Assembly (NCBI GenBank): GCA_040357565.1
Contig: JBDODJ010000063.1
From: Cercozoa sp. M6MM
Taxonomy: Eukaryota > Protista > Endomyxa: Ascetosporea
Strand: one strand, 5' to 3'
Length of the DNA: 63,879 bases
The notes below the pieces were generated by a model that did not search any database, had not been told where the DNA came from, and was given only the letters and a program-made list of their open reading frames with translations. The translations under genes were made by a program, and so were the position numbers. Positions 1-63,879 of the stretch are shown piece by piece. How positions within the stretch are numbered: the first letter of the stretch is position 1; every line of letters starts with the position of its first letter.

Positions 1-46
<46 letters not shown>

Positions 47-110
47 TAGTGAAGGACGTGCCAACAACGGATTTTCAGTGCGCCAAGCGGCGTTGTGTAC
101 GTGCTCTAAG

Positions 111-186
<76 letters not shown>

Positions 187-318
187 CACATTCGCTTTCA
201 AACAATCACAGAGTATCGTAACTAAACTTACCCAGGTCACCGAGTTGCCGGCGCATCTCCCTCCTTGTCGGTGCTAGAGGCAGAGGGGTGAAAGATGGGT
301 GTGGGAAGTAAAGGATAT

Positions 319-377
<59 letters not shown>

Positions 378-449
378 TAGTGAAGGACGTGCCAACAACG
401 GATTTTCAGTGCGCCAAGCGGCGTTGTGTACGTGCTCTAAGTCGCACAC
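1..449. repeat. (TG)n/(CA)n microsatellites with a duplicated ~75-bp segment
   Basis: (TG)n at 1-43 and 322-373, (CA)n at 114-182. The segment tttgtagtgaaggacgtgcc...aagtcgcacaca occurs at ~43-121 and again at ~373-449. Confidence 0.9.
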
Positions 450-871
450 ATCGGGCACGCGAGCCGTCCCTTGAGGTACCTTTCCTGTGTCCCTGCCGCT
501 AAACCTTTTAATGCATCTTTACTGTGTCGTAGTTCGACTATGCGAAACGAAAGTGGCGCACGGACAAAGTTGAAGACGACGCTCTGCTCGCCGCTGAGTC
601 GCAGTACGCCTTCTTCTATGTTGTATAACCTGGATTTTTTTTGTCTGCGCGATGTCCAGTTGGCCCACCACTGTCGGCGTTTCGCTCACTGTGCGCGAGC
701 GATACACAGGTAAGCGGGGGGGGGGGATGGAGGAAATGCGCGGGGTTTAAACAACTATGCGTCGCAGTGGAAGTCATCGTACTCGTTGCCGGACTTGTCG
801 TCTTCGCTGCAGCGCTTGGATCCGCCTGCTGGCTGCGAAGAGAGTTCGATTCGCCAGAAAAGCTGGATTAG
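381..871 (+). CDS. 3' part of a 5'-truncated hypothetical protein with a C-terminal transmembrane helix
   Basis: Exons bounded by GT-AG introns (KDVPTTDFQC...EPSLE|FDYAKRKW...). The last exon VEVIVLVAGLVVFAAALGSACWLRR ends in TAG at 871. Confidence 0.45.
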
Positions 872-999
872 CGTTCAGAATTTGGTGGAGCAGCGAGACT
901 GATTGTTTTAATCTTAATGCATCGTCGTTCCGCTCAAACTCAGATGACAGCCCGCACGTTCAGTGCTGTGTGGCGGTGTGTGACTACCTCAAATACCTT

Positions 1000-2200
1000 G
1001 GTTCTGGTTCTGGATGCGAATACCGTTTCTCACCGGCACAGCAGGCAATCAAAGCCCTGCCGATGACCTGAAACACTCAATCAGGTTTGTTGTTTGTTGT
1101 TGTTTTTTTTTTCTATTTTTGGGCTCTGAATGCACACTTAACATAGAGGGGTTCGTCGTGAGCTGTGCGAGTTTGCGACGGCTGCGCACCCTGTGATGCG
1201 ACACTTTTCGCTTTCACGTGTTGCAAGTATTGTATGCTCAAGTCAATATGCCACAAAACCACATTGATGCCGTTCTAGGATCGTGGTTCAAAAGAACTGC
1301 CGGACAGTCGAGGGTAAAATGGACATTGGACGAAGGCGATCGGTGGCTTGTACGTTGCACGTCTGATTGCATCCAGTGTTTGTATCGCTTCATGTAACTA
1401 CTGGGAGGCAGGCATACATGTGGCCAGTTTCGAAGATGTTCCCTTTGGTCACAGCTGGTACAACTCTGTAATTTACCGAATCACTGCCCTGGATCGAAAA
1501 TGTTAAAATAGTTTAAATTCGCTTTAGCTACGATTGGATACAGTGCCTTTCAAAGCATTCCACTGATTGGCAAGTGTTTGCTTGGCGACTCTACTGCTGT
1601 ATGAAATCTTCCTCCGCACAGAGGCTTGGGGTTTTCTAGTTTGACTTTGCTGGTCAGACGCAACTGAACCGTGGGATTCCGCTCCGTGGACGTGCTTTCG
1701 TGTGTCTGTTGAGTGTGTTCTCTTTGGCTTTCTTCAACTGCCAAATCTGTCATATGCTGATGCTTTTGTTGCAGTTGTGGCGCCTCTGACTTTCAATGCA
1801 ACACATGACCTGCTGGATGAGGTTGTCGATCGTACGTTACTGATGCGTTGCTCCACACTTGGCAGTGTATATCGCCTGTCAATCGCGTCAACTCTGGCCT
1901 CTGTCGGCATTGCCAAGCACACGCAAGTGTAACAAGACTGTATCCAATCAGTTTGACTACAACTGAACCTGTTTGTTTGTTTGTTTGTTGCAGTGAAACA
2001 CATCAAATCGAACGCCGCTTTGCCATGGCACAGCAACGCTGCGGGAGCTACGACGATTCTCCGGCCACGCGGTACCAAAAGAATTACAGCCATGCACGCT
2101 GCATGTTATCTTTGCTTTTTGAAGGACGCAAGTCGCCAGTCTGTACGAAGAGAATAACGAATTTTTTGCGCATACCCGAGTGGGCCACATACTAAGCCAG
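1000..2200 (+). CDS. hypothetical multi-exon protein, limits uncertain
   Basis: Several plus-strand intron-like segments (gtacg...cag, gtttgttt...tag) separate open exon fragments. No recognisable domain. Confidence 0.3.
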
Positions 2201-2524
2201 ACGAGTTCGACCCAATGATAGTCTCCTCACTACTGTACTGTGGAGTACAGTACTTATCCTGAAAGAAACATTTTCCGCAATGGGTCCAGTGCGGCTGGTC
2301 TGCTGATCGATCAATCTGATCCCAAAGGAAGATTCCATCTGACTGTGTAAGGGGGGATTGAGAGCAAAAACACCGACCCATCGCCTTTTTTACGTCCTGT
2401 ATTGTTGTACTCTTGCTTGATTGTACTCTTGCGCCACGGTATAGTGTGTACTGTGCTGTGTGTTGCATTTTTCTTGCTCTCGCTTTTGTCGGACTCACCC
2501 GTTCGTGTTTAGCTCACACACACC

Positions 2525-3629
2525 ATGAACATCCTTCAGTCGCTCGCCTACTCGCCGTACGCCGGTCAGGTCAAGGTGTGTTGCCATTGTCTTGTCAAAT
2601 ATTGTGCTCGTTTCTGTATTGCGTTTTTCCTTTCCAGGTCGGTTTCCGCTCGGCCCATGGCAAGTTCGTCTGCGCTGAGGGCAACGGTGTTGCTGTCGCC
2701 AACCGCGACCAGGCCTCGGGCTGGGAGACGTTCGACGTGATCAAGGTCGGCCCGGGTGTCTTCACGATCCGCACGGCTCACGGCAAGTACGCTTGCGCCG
2801 AGGGCAACGGCAACTTCATCGCCAACCGCGACCAGGCGCAGGGCTGGGAGCAGTTCGCCTTTGAGTTCCGCGGCAACGGCACTGTCGCCAGTACTTTGAG
2901 CCTCTATGTTGCCTCCTTTGTGCTGTGTGCTGCTTTAACCCTGTGTGCATGCAGTCAAGTCGGTTGCCCACAACAAGTACCTGTCGGCGCAGCAGGACGG
3001 CCGTCTGGAGTGCAACCGCGACCAGGCGCAGGGCTGGGAGGAGTTCCAGGTCATTGCTCTGGGTGACGGTGTCGAGCGTATCATTGGCGGCTCGTCCAAC
3101 GCTCAGGTCAAGGTGACGCTCCGCTCGGCTCACGGTACACCTTCTTCTGCTTTCGTCTAGTCTACTTGGGTCGATGTGTACGCGAGTGTTTTTGGTGGGC
3201 AGGCAAGTACTTCTGCGCCGAGGGCAACGGCATGGCTGTGGCCAACCGTGACCACCCGTCGGGTACCCTGAGTTAGTCTAGTGTTATAGTCTAATGTTAC
3301 CCCGCCCCCTCACCTCAACCTGAATGATTTTGTCTGTATGTGCAGACTGGGAGAAGGTCGTGTTCCAGCCCATGGGCAACGGCGTCGTCGCCATTCGCTC
3401 GTGCCACAACAAGTACGCCTGCGCCGAGGGCAACGGCAACTTCGTGATCAACCGCGATCAGGTGCAGGGCTGGGAGCAGTTCCGCATTGAGTTTGTCGGT
3501 CCCAACACGATCGCCATCAAGTCGGTCGCCCACAACAAGTACCTGTCGGCCCAGCAGGACGGCCGCCTCGAGTGCAACCGCGACTCGGTCCAGGACTGGG
3601 AGAAGTTCCAGTACCAGATTGTCGCCTAA
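2525..3629 (+). CDS. fascin/hisactophilin-like protein with two beta-trefoil domains (six ~40-aa repeats)
   Basis: Five exons. Repeats of the form (F/I)RSAHGKYxCAEGNGxxxANRDQxxGWExF and IKSVAHNKYLSAQQDGRLECNRD. Strong C/G-ending codon bias. TAA at 3629. Confidence 0.9.
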
Positions 3630-3803
3630 GACAAAGCTCCAGGCAGGGAGTGACTGACGTGTGTAAATCGATCGTGTAAATCTATCATGTCGTGTACTAG
3701 TCGATTTTTCTGTACCAAAACCTGTTAGTGTGTTAACTACGCTACGCGACGGTGCGTGCGCGTCATTGCTCGGTCTTCAAACGACACAGTAGGCTGTACT
3801 ATA

Positions 3804-4288
3804 TGTTACAGACTGACTCAGATTATGCAGTCTCCGCGGGGATAAACCCAGACAGACCAGTTGGTCCACTATCATTGAAGCAAAAGAGAAAGAAGAGTTA
3901 AGAGTTTGTGTCTCTGCGGTACTACTGCCTATAGAGCTGTGACTGGACCTGTCTGAAAGCCTGTCCCTGTAGATTGAGCCTGCCAGTTGGCAAAGAGAAA
4001 ACCTCATCTACTTGGCATCAGCTGGTCAGTTGCTCTGCAGTTTGTACTGATATCCACCTCTACAAGTAAGCATTGGCTGCTGTAGAGAGAAGGGGTTTTT
4101 AAATCTTCTCACGATTTTCCCTGTGACGGAAGTTTCCGTCTACAACTCCGTCTAGTTTGACGTAAGAACCCAGTTGGGGTAATTCTTCACTTCGCTTCTT
4201 CAAACTAAATCATTTGATTTCCTCGCTTCGTCTAATTGACGACTTACTTCTTTTATTTAGTTCTTTTCACTGACAACCGTCAGTAACA
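3804..4288 (+). mobile_element. element A: TG...CA-bounded non-coding element (solo-LTR-like or Ginger-like), 485 bp
   Basis: Ends TGTTACAGAC / GTCAGTAACA (9 of 10 inverted match), flanked by ATA/ATA. TCCGCGGGGA at 3833. Predicted introns 3919-3972, 4025-4085 and 4179-4260. Confidence 0.85.
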
Positions 4289-4398
4289 ATAAGCCCACAC
4301 TGGAATACACTTCGAGCAGCTAAGACAAAAGAAAAACCCTTGGCACAGGGAAGCTACTAACTACCATAGTACAGTCAAGTAAAACCAGACAGGAGTTG

Positions 4399-4826
4399 TG
4401 TTACTGCACATTTTCAGTAGTCATTGCTCTGACCCGTCCGCGTGGAGGTGATAATCTATGTCTCAAGCAAGTTTGAGATAGGAAAGAGTTTAAGAGTGTT
4501 TTGGCTTGATCTTGCCTGGACAGAGTCCTTGCAGAGAAGCACAAAGCTCCGTCACGGCTTCAGCCTGGTCAGTTAGCTCATTGGCTGGTTTCCATTCCAC
4601 TCACTTTGTCGTGTGTTCACAGGCGGAGTTTTTCTTTCATAAACGCATTGTTACGACCAAGGACGTCTTCCTTCGGTCGAGATCCAGTGGGATCACTTCG
4701 AGACCCAGTAGGGGTATTTCACCTTCAGTTCTAACGTTGACTCAACTGAGTGACGACTTATCTAATTGAATGATTTATTTAGTCTCTCCTTTCCTTTACT
4801 GATTGGGCCATTGAGCCGCAGTAACA
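4399..4826 (+). mobile_element. element B: diverged paralogue of A, 428 bp
   Basis: Perfect 9-bp inverted ends TGTTACTGC / GCAGTAACA, flanked by TTG/TTG. TCCGCGTGGA at 4437. Predicted introns 4568-4622 and 4714-4782. Confidence 0.85.
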
Positions 4827-4861
4827 TTGACAATGTGAACTACTAGAGTCTCCGCGATGTG

Positions 4862-5612
4862 TTACTGCTGACCCAAGTACTCCTGCGTCTGACCCACGAT
4901 GCCAGGGCCGACTGGCTGCTGCTTGCGCGCCTTCTCAAGGTCCATCGCACTGCCACAGGGAGCACATACAAACGTGTCAAACACACACACTCACACCTGA
5001 GAAAAAGAAGCTTACGTCTTGAGTCGCAGCGAATCTTCGTCAGTTGCCTGTGATACACAAGTTGAAATAAAACACAAGGGCGGGGGGGGCCCGCGTAAGC
5101 ACCATCTTTTTCTTTTCATCGAGCTTCTTGAAGTAGGCATCGCTGTCCCAAAGCGCACGTGTTCTCTCGTCAAACTCTGCTCATACACAGCAACGATACT
5201 ACCTTTACCGGAAACATAAAATCAGTGCCCACAAAGGTACCCTGTTCTCTGGCCGGCGCCACTCGCATTACTCTGCCAAGCAGCTCTGCACCTGTAAATA
5301 CGACGTAGTATTGGACACACCAACACATATGCAATGGTCATACCGTTCATGTTGTCAATGGCTGCCTTGGCATCCTCCTCCTCTGCAAAGTCAACGAAGC
5401 CGTAGCCACGGTGCTCAGCTACGAATCCAAGAAAGTCAAAAAAAATCAAACAAAAGTCACAAAAGTCAAAACGAACCTGTGTCGGCATCACGCGGAATGC
5501 TCACGTGTGTGACCTCGCCAAATGTGATGAACGTTGCCTGGAGGATCGGCTCACGCACCGAGGCTTCAAGGCCACCGATGTACACTGTTGTCTTGCTCAG
5601 CTTGTACTCCAT
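4862..5612 (-). CDS. RRM-only homologue of the cyclophilin E (PPIE/Cyp33) N-terminus
   Basis: RNP2 VYIGGL and RNP1 RGYGFVDF, then AKAAIDNMNGAELLGRVMRV, typical of the PPIE RRM. A short tail ends ...QEYLGQQ* with no cyclophilin domain. Confidence 0.85.
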
Positions 5613-6024
5613 CTTTCGAAAAGAGTCCAAATGCTTTCCGAGCGTTCGGCAGCCACCAAAGTGCACTATTACTGACCAGCACACCCGCTAGCACAACCAG
5701 AGTATCCCAGACGCCAGCCTGTGACCAGAAGAGCGCCTCTTTTTTTGAGATTTAAAAAAGTGACGGTGAAACTGGGAGAAGGTTATCAAGGCTGTAACAA
5801 CTCTTCCTTGATGGCCCATGGACAGTGTTGTTGTGAAACCCCAAAAAACGACTGCATTCGGACATCTGTTTACAGCGCTGTACCGTACAGCACGTGAAGC
5901 AAACTGCTGTGGGTGCTGTAAGTCGATAATTTAACAAGGAGGTATGATTTGTTGAGTTTGCAAAATAGTGTCGCTACATGCTTTAAAATTGTTTTGCAGA
6001 CTGTGCGCACTGCCGCTCGTGTGG

Positions 6025-8599
<2,575 letters not shown>

Positions 8600-8854
8600 C
8601 CGTCGCGTAGGTACGCGTACAGCGAGAGGTACACGCGACGTGCAGGCAGGCCGATCAGACTCGACTCGGATTGCACGCGACGCATTAGTTTGTTTGTTCA
8701 GTCTACGTAATACCTAAGAAACGAAAGCCAAAGGAATATTCCTTCGAGTTTCGGTTTGCGTTGACGTGATGGAACTGGCGCTCATCGGGTTGAATGTAGT
8801 CGCCAGTTGCGCGCAGTTGCCGATTTAATGTTCCTTTGCCAATCATTGCAGCCA

Positions 8855-11104
8855 TCAGGCCAGAGCCCCCATCGGGTCCCACGGCGGCAGGTGGAACACT
8901 TCGCGAGTCTCGTAGGCCTCCAACAGTTCCGGCGGAAGAAACCGTCTGCGCACAAAAAGACAGTTTTTGACGCGAAACAAAACATACCACGAAAAACAAT
9001 GAAAACATATACCGCAGAACCACGATTTGGAAGATGCACTCATCAAAGTACTCGTCGCTCAGGTTCAACTGCCAAAACATGCGTCAAGCTCAAAGACCAC
9101 ATGGAGACAAAAGTGAACAGTACAAAGCCTTTGCCGACATGCTTGGCACCATGGGAATTTTCGACTCGCCAGCGCGTGACTTTCTCTTCCTTCTGCAACA
9201 TATTGCGATACCTTATCCCACAGAGGTCAAGCGCACTGTTGTACCGTTCCGGGGTCAGTTTCGACATGAGCGCCCGTGAGAACCATGGCGTGCGTCATCT
9301 CGGAGACACGCCACAGCAGTCTCTCGCGTTTGTCGCACGAGAAGAGGCCTGTCCGAACGAGCGCGTTGAGAACAGAAACTACCGAAAGTCAAAGCACTGC
9401 GCATTTTACCATCACTGAGATCAACGAGCGACCACTCGAAAATGTTGGGGTCCTGCAGGTCCAGCTCGCGGCACAGGAACTTGCCGAAATCGCAGCCAAA
9501 CCACACGGGCAGACCGGACTGCAACTGCCGCAGTGCGGCCAACTTGAGGTCGCTGATCGAGCCGCCGACGTAACGAATCGGTCGGTCGCTGTTGTGAATG
9601 TTGTGCAGACAGTCGACCGTCATGACCATGCCACGTGGGTGACGTGGGTCGTGCACCAGACTCACACCGTCTCGCACAATGTCCAGGACACTGTGACGGT
9701 TGCTAACATCAGTTGCACCGGTTTCGACACGTTGTACCGTCGCCTGTTGAGCGAACCCGAGCGGCGTCACATGGTCGAAATTCACCTGTACGAAAAAGTT
9801 GCAGATAATCGGCTCAAGGCCTGACAAATGCACAAAGGAAACACGGTACAATGCCGTTCTTCTTGGTGTCGAAAGAGATTGAGAAGCGACGCGGCGGACG
9901 ACCTGCGGAGGCACACTTAATCCCTCTGACACTGCACCCTTAAACTTAACCAAAACAAAAAACGTAGTTCACCGAGACAGCGACAAAGGAAGGTGAAAAT
10001 CCACTTCATTTCGGATTTAATAAATGCCTCAGTGTCGTCTTCTTTCTCACTAAACACGACAGAGCACTGAGAAAGCGGCACAGTCAAGAAGATAAACACG
10101 CAACATACCACAACACTGACGCAGCTTGTCGCAAGCGCATGTGCAGCATGGCACGCATACGGCGAGAGGCACCTGCATACAATCACACACGACATAAGCG
10201 ACACCGATACACCTGCATATAAATAATATCAGCTACCCGAATGATGAGTGTCTGGGTACACCTTGACAGGTACGACTCCGTACTTCTGCCAAACATAGAA
10301 CAAATAAAAGTCAAGCACCACCAGTCAAACACAAGTGTGTTCTACCAAGACAAGCGCGGCGAACATGTCGTACTGTCCAGCATCACGAGGCGGCGTCTTG
10401 AGCAGGTAGTCCAACTCGCGACTCTCCTGCGGCGATTCCTTGAACTGAAGCACAGGGAAATTATAGTGCAATGATGGGAGGCAACTTTAATTCGACACCA
10501 GTTGGCGACGCTCGACAATGTAGCGCATCCAGCAGTGCGCACTCTCCAGCAGGTGGTAAAAGTACACGTAATTCTGCGATAATTCAAGCTCATCGAGTCC
10601 GAGATTTTTCGCAATGCCGCCGCGCATCTGATTCAGTCCGGCAAAGATCCAGCACCGTCCACTCGACTTCTGACGCGTCACTGGCTTGACTTCTAAAATA
10701 AATGAAGTTAGAAAGTTGTCGTGCTTTATGCTCGTACCATTGGTTTTGACATTGTAGATGCGTTCCTGACTCAAAGCCTCATGCCTTGCGAGTGCTTTCC
10801 TGCGCCACGCATGTGCACTCAACAAACCTTGACCAAAGAAACTGTCAAATTACCACAGGTCTTCACGAGTCAGAACGTTCTCAGTGACACGGAACAGCGG
10901 ATCCCTGGTTCATTGAGGACAGCATGAAAGGCTTAGTTTACTTGCTTAAAGGTCATGAACGAAGGTACGCCAGAAGCGCGTCCAGCCGCTCGTCGACAAA
11001 AACGTCATCCAGCACAAACTCTGGGGTGAAACACAAAAAATCAACAACCCGAAAAGGTGCCCTGTGAACTAGCTCAGAATATTGTCCATACCCTTGGCTG
11101 GCAT
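8855..11104 (-). CDS. BLMH: bleomycin hydrolase / cysteine aminopeptidase C (peptidase C1B)
   Basis: QKSSGRCWIFA (catalytic Cys), ELSQNY, DGGQYD, PVWFGCD, MTHAMV (His), WRVENSHG (Asn) and C-terminal LPPWDPMGALA*. Confidence 0.95.
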
Positions 11105-11294
11105 TTTACTATATTAAGCTAATAAAGCGCAGACTACTTCTGTTTGTACTGCACAGTCACGAAATTTCTGAACTTCGGAGAGCTGCGCTCTCTGGCCGAC
11201 TTCGGCCTGTCCTTCGGCAAAACGGGCTGACGGTTAACTTTTATTCTAGTGCACGGTTGCGAGAGGACAGAGAGAGTTGGACCTTAGAGTCGGC

Positions 11295-14200
11295 ATGAAC
11301 TCAACCGGCTGCACAGTGCGACCCGAGTCTGGTCTGTGTCAGTGTTCGCTGCCTTTCGCAGGTTGCTTGTTTCAGGCTGACTTGAGCTTTTTGGGGTGGA
11401 TTCTGGCGGTGTGCAGGAGTGCGTTGTGAATTGAGAGTTCCACAAGGAGGAGTTTGTTTAACCCAAGAAACGATAGAGGTGGTCAACACGACGAATGTTA
11501 ACTCCACAAACACGACGAGTATTGGTGCAAACTCCACGTTGACAACCCAGTGCAGCGACCACGGTGTGTGCCGGTCGCCATCGATGTTGTGCGAGTGCTT
11601 CGACGGTTTCGATGGTGACCTTTGCCAGAACACGTTGTGCAATCGCGCATTAGAAGAGTCGGTCGAAGTGGAGCCACGCATCGATTCTGGTCTGGCTTCA
11701 CTGACATCTCGGACCGTGATATGCAACAACTCGACCAACCTCAGTTCTCGCTTCGTGCACACCGAGTTCTGCAACCGGCACACGGGCGTGTGGTCACCTT
11801 CATTCTTGCAGTCAAGTCTGACTCCAAGAAACGTCACTGTACTACCGTGCAGTAGCTCGAGTGGTCGCACACAATGCACTCGTGACATAGACTGCGAAAA
11901 TCCGCAGCTGCACATGTGCACCACCGAGTTTAGATCAAGTGATAGCAACTACACAGGAGGCCTTTGTATCTGCTCGGATTTGGGCAGGTACGGTATTGCA
12001 CTGCTGTAGCCTTTTGCACTCAACTATGATTACACAGAAAGTTTCCCGAGTGCACGCAATGTTTGGATGGTTTCTACACGTTCCGTTCTGCCGCTGCCGT
12101 AGATTTCGGTGCCACCTGGTTAAATCACGGTAATAGCAATGTCCACATGAAGTGTGCTCGCAGAGTGCAAACGTTGTCCGTGCGCTGTGTCTCCTGCATC
12201 TGTAAGAACATACCTGAAGTTCCTTGCACAACGTGATACTGTATTGGTAAATTACACAGCTTGGCAATGACACAACCGTTCCGAACGTTGGCGTACTCGA
12301 CGGTACCTGCGATGATAATGCTCGGTGTGTCTGCCGACCCGGGTTCTCGGGCGAGAGGTGTGAGTTCCCGGTCCAGTGCGAAGTCGTCGATCCTCTAACA
12401 GGTATGATGGCCAATGATTAAGTTGCACACAGTGTCCGACGCTGTGTAGGTCTCCAGTGCAATGGCAACGGTGTGTGTGACCACCTCGGCAAATGTCAGT
12501 GTGACCAAGGATTCCATTTGGAGAACTGCACGCGGATACCCGTACTTGCCTTGTACTGTTTTCACCATTTTTTGCATCTGCATCTGTTGTATATCAGACC
12601 TCGCCGACGAGCGCCGACTTGATTTGCGGCGTCGACAATGTCCCCGAGTTCGCAAGTGTAAGTTCATGCCCTTTCGAGTTCCCTTAAAACTCCAGGCTTG
12701 TTGTTCCCAGTGCACTGACATGTCGGCACAAGGACTCTGCCTTCAGCAACGACTGTGTTTCTCGAGACCACGCGATACGGTTTGTCATATTTGAATAAAC
12801 TGGCCACGCTTTATCAAGCAGAAACTGATAGTTTTGCTGCTGTATGAAGTTGGTGCGCGTGCTGCTGCGCCTGTCGAACGCACAAGTAAACGACCTGTTG
12901 GGCAGTCTGGTGTCCGGTCGACTCGTCAACACGCCCAGCGGTCTCAAAGACAGTGTCGATGAGAATGATGGTGCACCTCAACTGTACAACGAAACTGATT
13001 CCAGGACTGTCAGTTGTGTGTCGTAGTTTGTATCAATGCTGCCATCGACTCTGTCGTAGCTCTCTTTTGATTTCGCAAAAGGATCTAAGGTTAGACGTTT
13101 CGCAGGTGGGATCACAGGCTCAAAGACAGTTCAATTCGTTTCTTTCTCTGGTTCGCAATGCCTTTGATGACGCACTCCAAACTTTGCCTAGTGTAAATTT
13201 ACGTGTTCTTTTCAATATCCTCGCGGTCAAACAAGTAAGTTTTAGTTCTTGAAACAGGACTCAAGAACGTCGTTGGGCAACGTCGATCGCTTCATGATTG
13301 ACTTTAGCGACGTTAGCCACAGCACCGGTAGCCTCCCATAACTAAAGCTTGCTTATAATACTAGTGTGATGGTACTTTCTTATGATTCGCAGTGCAACTG
13401 ATACAGCTGCCGATTTTGCAAACTGCGGCACCAGTGGTGCCGACCGTGTACTATCAGGTTTATCGGTTGGCATATGTTTTATCGTAGGACTGCCGACAAA
13501 GACTCTTTGGATTCGGACAAAGCGGCAGTGCGAGCAAGTACTCAGTACCATATCTGGATTCTTCTGAAGGAGGATACAGTAAACACGCAGACTGTTGAGA
13601 CCAAAGCCGTCGCGCATTGATTCAAAACTGCAAGAAAAGCGTCTCACTCAGACAGAGCAGCTCCCTAGGTTTGAGGGCGTGCCAAAAAAACTCTTGCCTG
13701 AAGTGCAGGTACAAAACAAATGGAGCTGTGAGTTTCTTTATCAACATGAGTGTACAAACTATGTTTTGATCCAGGATTACCACTTTCTCTGGCACGTGTT
13801 TGTCCTCCGTGACTTTTCGACAGAGTCGGCGCTGACACCATCTGCTTTGTAAATTACCTGTACTATAGGTGTATAGACTGAGATACCCGGAAAGAAACGA
13901 TGTAGAACGGCGATACAGCTTGCGTTGGAACAAGCAGCGCGTCGCGATGCATCGTCAATTTTTGCACACACAAGAGACATAAGTACTGTGGATACCTGGC
14001 TACGCAACACGGAGTTGTACACGCAGCGAAATGGCACAGGCGCAGATTCCTCACAGATGATCACACTGACGCAATACGCCAGCTTTGTGCTGGGTTTCGG
14101 TTTTCGCAGCGCACTGTGCGTCGTTGCTCTGTGTTTGACAGCATCCAAGTGTTTTGCATAAATATGTTTACAATCGAATTCGATAGTGACGTCGAAGTGG

Positions 14201-14730
14201 GCGCGGAAAAAGCGATTCAAAATGATGGTGAGCTGTGCTGTGCTTCGTTGCATTGTCAGTGTTTTAAGTACTGTGCTTGCCAACTGCAGCAACAGCGCGG
14301 ACAGTTTTAGTCAGCGCAGTCACGGCTGCTGCGTTTTTGTGCGTCGTCGTAAATCAGCTTCAGCTTCAGTTCCATTCGAAGGATGGAAAACAAGGGTGTG
14401 TGCACAGGGAATCGTCGCGATTATCTCACTGGTCAGGAGTCAGAGGCAATACATTGCACAGGACGAGTACGTTACGCAACTTCACAACGAGCTTCGGGAC
14501 GAAACTCGCAAGGTACGAGAATTTATCTGTTGAAAGTCCGTCAATAATGCTCGAAACAGGCCCAAGCAAGAGGCCTCCGAGCAGTGGCTGCACAGCAAGA
14601 AAGTATCAAGACCACTGTCAATCCTACCCGAGCAACAGCACTTGGCAAGCGCTCCAAAAGCAAAACAGGCAAAAACACAGATAGAAAGAAACGCACCAGA
14701 GCTCGCCGCAGCCGTTCCAATGCAAAATAG
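11295..14730 (+). CDS. large EGF-repeat cell-surface protein, limits approximate
   Basis: Repeated EGF motifs (CSDHGVC...CECFDGFDGDLC, CVCRPGFSGERCE, CNGNGVCDHLGKCQCDQGFH.ENC), followed by non-Cys exons and a basic C-terminus. Confidence 0.7.
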
Positions 14731-14945
14731 ATGCCTAGCAGACTTAGAACTCGTTAAAATGTATATTTCATCACGATCAAGTGTGTTTGCGCACGAAAAA
14801 GACATCCGGAAAAGCGCCTTTTGCAGTTTTCCTGTATTCTCCAAAGCAAAAACGGTCATTTCTACTTTAGGAGCTTTGGTGTGCTTTTGTGAGTACTCAG
14901 AGGGTTTATCTGCACGAGAACTGAGAGAGCAGTCAGGGGACACTG

Positions 14946-17116
14946 ATGATATTGCGTGTGGCTCTTGCCTTGCTGATCGCACCGATCCGAGCAAGTCGAT
15001 TTGGCTTGTACCATCAAAACGACGGTTCGACAGTTCGCGTGGTTTTCACAGATCGTAGTGGCTTCGTCAGTCTTGGTCGCAGAAGACTTGTTGATGGTAC
15101 AGCGTGCAAGTAGTGATTGGCATTCTAGCATACTGTATCTGTTGTTCGTTGCAAGTAGATGACGGTGCTCGACTGCCGGCGTTGGCCAGCGACAGACGAT
15201 TAAAGTGCTCGTCACTCGACAACGCGGAATGTGCAGTGCTCACGCAGCCTCCGATGCCGTTCAGACCGTCGAAACCTGTGGCGTCTGGAATTTACCACAC
15301 GAGGAACAACGCCACTACAGCTGCTCGAGCACGTGCTCGTGAAGAGACTGAGATTTCTACGTCGGCATCCATTCAACGAGCCGACATGAGGGAGCTTTTG
15401 AAACGACTTGGTGCGTTTACACAATCAGTTTCCACCTGTGTTTTAAGGGACAAATGATTTAAACTTAGGTGTCGATCCAGAGACCACAGCTGATCACTCA
15501 CAGTATGATTGCAAGGCTTCTCCTTTCTTTTCAGAACTCAGGATGTGTATGTACTTTTTAGGAAAATAGCCACAGTGCGAGAAGCACTTCGAGGTCAGAA
15601 AAATGCGCATCAAGATGCGCTGGACATTTTTTTGAAGCAAAAAGTGCCAACGATGCGACTGCCGACGGAATTGCAGGTGCCACCGACCATCTCGTACGTC
15701 GATGCAGACTTTAGCGAAATCAACGATGTTTACGTCTTCCGTGTCACTGCGACCAGTGCGCGCAAAGTTCTTGTACGTTTCCGATTGTGCTTAGCAGAAC
15801 TGTTTCTTTTATAATATCACAGGAAAGAATTACTCGGGGTCAAGACCCAGTCACGGTTGTGCCAACTGACGCGGACTATGATCGACGTCTTTTACAAGGG
15901 AGTTCGGCCGTGTACAATCCACTTGATTTCACTTCAGGTACACAGCACCATTTTATTTCCTAGTCGCTGTCGAATCTACTGTGCAATGTACTGTACCGTT
16001 CTTGAGGATAGACGTGACACAAGTGCTGGACGGGATGCACGAGTTGATGTGGCGCAACTGGCTGTTCCAACTCCAGCGCTTCATCAAGTTGTTCAAACTG
16101 CCGATTATCACGAGACGGACGTCTCTATCGCCAACACCACGTATGCGAGGCATCATGGTCGACAGTGACATGTTCGACCTGCAAGCAAATACGCTGGCAG
16201 CTGCTTCTTCCTTGGCAAGACATATCGCTCTCTATGTACAGCTGTCACTTTCAAATCACTGCTCGAATCTTTGTTTTGAGAGATGTACATTATTTTGTAG
16301 GCAAAGACAGTGTACTTGGAGTTTTTAATTGACTGGGCGCGCAATCGAAACCTGCCAAAGGCTACTTTGGACGTTCTATCAATGATGGAACTTGATGGTA
16401 AAACAGTTTTGTGTGTCGTCACTTCAGTGAGTTTAGTTGTTTCGCGCAGAGGTTCCATATCTTGTCGATCTGGACTGGGCTTCAGTTCCAGACAGCATCA
16501 AGCATCTAAACTGGTGAGCATGGCTGTGCTATCCTCGGCTGATAAAAATGACATCTTGCTGTCTGCGCAGGTTGCGCTATCTGCCAGTCGAGATCTTTGG
16601 CACCTACGCCGGCGATGCCATTCGTGACTGGCGCAATCTGGGTCTGTCTTATCCGACCGACGAGAATGAGCATGAACATATGCTGGTGACCAAATTGCGA
16701 GCCTGGTTGACTGCACAGGTACAATTTACCTTTTCTGCACTACCTTCAGGCGAAATAGAAATGGAGTCCTTTGTTTTTACAGTGGAAACTCGTGGAGTAC
16801 GCGCAGGCTGGCCAAGCTGCCGAACCGCATGGCATATTTTACCTCTATCGTCACTGTAAAGCATGATTTATGAATCATTTTAGGCGTGGTGGGTGCGGCA
16901 GTTGCGTCAGAAAAGAGCGAGTTCGCACTGTCGCTGCAGCGGCCGCTCAACGAGCTGAACGATAATGTGCAGACCGAGTGGCGCGCACAAGCCGTCATCA
17001 AGGAAACTGCCCCTGATCAGACGGAAGCAAGTTCAAAAACCTTCAATCACAGACAACAGCAAGCACTTGACGAACTTCAGCAAATGTTGGCGACACTCGA
17101 GGACATGCTCGAATAA
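14946..17116 (+). CDS. hypothetical protein with predicted signal peptide and a possible SAM-like segment
   Basis: N-terminus MILRVALALLIAPIRAS. Multi-exon. LIDWARNRNLPKATLDVLSMMELD resembles a SAM helix pattern. TAA at 17116. Confidence 0.5.
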
Positions 17117-17235
17117 AATACGACGACGAGATTCGATTTTTTAAGCTTTTTTCAATCCGACTTCACGCCAGCTTAACTTAGAGCGGGAAAGTGTATGAAC
17201 ACCACATAAAAGTGTAACTCTGTGTGTTCGAGTGC

Positions 17236-18376
17236 ATGGGTTCACGTGTCGTGTTGCTGACGTCGCCCAGTGCGAAGTTTCGCACAGTTTTGGAACAAGA
17301 GGACTTTGTGGTGCAATTCGTGGCGCCTCTCAAGTTTGTCGCGCATGGCAACTTCAAGGAACTTACCTTGCGACCGAACACACTTGGAATCGTTTTGTTT
17401 ACGTCAAAGCGCGCAGTGGAGCATTTTTTGCGCGACTGGAGGCCAGAGCAGACTGCCGGAAGGAGTCCGCACAGGATTCTTGCGTTTTGTGCCGGCGAGG
17501 CGACGGCAGACTTGGCGAAAACACTGTCTGGTGCGTTGAATTGAACTTAATTAGCTGAAAAAAGAACATTTTGCATGTAGAGAGCAGAAACGACATAGAA
17601 CTTGAAACAATCGTCCCTGAGTTTAATGGTATGTGTCTTCCGTGCGGATTGTTTGTACACAATTGTAACTTGTCTAGAGGACGAATCAAGGGGAGCACAG
17701 GTCGCGCGTGCTGCAATCGAGCACATAAGAACGTGCGATGTGTCGTCTGGAATTTACTACCTCTGTGGCACTCAGTACTGCTTGCGACTTTCGACATGTC
17801 GTTTCTGATCTTAGTTTGCTTTCGTTCCTTGCAGAAGATTGCCGGATGTCGAAAGAGTGTTTGCCGAAAATAACGTCAGTTTGACAGTGATTCCTTGCTA
17901 CGAAACACTTGTTAACTTTGGTAAAACCTTCCATATTTGTGAAGAGAGCTGTGCACATTAAACGATAATCAGATGAAGCGAGACAAGTGATTTGGCACGA
18001 TTCAAACGAAGCTCAGCTTCTTGTTTTCTTTTCTCCGAGAGGTTTGTTTTCGTATAGCTTGTTTCTTTTAAAGTGATGAATGCTAATGTTGCAGTGCTGG
18101 ACACGTTTGTGAAAGAAGCGACGAACAGCAACGCACCGTGTGAACGCGTGCATCTGGTCCCGATCGGAGTGACCACGCGGCGACGTTTGTTGCATCACGT
18201 TGCTCAATTGCACGATTCAACTGTACCTCTTCTCGCTTTCTTCTATATGCGTTGACCAAGTAGTTTTCCTATGGCAGCTCAAGATGAAGCTGCGAGAAGC
18301 CTACGAACGAGGCTGCCCGTCGACTCCAGCACCCGCTGACTTAAGCGGTTTCTTAAAGGCTTCGCACTTCGGTTAA
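17236..18376 (+). CDS. hemD: uroporphyrinogen-III synthase (HemD/UROS family)
   Basis: VVLLTSP, IVLFTSKRAVEHF, FCAGEATA, IYYLCG, VIPCYET, VPIGVTT and C-terminal PSTPAPADL follow the order of HemD motifs. Confidence 0.8.
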
Positions 18377-18619
18377 CTATAGCCAGCAATACGATACGTT
18401 CTGGCATTTGATCATGGGTGTTGACCGATCGAGTGTCCACGCCACGCGACTCGCTTCGCTTATACGATATAAATTATATTTAAGTAAACTTAATCTTTAA
18501 TTTCAGTTCAGTTACCCACTTATTGTACCGGTACGCGACGTAGTACTGTACTACGTATACGGTACGCCAGCGCAGACTGGTGCATGGGAACTACCGTACA
18601 CACTAGCCAACCGTAACTA

Positions 18620-18811
18620 ATGTGAGCTGGAGTCACATCGCATCAAAATGGCCGCCAGCCCAATAACAATTGCTCTCAAGTCACATCAATCTGACGGATT
18701 TTCACATAATGTGACATTGAAACTATGAAATGCATGGAACCAACGATACGATGGCTCTCAGTGCACATAAAAGTGCTGTAAGTTCGCATCGAATGTGACC
18801 TCAGCTCACAT
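18620..18811. mobile_element. MITE-like element with 19-bp terminal inverted repeats
   Basis: ATGTGAGCTGGAGTCACAT / ATGTGACCTCAGCTCACAT (17 of 19 inverted match), plus several internal TCACAT/ATGTGA motifs. No clear TSD; a G9 run abuts the right end. Confidence 0.65.
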
Positions 18812-18849
18812 GGGGGGGGGTTAGTTGACCTCAGTTCACGCACGCCGCG

Positions 18850-20330
18850 CTACCCAACGGCCCTGCGCAGGCCACTCAACTGGCAGTGCCAGATTGTCAG
18901 TGAGTGACAGTGCACGCTTGCAACTTGCTGTGCTGCTGCCACATAGATTTTCGAAACGACGAGCGCAACTGGAATACCCGTGCAATTTCCTCGTCCGAAA
19001 TCATCAGCTGCACGTATTGACAAACATGTCCAAACACCAAACACCAGCACGAACTTCCCAAAGAGTGAACATCAGAAATGAATACCACAGTTGCGGTATC
19101 CGCGTGTTTAACTACGGCGTGAAAATAGCAGGTTCTGTGAATCGAAACATATGTACAGTGAATGGCATCGAGTACACTGCCCACGAAGAAGTCGCCGTGC
19201 TTTTGTTTTCAAGTTGTCGAAATCGACACCGAAAAGCCAGTCAAATAATTCGCAAACAACGTCGATGTTGACGTTGTAGAGCGGAGACGTTGGTGTGCTC
19301 ATCCAGACGACAAAGTCACGTGCCGTGTTGTTCAAATGCTAATCCGAAGTATGACAGCAAAATCAAGCATTCGAGCCAACCGTATTGTACCACTTGACAA
19401 TAGAGATCAGACGCAGACCACTCTTTGGCGTCTTGAGTGACAGCACACAACACACAGAAGCGATTGACAGCATCGAACACAGCAGTGTCTGAATCGCACA
19501 TGGCAAAGCCCAGTTGGCCTGGTTGTTGTGTCACTCCTTTCCGAATGGCACTAGAACTTGCAACGAAGCCGCGCGACTTCAAGCTACAGGTGTGGGTTGT
19601 GTCTAAAATTTAACGGGTCCTGTGTTCCAAAACTGCAGCTTACATGGAAGGTAACGTTCTTGCCAAACCCACTGGCGAGACAAAATTCATGCCCTGGCAC
19701 AGAACATAAAACAACATAAGCAAGGCAAATTTTTGAGTCAAAGAACACACTTCGAGGTTCGTCGAGTCATCAAAACGAGTCAAATTTTTGAATGCAAAAA
19801 ACGGAGGTTGCAGTCGGTGGCAGAGGTCTCTGTGATAATTCAACAGTGACAATGTACAAGATAACCAACTGTTCAGAGGATATACCAGAACATACCTTGC
19901 GGAGTCTAGTTCGCAGTGTGCATTTCGACTGTACTCAACGTATCGATTAGTTTCCGCGAAACGAAGCCAGCAGCTGTGGCAGTGTCGATTGGCCGGATGA
20001 ACCAGCGCAAGACCACGTCGAATGTCATCGAGTGCGAGGTAGTGTCGCATCACGTCGAGCGCAGTCATCAGCACAATCAGCCATTCCGTTACCTTCGTAA
20101 TCGGCCTAAAATACCTCTCGTAGGGCGCCTCTCTCAGCGCTGTGAACACGCGATGCCAGTCCTTGGCAGACGGGGCAACTGGCAGTGTGTGCAACACATC
20201 TTTTAGCACTCGTTCTAGCATGGGCATATTCCAGCGTGACTACAACCCAAGTCGTTTGAGCGAGACTAATAGACAAGTCGGAAGAGAGAGTGTGTATACC
20301 CTGTAGAGGCCGAGATCCCATTCATGAGGC
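18850..20330 (-). CDS. hypothetical multi-exon protein
   Basis: Long exon within ORF 19640-20227 (PMLERVLKDVLHTLP...RYFRPITKV) and minus-strand GT-AG introns. No family recognised. Confidence 0.45.
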
Positions 20331-20419
20331 TTTTTCTATGCATCAATGAGTAGAATACCAACGAAACAAGAATCAACCCACTGTCTTGTTTACAATAGTT
20401 TTACTGGCACATTACGACG

Positions 20420-21830
20420 GTAAAGAAATTCTCGCGCGAGGTGAGCGATAAGAGTCCGATAAGTCTCAGAGTCGAAGCGATTCCTGCTAGAATTTGGCTA
20501 AATGTTATCCGTCAAAAGCAAGGATAGAAACACAGTGTTTTACAATATCCGCGCGGACCGAGAGGAAACAACAGTTTCCAAAATGTCGTCGTGAGTCTTC
20601 AAGACCTTCACGTCCTGTAGTTCAAGATGACTCCGGAAGGCAAAACACTATTCACATACACACCAATTCACAGCAAGACTGAAACGACGAAAGCAGAGTG
20701 AAAAATTTTTAACCTGATCTTGTTCTTCTTGAAGCAAACTTTGGTGAGCTAGCACGTGCCTCTCCTCGACGCTTGAGTCGTACAAAAGCGTGTTGTATTG
20801 CCATTTGTAATGCGAGAGAGTCATGACTGCTTGAAAATGCAATTCGATCGCTTGCTTTCGCATTCTTTCGCCCTGATCCGTCGCCTTTTCAAATAAACAC
20901 TACATTCCACAAAAGCAATTGATAAAATTCAGCTTTACTTGATGTGAAATGTCGGAATCAGTTTGAAATCGAACGATCAAACCATTAAACAACTGCGCAC
21001 GTTCAGAGGAGTCGTTCAAGGCAGCCGAAGCGTTTGAAAGCAGGCGACAAGTGCGAACTCGCGGATCCAACTCGAGCGAAGTACTCAGCTCGTGCGGAGT
21101 TGCATCTTGTCGCTGCAGTGTGCGCAGAAACTGGCGAACATGCCGAGTGTCTTGGACCCAAGCTGCAGTTGGATCGAACACATCTTTGGCCTGCAACGCT
21201 TGCAGCACCGTGAGCAAGCGTTCGCAGTGATCCGGGGTCGCACGCAATCTGCGCAAGGCGCACCGTACACAAATGATAGGCCAAGAATTGATGGTACTTT
21301 TTGGAAACACAGTTCTTAGCAATGATTCGGACATGAAGTCGCGGAATTCTTAGTGTTCTACAGAAGAAAAACATCGTTTGGAATGATTCGTATGAAGACA
21401 CTCCCAAAGAAAAGTACCTCGCAACAAGAGACTCAATGATGGTGTAGACTTCCGTGTCATTGAGCGACGAACTGGCATCACTGCAGACTCGATGCAGCAC
21501 AGCGATACACAGTTGAAGCAATAGAGCAAACGTTTCCTCGTTCAAAGTGTCTGCGGAACTCTCTTTCTCTTCAACAATAGTGTGAAGCTCCTTCAACAAT
21601 CTCCTCGACAATGAGCCACTTCTTGAGCACCGAACTCTCGCTTTTAGCTGCGGGAAAAGCTCAGCACACTTACAGACTACCGCTCTCCTATAAGAAGAAA
21701 GAGGCAGTCTACGCTTTTAAAGTGTGGGACAGATTGAAACCAAATGCTACAGCTCGGCCGCAAAACACTGGGTCGCCTCAATCTCTTTGCACAAACTCGC
21801 TAACCAATCCATTCTAGCCGCTACAATAGC
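20420..21830 (-). CDS. hypothetical helical protein
   Basis: Overlapping minus-strand ORFs 21003-21611 and 20900-21334 plus a downstream exon near 20700-20890. Limits uncertain. Confidence 0.4.
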
Positions 21831-22002
21831 TTCCTTATGTGTAATAGCAACACTCGTTCGTTTGGCGACGGCTAGCACTCTAAGTACTGTACCCGAGGTT
21901 TTAAATTTCCTTCTTTCAATTCAAAGCCTGAAGTCCGAGAGTGCAATATGCGACGGGCAAGAGGAGTGAAGTAGCATTAAGCCAGAATGCAAAGCAGTCA
22001 CG

Positions 22003-23584
22003 ATGAGGTTGACGTGGCTTTCATGTCTGTTAACGTTGACACTTGGTCGGCTCGACTGTGTTCCAGTGCTTTCGGGTTCGAACTTTACCTAAACTTATAT
22101 CTTGGGCAGGTCGAGTGGCTGTAACACCTCCGGCACCCTCCTTTCGTCCTGTTTTGAACGGCACAGGGGCCAATCTGCTTCTTAATTTTAGTGCAGAGAA
22201 CGAAAAACCCCCATGGTTTCAAATCACAGTTCCAAACATCTTTGTTTTTCCTCCGAGTGTTTCCCTGAGAGCACTTCAGCGCATCGATGTCGTGAATGGT
22301 GGGGGTGTACCTTTCCAAGCCGACACTAACTCCAACCTTGCTCTGTGTTTTCGAGATGAAGCCGAGTTTCGCTCGGTATTTCCATCTTTCAGATCTTCAC
22401 CGCACACTCCCATATTGTTACTTCATCTTGCAGTGGCTGGTGTCTCAAAACACCAGCACCGGCTTGCTGCTGCCGCCGCCCTGCTCCGCTTTCGTGTCAG
22501 CACAGCTTTCTTTTGGAGGTACAGTTGTGGTAAATGACTTAGCATGCCAATGTACCGGGACGGCATTTTGGGTTCAGACCTGGCACAAACGAGCGACTTG
22601 CGACTCGATACTCGCGTCATACTCAAGTATCCTGTTCCGTCTGGCAAGTAGTTTACAATGCTTACAGTTGTTTGAATTTAGTCTCACACTAGCCACTTTA
22701 ACGGGGATTGGCGAGAACACAACAAACTTAACTATCACGACGCGGCTCTCTCCTTCAATCCTGCTGTCGTCACTTACTTGCCGTATGTATCATCGATGCT
22801 TTCGTTATCACATGATGATGAGTGGCTTTGAATCTGTTGCAGCGAACAACTGCAATAACAGGGGTTTGTGTCATGCTAACAGCGACGACACAAGTCAACT
22901 CTCAACTGTGGCTGCTGCTGCACAAAATGTGTTCTTGGTTCTGTTCAAAACGAGAGGTGGCTTGCTAAACTAAACTTACGATCTATTTGTCTGTAGTCAA
23001 TGTCGCAATGTCAAGTGCAAGCAAGGTCAAATATGGTGCCTTCCAACTGCTCTTCTACACGAGGATTCTGCGCGTGCCATGTTGACTACGTTGGTCATTC
23101 GAGACTTGTTCTAAATTAAGGCACGCTTGCGATTTTTACCTTGTGCATCGCAGGCAATAGCTGCGAAACCTGGGTGGGAGCACTCGACAGATCAAACGCG
23201 GTGGATTCGTTGGTGAGAGGTGGTGCTTCTGCACCGAGGTATTTTAGCAATAATAAAAGCGGAGAAAATGGTTCCAGTACCATTCTCTGTTATTGTGACA
23301 CGGCAGGTCGACTTTAATTGCGAGAGTATCTACTCGAACGCCATCGGAGCTTGCTCTTGTGTGCTTTTCGTTTGGAGGTACAGTAGAGTTAGACAGCATG
23401 TACGTGCACATACTGGCGGTGTTAGTTTTCGTTAATATAAGTTATTTACAGGCGTGTGTGTCGATGACACCGACGTTGTCGTGCAACTGACGGTATCTAC
23501 AGTGTTGCCCTTGTTGGATGCATTGACGCAAACGCTCCGTCGCTTCGTTAATCAAAGTGTTGCCCTCAACACGGTAAACCTGCG

Positions 23585-23636
<52 letters not shown>

Positions 23637-24408
23637 ACTGCATAGATGTACACACTTGTATACATACCTTAGCTGGACAAGTCGGGTTTGAATCTGCACC
23701 CTTTGTGGACACAAGCAACGATCAGAAAGTGGTCGTATTGGACAGTCCGCGCGGAAGCTCGAAGTGGTGTGACTGCAATCGTTTTTGTTTTTCGCGCGGA
23801 GGCTTTCTTGGCGTCAGACGTGCGGTCGCAGCGCCTGTTGCAAAACCAAACGGACTCTGTCCCAGCGAGGAATGCCACAAATTCGGAGAAATCGACGCTG
23901 CTGCAAGTGGCCACGGAAACCTTCAAAATAGCGCTCGAAGATGCAGATTTCTTGAAGGATGCCGGTTGGATCTCTCTGCAAGGAAGCATTGTAGGTACTG
24001 ATTTTTCGTGCTTGAGTGCTCGAGGAAAACAACCTGTTCATATTCAAGCAGTTACGAACACTGAAGTTCGCACGGGATTTGAGCAACGCCGGTTGGCCTT
24101 TCCGCCGATGCCGCCTCCTTCAGGTACATGTAAATTAACTGTGTAATTTAGAAGCCGTAAACTACTCCGATACGAATACAGTAAACCCCGCGACCAATCC
24201 TGACACTGCGTCGGACAAAACAGTGCTTTATGTCGTGCTGTTTACTGTGTTCCTGCTGTTGTTGTGTCTGGCGCTTCTTGTCGTCGCTCGGGTTTCGAAG
24301 AAAAGAAGAGAAGCGGCGTTTGCGAGTGAGAGCACAGAAGAGACGAGTAGTGAAATGAGATCTGAGACCGAGAGCGGCAACGCGCGGCTCAATCCGGAGA
24401 AACCATGA
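22003..24408 (+). CDS. hypothetical type I membrane protein
   Basis: Signal peptide MRLTWLSCLLTLTLG, Cys-containing exons, and a C-terminal TM helix VLYVVLFTVFLLLLCLALLVVA followed by KKRR. (CT)n lies in an intron at 23589-23635. Confidence 0.6.
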
Positions 24409-24777
24409 AAGATGAATCTCAGGTGCGATACAACCGAACGTCGCGTTCTTGAGAAGCGAAGACTGAAGTAACCAAGTAACTACGCTAACGTAACGTACCT
24501 AAAACTGAACTACCATCTCATCATTGTCGTAGCATGCTGCCAACAGCAAGCTGGAGTACTAAAGCAGCCACTCAGAATCACACCTGCGCGAAAAAAACGG
24601 GATGCCGTTCATCAACACCATAAAAAGTTACTCGGATTCAGGCAGCACCCGACCATCATACAAATGACAGCTACAATTGCAAGAACGTCAAAACTATAAA
24701 CTGCAACTGACAACTGGTTATCTTTTGCTGGTCCTTATATCACAAAAGAGGCTGTCGTAGAGAGATCGATCGGAGGC

Positions 24778-25881
24778 TTAGGCCGACGTCTTCTTCTCGA
24801 GCTTGGCAATGGCGTGCTTGCTCTTGACGCCGAGCTCGCCGCCCGTCCACTTGCGGAACGTGGCGTCCTTGAACTGAGCGTTGAACGACTCGAGCAGCAT
24901 GCCGAGCGTGTGCTCGTCCTCCTTGGCGACCTCGGTGAGGGCCAGGGCGGCGCACTGCTTCATGTGCACGAACTTGCCGAGGCGCGACTTGCCCTTGACG
25001 ATAACGTACGGCACGTCCATCTTCTTGCACAGAGTCGGCAGCCAGCACACGAGCTCGATCGGGTCGACGTCGTGAGCAATCACCACGAGCTTGGCCTTCT
25101 TCTCCTCGACGAGCGTCGTGACGTGCTTGAGGCCGAACTTGAGGTGCACCGGCTTGGCACCCGGGGCGGCACCCTCCTTGGCCTGCGCGTACAGACGCTG
25201 CTTCTTCTCCTGACGCGTCTCCGGAACGTACTTCTTGAGCAGGTTGAACAGAGTCACGGCCTGGTTCTTGGCGATGGCCTGCGAGAACTGACCGACGGCC
25301 GGCGGCACCTTGAAGCGCTTCAGCAGCACGGCCTTCTGGCGCTGCGTACGGACGTACTTCGGCCAGCGGACTGCAACAAGCAACAGCACATAAGACACAC
25401 CAAAGTTATGTCAACACCATGTCAACACCAAGAGGGTCACAACGCACCGAGACGCGACATGTCGCGGCGCACCGTGCGCGTCTTGCCGAGGGCAGACACG
25501 TTCTTGGCCTCAGCCTTGAACAGGTGCGAGTGCTTCGACTGGAACGTCGCGGCCTTCTTGGCGTTCTTGGGAGCCTATGGACGGGCACAACACAACACAG
25601 GATATAGTGCTCGGGACACGGACTATCATTGGAAGTCATCAAGACAACGACGGGACAGCAAAGAAAATCGCTGCCCACGCCATTCCCTCGTTCCTAAGTC
25701 GCTAAGCCGCAGCCAGGGCACGGCCCGGTCAGCCGGCATTCCCACATGGATATTGCCGCGCATGGGCTCACCAGGGGCACGGCCGCGGCCTCGCTCCCTC
25801 GAAGCGCGGAAATTCGCTTCATTGCGCGACACAAGGACTCGCTAGCGACAACGCGCTGCACGAACAAGTGGAGCTCACCAT
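24778..25881 (-). CDS. RPL7A: 60S ribosomal protein L7a (eL8)
   Basis: ATG|GTGAGC micro-exon at 25879-25881, then APKNAKK..., VRWPKYVRTQRQK, LKFGLKHVTTLVE and VIAHDVDPIELV. Confidence 0.98.
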
Positions 25882-26033
25882 TTTGGACAAGGACAAACAA
25901 AAAAGTTGTGTTATCTTTGCTGAATTTTTGAGTTTTCCCGGCGCTCATTGGTTAATTAAGGGTGCGGCACACTTCGCGGCCAGCAAGCTGTCACTGTTAA
26001 ACTCGGAAACACACTTATTTGGAATGAATTAGT

Positions 26034-26843
26034 ATGAGTGTGCCGTATAGTGTGCTACCGATTGAGCTGTCAAACGTCAGCGACGAAGATGTTCAAAATC
26101 TGCACTTGGCTTGTGAGGTATTCTTGTGTTTCGGCGCCAATCGAAGGAGTACGAGAGTCTGTAGTCAGAATATGGCGGTGAGGACGGCGAGGATGCCAAG
26201 ATACGGCAGCACCACATCTTTTGGGCGGAAAAGTAAGCCTGCTTGTCTTTAAATACGTGCGAGGGGTGATGAAGGTCTGTTTGCCCAGGTCAATCACGTC
26301 TTCCTTGACCAACATTGGCGAGAACTTTGGTCCCAAGCGCTTTTTCGTCGCCGTTAGAAATGAAGGTTGAGATTTGCTCTAACTTTTGGCGGAGTATTTG
26401 TGACTATTTTGCTTGAACTGCAGGTGCTTTGATGGGTTGCTTGGGGATTAAGCAAGGCCGCCTGTGTCACCTGAACGTACACCCCGACTTTCGCAGGTCC
26501 GCTAACTTTCGGTTTGTGCAAATGGCGCTTAGTTTTTTTTTTTAAGTAGGGAAGGAGTGGCTTCGGCGCTTTTGGAGCGAGTCCGCGCGGAAGTGACAAG
26601 TGACCCAGCGGAAACGCTGAAGTCGATCACGGTCTCATGTATGCAGCATATGGAGCCCGCTATTGCTTTCTACGAGCGCAGTGAGTTTTCTTCCGGAAGA
26701 GTACTTGTGTTTGGCAACAAGGATGTAAATTATGCTTGTCTGCAGATGGGTTCAAACGGACAAGGACAGCGAACTACAGAAACAAGCGGCTGAAGTTGTC
26801 TCTCGTGACAGTTTACTTCCAGTTGGACCTGCGGTCCGATTAG
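26034..26843 (+). CDS. GNAT-family N-acetyltransferase
   Basis: Spliced reading gives LNVHPDFRREGVASALLE (motif A) and AIAFYERNGF (motif B). TAG at 26843. Confidence 0.85.
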
Positions 26844-26994
26844 CTTTGGAAGCTTGGTGCATACGTCGTTGACAGTGAATAAGAAGTGCTTGTCCTCAAG
26901 TCCTGGAACATTAGTCCAGAGTCACGACACGACTGTTAAAAAAAAACTGACAATTTCTTTGCGTTGCTAAACCCGCGCTAACGGCTACATAAGC

Positions 26995-28833
26995 ATGTGC
27001 CGGCTAGTGCTTCTAGCCTTGGCATGTGCTTCTGTGTTCGGATCGTTGATTCGTAACCGTGGTTCCATACAATAGCGTTTCTGGGTTGTCCTCGTAAAGT
27101 TACGTAAATTGTGTGCTTTCAGGTGTGGATCCTGCGTTGATTAGTCGCTACTCTGGCGCGAGCTTTCTTTGTGACAATGTACAATAGCTTTGTTCTCGGC
27201 CAGTGGCAGTTTGTCACTTGTCCATCCCTGTAGGGCCGCGAATTGCCAATGAGTGTCGTGAATGACGACTACTGCGACTGCTGGGATGGTTTATTTAACT
27301 ACATCTTACAAAGCCAATGTTAATGAAACAATTCCCTTGTGACAGGAACGGACGAACCGGGCACAGCCGCGTGTTGGAACGGTCGCTTCTATTGCAGCAA
27401 CATTGGATCGCAGCCCGAGTTTCTGACAGCGGTAATCTACTCATTTTGTCTCTGTGTTTTCAAGTGCACTTTCCTCAATAACAAAACAGAGCAAAGTCGA
27501 CGACGGAGTTTGTGATTGCTGCGACGGCAGCGACGAGTTGGTGCTTTATTCTTCAGAATATGCTATTTCTATCTACTAACTGGTCGTGTAGCGTTTGAAG
27601 TGCGAGAACACGTGTCTAGTGCACGCACAAAACAGGGTGCTTAAACTTGGTGTTGAAACTTGATTGTTTCGTCTGTTGAAAACACTCGAACTTGTTTTAT
27701 TGCGCAGTTGCTCGAGTTGAAAGAGAACGCGCGTCGTTTCGAAGAGGCAATGTACTCGAAACAGCAGAGGCAGAAACAAGCGCTGCGAGAAGTGGCAGAA
27801 CGCGCGGAAGAGCTGCGCGAAGTCCGCGAGAGTTTGGCGGCGCTGTTGGCAGCCCAGAAGGACTCTGAGCAGCAGGAGAATGACGTCGAACTTTCCGAGA
27901 ATGCGGATAAAATCGAGAACGAAAAGGACGCTGAGAAAGCAGACTCTGGTGTTGCGAAAAACGTCTTTGGCAAGGTCGGCAAGTGGGTCAACAAGTGGGC
28001 TGATCAGGTAAAGCGCTTGTTTGATACTTCATTGAGTGTCTGTGCCAACAACCTTTTTGTTTTCTCCTTGTGCAGAAAGAGAAGAAACAGGTGAGCACCG
28101 GCGATCGGTTCGAATCGGAAAAGGCGAAACTGGAGGCGCGCGAGAAGCAGCTCGTCGCACTCGATTTCGACGCTGCCGATGTCGCCGAAAACTCAATCTG
28201 GCGCACCTTTCTCGTATCGAGTCTCTTTGTTCTTTTAACTTTACGAGTACAGACTGAGCCTTGTTTTTGCCATCTGCGCAGAACAAGTGTCTCGAGTCGC
28301 CAGAGTCCTCAAGGTTCAAGTACGTGGTGTGTCTTTTGGGCAAAGCCACGCAAAAGGACGGACGGCACTCGGTTCATGTCGGGTATGCTGCAGTCTCTGT
28401 TGCCTTTTTGCTGACTAACATTACTCTTGTGTATTATCCTTTGTGTACTGCCTTACTACCTTTGTATACTATCTTTGTATACTACCGTTGCACTACCTTT
28501 GCACGTTACCCTTGTACACTACCTTTGCTGTGCAGTAACTTTCACAGCGCCAGTGAGACCGAGTTAAACTGGACCAACGGCGCCAAGTGTCCCGGCAAAA
28601 GTCGCTCGTTGAAGCTTCGCCTGGCGTGCGATCCGCAGACTGAGATGGAACTCAGCGAGATCACAGAGCCTGTCATGGTACCTTTCTATCAGTCAACGCA
28701 GTCCAGTATACGTCCGCTTTACTTTCTGCAGTGTGAGTACCAAGGCGATTTGCGCACAGTGTTCGCCTGTTCTGAGGCTGAATTGGCGCCTCTGCTCCAG
28801 CAGATTGAGCAGATTGAGCAGGTTCTCATTTAA
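26995..28833 (+). CDS. glucosidase II beta subunit-like protein (PRKCSH family)
   Basis: Signal peptide, VNDDYCDC.DGTDEPGTAAC.NGRFYC, VDDGVCDCCDGSDE, a coiled coil, and an MRH domain (NGAKCPGKSRSL...EP..CEY). Confidence 0.9.
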
Positions 28834-28883
28834 CTACCTGCTAGCTACGTACTCAGTTAACGTTACGTTACATTCGGGAGGGT

Positions 28884-29635
28884 TCAGGCAGATGTGGCTT
28901 CCTCGGCGGTACCTCGTTCGCCGAAAGAGAAGCCACTGCCGCGTGTGCGCGTGCGGCCAGGTTTGTTGTCGCCCGTGCTCTCTCCACTGGCACTTTCAGA
29001 ACTCGACTCGGCGAACAGCTTGTCCAGTGCGTCTTGGTAGGTGTTGATGGAGGAAGCGCGACGACCACCTTGCTGTTCTCTCAGAGAGCGACGTTCGCGA
29101 GCCTTTTTGCGCTGAAATCGCTCCCATTTCTGCAGGTCTTCTTCGTATTTGTAGTCCTTGCCCCCTGCGCAGGTGCCAAGGTATCAAACTGCTGGGTGAA
29201 ACGAAAGCAAGGCAAGGCACATTCGAGGATCTGAGCTTGCACTCGAGCGAGAGGACTCATGATGTTGAGGAAGGCGTCCCGGGACATGCGCAAACACTGA
29301 GTATCTGTGTTGGCAATCACATCAGCAGTACGAAGACCGTTCTGCACGAGTGCTTGTTCGCCAAAGTACTTGCCTGGTCCCAGTTCGGCCACGACGTGCT
29401 TGTGCAGGCCACTGTGGGAGTGAACGTTGACGATAACGCGCACTTCGCCCTTGAGGATGATGTAAAAGTCGTCTCCCACCGTGCCCTGGCGGCATATAGC
29501 TTGATTCGCGTGGAAATGACTTGTCGTTGCAGCATTCGCGATCTGTCGCAAGTCAGCTTTTGTGCATGATGCCAGAAGCGGTACACCTGTCAGAAAGTCC
29601 ACCAGATCACTCTTAGACACCTCTAGTGTCGCCAT
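28884..29635 (-). CDS. single cyclic-nucleotide-binding domain protein
   Basis: ICRQGTVGDDFYIILKGEV...GPGKYFGEQAL...RTADVIA. Confidence 0.9.
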
Positions 29636-29814
29636 TGTTAGTGGTCTGGTTGAGTAGCCTTGAGTGTGGCAAGTTTTCGGAGGACAGAACGCCTCACACT
29701 CACCCAAATTCAGTTCCGGGCGGAGGCTATACAAATACCAAAATCAGATTTAGTTTAGACTTTCGGCCTAACAGGTTACCCAGTTTGGATGCTTGATCTC
29801 GAAGACCTGCAAAG

Positions 29815-31276
29815 ATGGAAGAGTTCGTGAAGTTGAGCGACAGCGGTAATATCTCCTACCTTGTGAACAGTGTGCTGCCATCATTCGTTGCTTTTAGAAA
29901 ATGAGAACAGCGAAAAGATGGAAGAAAGACTCCATAACTTACAGCAAAATCTTTCACGGAGACAAGGGTGGATGGATGCGACGGAAGAACTCATTCCTTG
30001 CCCCGGGTTTGTTTGCAAGGTGCGCGTACAGGCGCCGCTCAACTTTCTCAAGTTACTCGCCGCCGGTTTGCCTGCACCTCTCAAAAGTGACCTGCGAAAG
30101 ATCGAAAGGGCCGTTCACGAGAAATACAAAGGCGACGAAGCACTAGAAAGCGACGAAAAAGCGGAGCAAGCAGTCAAACTATTCATCAACATGTGTTTTT
30201 CAAACAAGCTGGGCGATATGGAGGTAGAGCATGGCAAGTTGCGGCTGCCTGCAAGTTTTTCGGCGCCAAGAATGGACGCAGACAAGTCAGGACAGCCATG
30301 CTTGGTGGCAGAAGCGGTTTTCTCTCGCCAAACGATTCGCAGTTGCCAAGAGGACACAGAATTCCGGCGCTTCTGCTGCTCAATGGCACTTTCGAACTAC
30401 GAGACAAAGTACGACATCAAAGGCGACCTCGAGAAGCACAAAATGAAGTTCCCTAAACTCCAACAGAAAGGTCAGGCGGCTCATCATCCTCAACGCATCC
30501 GAAAGTCTGCAGTCGCTAAAGTGAGGCCGAAAGTCGAGTTGATCGAAAGTGCCTCCTCACACGACGGAGATTCCGACAGGAAAGATATGTTGAAGTCAGA
30601 CCTGCCTGCAGAAGGAACCTTTGTCGAGCAGTTCAAAGCCGATTTGCTGCAGCAAACGCAGCAACTTCGTGCCGCGACTGCACAGTCGGAAACCGCACGC
30701 AGCAGCTCAACTGCCAGAGACCTGAAAGTTGTGCAAATTAACACGTCGAATGGCCCTTACGAACCCACTGTGCGCTTCTTCCAGAAACACACGTCTCAGT
30801 GGCAGCAGATTCCACAAGAAGCGATTGCTCATTCCTCAGTATCCGGCAGCTTTCGATTGGAACTAGATTTTTCAAAGGTACCACCGGCATATTCGTGCCT
30901 GTTGACTGAGTAGCGACTGCCTATCTTTCAGGTACCCGAGATACGCACAGTTGGCGACCTGAAAGCCGAGATCTCTCGAAAGAAACTTGTGTTCCGGACG
31001 GGTACACCGCCTTTCCGTGTGCTGGCGAGTTTCACACGCGAGTCGCTGCCTCTGCACGCCATGGACGACTTTGTCGCTCAGTTTGAACCGAATCGGACGC
31101 GACTTTTGTTGCAGTTTCAACTGAGTGTTAAGAAGCTTCGAGCGAACGAAGTTCCTTCCAACCTGAGGCGACAACAAGACACCTCTACGTCCGCAACCGC
31201 GTCGTCATCCACAGCAACTTACAAACCAACGCGGCAGCTCGTCGAAGATTGGATGACTGACGTCATGCTCGACTAA
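29815..31276 (+). CDS. PIH1-domain protein (kintoun/DNAAF2-like)
   Basis: IPCPGFVCK, KLFINMC, LPASFSAPRMDADKSGQPCLV and FPKLQQKG...QRIR, followed by a CS-like C-terminal region. Confidence 0.8.
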
Positions 31277-31422
31277 TGAATCTTAAAGTTCATGGACTGA
31301 AATCACCAAACTGCTCGGCAGTGTCTGGCCGCGTTCGAGGGGTCTCCCTCGTGTACGGTAAAGGCGTACTCGCTCCTGAGACCGATAGATTAGATTAGCC
31401 CCGCCCAATACACGCACGACGA

Positions 31423-31966
31423 TGTTACGAAACGGTATCTTCTATCCGGCCAGTCAGATCTCTGGTGCTCCGCGTGGAAGAAAGCTATTCATTGAGCACT
31501 TTGAGAAGTGTGGTGTATTGTGTTTGTCTGGTACCCTGACCTCTCCGAGAGTGTTGCTAACCTCCTTACCCTGTGTTTGGTAGACTGACCTTGAAAGAGC
31601 AAGATTTTGCTCCTTTCCTGAAAAGGCTCTCTACTCACCAGGTAAAGCACCTCTCCAGGCTCCAGCCCTTGCACTCTCACGGAATCCCTTGTTGCTGTCT
31701 TCCCAGCACAGAGAGCCTTTCTTTTTCTCCTTTACGTCCCTCCTTCTCCTTCCTTCCTTCTTCTGACTACCGGGCCTCTCTTCCTTCCCGACCAGTCTAC
31801 TTCCTGTACTTTGCCGACCCTATCTTGGGGTAACTACCTCTGAACTGACTACGTCTACTGACTCAATTCTTCTTCACATCGATTCCATTTGTTTCTTTAG
31901 TCTTTTTCCTGGCATAGTACTCTTTTGCACTACCAAAGCCTCAATTTCTGAAAGGCTGCGGTAATA
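31423..31966 (+). mobile_element. element C: member of the TGTTAC family, 544 bp
   Basis: TGTTAC...GTAATA (one substitution), TSD ACGA/ACGA. TCCGCGTGGA at 31469. Predicted introns 31531-31583, 31642-31711, 31736-31795 and 31830-31900. Confidence 0.85.
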
Positions 31967-31971
31967 ACGAT

Positions 31972-32559
31972 TGTTACCGCAGCCCTCTCAGATAGGGATC
32001 AGGCCTTGGTAAATTAAGGGTACTTTGCCAGTGATACAAAAAAAACTAAGGAACGTAATAAAGTCTGTTCTTGGAGGAAGAGTGGCCAAGTGTCAGTTTG
32101 AAAGAATGAGTTACCCCAACGGTTCAGTTGGGCGGCAAAGCACTTGTGGTGGACGGGACAGTCACCCGTCAGATGGGAACTGTAGAAAGGACAGTCAGTA
32201 TAAAGGGTCCTTGAGACGGAAAGGCGTCGTGAGAACTGAGTAGTGAGGATTCAGAAGTACTTGAGTTGGAAGTAAAGAAAAGAAGGGCCCCTGGAAAGGC
32301 AGAGGACAGGTAGAAGCGAAGACAACTGGTCCTGGAGAGATCAGATTACCTGGTCGAGAGAGAGCCCTTCTTTGAGTTCAGCTGCAAAAAGCTTGCTCAA
32401 GGCTTCCCTACTCAAACACAGGTGTTCCACAGTCTGGACTGAAGCTCTCAGTAGGTCAGGATACCAGCAAACACACGTCAAAATCTTCCACACCTCTTTT
32501 GAGGATTTTTTAAGTTGTTGGGTTGCTTCCGCGCGGATACAGTAGTTCATGCTGTAACA
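31972..32559 (-). mobile_element. element D: member of the TGTTAC family, 588 bp, tail-to-tail with C
   Basis: Plus-strand ends TGTTACCGC / GCTGTAACA, TSD CGAT/CGAT. TCCGCGCGGA at 32528-32537. Predicted minus-strand introns 32464-32408, 32349-32291, 32260-32180 and 32114-32046. Confidence 0.9.
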
Positions 32560-32577
32560 CGATGATCAATATTAAGA

Positions 32578-32906
32578 TTAATACAAGCTCAAACGCTCGC
32601 GGTAGCTCGGGGGCTCGAGGTCGTAGTGATGCCGTTCCGGTGGTGGAATTTCAATCGGCGCCAGCAGCTGCGACAAGTCGGCATCGCCAGCCAGTGCCTG
32701 TGCCACTTGCGTCTCCAACGTCATTGTCGTGTCGTGAGGCGTGCCGGCACCGTTTGTCTGTACAGGCTGCAGCAGCATGTCGTGCACTGACGGCGGCAGG
32801 TCGAAGTTGTCGAAATTCCAGTCAGAGTTCTGCAGGGCAGAAGAGACGAGAAGACAGTCAGAGAGAGAGAGAGAGAGAGAGATAGGGAGAGAGAGAGAGA
32901 GATAGG

Positions 32907-32957
<51 letters not shown>

Positions 32958-32967
32958 NNNNNNNNNN

Positions 32968-33017
<50 letters not shown>

Positions 33018-34957
33018 GAAGTGAACATGTGCGTACAAAATTCGACGGCATGACATTGATGTCGTCGAGCAAACGCGAGAGCAGATCGGGCGACCGTGGT
33101 GACGGAGTGCTGCTGCCGAGTGCGGCTTCGCTGTCCGAGTCGCTCCGTGCCGGCGGGAGTTTCACCTGCAGTGCAGACGTCTCCAGCGGCATCGACACCT
33201 GTCCGGCCACTGCCTCGTGTGAGACTGCCTCGTGCGAGTGCAGGTTATTGTCATTGCCAAACGAGTGCAACAGCGACGTCGCGTGTTGTTGCTCTTGCTG
33301 TGGTTGAGGTGACTGGTAGTGATGTTGCTGATAGACGCTGCTGGGAGCACCTGCATTGCCGCCGTAGTTTGCACCGCCTGTGCTACTGCTGCTATTGCTG
33401 CTGTTGTTGTGGTAGCCACTTATCTGCAGAGTCGGCAGCGACGGCGGCTGCGGCGGCAACAACGCCGCCACCATCTCCGACGGCATTCGCGGCTACTCAC
33501 ACACGTGTGCACACACACACACACACACACACACACGGCAACAAGTACCGGTGTTTGCAACAGCGTCTGCAGAGGCAGCATGCTCCTGTTTCCAAGTTAC
33601 CAAATGCACAAAACAACAAAGATACAGAGAAACCATATTTCAGACTACCTGAACTGTTCAACGCGCTGCTTTTCGAGTTCTTGTTTTTTCAACGCACCAT
33701 GCTGAACACAACACAACATATCTCAAGCTAAAACCGCGATCGTTCTTCGGAAATACCTTTCTTTGCTTGTGTTTGGTGAGAGCGTAGCGACTCTTGAAGG
33801 CTGATGTGCAGCCATCAACATCACACTCGAACGGCTAAACACACAGTATGAGACACGAGTCAATGTCGAGAAACGCAAAAATCACGGTTGAGAAACGCTC
33901 GCATAAAATAAGAACAAGACATAAAAATTAAAGTTGGTATTAGCGAGATGTAATACCTTGACAGAACTGTGCGACTGCAAGTGTCGCGTCAGGCCATTCT
34001 TTCGCGTGTAGGTCTTGCCGCACAAGTCGCACTTCCACGGTCGTGGCCTGAGCGACGGGTCGACGTGAGTGATCATGTGAGCATGCAAATTCTGCTTCTT
34101 GCTGAAGCGACGACCGCACTTGTCGCACGCGAAAGGTTTTTCGCCCGTATGCGTGCGCAGATGCACATTCAGGTTGCCCTTCTGTGCGAAACCTCGTCCG
34201 CACAACTGCAACAGCAAAAAACGATTGAAAAGCAGGAATGAAAGCTTCGAAAGTAGGAGTGAAAGCTTTTGAACGCAGGAATGACAGCAGGAATGAAAGC
34301 AGAATGAAAGCAGGAACGAAAGCAGGAATGGAAGCAGGAACGAAAGCAGGATTGAAAGCAGGAATGAAAGCAGGAATGAAAGCAGGAATGAAAGCAGATT
34401 GAAAGTATCAACAAATTGAGAGCAACAGTGAAAGTTTCGAAAGCAAGAGTGGAAGCGAAAGCAGAAACTAACGTGACAAATGTGCTGCTTGTGACTGCGA
34501 ACGTGCTCGGCTTCGACAACAACTTTCGTCGTGCCGTCTTCGTGTTCTTCAATCACAACAACGTCATCGTCGGCGTCGTGCTCGAGTGTGCTGTTCGTGC
34601 TGTGACTGTGCTCGCGATCGCGCAGCGACTGCTCGTGAGCGAAACTCATCGGCACACGAGTCTCGTGCTCCAAGTCCATGCATTCGCTCGCATCGTGAAC
34701 GGAAGTTTCGTTCACTTTGCCAAACACGTCGAGTTGCACATGTTCCGTGTCTCTCAATCGCCTGCTGCTCTGCTCAGTGCAGAATATCACGAATTAACGC
34801 ACGTTGAAAAGCCAAAATGTAAGTCAAGTACCGATAGTCTTGACAAATAGCTGTGTAACCGCTGCTGCCGGCGGAACAAAACGTAGATCGCCGCTGTTTG
34901 AAGCACTACCACGAAGAGCACGGCAAACACGATGCTCAGCACGAGCGCATCCGCCAT
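32578..34957 (-). CDS. C2H2 zinc-finger protein (about four fingers) with an N-terminal hydrophobic helix
   Basis: HICH|LCGRGFAQKGNLNVHLRTHTGEKPFACDKC..., WKCDLC... and PFECDVDGC, then a low-complexity Q/S/H tail. Exon 1 is MADALVLSIVFAVLFVVVLQTAAIYVLFRR. Confidence 0.9.
32860..33013. repeat. intronic (GA)n microsatellite containing an assembly gap
   Basis: GA run with N10 at 32958-32967. Confidence 0.95.
34229..34400. repeat. intronic 12-bp minisatellite (AAAGCAGGAATG)n
   Basis: More than ten degenerate tandem copies inside the intron that splits zinc finger 1. Confidence 0.9.
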
Positions 34958-35420
34958 CTTCGCTTCACAAATTGGCACGCACCCACCGACAACTTGACAG
35001 AAAACTGGGTCAGTGTGCTCAGTGCGTTGAGGCACCCCACGCACTCGAACGTGCTGCAATTTGCCGATTGCACAGCACCAGCTGTCTCCACTGACCGAAA
35101 AACGGCAACACGCTTGATTGCCCAGACGCGAAAAACGGCAACACGCTCCGGAAGGCTCCTAAATTAGCTTTCCAGGAGACCACACACGCACTCAATTAAT
35201 GCAGTACGCACGCGAGACTTTGTGTGTGTTACGCAACTGCAGACCGAGAGAATAATACAGTCTTCTGGCCATCAATCGGTCAATCAAAAATCACCCGCGA
35301 GCCTGGATTTGATCCTATTTAATCTTAACGTTGCAAAGCAACAGGATTCGTTTGTTCAGTTTTGCAACTCAGAAAACGTAACAATTTTGTTCAGTTCTCC
35401 GGTTGGTGCAGTTCGATAAC

Positions 35421-36594
35421 TCACACATCGGTGACCTCAACAACACGTCCGTCCGGCATCGTAACCGTGTTTCGGCCCTTTTTGTTCTTGCCTCTCGACG
35501 ACCCGACGCTGCATTCACCAAAGATGATTAAAAAACCAGTCAGACACAGATTTGACCCAGGAGAAACGCACAACTCGCGAGTGACGTCGATGGTGCCAGC
35601 CAGATCAGTCGCTAGCATGGCTCGACGCACTTGTTCCATGTCATCAAGCTGCATATAGGCTAGCATATACAAACAGTGACAAGATTGGAGTTGAAAAAAC
35701 TGAAACCTCAATCTGAAGCTGAGCACTGGAGCCTCGAGATGACACGAGTTGCAACATGACGAATTTTTGTTCCTGACGCTTGTTGTTGACCACAGAGGCG
35801 CGAGTCGACACCGAAGAGCCCACCACGCGTATCCTGCCACCCAGCACGGCCGCGATCTCGCTGGAATGCTCAGCTTTCTTCTGCAGGGATGCAATGTCAA
35901 CACGGCCAAAGAAGCGACCGCCACGACGCATCGACTGCGACATCATTCGACTGAACAGGTCGCTCATTCCGGCCATGTCGACTGAGTGGCCCGTTCGCCG
36001 CGTGAACTCCTGCTGCACCGGACTTGCGTAGCGCTGCATCTGCTGGAACGCACGTCGCACCTGCCGCAGCTGCCGAGCCTGCGGACTGAAAAACGCAGCC
36101 AGACCCAGCACGAGCCAAAGCGGCCAGAGCCACTACAAATCACAAAAAACCGTATCAAACAATCTCAACTGAAGGAAAGATCGTCGGAATCAAAAAAGAA
36201 AGAAAAACTCACAAAGAAGAAGTGCAAGCACGCGTAGAACACATAGCCTGCGAGGCACGCCTTGGTGAAATCCCACGCCAGGCCCAGCGGGTCTACGCAC
36301 CGAAGCTGAATGCACCCTTAACCAAAACCAAAAAGACAACGCACCATTCACAAGACGGTATTTCATTGTGCGAATCCAAGAATTGAGCATATGCTTGAAC
36401 TGGCTGCCACTCGGCATGCCTGCACCTGAGAAAAACGTCCGACGCGACAGGACGCTCTGCCTGCCAGGCAGGACGTGTGCACGCCGCATCGGCACGAAGC
36501 GACGCTGCATCACGCCCGAAAACTGACGCACGGAACGCGACGCGTACGCATACGTCGTTGGCCGCAGCAGACGGCACACTCGTTGCGACAGCAT
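35421..36594 (-). CDS. mitochondrially targeted membrane protein, possibly Coa1/Tim21-like
   Basis: Arg/Ser-rich presequence MLSQRVCRLLRPTT..., a TM segment, then SEIAAVLGGRIRV...LQLVSSRGS. Confidence 0.55.
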
Positions 36595-36819
36595 TCTTTC
36601 GCGTTTTCTTCACTTCAACCAGACCTTTTTTCGATTCGCGGATGTCCACACGACAACAATTTTCCCGATATCTCCTGCAAATATTGCGAGTAAAGTCACC
36701 GCTCTCTACTGGGCATCGAATTAGAAGCTGTCAGAAGCCTTCTTTTCGCCTGGCTACAGTTTAAAAAAAAATAATAATGCACTTTTTCTCTTGTTAGTGG
36801 AAATTTTAGAGTGCGCACG

Positions 36820-37521
36820 ATGAGTAAAACGTTGCAAGAGGGTGGATGTCACTGTGGTGCTGTGGTATTTCGCGCGATAGCCTGTAAAATAGGATTCTTG
36901 ATTTTTTCTACAGCGGTTCCGCGCGTACCTTCCGAGGGAAGGTTTTGACTGTAACTGTACGGTGTGCTTCAAGAAGGGCTTCCTGCACCTTTACTGCAGC
37001 GGTGCGTTTCTTCAATAGATTGCACTTGTAACAGGAACAGAAAAACGGAAAATCAATGATTGATACAGAAAGCGAATTCGAGCTGCTCAGTGGCGATGAT
37101 GCACTCACGCTGTACCAGTTCGGCACCAATACGGCCAAGCATTGTTTGTCTTGCTCAGCTACTTATTCGTTCTGCAGAAGTAGTTCGTCTGTGCAGTGTT
37201 TTGCAAGCACTGCGGCATCTACGCCTTCTACCACCCGCGTTCACACCCGGAAAAGTGGGACGCACTATCTTCTTTTCAGACATCAATACAGTGTTGAGAT
37301 AATTTCTGTGTCGCTGCAGGTACAGCGTGAACGCGCGCTGTCTTGACGACATCGAGTTCGTGCAACAGGTAGGCGGTGCCTTGTGTGTATATAATATACG
37401 CTGAGTGCAAATTAAACTGTAGTGCAAGTTCACCAAATTCGACGGTCGCGGAGACTACACCAAGAACCGCTCGCTCGTGGACCGCTCAGTCGATGCCGAC
37501 GCCGAGACCAGTGCCGAGTAA
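36820..37521 (+). CDS. GFA/CENP-V family zinc protein
   Basis: GGCHCGAV, CNCTVCFKKGFLH, LTLYQFGTNTAKH.FCKHCGI, PRSHP and YSVNARCLD. Confidence 0.95.
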
Positions 37522-37782
37522 CATAGCGTCGTACAATAATGATTATTTGAATGAGCTTGAAACTGAACTTACCCGACCGGACTCCCTTGCCGAACTTTAA
37601 CGCGATAAAAGTACTCTATCGCGCCGTCCGAAGTACATCACCAGTCAACCTTAATGTTATCTCGTGTGCAGTGCAGATACTCGATGTAACTTGAGCTGGT
37701 GATCCGTAGACTAAGCTCGGAGAGCGCTAGCCGGTCGCGTCGAGTGGCGGATATATTAAATTTACCGTACGTTATTATTCGA

Positions 37783-40160
37783 TCACTTCACGTGCAGTTG
37801 AGAATTTAGCTGCGCCGCCAGACGCTTTTGGTCCACAGTGCCGATAGAAGTTTCGCCAAAGTGCAACCTACATGCGTTCGTGAGTGCGTTCACTGTCTTG
37901 ACGCGGAGATGACGCAGCTGTGCACAATCAAGTGAACATGATATAATGCAGTATTAAACACAACTGGAATTTACAAATACTTAAAATCTACTGTACCTCC
38001 TCGCCGTTGCGAAGCACATCGGCACTCAAAAGATTGTGCCGTTCCAAAATGTCATGTGCGACCTCGACGTACGTGTCAACTGGAACGGTAACGCGAGGAT
38101 CCTCGCCAGTCTCGCTTTTAGCTGTCTCAGCACCTTCGAGCACTTGCTGCAGCTGCTGGCAGTCGCGCAGCAAGCCTGCCAGTTGTAGCACCACTTTGCG
38201 CTGCGGAAGCATCGCGTACGTTGACAGAAGCGTGCTTGACGCGCTCTTCAGTGTCCTGGTGTCTTCTTGGGCAAAATGAGCACTACGCATCTCGAAATCC
38301 ATGCGTTCGTAGTCACGCGCGGTGCGATGTGGCGCCAGCCACAAGGTTTCGGTACTTTCGGAATCACTCAGTTGCGCGTGTGCTGATGTACGTTCGGTGT
38401 TGTGCAGAAGCACCGTCAATATTTTTTGCGCTTCGTCCAAGTGCTTCCTCGCGAGTTCGACTTCTTTCTTTTCCTAGAGTAGGATGGATAACAAATGTCG
38501 TTGAGAGTTGTGTTTATAAGAACAGAGAAATTTACTTGGTAGGCTTTGCAAAGAACGAGCTGGCACTCTGTCGTCTTCACAGCGTCGTTCAAAGATGATG
38601 CGATTTTTAGAATCTCGAGCTTTGTCGAGATCGCTTCATCTTGCTTCCCTGTTGCTTCAAGCTGCTCAAGCCATGAATGTTCCAAGAATACCGAAGATGA
38701 AGTGAGTGCAAGATGTCGTTTACATAAGCTGCCTGTCGCGACAAGACGTACATGCGAAGCTTGTCTCCCTTGCAAGCGAGAGCACAGTCAGCGGCGAGTT
38801 GGCACAGTTTCGGGATGTCGTACTCGTTTTCATCGATGACTATTGGAGCAAACTCGGACAGTGGTTTGCCAGTCGTTTCAAAGTCCAAAAGCACGAGCTT
38901 CGCATCGACAAACCAGTTGCTTAAACCACTAAATATTCAAATTTAGATAGGCAGAAGAATAGTTACACAGGCAGTGTGTGCAAACTGTCGTTTTGCGTCA
39001 AGTTGTTCGGACACGTCGACATCACTGGTTGCAGTTTTGCACGTACGCAGCTGCTCGGCAAAGGCGCACACCGCAAGACGAAGAAGTCGCATCTCTTGCA
39101 GTACCCTCCCGATACGCGACCATACTTGTGACTCACGAATACCAGAATCTGCTGTTGAGTCGGTGTGCTGCAGTTCTTCGGTGTACTTTATTTCTGAGTC
39201 GATTGTATCCGTAGCCGCCAGTTTGCGCAGACACTGCAATACGCGCGAAAACATCACCAACGCGCTGCGCCACCACACTGTTTTCGATATGTTTTGGCAC
39301 TCATTGTTTTCGGCGAGCCTGCAAAAAAACTTCGCGGCAGACATGTTCGCTTGTGTCGCAAGTGACAACTCGCCTCGCCGACTACTGTCTTCGGCACGAC
39401 TCAGCATGGCACTCAGGAAGCCAGCAACGTCGACAGCACGTGTCGTTGACTTTGTTTCGTTCTGCATTTTTAAGACGCCTACGCCTTCAGATGAGTTGAC
39501 AGTCTCACGGCCGAGAAGCATGACCTGCAGATCACCTGCATTTTGCACCTGCTGCAACGCCGCGTACAGCTGCGTCGGAAAACTCAGCGACAGAATTTTT
39601 TTCAGCGAAAGGGGCTCAAAGTCGAGGTCATCTTGCGAAATAGCAGTGTGCGAGATTGAGAAAAAGTCGCAAAAACTGTCAACATAGCCCTGCGAAAGCA
39701 ACAACTTGCACACATTCTCAAATTCCGACTTTTGCTCTGGCTGTTGTCCTTTCGTCTCGGAGTTCGCAACAACAGACGAATCGAGCTGTTCCAGCATGCT
39801 TCCGAAGTTTTTCAAGGCATCATCGTCACTCAGATGGTGCTTTCGGATCGTGGCGGCACGTGCCCGCTTCTGCACTACAACAGGCACGAAAGGAGCTTTT
39901 TTCTTCTTGTCTGAGGTTTTAGCAATCGTCGCAACTCGGAAAGCAGGAGGAGACAGGGAAACCGCAGCTTCTGAGCTCCGCTCGAAATCTAATCCTGGCC
40001 GAGCAACGTGCTGCGAGATGGTTTGCTCGTTGAAACTTGAGGCAGTTTCCGCAGCGACAACATCTGCCTTTCTGCGAGCTGAAACGGATCGACGAGCCGA
40101 CGAAGGGCGACTCCGTCGAGGGGGTCGCAAAACCGGTGACGTCGTGCTTCCGAGCAACAT
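37783..40160 (-). CDS. TPR-like protein with TTC29-like N-terminal motifs
   Basis: LLSQGYVDSFCDFFSI and LSRAEDSSRRGEL...AAKFF resemble TTC29. Long first exon with helical repeats. Confidence 0.6.
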
Positions 40161-40599
40161 GGCGACCGTTTGGCTGGACAAAGCTCTCCAGATAGCGTCG
40201 AACAAGAGCTAATTTCGCCTCAATCTGAGCGTTTCTTCAAAAGAGAGATTCTTTATCTGCTTTTGTTGCGACCATCAGTGTCCTACGCTGTAGTCCCCCT
40301 GTACTGACGCGCACATTTTCTGCACGGCACTGTACAGTTGATTCGCTTCGATTCAGTCGGTTGGCTCGCTGTCACGCTGCCAGTCGATATTGACGTCCAG
40401 GCGAAACGGAAACGACAGCGAGACTTGAAACTTTGCCGTGCGTTCAATGCCACTGTTCGTACTATTTACGAGTACCTGAGTTCAGCTGAGCGTACTGAAA
40501 GGCGGCGTGCGTTACAATTTTCGTTTTGTGTGACTTAACCGAATCCAGTCCTCGTCCTGACACAGCGCGCTTCGCAGCTGAGACTTAACGTTGTTTAAT

Positions 40600-41778
40600 T
40601 TACTCCGGCTTCGAGAAGACGGCGACCTGAGCGGATCGAAGCACGCGGTCGTGGATCGTGAAGCCCGTGCGCATGACGTAGGCAATGTGGCCTGTCGAGA
40701 CAAATACTCTCACTGATGAGACAGGAGGACAGAGGGACAGAGAGGTGTCTAGCGTACCGACTTCGCCCGGCATGACGTCCGACACGGGCACCTGCATGAG
40801 CGCCTCGTGCTTGTTGGGATCGAAGGCGCCGTTTGTGTCGATCTTGTGCACGTGGTTGCGCGACAGCACGCCTGCGCACAGCATTATATATATGTAATAT
40901 ATATATATATATATATGTAAATAAATAAAGATAAATAACTATAAATATAATAAATATAAATATAAATATATAAATATATACACTATAAACATGCAGCTAC
41001 ATGTATGAAAGTATGAAGAGCGGACTCACCCTCGAGCAGCTGCTGCGTCATCGTCATGCCGTCGTAGAGCATTCTCAACTGGTAGCGGTGCGACGACGTG
41101 TCCTCCTCCTCGAAATCATCCGCGCGGATCTCAGCCGGCACCGACTGCAACACATACCAGGAAGAATACAACAAAGCTACCTAGACGAGTCACAAGCAAG
41201 ACTGCAACAACAAGGTACCTCGGTGGCACGCACGAGCGTATCGTTCACCTCAAGAACCGACTCGGCAAAACCTGGGGGAAGGGGGGGTAAAAAATAAGGC
41301 ACAAGATGGGAATAAAAGCACACCAGTCACGGCGAATTTGCGCGCATTGGCGATCTCCTTCGACGTTCGCTTTCGCAGGTTGTCCTGCTCGGCGAGGCAA
41401 CGCAGCAGCGTGTCGTGCTTCTCGGCCAACTGTTCCTTGAGCTGCTTCATCTGCTCCTCCAGCGACTGCTCCGGCTGCGACTCCTCCTGCTCCTCAATCA
41501 CCGGCTCCTGGTTCTCGGCTACCTCCTCCTGCTCCTTGGCAGCGCCTGCGCTGAAGAAACGCGCTCTTCTCTGCGACGACAACAATCACATCGAGATCAC
41601 AAACACACGTCATACACCTGACTACTATATGCCAGCACACTTCACGAACACACACTTAGCGTTCACTGCGCCATCCCACAGCATCTCAGCACAACACAGC
41701 GCATCTGCGGAACTCAAAACACGCACGTACCACTGCGAAACGCGTCGCTGCCAGTCTCGAAATCACCAACCTGCTCAT
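40600..41778 (-). CDS. grpE: mitochondrial GrpE nucleotide-exchange factor
   Basis: Presequence MSRLVISRLAATRF, then LLRCLAEQDNLRKRT, FDPNKHEALMQ and GFTIHDRVLRSAQVAV. Confidence 0.95.
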
Positions 41779-42159
41779 GTTCTGTCTGTCTTAATGCTGT
41801 GTGCACACACGGGTTTTACGTCTGAATGCGCTTGATACGCGGAGATGATGTCAACATCTCGACCGCAAAATGAGTTTTGTAGCCAGCCGTCTGCAATAGC
41901 GCTATGCGAGTTCATTCTCACTTTTTTGTGCTGTATTTATAGGTTGCAGTGGTTTGTTTGATTTAAACGTTCCACTCGCAATGGGCCAAAAGAAGCCATC
42001 GTTGATTATCCGGCCTCATGACCAGACGGTTCTAGTGCAAAAAAAAAAAACAATGCCAGCAAGCCGTACAGGTCTATATTTGGCGCGTTCACTCAAAGTT
42101 AATGACTTCGCGGCGAGCCGCAGTGCAAGTAAATTGTCTGTTTCGATGGACATCCCCGT

Positions 42160-43340
42160 TCAAAGCAGCCATGGCCCCATTGGCCCTAGAACTGCGACAC
42201 TAAGCATTCCTCCCAAGGGATCAGCGTATCGCGGGTGCCCTGTCAGTTCTCCTCTTTTGAGAAGCATTCGCTCGATTTCGTGCATCGTTTCATTCAAGAC
42301 GATGCGGGCATTGCTCAAAGCTGCCACCTTCTGCAGATTCATTCGGTGGATGCGGCGGCACCCGACACTTCTTGCGACCTGATTCGCACCTAGTGGTTGA
42401 AAAGGTATACAGCGCTCTATGCAACTTACTGCAGTACACAAGTTGGTCATTGCTTCGCGATGGTAGTCCACAACACGCTCATTCGGACGAGCCTGCATCA
42501 CACACCTCTATCTTCCTCGTCAACGTGTTTAGTGTTTTTGCGGCGGCTGGGGGGGTACAAAATCAACGACGATAAGGTCGCCTCGTTCCATGATTGCTTT
42601 GATCAGCGCAATCGTTTCCTTTTCCGAAATGTAGTACACCAGACCTTCCAAAAGCCTTCAGCAAAGCATGCCATTCAAAAGAACAATTCCCTCAAAGAAC
42701 TCATCTCCGAGCAAACTTCAGTAAGTTTAGTTTTGTTTACCACACTTTGCGTGAGTCTTCTCGCCACAACGCACTCTGGCGCAACTGCTCCATCATTTCG
42801 GCGGGTGCGCGAACATCCGCCTACAGAGACGGTGGAAATCACTACATTGCAGTCACCTGAAAACAACTGAAGCACCTGATTACCACGATAAAGTCGAGCC
42901 GTGGCTGAAGTTGCGAGCATGCCGTTTTGATTGTCTGTCGCTTGGTTTCTAGCAGTTCCTCGCTATAGTCGACACCGATCGCCGTACAATGCTATTGTCA
43001 AATAGCATAGGAAACATTTGCATTTTAGTTGTGTACTGAAGGATTTGCAGCGACAAACTCGATCTCGGTTGGAGCAGTTCCAGCGCCAAGCGACACCAAT
43101 TGTGTGACACCGTTCTTTGCCATATCCATCAACAGAGTCTGCGTGCGGTGCTTTCGCAGTTTGATATGGTCACGTAAGCCTTCTTGCGAGCTCAGATGCC
43201 TTGGGTTCGACTTGATTTCACCGTGTGAACTGCAGACAGAATCAACAGCTTGTGTCAAAGCTTGCCCTTTGCTGATATCAAGGCAAGCGAGATATCCCTT
43301 TGCTTCTTGCGTTAGATACACTGTCGACAAGTCGCACTAT
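42160..43340 (-). CDS. SAM-dependent methyltransferase, leucine carboxyl methyltransferase (LCM) fold; 5' end unresolved
   Basis: Spliced reading: QLVSLGAG...IGVDYSEELLETK...IVADVR...VWLLEGLVYYISE...IVVDF. Confidence 0.8.
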
Positions 43341-43399
43341 CGGAGACCACTTCATATACGACAGCTTTTGGTCTGTTTAAAACCTGAATTGGAAACTGA

Positions 43400-45120
43400 A
43401 GCTCTCTTACCAGGCCGAGGACGAATGCACTCGTGTCAGGCACACCATATGGTGTCGAATCTGCTCCAAGCCATTGTTGTTGTAACACACGGCGTTAAGC
43501 TATATTTGTAGCGACTCAAGTACCTGTCTCTGACTTCAGCATTGGGCGATCTAAACTTTGAATCTCTGGGGGGAATTAAAAAAAAAAACGGGGCTTCACG
43601 GTTGCAAACCGACGGACAATACCTAAGATCTACAGTAACAATGCGAGTTCGTTCGCTCTTTCTAATAGAAGAGTCCGCTAGCAGGGTACAGTAGCTAGAT
43701 TTACAGTATCCGCTGACCCGTCAAGCCAGGTGGATTATTGAGTCGGGTCATAGACTGACTGGAATGAGCGGAGCCTTACGCCAGTTCCGATATGTCATAA
43801 CCGCTACGCTACACCCACTGGACTCTAAACTGACTATGAAGGTTTCATCGCAGTCTACTGTGGCAGTGACTAAGTTTCGCTCCGGCAACCTATGGACGAG
43901 TCAAATTGCTGAGAGGCAAGGCGCACTGATTGCCTATCCAAGGAGTCTCATGTGTTTCAACACCGACTTCGCCAACTAAAACGCGAAAGATTGGTATTTC
44001 CACAGTTTCTAAATCGAGTTATGTACCAACTGGAGATGCCAGTACTGGAACTGGCAAAGAGGGAGGCGTCTCAGGCAAGGTGTAGCTGCTGTCGTGTCCA
44101 ACAGGGGTTTCGTCCGTGCGCTCAACTCGGCGATAGGCTCCTTCATTGTGCGCATAGTGCAATCCAGTACGCCCCAGTCGAAGAGTCACTGTGCCAGCTT
44201 TGTGTACTCGGGGAGTTGCTCGGGTACGAACACCTACCGTGGCATGCCCCAAGAAGGTCGGAGACATTGGAGTACTTGCTTTCACTGGGCAACTCAGCTG
44301 CTATCTCTTAAAGTTGACACTTGACAGTGAGAGGTACCTGCGGGAATAGGCGAACTCAAATGTTCGTACTTCGGAACCGACAGCGGCAGCGGTACGCGCA
44401 CATGCGCGTCCATCGTTTCAGTTTGGCTCGACGTCTACACGGAAAATGTGTATGGATTGAGCGTGCTGTAGCGGTCCGGTCCGGTCACGGGTAAGACAGA
44501 CCAGACCAAATGATGCTGATTAAAATGAACTTAAAATTTTACCATATTCAGCAGTACGAAAAGTACGGAGAGCAGCGCAACGAGCTGGAGTGTAACGCGC
44601 ACAAGATCGGATGTGCCTTCATTGTTTGCATCGTGATGGCGCACTTCGGATGGACTGTCGTCGATAGTCATTGAGAAGTAAAGCCATGATAAAACCATAC
44701 GATGTCAGCACTATTTAAATTTATAAATTTACTGACAGTAGACATCGTTTGAAGGCTGCTGCAGCTTCGTGATCACCACCGGCCCCTGTTGGCAGTACTG
44801 AGTACCAAAGCAGCTGTAATGGTTTAAACCTCGATACCGTGTGACCAAGGGACCGCACTTGAACAGCGGGCGCACCTTGCATGCCAACGCTGACACAGCC
44901 GTCCATTTCCTCTCTCGGATGCTCGCAAGTCACTACTGAAGCACTGCGCTAGCCAGCAACGCAAGCACGCGTCTCCCGAACTCATTAATATTCCTAGGTC
45001 ATGCCAGCGAAATAGAACTCCGAGTCCTGAGTGCGTGTCTTGCGTTCGCAATCACTTCGCACCTGCAGTGCCGTTCGCTTCAGTTGTCCGTTTGGGCGTG
45101 CTGCAAATCAGCCGCGTATC
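43400..45120 (-). CDS. hypothetical exons: either an N-terminal extension of the methyltransferase or a separate gene
   Basis: Minus-strand GT-AG intron signals and open exon fragments. No domain recognised. Confidence 0.3.
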
Positions 45121-45357
45121 CAGTCGTAAATTTATAGTTTCCCACCCTTCAGGTCCGGTCACACTCGGCAGTGAAGCTTGAAGAGCAGCTCTGAGGTCCG
45201 GTCACACTAATCACGCACCCGCCGGCCGACGTATCGTATAAATTTACTGTACAGTAGCCGTAGCTAGTCCCATTGACACGTGAACGGATAGGGCACTTTC
45301 GACATCTCAGTCGCTGACTGGGCTTGGAGAGGATCCTAACCAAGCCAGCCGAGTAAC

Positions 45358-46843
45358 TTAGCGAAAGCACGGCAAAGTGGATAATTTGGATACCGATCGG
45401 AGAAAGCGACGCTCGAACTGACGTAAACGGCGTCGATGCCGCCTACGCACGCGCTTGGGCGTCGCCCAGACCTTGTTGGACTTCTTCTGAACAGTCCAGC
45501 CTTCAGGTCGCCGGTCTTCACGCAGCAGAAATGCGAACTTGAGGCGAAACATGCCTGTGCAAGCAGTGAATTCTTCTCCTTTGAAGATACACCAGAGTCG
45601 AATACCATCGTCGAAGTCATGTGCAGTTTCGAACAGCCGCACTTGCGAATCTGCCCCTACAACAGTAAACGTACAAACTGACAAAGCGAAAAAGCAACCC
45701 GTAAAAAAGTTTATACCATTGGGGTCAAACAGGAACCACTTGGTCATCTTGCTACGGTACATATCGTCCAAGGTTTCAACGCAACAAACCTATGAGTACA
45801 CAGTAGCCTCAAACATGTCGGCGAACAAACATTAAGCATGGAATACAGTGGGAACGGAGTCAGGCACGCGTTTATTGAGCAGGAGATCGGACAAGCACGA
45901 GCTCAGAGTCTGCGCCAGCTGCGTGTTACTGCAAAACAACACATCAATGGCAACAAGAAACGCCAACAGCAGAGTACAACGGTACACTTTCGTTTCGGCA
46001 TTGCTTCGGTAGCCACGCACAATCATGTCGGCAGGCATCCATTCGTGTCTGCTTAAAAGCACGATTAGTCAATGCGGGAAACGACATAAAAGAACCGCAC
46101 ATCAGGTACCTCAACCACCGAATTCGCCGCTTGTTGTCATCTGTATCGCTTTCGTAGTCACTTTCATCCTCGCTGCTGCTGCTGTCGTGTTCGCTATCGC
46201 GCTCGCTGTCGTTTGCGTCGTTCTCGTCGCGAACAAACGAGTTTTCGATGCGTTGAGAACCAACGATGTTCCAAAACTCAATGGCCTCGTCAGTCAGATG
46301 AGCGAGGTCTTCCTCCAGATTGGAAGCGCACACTTGCCTGAGCACCCAGCTGTTGACCCACAGTGCTGCTGCTCGTCTCATAGTCTACCACCCAGCACGT
46401 AAAAACGGGCACATCTCCGTGTGCCTACAAATAGCGTACGCTGCCATTGCGTTGCGATTTACGCGAATTGCCGCTTCTCAAGAAGTTCGCACGACGCTCC
46501 TCTTTAAAATCCAAAAGCTGCTCTGGCATCTTTTTTGTCTGATGCGCCCAGTCACACAAAAAACTTGACACAGTACTAAAAAAGTGAAACAAAGAAGCCG
46601 AGAGCGTGTGCTGGGGATCTTCTCGGAGCATGCCGATTTATTTACTGTAGCCACGATCGCTTTCCAGTTTTTTTTTGGACCATCGACCTCCCCATCCTCG
46701 GATCGAGCTGGTCCACGAGGGGTTGGCGTCGATTCAACGGTAAGGCCCAAAGGTTGCTCAGTCTGTTCCCCGGCCGAGCGGACGGAGTCAAACACTGAAC
46801 TGCGCTGACCGGCCGGTTTCAGCAGCTTGCACGACCTATCCAT
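45358..46843 (-). CDS. hypothetical protein with an acidic tract
   Basis: Exon ORFs 45944-46381 and 45358-45771 with minus-strand introns. Start uncertain. Confidence 0.45.
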
Positions 46844-46878
46844 GCCACTAGCAAACTAACAGTGAGTTCGCTGGCGCG

Positions 46879-48390
46879 CTAGAACTCTTGCGACTGAAAG
46901 TGCGGCAATTCGACATCGCTGTCGTCGCTGCTGTCCGAGTCACTGCCGCTGCTGCTGTCGTCATCACCGAGCGACAAGAGACCCGACGTCAGAAAGGTGG
47001 TATCAGCACAGTCCTCCTCCTCGTCTTCCTCGATATCAGTGGTGGCCCCACTGGCTTCCTCATCTTCATCGTCATCGTGTGGCACAGCAGACGACACTGC
47101 AACCAGCTGCACCTTCTTGCTCTTCGTGCTCTTCTCCTTGGTCGCTGCTTCAGCTGAAGGCAAAGCTTTCTCGACCTTGGACTTGGCGGCCGAGGCAGCA
47201 CTCTTGCGACGTCGCTTGGCCGGACGACTCGACGCACTGGCCTCGCGAAACACCGCCAGGCGCTCAGCAAAGTCTGCAGGCGGCTCGTACTGCCCGCCGA
47301 GCGCGTTAAGACGCGCGATCTCGAACGACACCTTGGCCGGGGCCATGAACGGCAACAACACCGGGACCGACGGCACTAAGGACACATCAACACATCTACA
47401 ATACACACACAAAACGAAAGCTCACAAAACGCGAAAGCCTAAAGTCAGGGCTACCGAAGCATAAAACCAAACGCTTTCAGCAAAAGCGACAGCTCAAAGT
47501 AAGCACGAAAGCCCACGAAAGTGCGAAAGCTACCATCAGCAGCGGCGCACTTGAGCGGCACGCCGATCAGCGCATCGATCTGCGAAATCAGTGCACGCGA
47601 GCAGCGTGCCCACCGCATGACTGCAATAGCATCGGCCACGATCTTGGCACAGCGCGGAAGCAGCGGATGCCGGGCCTTGGCTGACACCGTGGCCGTGATC
47701 TGCTTTAGCAGCACTGTTGTCTGCTTTGGCGAGCACTTCTCCGGCAGTCGGTGTGACACGTCGTCGAACAGAATCGGCTGCGCAAGTCGCGTTTCGCGAA
47801 GCACTTCGTTCAGCAGCGGCTCGAGTCGCTCGTAGCGCATCGTGCGCACTGTTTCGTCCGAGACACCGTCAGTCTCGCGGCATCGCAGCAGCACCAACTG
47901 CAGCAAGCAGAACAGCGCGCACACCTGCTGCACGATATGACGCGGTGTGCGCGACAACGCCACGTACTGCTCTCACACGTTTGAAAACCAATCGAAAGCA
48001 GCGAGTCATCGAATTGAAGAACGAAGCGGCTTGAAAGCAAGCCCATACCTCGTGACACAAAGCATCGCCGCTTTCGTAGTCGCGAAGCGCGCGAGTCACC
48101 ACTAATTTACGGATTCCAAGCAGTTCCAGCGTCTCCAAGCAAGCCTGACGCTTCTCTACCGGCACCAAGGGCATCTGTGAAATGCCAGAGTGACCAGCCA
48201 AAAAAAAAAACGCATTAATAAAAATACGGGGTCATCCACCTTCGTTCGCTAGCTCAGGTTGACCCTTTCGCAACACACCGCCTTTGGTAAACAACTGAGC
48301 GAAGCCGTCCTGGCCTTGTCCAAGCAGCTCAAACACGTGTTCAAAGCCGGCAGCTGAGTCGGATTGTTTCGTAGCCGTGTTTTGATGCGG
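46879..48390 (-). CDS. hypothetical helical protein with an acidic C-terminus and NLS-like AKRRRK
   Basis: Exon ORFs 47869-48201, 47451-47963 and 46879-47412 joined by GT-AG introns. Confidence 0.55.
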
Positions 48391-48545
48391 TTGTTGACTT
48401 GCTTTATAAGATACTTAATTGCCGAAAAAGTAGTTTTGGCAGTTAACTGGTAGAAATTGTAGGTATTCTTGAGCTTTTGCGATCACCGGCCGGAGACTCG
48501 GATTTGTGTCTTGTTGTTGTTTGCAGACGAACGCAAAACGGAATA

Positions 48546-49296
48546 ATGGACGAGCCGCTCTCGGGCGCGTCGTTCGCCATGTACGGCGTGTCGTTGTTGG
48601 CAGCGACAGGCACGGCAACGTTACCACAGCGAACACAGCGAATGCACGTGCTCGGCAGTGCTGCGTATGCCCTGCCTCTGAGTTGTCGGGTTTTCACCCT
48701 GTAAAACTTTAACTCTCAGATGCGGCGCGTTGTATGGTGCTGTCTGTGGCACTATTCACTACGGCGCCAGTTTTGACATCGCTGACCGTGACCAGCGAGT
48801 TCGCAATGTCTCGCGATTGTGGTTGTTTTTTCTTGTCAAAACAACCAATATCATCCTACCGGAATGTGATTTGAGGAATGTATGCGCAGGAAGTTTGTGC
48901 ATTGGGGATCCGGATTGTTCGCTTTTGGTATTTTTTCTTTTATTCCTTTAGTTTCGTGTATTTATTTTGGCTTGGTTCCGTTCTTTAGGAGCAATGCTGG
49001 CACTGAAACAAGGCACGCCGGAGCTGTTGGTGCGACGCACGTGCTACATCTCTCTGATCTTGCCCTTCCTTTCTCTCGGGTACCAGTTGGAACTCTTCCC
49101 ATGTCGACTTGTGTTCCACCTTGAGCTTGTTATGGAACTGTCTGCTGCAACAGAGGATCTCTTCTGGTGGCGTCAACAGGCGCATTGTGTCGATGGCTTA
49201 GGTCCATCTCAGACCACGAGATTCACGACGATGGTCGATCGAACCACTAGCTTTTATCCGCTTGCACTGAGCACACAACAAAATATTCATTATTAG
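48546..49296 (+). CDS. small hypothetical protein
   Basis: ATG MDEPLSG... followed by short exons and plus-strand introns. Confidence 0.35.
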
Positions 49297-49455
49297 CTGT
49301 CCAGTAGCCTTCTAGCACAAGTACTTCCTCACGCCAATACAATTCAAGAAGTTGATATTTTGGAGATCCTGTTGTGGCGAAAATTAGAGAGCAGGACGAG
49401 TCCAGGCCGTCCAGGGGCGGTTTAGTACGCGCTGAGTTTCATCCGTGGGCTTTAA

Positions 49456-50608
49456 ATGGACGACAACGACTACTCAGACGACGGCGATATTTTCGGTCTG
49501 GAGTCCGGCAGCGAGAGCGAGTCGGACTCGGCGTCCGAGCTGAGCGCGGCCAACGCCGATGAAGACGAGGCCGCCGACGAGCAGCGAGAAATTGACGAAG
49601 AAGGTGCGTTGTTTCTCGCTGTGTTTACGCGAGAAGATGGCTTACTTATGCTTCAGACGAGGACAAGGACGAGGCGTTGCTCCAGGAAGCGCCAGAGGAC
49701 GAAGAAGAATCAGAAGAAGTCGAGCCACGACCCGAAACGTGAGTTTTTCCATTTTAGCTTGAGAAAAACCTTGAAGCAAAAAACTTGGTGTGTTGTGTCA
49801 GTGTTCCTGCACTCCAGTGGTCTCGATCAGCCAAACAGCAATTCACCGCCCTGTGCGCCTTCTCTAGCTTTCATTTCCTTCTAATTGTGCTCACTGAGCT
49901 TTCCTTGTGTCTCTATGTGCAGAAGCGAAGTTTGTTTCGACACTGAAGTTGTACGGCAGTTGCTTGAGTCGGTACCACTTGTGCTTGCAGCAGTGTTGTC
50001 TTTGCTGTGCTCGAGAGCAGTCCTTGTGTTTAATAGAAACTGCCGCCGAATGCCGTGGTTTCAAAAGAAACAGCGCTGGCGGCCTCTGCGCTGACGAAAA
50101 TGGCAATCCTAAAGATCTTGCAAAAGGTTTGAGCTCTTGTTTTTTCTTCTTCTGTTGCTTTGAGCATTATTCTGCCATGGAAACAACTTCAGACGGCGCA
50201 ACAGCGACGAGAAGCGAAAAGACGTCGAAAAGAGTGCAAACTTGGCGAACCTGTGCCAGTAGCATTCTTCTGCACCCTTTTGATTGCTTGTTCATCTGGT
50301 TTGCTCTGACAGAAAAAGCGAAAGCCGGCCCGAAGAATCACGGCTGCAGACATTTCCAACACCTTGTTGTACCACATGCTTTCGCATCCACGCATTTCCA
50401 ACACCCTGTTGTGTCACAGTTACCACGTTACCGCTTTGACCTGTTTAGAAACGGCGGAGCAGATGAATTCCTGCATTTGTCTCGGCCGGAACAACCAGTA
50501 TGCTTTTTGTTTCGTCCACAACTTTCCGTTTCCGACATCGCAAATGTTCAGGAACTGCGTCCGGCACCACTAAGCCGCACTGGTTCGCTGTTCAGTCGGA
50601 GAATGTAG
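49456..50608 (+). CDS. histone-fold protein (NF-YB/NF-YC/CHRAC-like) with an acidic N-terminus
   Basis: Spliced reading VVRQLLES|KLPPNAVVSKETALAASALTKMAILKILQK...KKRKPARRITAADISNT fits the histone-fold helix pattern. Confidence 0.65.
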
Positions 50609-50973
50609 CGTCTCGCGAATCACAAATTATCCTGTAAATTGCGTTGACGCGAATCACCTGTAGCGTAGCTGCGTATGCGTACCGTACGGAGTTCGAACGG
50701 AAGTCGAGTACCGTACAGTGCTAAATTTAACGGAACGGATCCGGAGTAAGTCAAGTCAAAAGGCACTCGACTTAGTTTCCGCGCGGCGCGGGAGCGTTGC
50801 GCTGGAATTGTGTCAGTCAGTTTCGTTCAGTTGGATCGTCATGATCACGTATATTCCGGTGAGTCTAGTCGTGCACAAGAGCTCAAGTTGGTTCCAGTGC
50901 ATGCCAGTGCCGTTGGTGTGCGTTCGAACTTCTATTCACACTCCACCCTGCGTCAGGATCAATTGTCGCAAAA

Positions 50974-53900
50974 ATGCAAAGCCAAATCAGGCTTTTGCTT
51001 TCAGTTGTAAATTTAACAACGCTCCTCGTGCACGGACGAGTATCTGAAAGCAACGTATCACATGTTGTGTTGAATTTCACATTGATCACATGGACGCGTT
51101 TTGTCCCCAGCTTTCAGCCAGGTACGTACTCAATGCCAATCGTTCTTGCTGTCTGTGACAGTGAATAGAATGAACCACGTGGTTAGTCGTCGAACTCGCG
51201 ACCGAGTATCATAACTCTGCAGTTCTCAACAACGCTCGTTCGCCCTACTTACGACCACAGTACCTGCTAAACGTCGACTTAATTGGAGACAATCACACCT
51301 TTGAAGACACGGCGGAGAAGTACCAAGTGGCGGCGCGTGATTTAAACAAAAACTACGTCGGAACGTTGCTACAGTTCATGTTGCGTGGTTCTCCGGATGA
51401 ATTACTTCAAATAGGTCGCAAAATCACCTTGGAGCAAGGTACGGCAGGTTCTTGTCAGAAGCTAAAGCTGCAAGAATATACTATCACGCGATGTGCTCAG
51501 GGTTGTCCGAGAATTTACTCCTCCCATTACTTGCTCCAATCACGAGCTCACCTGATGACCAGAAATTCAGCGAGTTCTCTGTGTTTATCCGTACTTCGGT
51601 GAAGGAAGAGATCTCTGCTTTGGTTAACTACGCCTTCACAAGGCGAAAAAGACAACGTTTTGCACACGTATCTTAAGTAAAACTTGTATCATGATGTTGC
51701 TTTAGTTTGACCTTCCTCGACATATACATAGGTGTACGTTCGTCCGACGGCAGAAGTTGCATTCCAACATGCCTTGCAATTTGAACTGCTTTCTGGTCTG
51801 TGGAGTTTTCAGATGACCTCTCCGAGCGGAAGGATGTCTGATGACGACACTAGAGCTATCGTTCGTCTCATGAAAGCGTCCCCCCCAGAGTATCCTTCTA
51901 TGCCCTTTTCAACTAAGACCTGTAAGCTTTGAATTGTACGTGTGCGCAACTCAAAGTGCTCTGCTGCTAAGCATTGGCGGCGTCGACGCTGTGAAACTGA
52001 CGAGAACTATTCTAAACGAGGAACTCCCTCCGAACTTGTTGTTTCTGATGACACCCGCAAGCGCCAGCGTGCTCCGTACTCTTTGTATCGGTGTTCTTCG
52101 GAAACGATGAGTATTCGATCTGCCATAAATCAGTTCCTCCAAGCAACGATGTGTGGGCTAATTTTCCAAACCCACCGGTCGTGATGTATTTTACAATTTC
52201 CTTGAAATTGTTTATAGATTTTAAGTTTAGATGCAGACGATGGGTTTGCTGTATAGGACAAGTTACCTACCAGAGTACGAAGACAGTTCACTCTCCCAGA
52301 ATCTGCGGTCGGCTTCGTTGCATTTCAACAAAACCGTGACGACATCTCGGCTGACATTACTGCCATGGCTTGTCCGTAGCGTATCCATATTAACACGATT
52401 TGTTGTTGCCAGTACGTGCTAGTCCACAGTGCGCTTCGTTTCTCAAGTGCTAAAAACCATGCCAATACCGCTGGAGTCGACAGACCCTCTCCTCTATCGA
52501 AGGATCTTCATGTCGACCGTGTTTTCTGGTGCTGTTTTTTCGTTCTTTAAGTTAAATTGTCTTCATGACGCACATGATTTCTGGATACAGGAATGGTTAA
52601 CCTTGACGATGTTGCTCTGCGATACGGGCCTTTTGGAAATTCGAACTGCACTTCGAAAACCGCGGGATGCCGATGCAATCAGGGTGCGCGACAGTTGTGG
52701 TTTTTGGAGCCTTCTATTCACGACGATGGTGCGAGTGGCAAGTGGAATCCCGTCCAAGGCGGAAGCTTCTACGGTCAAACAAAAGCTGTTGCCTTAAACT
52801 CCTCCCGTTATTGTGAATTGGCTACTGATACAGAATGGGCAGGCTGCACTTTGACACCAGACAACTGCCCCGCCGGCAGTGAACCCAGAGGCCGAGGTTG
52901 CGCACAATGCCCGCTGAATCATGTAATACAACTTTTGTAAATACAACATTGCGGTAACTTGTCATAGAGATGCAAACTTGTCATTTTGCGTACCACAGGT
53001 ATCTAACGAGAACTCAATATCCTTTTGCACGGTCTGTCCGGAAGGAAGATTTTCCGACGAAAAAGGCGGCGAACGTTGTCTGCTGTGCGACTTGAATGGC
53101 AGAACGCAACCTTGGTGCCGTACGTTGGTTGGGATATTGAAGACAAGTGCAAGTATCCTTCGGTGCGTAAGGCTTGGTTTGTGTAAAATCAGCGCGCGCC
53201 TTTGAGTTCTCGCAAACTACGAAGATAGTCTTGCTTGCAATCAGCGGCGTCGCAGTCTTCGTCAATTCAATAGCTTTCGCCTTGTTCTGGGCGTTACGGT
53301 GATTTTCACAGTTCATACCCTACAATACCCCTTTTACCGCAGCTCTCTTCTCAGGAAGGAAAGAATCATCTTTGCTTCGAATCTTTGGGCACAAGCGATG
53401 TTGTGTGTCGGAAACGCGCTTGCAGGAGCCTACGGAATCTTACTGGGTTTGTCGCGATTGTCTTAACACTGTGTTTCATGTAAGTAATTGAGCACTTCAC
53501 TGTCTGTTGTAGTTCTATTAGACTCCCACATGCACGATGCCTTTGAACCGGGTCGAACCGAGCATTTTGGTAAAACTGTTCCCTGTTCGACAAAGTTTAC
53601 CCGTCTTATGAGCAGTGGCGCACCAGTCAGTCTAACTACCTTGCGAAGAGTAAACTCCACTGCGGGTTTTCTCGCGCAACTCGATGCGCAAACGAAAGTC
53701 GAGAAAGTTGAGGGTGAGCACTAAAGTATCGATGACGATGCTGAAGAACATCGCTTGCTTGGTGGCTCCGAACTCAAAAGACGGGTAAACTTAAACTGTG
53801 TGCTCCCACGAGTTCTCATTGGTTTATGGTGCATCTTAGAGCACAATGTCGTCGAACTCACTCAAGCGAATATTGAAGACAGTTTGAGTACTCCTGAAAT

Positions 53901-54171
53901 CGATGAGATCGTGAACGAAGGGCAGCTGGAGGAACTCATCGACGAAGCGAAGAAGGAGCTGCAAGTCGATTTGGCGCTACGAGAGCGGTTAATGGACAGA
54001 CTTGAGCAACTACGAGATCGCACTACTCGGCATAAACTACTCGTGATGGAGTTGTTGGCAGAACAGGAAATCCTTCGGCAGACGAGTGATGCTCAAATCA
54101 CCCAACGACAGAGGAAAGGCTACGACGGTGACAAGTTCGTCACTGTTGCCGTCCGCAGCGACACAAAGTGA
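50974..54171 (+). CDS. receptor-like membrane protein: Venus-flytrap domain, Cys-rich repeats, TM helix and coiled-coil tail
   Basis: LLAPITSS...VFIRTSVKEEISALVNYAF...RFAH; DDVALRYGPFG..C....CRCNQGARQLW; CPAGSEP...CAQCPLN, CTVCPEGRFS; TM IVLLAISGVAVFVNSIAFALFW. The 3' end may extend to 54353. Confidence 0.7.
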
Positions 54172-55059
54172 TCGACCACAAAGGTTTGGAGCTAGAACAG
54201 GAACAAGAGAGTCGACTCCACTCAATTTCTGAAGTCACTAACGCGAACGGACGGAAGTCACGGTTAAAATTAACTGTAAAATTTATGATTGATTCGAATT
54301 TTCCCCGAACTGAGGCCGACATACTGCACAGGAAGGTTAGTCATTTACAGTAAGACAGCATGCTAATTTGAAGCTGTGTCATTGCCCAGAGCTATACTGA
54401 CAACAGCAGATGTGTTGTCGCTTTGATTTGGTCGCACTCTGGAGTGAAACCTCACTGGAGGTGACTTCCTGCTCAGCATACAGTCTGAAAGTAGACTCCA
54501 TGTGAATCGTTCTAAGTCTAGGCTACCTGCTTTCTTTCGAGGCAAGAAACCGTATCAGTGTATCTCCCACTAAAACTGATGCGACAAATTGGCACCGTTC
54601 TTTTCCGATTATAATTACTTTGTTTCGTGAATTTACCTCGAATTATCTCGATTTTTGCAGGGTTGAACGCATAGATCACTTGTTGCATCGCCTCTTCGAA
54701 TTGCACCTAGAAACAACCCCCAAAAGATCGACTTAAATATAGCGATACGAGTCGACGAAGAAGACACAGTGCAACCTGCTCGCTTGGCGTCAGTTGTCGC
54801 GCACTCAGTCCTCGAAGCACTGTGCTGTGCGGTACGTCTGTTCACACACTGTTGGTGAGAAAACAGTTCCGAGTGCGAATTAGCCGAAAGTTGCACCCCT
54901 CCTAGTTGGTCGCCGAGTGGTCATACTTTCCTGCACAAACGGCAACATCCAGATAATCAGATGAATAACTGACGGAAGTTGATTGCTTACACTAAAGGTG
55001 CTGTTCGTAAAGCCAGATCTCACGTTTCCGTATAATGCGCCAATTATACTGGGTCTACA

Positions 55060-58000
55060 AGACTAAAAGCCGCATAGACTATACACCGGCTCGCGGATTT
55101 GGAGAGAAGTTACTTCAAGTTCTTCTTCGGAGCAGCTGGGATTCAGAAGTGACTGGTGCAGCCTCGCATCCAAATCTGCGGCGGTCTCCGCTGCCTACAT
55201 GAAAGAACAGTATTTATTTGTTTGCGTAAATGTCCAACGTACTCTCGCAAGACGTGCTCGCACACTTTTGTTTACCGATGCACCAATGTTGACCTACCCG
55301 ACAGATGATTCAATCGAAAGCGTATCTTCAGCACGCACATGCGTAAACAATTGAATCATCTTTAAAAGATGTCATACACCAAGCGGGGCAGTTGAAGTAA
55401 GAAAGCAGTCATGAATCGAACTGTAAAATTTAGCTTACGCCAGGAGGCAAGCACTCATAAGTATTAACATGACCCCCTGAGAAAACAAAAAGGTACAGAG
55501 CGAGTTCGAGTGACATGTACAGCATGCAACGTGCTTCGCCAACAGTAGGTTCAGCAACTCTGGGCATTGTTTCTACGAAATGTTCGCAAACTGCATAATG
55601 TTTCGTATCCCCGAAAACGAAAGACACGCCCGTACCCTGCAAAAGTTCTGGTCGCACCAGTCGCTCGAGAGCCGAGCGCGTCCTGTCGTTGCCCAACGCA
55701 AGTGCCAGACGATCAAGTGTTTCGACAAACAAGATCCCTTCTGTCGAGTATTCGCTGGAACAGAACGAGTGGAACGCATTAAATCCGGATAGAGTGTTTA
55801 TCTGCTTCCTACAAAATTTATTTATTTTTGCACTATCACGAAATTACCACTGACGTAAAGCACACGAACCTAAATGTTGAAGCTCCTGCAATTATTTCGG
55901 CATCGCTGTCGGGATTGCTTTTAGCCACTGCAGAAGACGATGCCTCGCTGTCTGTTTCTCACACAAACACAACTTAGTGTTGAAACCTGAAGGGCAAGGG
56001 ATGATTCCAACTGAAGGTACGAAGACTGCTCCGTTGACTCGGTGGAATCGGATGCAGGTCTTCTTGTCCGTTGACAAGTATCATCAGTTTTTTCTTCATT
56101 GATGTGCGCTATCAATCCTCGAAAAGGAAGAATAAAATAAAATTAACAACGTGGGGTTTCTGTCAAAAACAATTGAACTTACGTTCTCAACGGCACCGAC
56201 GTCCTTTCGACGTCGTCGCTTCACCATTGTTTGAACAAGCAGTTGTCCTTTCGCTGAAAGTACGATAAACCCTGATTGCACTGATTGCCGGGGGTAGGAG
56301 GAAAATACCTGCACTGAGAGTTGGAACGACCAAGCAGGCGGCTAGCGTGCCCGAGCAGCCAATGATACTCACAAGAACTAAATCTAAATCGGTCGTCGTA
56401 AACACCACCGCCGATGCGACGCAAGAAATGCAGATAACTAGCTCCTCGCTATTGGACACTATTGTTCAACAACGGGAAAGGGTGAGCGAAGTAAACGGCA
56501 TACCAGAAACTGTATCCACTCGTCAAATGTGTCCACAAGTAGAAGTTTATCAATGCTGCCGCCACAATCGCCCACGAGATGAACACTTTTTTCTCACTTT
56601 CGTCCTGCATAAACTACAAATACCCGACTGATTAATTCACTCCGTGGGTGCGAAACTTACGACAGCATCCACAATGAACACCACAAGCAATGCGATTCCC
56701 ATGTGCAAAACGGCGATTATAGAGGTTATCAAAGCGAACTTGCACGAGTGCTACCAATGACATACTACGCATAAAACACAGACACAAACTGGCTGGTGCG
56801 GTCGGTTTGATTAATTTACATACCAAAAGCCAGGATCGTCGAGAGAGAAACCAAGCGGATTGCTTGAGTTCGTAATCACGATCTGATTCGAGTTCACTCT
56901 CAGTCTCACATAACGAAGCGTCGAATCCTCCGCGCTCTTGCGTTGGATCCAATTGGCGGCGCAGCATTTTTGCAACTGCATCCACTAATGGACTGAGTGT
57001 TGTCGTGCTACTTCTTACGGACCGACGAGAGGCAGGCAGAGCCTCTAAATCAATTGGACTGAGACCGGGAGTGCGAGGCGATTGATCATTGGCTGTTCTC
57101 GACGTGGTGCGTTGATCGTCCAACAACGAGAAGACATCAACGTCTGTTGGGAATAAACTTACATAAACGGTGGAAACAGAAAACGTAATGCAAAACAAAT
57201 GACACACCAGTGCCAGGCACACTTCGACGCCTCTGGATCGGTACTTGGTTCAGCATAACGGGTCGAGGTATCGCTTCGCTCTTCCTCCGATAGCCCATTG
57301 CCCTCAGTTGGGTGTTTTGTTCCACCCCTGCATTAAGTCAACCGCCACACTGCAGTTTTTAAGACACAACACAGAGAACGTACACTCCGCTAGTGGTGGC
57401 AACGACAAGGACTCGTCGTCAGATGGCAGTTTTATGTTGCCGGGCAACGACGTTGAACTGCGCAGCGGCTCCTGCCGGCTTCGACGTACTCGGCTTCCGG
57501 AAGGACTTCGTGCCCAAAATGAGTTTCGAAAGCCGACCCACGTGGCACGATGGCGCTGGTGTACACAAAGATGCGTTTATTCCAAAGAATACGATACGGG
57601 AAAAGGAAGGGCAAATTACTCGCTTGACAAGCGAGAACTTGCGCGCTCGTTCGCGTATTCGCGCTTGTTCTGCAGCATCGCTCAAATTCGGCGTTGTTCT
57701 GTGAGCAGCAAACACATTTTTGCTTTTCAGCTGTGCTTGAGGGAACATATGGTCAATTTAAACTTACTCCAATCTGCCAATTTCGCTTTGATTCCTCGCG
57801 CGGCGCTTCGAGGCAATTCCCGAGAACCGACGAAGTAAAGAGCCCACTGTTCCGATTTTCGAAGATTTGTCTTTGTTTTGCACAACGGTTTCGCGAAAGA
57901 AATTCGCGGCAGAGCTGAGCCTGGCTCGAGTCAGTCCGGTCACAAACCATTGGCGGAGCGATCGCACGTTGAGCAATCCAAAAAATGCTGTCATGCATCA

Positions 58001-58530
58001 TTGTCATAAAAACAAAATAGAAGTTAAAACAAGTTCTCAGTGAGTAGTACCCCCAACGGACAAAGTGACAACCAGGCGTTTTGGCGTATCCGAGTTGATT
58101 AGGAAACCCCAGGGAATAATCGAAGCAGACACTGCACTTGCAAGGGTCAAAGATAGACTCCTCGTCGACAAGGGCCGACTGCAGACAAAGTGAATACCGG
58201 AAATAACTGAAATATGATGGCTGGGAACAACAGAACCACAGAACACAGAACGTACTGCCTCCTACAAGCAATGGCGGTGATTAAACAGACGACGACGACG
58301 ACTGACAAGCTAACAGTTGCGACGAACGCGTTTCTCATCCGGTCGCCAGGTCAGACTTGCAACGATGACCAAGCGACCTTCCGACGTGAGCCACTAAACC
58401 AGTTCGTTAAATTGCCTCAACTGCAAACTCGTCTGCAGAACTCCCAGGAGGCCAGGCCGCTGCTTTTTGGCTCCGGGCTCGGGCTCAGAGGTGAGAGCCA
58501 GGCCGATCCAGAAATATCTGTACAGTCCAT
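55060..58530 (-). CDS. hypothetical multi-pass membrane protein with a Cys-rich loop
   Basis: Several hydrophobic exons (FVATVSLSVVVVVCLITAIA, LAACLVVPTLSAGIFLLPP) and minus-strand introns. Limits uncertain. Confidence 0.45.
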
Positions 58531-58644
58531 TTTGTCGCTTTTGAGGCGGGAACTAAGGACGACCTCCGTCAGAACATAGCGTCACTAAGCGGGGTTCCAT
58601 TTTTAATTTCAGATCGATAAGTGGGACCCGTTTGGCGCAGCTCG

Positions 58645-60458
58645 ATGAGTGAAACCGATACGCAGAATGTGTCACGTGATGACTCGGCTTTTCAAGTGCG
58701 TACGAGAGCGCCGTTGCTCGTGAAATGGCACCAACTGATTCGAGAGGCAAGTGCCGACTTATTGCAGGAGTTTGTGCGCGCGCCGGCTTCTTTCGGGTGT
58801 CAGTTCGACGAGAGCGACCTCGCTGGTGCAGCTTTTTCCCTGTCTTGACTCTCTTTTTAAACGTAACTTGTATTCGCGCCCCACCCGTTGATCGGATTGT
58901 GTATATTTAGCTGCCAATTTCTTCTGCAAGGACCGTCCGTCGGATTGGTTCTTACGCTCCGTTGTTGAGAAATCATTCGATTATTCCAGGTATGTTTAAA
59001 CCCCTTTGGCTCTTGATTTTCCGTATTGCAAATGTCAAGGACATTCCCTTTGTTTTCCTTAGTACTAATGTGAAAGACATTGACTCGAAAGTTTTGCTTC
59101 TAATGCACTTCTCGCAAACGGACAGTAACTTTATTTTTGTTGCATTTGTTACCATCATGTCCCCTCCCGTTAACCCTCAGGGATACCTGAGGTTGCCGCT
59201 GCTTTCTGGCGCGTTCGCATGCGTGACAGAGCGCCCGTTGATGTTTCGGAGAACGACAAGCAGCACGAGAGCGACCTTGAAATCATCCGAAAACACCATG
59301 CGGAAACCAAGCGAAAACAAGTAGAACGAACACAGCGTGCCGAACTGCGTGCACGACGCCGTTCGAGTCTAGGCTCCCGGCGCTCGAAACGCTCACTTGC
59401 TGACGACGAAGATGCCGATCTCGGCGACAATGACGATGATAGCGCCAGTGATTTCGATGCCTCCGATGATGACGGTATTTATCTCTATTTGGGAAGCCTG
59501 TTTTCAAAAACAACACTCGTAAACTGTTGTAGCCTTCTTGTTGCGCTCGAAATCCGCGACGAAAAGACGTGTTCGAGGTGCAAAAACGGCGAAATCGACC
59601 AAGAAATCCACGAAAGCTCGTTTCGAAAGCACTGCATCGGTTCCTGAGCACCCGAAGGTTTCGGAGCTGCGTGAGAAACTGCGTCTCAACAACACTGACT
59701 TGGAGGAAAGGCCGCTCGCGAAACTTGGGTTTAAAAAAGCCACGCTGATCGGCAAGGAATCCTACCGGAACGGCAACTCATCGCGACACTGGAGCAAAGA
59801 GGAGGTATTATCCTCTCGTCTCCTTTCCTTTCCTTTGCCCCTATCTGCCTGCATTGCATTACCTTTCAACTGATTGTAGGAGGAGATTCTGCACGCGTTG
59901 ATTCGAAAGTTCCCGGTGGATTTCTGTCGCATCTGGCGAGTGGAACAGTTCGCGCTCGAGTTGTTCCCGTATCGCTCGCCGCGCAGCATCAAACGTCGTC
60001 TCGATCGCATGCGAAAAGACCGCGTGCCTGTCGTTCTCGAAGCCGAGAAACTCGCCGAGCAGTTGCCGCCGTCGAAGCGCGTGACTCGTCGTCCAAGTGC
60101 TACTCCTTTCGAACTCGAACCACCCAAAAAGAAAGCGCGCAAGTCTTTGTCTTCATTGTCCGCGCGGAAGTCACGTCCTTCCGCAAAAACCACTCTGTCG
60201 AAACCAATCGATTTGACTCAGGAGTCAATACCGCCACTTCAGCCGAAGTCAACTCCAGTTCGCCCAGCCAAGCGACGAAATCCACCGCCTGAGAAAGACG
60301 AGTTGAGCCTGTTTCTTGAAGCTGCGCTGAGCGATCCGCCTGTTCTTACGGCTGCTGCTCCAAGTTTGAGCAACCCCGTGGCGCGAAAGGAGGATCGGAA
60401 ACGCGACTTGTTTGCTGATGACTGCAACGACGAGGACTTGAAAGGCTTGCCGCCGTAG
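58645..60458 (+). CDS. SANT/Myb-like domain nuclear protein
   Basis: HWSKEE|EEILHALIRKFPVDFCRIW...LFPYRSPRSIKRR, flanked by K/R-rich and acidic low-complexity regions. Confidence 0.7.
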
Positions 60459-60479
60459 TAGGCGCCTGCTTGACCTTAC

Positions 60480-60513
60480 TGTTACAGACTGTCACTGACA
60501 AACGTCAGTAACA
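60480..60513 (+). mobile_element. 34-bp mini-derivative of element A
   Basis: TGTTACAGACTG is identical to A's left 12 nt. TCACTGACAAACGTCAGTAACA matches A's right end at 21 of 22 nt. TSD TTAC/TTAC. Confidence 0.9.
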
Positions 60514-60965
60514 TTACTATTAGTTGACGGAGTACCGGTCCACCTCGAGAACCCAGTCCGGTCCACCTCGAGCATTACAGGTTTTATTCGCGGCGGCGGC
60601 GGCATGCCGATTTACCGTACCGGGTAATTTTTCAACCAATTACTGACTTCTTTCCATTTTACTTTCTGGGTTATTTCCAATTAATTACCAAGTGATGACC
60701 GTTGGCCTTCTAATGTGATCAGCTGCAACTATTCGTGCCAAAACCTGTTGTCGTTGTATGTCTGCGCCAGCATGTGGTGTTGTGGTAGTAAATACACCTG
60801 CGCCCTCCTAGTACGGTACTGCAGAGCGAGGCTGTGCCGTGTGCGCCGCTACTCATTCCGCTAGCGACGCTGCAGTTCCCGTCCGTTCGTTAACGAATTG
60901 TTCCCTTTTGTACGGAAAGGGCAGGCCAAAACGTAACTGAACGTAAACGAAAGCGAAAGCAATTG

Positions 60966-63879
60966 CTAAGAGGCTTCGAGATCTTCGTCGTGCCATGTGT
61001 ACTTGTGCAGGATCGGCAGCAGGTCGTGCAGTTTCGGCGGCAGGTGGATACACAAGGCGTGTTCGAGTTGCTCTCGTTGGTAGCTGCCCAGCGGAACAAC
61101 AGAAACACGTTTCACGACTTGATCGAGAATGAATCGAATGTACGCAATGGCCTCGTGCAATCGTTCCAGCACAGGAGACGACAGTAGCACATAGGCTTGC
61201 TTGCGAGCCATCGGACTCTAGGCGGGAGATGAGTAGATAAAAAGGCATGGAAGGTAGAAAGAAGATCAAGCATACCACGTGGCCACACACATCGCCGGCA
61301 GCAACGTTTAGGACTGTGTTGACGACCGTCAAGACACCGACAACTGTTATCCCAAATAGTCAGTTATTAGTCATAGATCCTCAATCATAAATCAATCATC
61401 AGTCATCAGTCATCAGTCATCAGTCATACCAGTGCAACGCTCGGTGGCATCAATCACCGGTGTCAGCACATCGCCCGGGAATACGTGTCGAACCTCCACG
61501 GCACCGCTGCTGTCCTGGTGCGCCAGCAGGTGCTTCCGACGAGCCATGGCGAGCAAGGCCTCCGCAAAGCACTCAAACTCCGCACTGGCCCGCAGACCTG
61601 CCCAATAGGAACACACATACGTCCAACAGACCCAAGAGTTAAATAGCGAAACTACAAGACTCCTTGTCGTCTGCGAAGACGCACAAAGCTGCGCAACGCA
61701 GCAATTCCAGTGCTGCTCGCTGACTCGTCGACACTTCTGCTTTCAACGGTGTCATTGTGATTGATACATATAATTCAGAAGAAACTACCAGCAGGCACAT
61801 GGCAATAAACAAAAGGAGTCTCAAACTCGCCAAGCGACTCGAAAACGTTGTGTTCTGGCAGTGGCCACTGCGAAACGCACTGCGCCAGCACTGCTCGACG
61901 CCACGGGTGCTTCCACATCTCATTTGCGCACTTTGCAAAACAACGCCATGTTTGGAATCAAAACCAGAAACAAAAAGGAAAATATCGTTACACTGTGCTG
62001 CTTGACAAACACGTTCATTTTGGTGCAGAACTCACGAATCTTACGACTCCTGTCGCCGCTCGCTTTAGTTTTCATCTAGTCATGGTTTGCATCCGCGCGG
62101 ACACTACGGAGACAGAGAATTAAAGTAAAACTACCTGATACAACAGCAATGAGCGCGACAGCGAGCGAACCAGTGCTCTAGCGTGGCTTTCGTTGGCGAC
62201 GCTGACACTTTGGAACTGATCCAAGTCGAAGGCACGCCGGTTGAACTCGAAGCATTGTGTCACGTTCAGCGACGCTCCCGGAATCGCGAAACGAGCGACT
62301 TCGCAGTGCTCCAAAAAGGTTTCTGAAATTATCGCTGTCGTTTTGAAATTGAAAACAAGGTAACGCAAAAGATAACTGACCGCTCTCGCCTTGCGCTGCG
62401 AGATCGACAGCACTGGCGGCAGGTGAGTTCCAAATCTCCTGTTTGTTGTTTATCATTCAGTTCAGTTCAGTTATTTCGCATAATTCAGAGCGACTCACCT
62501 CGAAAGCATTGCCGAAACATGGTGCACCCAGATATCGCAATTCTACAAACAAAGCTGCGCTCCGTGCCGTGAGTGCTGCTTGCAACGCTGACCTGGACTA
62601 TTGTAAATCACAATCACATTAAACAGAGTATCTCAACACAGACAGAATGAAGTTAAAATACCGCAGTTGCACGTCCCTTTTGGAGTGCAGAGAGCGCATC
62701 GCGTTCAGCCAGAATCAGTTCGACAAATTCACGATCGTCCAAAACTCGTTCTTCGTCGTCGAAATCGGCCAACAAGCGAAACGACATTCGCTTGGACTCT
62801 CTCACTTAAGGTCACAGCGTGCTCCAGTGCGATCTTTGTAATGTGTGCACGCACGCTCACAGATCTGGACACGCGTGTGTTGTACTAATTTGCCGCTGGT
62901 TTGTTACAGTAGTTTTGCTACGAGTGCTCCTTTTTCTTTTTTTAGCGGTGGAATCGTCTCGACCCACACAAAACAAGGCTGTCTCTGGCCACATATTACA
63001 CCTTTGAAGTATTTGCAATTTCGCTTCCGGTTCAACTTCAAGTAGCGTCCCTTCAAATCTACCTGTCTGTTTGATCATACGTTTTTGTCCAGTTTTGTTC
63101 GTGTTTTTCGCAGCAAGATACCAAAATTAAACTGAAGCCGCGTTGAATTCTAAGACACCTTTGCGCTTTTGTAACTATATTCAAGTTAACGCCATAAAAG
63201 AGCTCGTAGGTGCTTTTTTGCGCTCGCAGTGTTTGCGCCAATTGCACTGTCAGATGGTTCGGTTCCTCTCTCTCTGTGGTTCTTCCCGGGTGTCGCAGCT
63301 GGCAAATGCATAAATGCAAAAAGGCGAACCCGATCCAAAGGTATTTGCTCACTTTCGAGTCACAAATCGATTGAGTTTGTCTTTTCTTTTTTGCCAACTG
63401 AGGCTCAAACACAGAACCACAAATCAAACTCTCGTCGTACTCTTCTTTCTTTTTTGGCATCTGAGACAGTCTGTAACAACAGAACTAACTAACTAAACTG
63501 AGCACGTGCACTCGAAGTTTCGTCGTGGCCAAGTCCGAGTCGCTCCAGCACGCGTTCGTCCTGCGACAAATGTGTTTTGTAAAATCCAAGAGTTTAGTCC
63601 AAGTGGCGAGGGTTACAGAAAGAGATAGGAGGGAGGATACCTTGGCACGCTGCTCGTCCGTGCAGCGGAAAACATGAGCGCGCAGTCGCAGCAGTTCGTG
63701 TGCCACGTGGCGCTGTTGCAGCGGCTCCCTGTGGGAGGAGGGAGCTAAGACAGGCTAAAGGGTAGGAGTGGGCTGGTCTACCACTTGGTACGTGTGACAG
63801 TGAGTGCACGCAGCGTTGCTGTGTGAAACTGTCGCCAGCGTTGGAAACTTCGTTCTAGCGACTGCACTGTGTGCTCTGG
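60966..63879 (-). CDS. 3' part of a large Leu-rich helical protein that continues beyond the window
   Basis: Series of minus-strand exons with clear GT-AG introns. The last exon ends ...HKYTWHDEDLEAS*. Confidence 0.55.

What the first reader, a model, noticed from the sequence alone, without database searches (positions are those of the whole stretch)
3804..4826. Mobile elements that appear to encode a multiply spliced, structured RNA, with helices completed only across exon junctions
Seen: many of the short blocks conserved among the diverged elements A, B, C and D are GT-AG splice sites delimiting host-sized (53-82 nt) introns at equivalent positions. Intron 1 is A 3919-3972, C 31531-31583, D 32464-32408 (decayed in B). 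Intron 2 is A 4025-4085, B 4568-4622, C 31642-31711, D 32349-32291. A probable third is C 31736-31795, D 32260-32180. The last (GGG|GTA...TTAG|T) is A 4179-4260, B 4714-4782, C 31830-31900, D 32114-32046. The same donors (GTCAGT, GTAAAG, GTAATC) occur in neighbouring host genes. Removing the last intron creates a hairpin with a different sequence in each copy: A AAGAACCC-agtt-GGG|TTCTT (8 bp), B GAGACCC-agta-GGG|TCTC (7 bp), C GACCC-tatctt-GGG|TC (5 bp), D GCCCAAC-tgaacc-GTTGGG|T. Inference: the spliced RNA is under structural selection, either as a ncRNA carried by a transposon or as a highly spliced leader inside an LTR. Established: reverse transcription of spliced RNA purges sense introns, so the family must move as DNA, use unspliced RNA, or be copied from the opposite strand. 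I do not recognise a described element with this design.
Basis: partly seen in the sequence, partly recalled or inferred. Interest (0 to 1): 0.9.

Follow-up and report, generated by a model that had tools for sequence, protein, structure and literature searches.

The report
Retrotransposon LTRs that carry real introns
The four elements are long terminal repeats (LTRs) of Ty3/gypsy retrotransposons, each holding three or four short introns; other genomic copies have lost exactly these introns, which shows they are spliced, and this is unusual because reverse transcription normally purges introns.

Summary

- **What A-D are.** They are LTRs of four related Ty3/gypsy families, here as solo or nested copies. 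They have TGTTAC...GTAACA ends and 4-bp target duplications, and dozens of copies each. B, C and D also flank gag-pol elements elsewhere in the genome.
- **The introns are real.** No RNA run was listed, so I used a genomic test. Other copies of the same families lack exactly the predicted segments, GT to AG to the base, and have their own target duplications.
  - Shown at sequence level: intron 1 (B, C, D), intron 2 (C, D) and the last intron (A, C, plus an alternative acceptor in C).
  - Shown from BLAST coordinates only: intron 2 of B and intron 3 of D.
- **Position.** The introns are in sense orientation, upstream of the primer-binding site. That strand is strongly depleted of ATG, so they most likely lie in the 5' leader (inferred).
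- **Replication.** Unspliced RNA must be the usual template. Spliced RNA is sometimes copied and founds intron-poor lineages.
  - The acceptor of C intron 2 is 31706, not 31711.
  - B's intron 1 was excised, not decayed.
  - The junction hairpin forms in natural spliced copies, but a swap control shows no family-specific covariation.
- **Rejected.** The ncRNA reading is not supported.

Another first-stage note (s1-808384) reports the same phenomenon elsewhere in this genome. Four literature searches found no described multi-intron LTR.

The parts
3804..4288 (+). Element A: solo LTR (485 bp) of a family with at least 40 genomic matches. Flanks are imperfect (TATA / ATAA).
   Evidence: Other family members have clean 4-bp target duplications.
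3833..3842 (+). TCCGCGGGGA motif in A, about 75 nt upstream of the first donor. It is conserved in all four LTRs and is a candidate promoter element (inferred).
   Evidence: The equivalents are B 4437-4446, C 31469-31478 and D 32528-32537.
3919..3972 (+). A intron 1 (54 nt, GTACTA...CTGTAG).
   Evidence: Homologous to the introns shown to be excised in B, C and D. No excised A copy was seen.
4025..4085 (+). A intron 2 (61 nt, GTCAGT...CTGTAG).
   Evidence: Supported by homology only. Copies with internal deletions here exist.
4179..4260 (+). A last intron (82 nt, GTAATT...ATTTAG).
   Evidence: It is precisely absent from the natural copy L024 (C129), whose junction reads GGG|TTC, with a 5-nt insertion in the loop upstream of the junction.
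4164..4178 (+). A: 5' arm, loop and GGG of the junction hairpin. The 3' arm continues at 4261-4265 after splicing.
   Evidence: It forms in the natural spliced copy L024 (MFE -13.3, z -3.2). It is not family-specific.
4399..4826 (+). Element B: LTR (428 bp) of a family whose full-length members lie on C838 and C88. This copy has already lost intron 1.
4508..4509 (+). B: exon 1 / exon 2 junction left by excision of intron 1, which is 52 nt in the B copies in L035 and L008.
4568..4622 (+). B intron 2 (55 nt, GTCAGT...TCACAG).
   Evidence: A 55-bp gap at this position is seen in at least 7 copies (C53, C19, C31, C78, C2, C17, C996), from BLAST coordinates only.
4714..4782 (+). B last intron (69 nt, GTATTT...ATTTAG).
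   Evidence: Supported by homology only. It contains one of B's two sense-strand ATGs.
31423..31966 (+). Element C: solo LTR (544 bp), 99% identical to the 5' LTR of a full-length Ty3/gypsy element on C414. Its target duplication is ACGA (31419-31422 and 31967-31970).
31531..31583 (+). C intron 1 (53 nt, GTACCC...TGGTAG, with an internal TGCTAAC).
   Evidence: It is precisely absent from L066 and L067. The same junction is shared by at least 10 further copies.
31642..31706 (+). C intron 2 (65 nt, GTAAAG...TCCCAG).
31736..31795 (+). C intron 3, predicted (60 nt, GTCCCT...GACCAG).
   Evidence: Supported by its position, homologous to D intron 3. No excised copy was found.
31830..31900 (+). C last intron (71 nt, GTAACT...CTTTAG). 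An alternative acceptor lies at 31916-31917, giving an 88-nt intron.
   Evidence: The 71-nt excision is seen in L060 (C8) and L061 (C342). The 88-nt excision is seen in the 3' LTR of the C107 element, L059.
31972..32559 (-). Element D: solo LTR (588 bp) of a family whose internal region on C989 encodes an integrase but has no reverse-transcriptase match. Its target duplication is CGAT (31968-31971 and 32560-32563), one base offset from C's.
32408..32464 (-). D intron 1 (57 nt, GTATCC...GAGTAG).
   Evidence: It is precisely absent from the D-like copy L067:770-1196. At least 6 further copies align without a break across this junction.
32291..32349 (-). D intron 2 (59 nt, GTAATC...TTCCAG).
32180..32260 (-). 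D intron 3 (81 nt, GTACTT...CTACAG).
   Evidence: An 81-bp gap is seen in C436 and C1380, from BLAST coordinates only.
32046..32114 (-). D last intron (69 nt, GTAACT...CCTTAG).
   Evidence: Supported by homology only.

Best explanation
**What they are.** A, B, C and D are LTRs of four related Ty3/gypsy (Metaviridae-type) retrotransposon families. In this window they occur as solo or nested copies.

**What is unusual.** Each LTR carries three (A, B) or four (C, D) short GT-AG spliceosomal introns.
- They lie on the same strand as gag-pol.
- They lie between a conserved TCCGCGNGGA motif near the left end and the primer-binding site just beyond the right end.
- They make up 37-46% of the LTR.

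**How it most likely works.**
- Shown: the host spliceosome removes these introns from element RNA.
- Inferred: they lie in the R-U5 part, that is, the 5' untranslated leader of the gag-pol messenger.
- Follows from established knowledge of reverse transcription: both LTRs of a new copy are rebuilt from the RNA ends, so a copy keeps an intron only if its template RNA was unspliced at that intron. The four families have kept the same intron positions while their sequences diverged to saturation, so unspliced RNA must be the normal replication template.
- Shown: partly spliced RNA is now and then reverse-transcribed and integrated. This founds intron-poor lineages that go on to multiply.
- Inferred, untested: the introns persist because splicing helps expression of the translated RNA pool in this intron-rich host, or protects it from surveillance of intron-less transcripts, while a separate unspliced pool is copied.
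For: **LTR identity**
- The termini are TG...CA, as TGTTAC...GTAACA.
- Family members have perfect 4-bp target duplications: for family A, and 16 of 17 checked family-C solo LTRs, including every intron-less one.
- Each family gives about 54-66 matches in the 23.6-Mb genome.
- C flanks open reading frames of 1838-1964 aa on C414 and C107. B flanks one on C838. D flanks one on C989.
- Pfam gives the order RT, RNase H, integrase.
- A TGG-led primer-binding-like site lies 2 nt after the LTR, and a purine tract abuts the 3' LTR.

**Splicing**
- Base-exact GT...AG excisions are seen in natural copies.
  - C: introns 1 and 2, and the last intron with two different acceptors.
  - A: the last intron.
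  - B: intron 1. D: introns 1 and 2.
- Gaps of matching size and position are seen for B intron 2 and D intron 3.
- The intron-less C LTR aligns without a break to at least 10 other copies at 89-98% identity. The D-like one aligns to at least 6 copies at 79-83%.
- Intron-less copies are 98-99% identical to intron-bearing ones of the same family, while the introns are shared by families only about 57-61% identical. Loss is therefore the derived state.

**Leader position**
- The sense strand has 0-2 ATG against about 6-8 expected (P 0.0005-0.02). The opposite strand has 3-8.
- In the one element read through (the C-family copy on C414), the first ATG after the LTR opens gag, about 92 nt downstream.

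**Host context**
- Introns in the neighbouring gene are 52-66 nt long, and one has a GTACCT donor.
Against: - No RNA evidence could be obtained. No RNA run was listed for this genome, so no junction read, transcription start or poly(A) site is known.
- The U3/R/U5 borders are therefore inferred.
- B has one ATG at LTR position 60, downstream of the motif.
- C intron 3, the last introns of B and D, and A introns 1 and 2 rest on homology only.
- The family-C tree is unresolved, with no branch supported at 95% or more. The number of independent losses within one family is unknown.
- Intron 2 has a 4-nt CCAG microhomology at its ends, so for that intron alone a DNA-level deletion is conceivable.
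- No element with both LTRs fully assembled was available, because contigs break inside the LTRs. The expected identity of intron state in both LTRs of one copy could not be checked.
- Intron-poor lineages have multiplied, so the introns are not strictly required.
Confidence: 0.8

Rival explanations
1. The introns are real but lie in U3. They would then be spliced in the 3' untranslated region of the element's RNA, downstream of the gag-pol stop, and not in the 5' leader. Splicing there would mark the RNA for nonsense-mediated decay or otherwise regulate it.
For: - The gag-pol frame ends within about 20 nt of, or inside, the start of the 3' LTR, so the whole LTR follows the stop codon.
- In most LTR elements U3 is the longest LTR part (general knowledge).
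- No transcription start has been mapped.
Against: - Strong, strand-specific ATG depletion across the LTR and on to the gag ATG fits a scanned 5' leader, not a 3' UTR.
- The conserved TCCGCGNGGA motif sits upstream of all the introns, where a promoter element would be.
Confidence: 0.1
2. The spliced LTR transcript is itself a functional structured RNA. Its helices are completed only at exon junctions and are kept by selection.
For: - Junction hairpins form in natural spliced copies of C (z -2.9) and A (z -3.2). The unspliced versions of A, B and C score near zero.
- One natural A copy has an altered loop but an intact, even longer, stem.
- The A and B arms differ at three paired positions.
Against: - In a swap control, cognate partners continue the helix by 5, 4, 2 and 1 pairs. 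Non-cognate partners average 2.2 and reach 5, because a purine-rich arm faces a pyrimidine-rich exon start in every family.
- D's helix needs no junction.
- Rfam has no match.
- The elements encode gag-pol, so no separate RNA payload is needed.
- Only four families were compared.
Confidence: 0.07
3. The GT...AG segments are not introns. The short forms would be either ancestral, with later insertions, or the result of DNA-level deletions that happen to coincide with GT and AG.
For: - No RNA data exist.
- Some other deletions in family A do not follow GT-AG: C827, C1181 and small deletions inside the introns.
- Intron 2 has flanking microhomology.
Against: - At least seven different excisions in four families end exactly at GT and AG, and two of them share a donor but use different acceptors.
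- The long forms are shared by all four diverged families at homologous positions, while the short forms are nested within single families.
- Sizes and donors match host introns.
Confidence: 0.03

Closest known systems
Ty3/gypsy (Metaviridae) LTR retrotransposons
   Same: - TG...CA LTR ends and a short target duplication.
- A single gag-pol frame with the order RT, RNase H, integrase (H2C2 zinc finger plus rve core).
- A TGG-led primer-binding-like site and a polypurine tract.
- Abundant solo LTRs.
   Different: - The LTR itself holds three or four complete spliceosomal introns (37-46% of its length), while the coding region has none.
- The closest polyproteins in 5.8 billion sequences are only 27-38% identical.
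LTR elements with a functional internal intron: Ogre, EVADE, BARE and copia, plus Cer1 of C. elegans
   Same: Host splicing acts on a sense-strand intron of an LTR retrotransposon, and spliced and unspliced RNAs have different fates (PMC12786077, PMC3735527).
   Different: - In those elements a single intron lies in the internal coding region, and splicing makes a subgenomic gag or other messenger.
- Here several introns lie wholly inside the LTR, upstream of the primer-binding site, and remove no coding sequence.
- The review PMC12786077 states that plant LTR elements generally lack introns apart from such exceptions.
Retroviral leader splicing, with the major donor in R or the leader (for example HTLV-1 and foamy viruses; from my own knowledge, not tested)
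   Same: A splice donor can sit inside the LTR-derived leader, and unspliced RNA is the genome.
   Different: - In retroviruses the intron runs from the leader deep into the genome, and removes gag-pol and usually the packaging signal.
- Here donor and acceptor are both inside the LTR, so spliced RNA keeps the primer-binding site and all coding sequence and can still be copied, as the processed copies show.
Penelope-like elements that retain introns (Arkhipova et al. 2003, as cited in the papers)
   Same: Both are retroelements in which sense introns persist through retrotransposition.
   Different: Penelope-like elements form a different class, with a telomerase-like RT, a GIY-YIG nuclease and target-primed copying. 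They have no LTRs of this kind.
Boeke's intron-marked Ty assay (1985, as described in PMC12786077)
   Same: Precise loss of a sense intron in new copies is the classic proof of an RNA intermediate. The intron-less LTR lineages here are a natural version of that result.
   Different: In that assay the intron was artificial and was lost on transposition. Here natural introns are mostly retained over long evolutionary times.

Membership tests
LTR retrotransposon, Ty3/gypsy | Direct terminal repeats that begin TG and end CA, with short inverted termini | tested here: met
   All four families have TGTTAC...GTAACA ends.
LTR retrotransposon, Ty3/gypsy | Target-site duplication of 4-6 bp at independent insertions | tested here: met
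   Family members have perfect 4-bp duplications. In family C this holds for 16 of 17 checked solo LTRs, including every intron-less one. For C and D in the window.
LTR retrotransposon, Ty3/gypsy | LTRs flank an internal region that encodes RT, then RNase H, then integrase | tested here: met
   for C (C107, C414) and B (C838). D's internal region (C989) has an integrase match but no RT match. For A only a fragment next to an RT match was seen. Contigs break inside the LTRs, so no element was seen with both LTRs complete.
LTR retrotransposon, Ty3/gypsy | A tRNA primer-binding site next to the 5' LTR and a polypurine tract next to the 3' LTR | tested here: inconclusive
   A TGG-led stretch lies 1-2 nt after the LTR and a purine tract lies just before the 3' LTR. 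The three tRNA genes available (Phe, Arg, Gln) do not match it.
Spliceosomal GT-AG intron | GT and AG borders, with sizes typical of the host | tested here: met
   The introns are 52-82 nt and all are GT...AG. Introns in the neighbouring host gene are 52-66 nt.
Spliceosomal GT-AG intron | Precise removal from RNA | tested here: met
   Met indirectly. Base-exact excisions are seen in integrated copies that have their own target duplications. This covers 7 of the 14 intron copies in A-D at sequence level and 2 more by coordinates.
Spliceosomal GT-AG intron | Junction reads in RNA | not testable with these tools
   No RNA run was listed, so read laying could not be used.
Known structured RNA family (Rfam) | A match at the gathering score to a curated covariance model | tested here: not met
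   The whole window gave 0 matches.
Introner-type intron-generating transposon | The mobile unit is itself the intron and inserts into genes, bringing or creating the splice sites | tested here: not met
   The mobile unit is a 430-590-bp LTR, or a full element of at least about 5-6.4 kb, with 4-bp duplications. The introns are internal parts at fixed positions.
Retrovirus-type leader intron | The donor is in the leader and the acceptor lies far inside the genome, so splicing removes gag-pol | tested here: not met
   Both splice sites of every intron lie inside the LTR, upstream of the primer-binding site.

The most novel reading that the evidence does not exclude
A clade of Ty3/gypsy elements keeps a multi-intron 5' leader inside its LTR as an adaptation. 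Splicing of the leader would license expression of the translated RNA pool in an intron-rich host, through export or translation or through escape from surveillance that targets intron-less transcripts, as HUSH does in mammals (PMC8770142). A separate unspliced pool would be packaged and copied, which is what preserves the introns. This would be a retroelement that passes as a host gene by carrying introns it must avoid splicing in its own genome RNA.
Probability: 0.35. Interest if true: 0.8.

Novelty: new variant of a known kind. Interest (0 to 1): 0.68.

Why it matters
Sense-strand introns are expected to vanish from elements that replicate through RNA. That expectation is the basis of the classic retrotransposition assay. 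Here four diverged LTR-retrotransposon families have kept three or four introns at the same places inside their LTRs, and the genome also holds the products of occasional intron loss.

This gives a natural system, with built-in intron-bearing and intron-less variants, for three questions:
- How does a retroelement divide its RNA between a spliced pool and an unspliced, copied pool?
- Do introns help a mobile element to be expressed, or to escape defences aimed at intron-less transcripts?
- How fast does reverse transcription purge introns?

There is also a practical point. LTR annotation and gene prediction in this genome will meet hundreds of solo LTRs that carry working splice sites.

Tried and rejected
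- **Joined sequences.** I used natural intron-less genomic copies by reference instead. For the helix test the two exon ends were kept as separate strands.
- **Further loci.** The excised B (intron 2) and D (intron 3) copies could therefore only be judged from BLAST coordinates.
- **Host-intron sampling.** Two attempts with an open-frame heuristic were too noisy to use. I replaced them by reading one neighbouring gene.
- **Tree of family C.** It was meant to count independent losses but is unresolved.
- **Host identification.**
  - Three exact protein look-ups were not in the collection.
  - The PIH1-domain open reading frame found no relative at E <= 1e-5.
  - The polyprotein's best relatives are only 27-38% identical.
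  - A search for the palindrome motif in papers gave only unrelated hits.
- **Other negatives.** Rfam gave no match and the window has no tRNA gene.
- **Primer tRNA.** It was not identified.
- **Readings rejected.** A ncRNA payload, chance GT-AG pairs, introner-like gain, and family-specific covariation of the junction helix.

Full report
**1. What is at the coordinates**

The four elements have sharp ends: A 3804-4288, B 4399-4826, C 31423-31966 and D 31972-32559 (minus strand). Each begins TGTTAC and ends GTAACA, except C, which ends GTAATA. A four-way alignment is only 57% identical per column.

**2. They are LTRs of Ty3/gypsy retrotransposons**

- *Copy number.* Each element is a repeat family in the 23.6-Mb genome, with 54-66 reported matches per family. 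These are lower bounds.
- *Target duplications.* Family members have perfect 4-bp duplications of varied sequence.
- *Full-length elements.* A search for integrase and reverse-transcriptase domains found long open frames on several contigs. The window's LTRs flank them:
  - C is the 5' LTR on C414 and the 3' LTR on C107.
  - D is at both ends of C989.
  - B is at both ends of C838 and at the 3' end of an element on C88.
- *Coding region.* The internal regions are a single open frame of 1469-1948 aa that runs to within about 20 nt of, or into, the 3' LTR. Pfam gives the order RT, RNase H, integrase zinc finger, integrase core. That is the Ty3/gypsy order. D's internal region has no RT match.
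- *Priming signals.* A TGG-led stretch lies 1-2 nt after the 5' LTR, and a purine tract abuts the 3' LTR.
- *Relatives.* The nearest polyproteins in a 5.8-billion-sequence search are only 27-38% identical.
- *Contrast.* A different LTR family on C549 has a 262-bp LTR and none of these features.

**3. The introns are real: the genome holds the spliced products**

No RNA run was listed for this genome, so I looked for DNA copies made from spliced RNA. They exist in every family, and the breakpoints are exact.

*Family C*
- L066 and L067 lack 31531-31583 (53 nt) and 31642-31706 (65 nt).
- L060 and L061 lack 31830-31900 (71 nt).
- The 3' LTR of the C107 element lacks 31830-31917 (88 nt). It has the same donor and an AG 17 nt further on.

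*Family A*
- L024 lacks 4179-4260.

*Family B*
- The copies in L035 and L008 carry a 52-nt GTACCT...CTGTAG segment that window B lacks between 4508 and 4509.

*Family D*
- A D-like copy in L067 lacks 32464-32408 and 32349-32291.

Each removed segment starts with GT and ends with AG.
- an 81-bp gap at D intron 3 in C436 and C1380;
- a 55-bp gap at B intron 2 in at least seven copies.

*These are real insertions, and the loss is derived.*
- The intron-less solo LTRs have their own perfect target duplications.
- Used as a query by reference, the natural intron-less C LTR aligns without a break to at least ten more copies at 89-98% identity. Intron-bearing copies align to it in three pieces.
- The D-like intron-less LTR does the same with at least six copies at 79-83%.
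- Intron-less copies are 98-99% identical to intron-bearing copies of their own family, while the introns are shared across families. Loss is therefore derived, and some loss lineages are old and kept multiplying.
- A tree of family C could not resolve how many separate losses occurred within that family. The two acceptors of the last intron and the parallel losses in four families show several events.

**4. Features of the introns**

- They are 52-82 nt long and make up 37-46% of each LTR.
- Positions are homologous: intron 1, intron 2 and the last intron in all four families, and a further intron 3 in C and D.
- Between sister families (A with B, C with D), exons and introns are equally diverged at about 57-61% identity. 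What is kept is the position, the size and the splice signals.
- In larger family alignments, GT and AG are intact in 144 of 150 (A) and 171 of 180 (C) cases. Expectation from mean identity is 88% and 92%.
- The RRM-domain gene next to B on the minus strand, read by frame continuity, has introns of 52, 64, about 55 and 66 nt. Their donors are GTATGA, GTACCT, GTGCTT and GTAAGC. The LTR introns therefore look like host introns.

**5. Where in the LTR they lie (inferred)**

- The introns are on the gag-pol strand.
- The sense strand of the LTRs has 0-2 ATG where about 6-8 are expected (P 0.0005-0.02). The opposite strand has 3-8.
- Most of the ATGs that remain fall outside the presumed leader exons. 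A's and D's lie upstream of the TCCGCGNGGA motif. One of B's two lies inside the last intron, and the other, at LTR position 60, lies downstream of the motif.
- On the C414 element no ATG occurs from the start of the LTR to the gag start, 92 nt beyond it.

This fits a long scanned 5' leader. Most of the LTR would then be R-U5, and the motif would be part of a short U3 promoter. Start and poly(A) sites are unknown, so a U3 (3' UTR) position stays a rival.

**6. How it most likely works**

- *From established knowledge.* Both LTRs of a new copy are rebuilt from the ends of the template RNA, so an intron survives only if that RNA was unspliced there.
- *Shown.* Splicing happens, spliced or partly spliced RNA can be copied and integrated, and yet four families kept the introns.
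- *Inferred.* The usual template is unspliced. The introns are kept because they benefit the element or because spliced RNA is a poor template.

My preferred reading is two RNA pools. A spliced pool would be favoured for export and translation, or shielded from defences against intron-less transcripts (compare PMC8770142). An unspliced pool would be copied. Distinct RNA pools are known for BARE (PMC3735527). Loss lineages have multiplied, so the benefit is not absolute.

**7. The structural claim**

- The junction hairpins form in natural spliced copies: C in L060 and L061 (z -2.9) and A in L024 (z -3.2). The unspliced contexts of A, B and C score near zero.
- L024 has a 5-nt loop insertion that lengthens the stem.
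- In a swap test, cognate arms continue the CCC/GGG core by 5, 4, 2 and 1 pairs. Non-cognate combinations average 2.2 and reach 5, because every family pairs a purine-rich arm with a pyrimidine-rich exon start.
- D's helix is complete before the junction.

The helix is real as pairing potential, but selection on it is not shown. Rfam has no match in the window.

**8. What is known**

- Phrase searches for introns in LTRs or in retrotransposons returned nothing like this design.
- A 2025 review states that plant LTR elements generally lack introns, with Ogre and EVADE as exceptions. In those the intron is internal and makes a subgenomic RNA.
- Dfam and Repbase could not be searched.
- Another first-stage note in this scan (s1-808384) reports an LTR-like element with two introns and a spliced copy elsewhere in this genome. 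That agrees with these results but is not independent proof.

**9. Verdict**

Of the interpretations, the 'spliced leader inside an LTR' branch is supported and the ncRNA/structure branch is not. This is a new variant of a known kind: a Ty3/gypsy clade with a multi-intron LTR. It comes with a natural record of intron purging.

Noticed in passing
window 31419-31422, 31967-31971, 32560-32563: C and D sit tail to tail with overlapping target duplications (ACGA for C, CGAT for D). Two different families therefore inserted one base apart in opposite orientation.
   Followed up: partly
C342:839-1930 (L061), C29:68545-69517 (L008), C28:106039-106994 (L062), C9:141930-142924 (L067), C6 and C111: LTRs of different families repeatedly lie within 0-150 bp of each other. 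One case is another C plus inverted D pair, and another is an A-B pair 2 bp apart. This suggests a shared insertion preference or hot spots.
   Followed up: partly
L036 (C989) 592-5001: The full-length element of family D has a 1469-aa open frame with integrase domains but no reverse-transcriptase match, so it is probably non-autonomous. This agrees with note s1-796007.
   Followed up: partly
window 3833-3842, 4437-4446, 31469-31478, 32528-32537: A TCCGCGNGGA motif (a perfect palindrome in D) lies 45-80 nt upstream of the first donor in every LTR. Note s1-808380 says the palindrome is very frequent genome-wide.
   Followed up: no
L031 50-5896, L033 122-5812, L036 592-5001: The gag-pol frame runs to within about 20 nt of, or into, the 3' LTR. 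The polypurine tract lies between the stop codon and the 3' LTR on the C107 element, so there is almost no internal 3' UTR outside the LTR.
   Followed up: no
L037 (C549) 818-1079 and 5024-5285: A different LTR family has 262-bp, 100% identical LTRs (TGTAAG...TTGCA) and a primer-binding-like site similar to B's. It has no TCCGCG motif, so the intron-bearing design is specific to one clade.
   Followed up: partly
window 4827-5400, minus strand: An RRM-domain gene ends about 35 nt from B. It has at least four introns of 52-66 nt with varied donors (GTATGA, GTACCT, GTGCTT, GTAAGC).
   Followed up: partly
L013 (C1514) 140-561: Three tRNA genes (Phe-GAA, Arg-ACG, Gln-TTG) are spaced about 100 bp apart, next to an A-family LTR.
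   Followed up: no
window 29870-30910: A PIH1-domain open frame found no relative at E <= 1e-5 in the word-seeded search of 5.8 billion proteins, and three exact look-ups failed. The host lineage appears poorly sampled.
   Followed up: partly
window 4289-4398: The 110 bp between A and B belong to neither LTR. Neither A (TATA/ATAA) nor B (GTTG/TTGA) has a clean 4-bp duplication, so this pair may be rearranged.
   Followed up: no
C827:2481-2896 and C1181:3439-3833: Two A-family copies have deletions of 74 and 92 bp that do not match intron borders. The first removes the end of intron 1 plus exon 2 and would fuse two introns into one.
   Followed up: no
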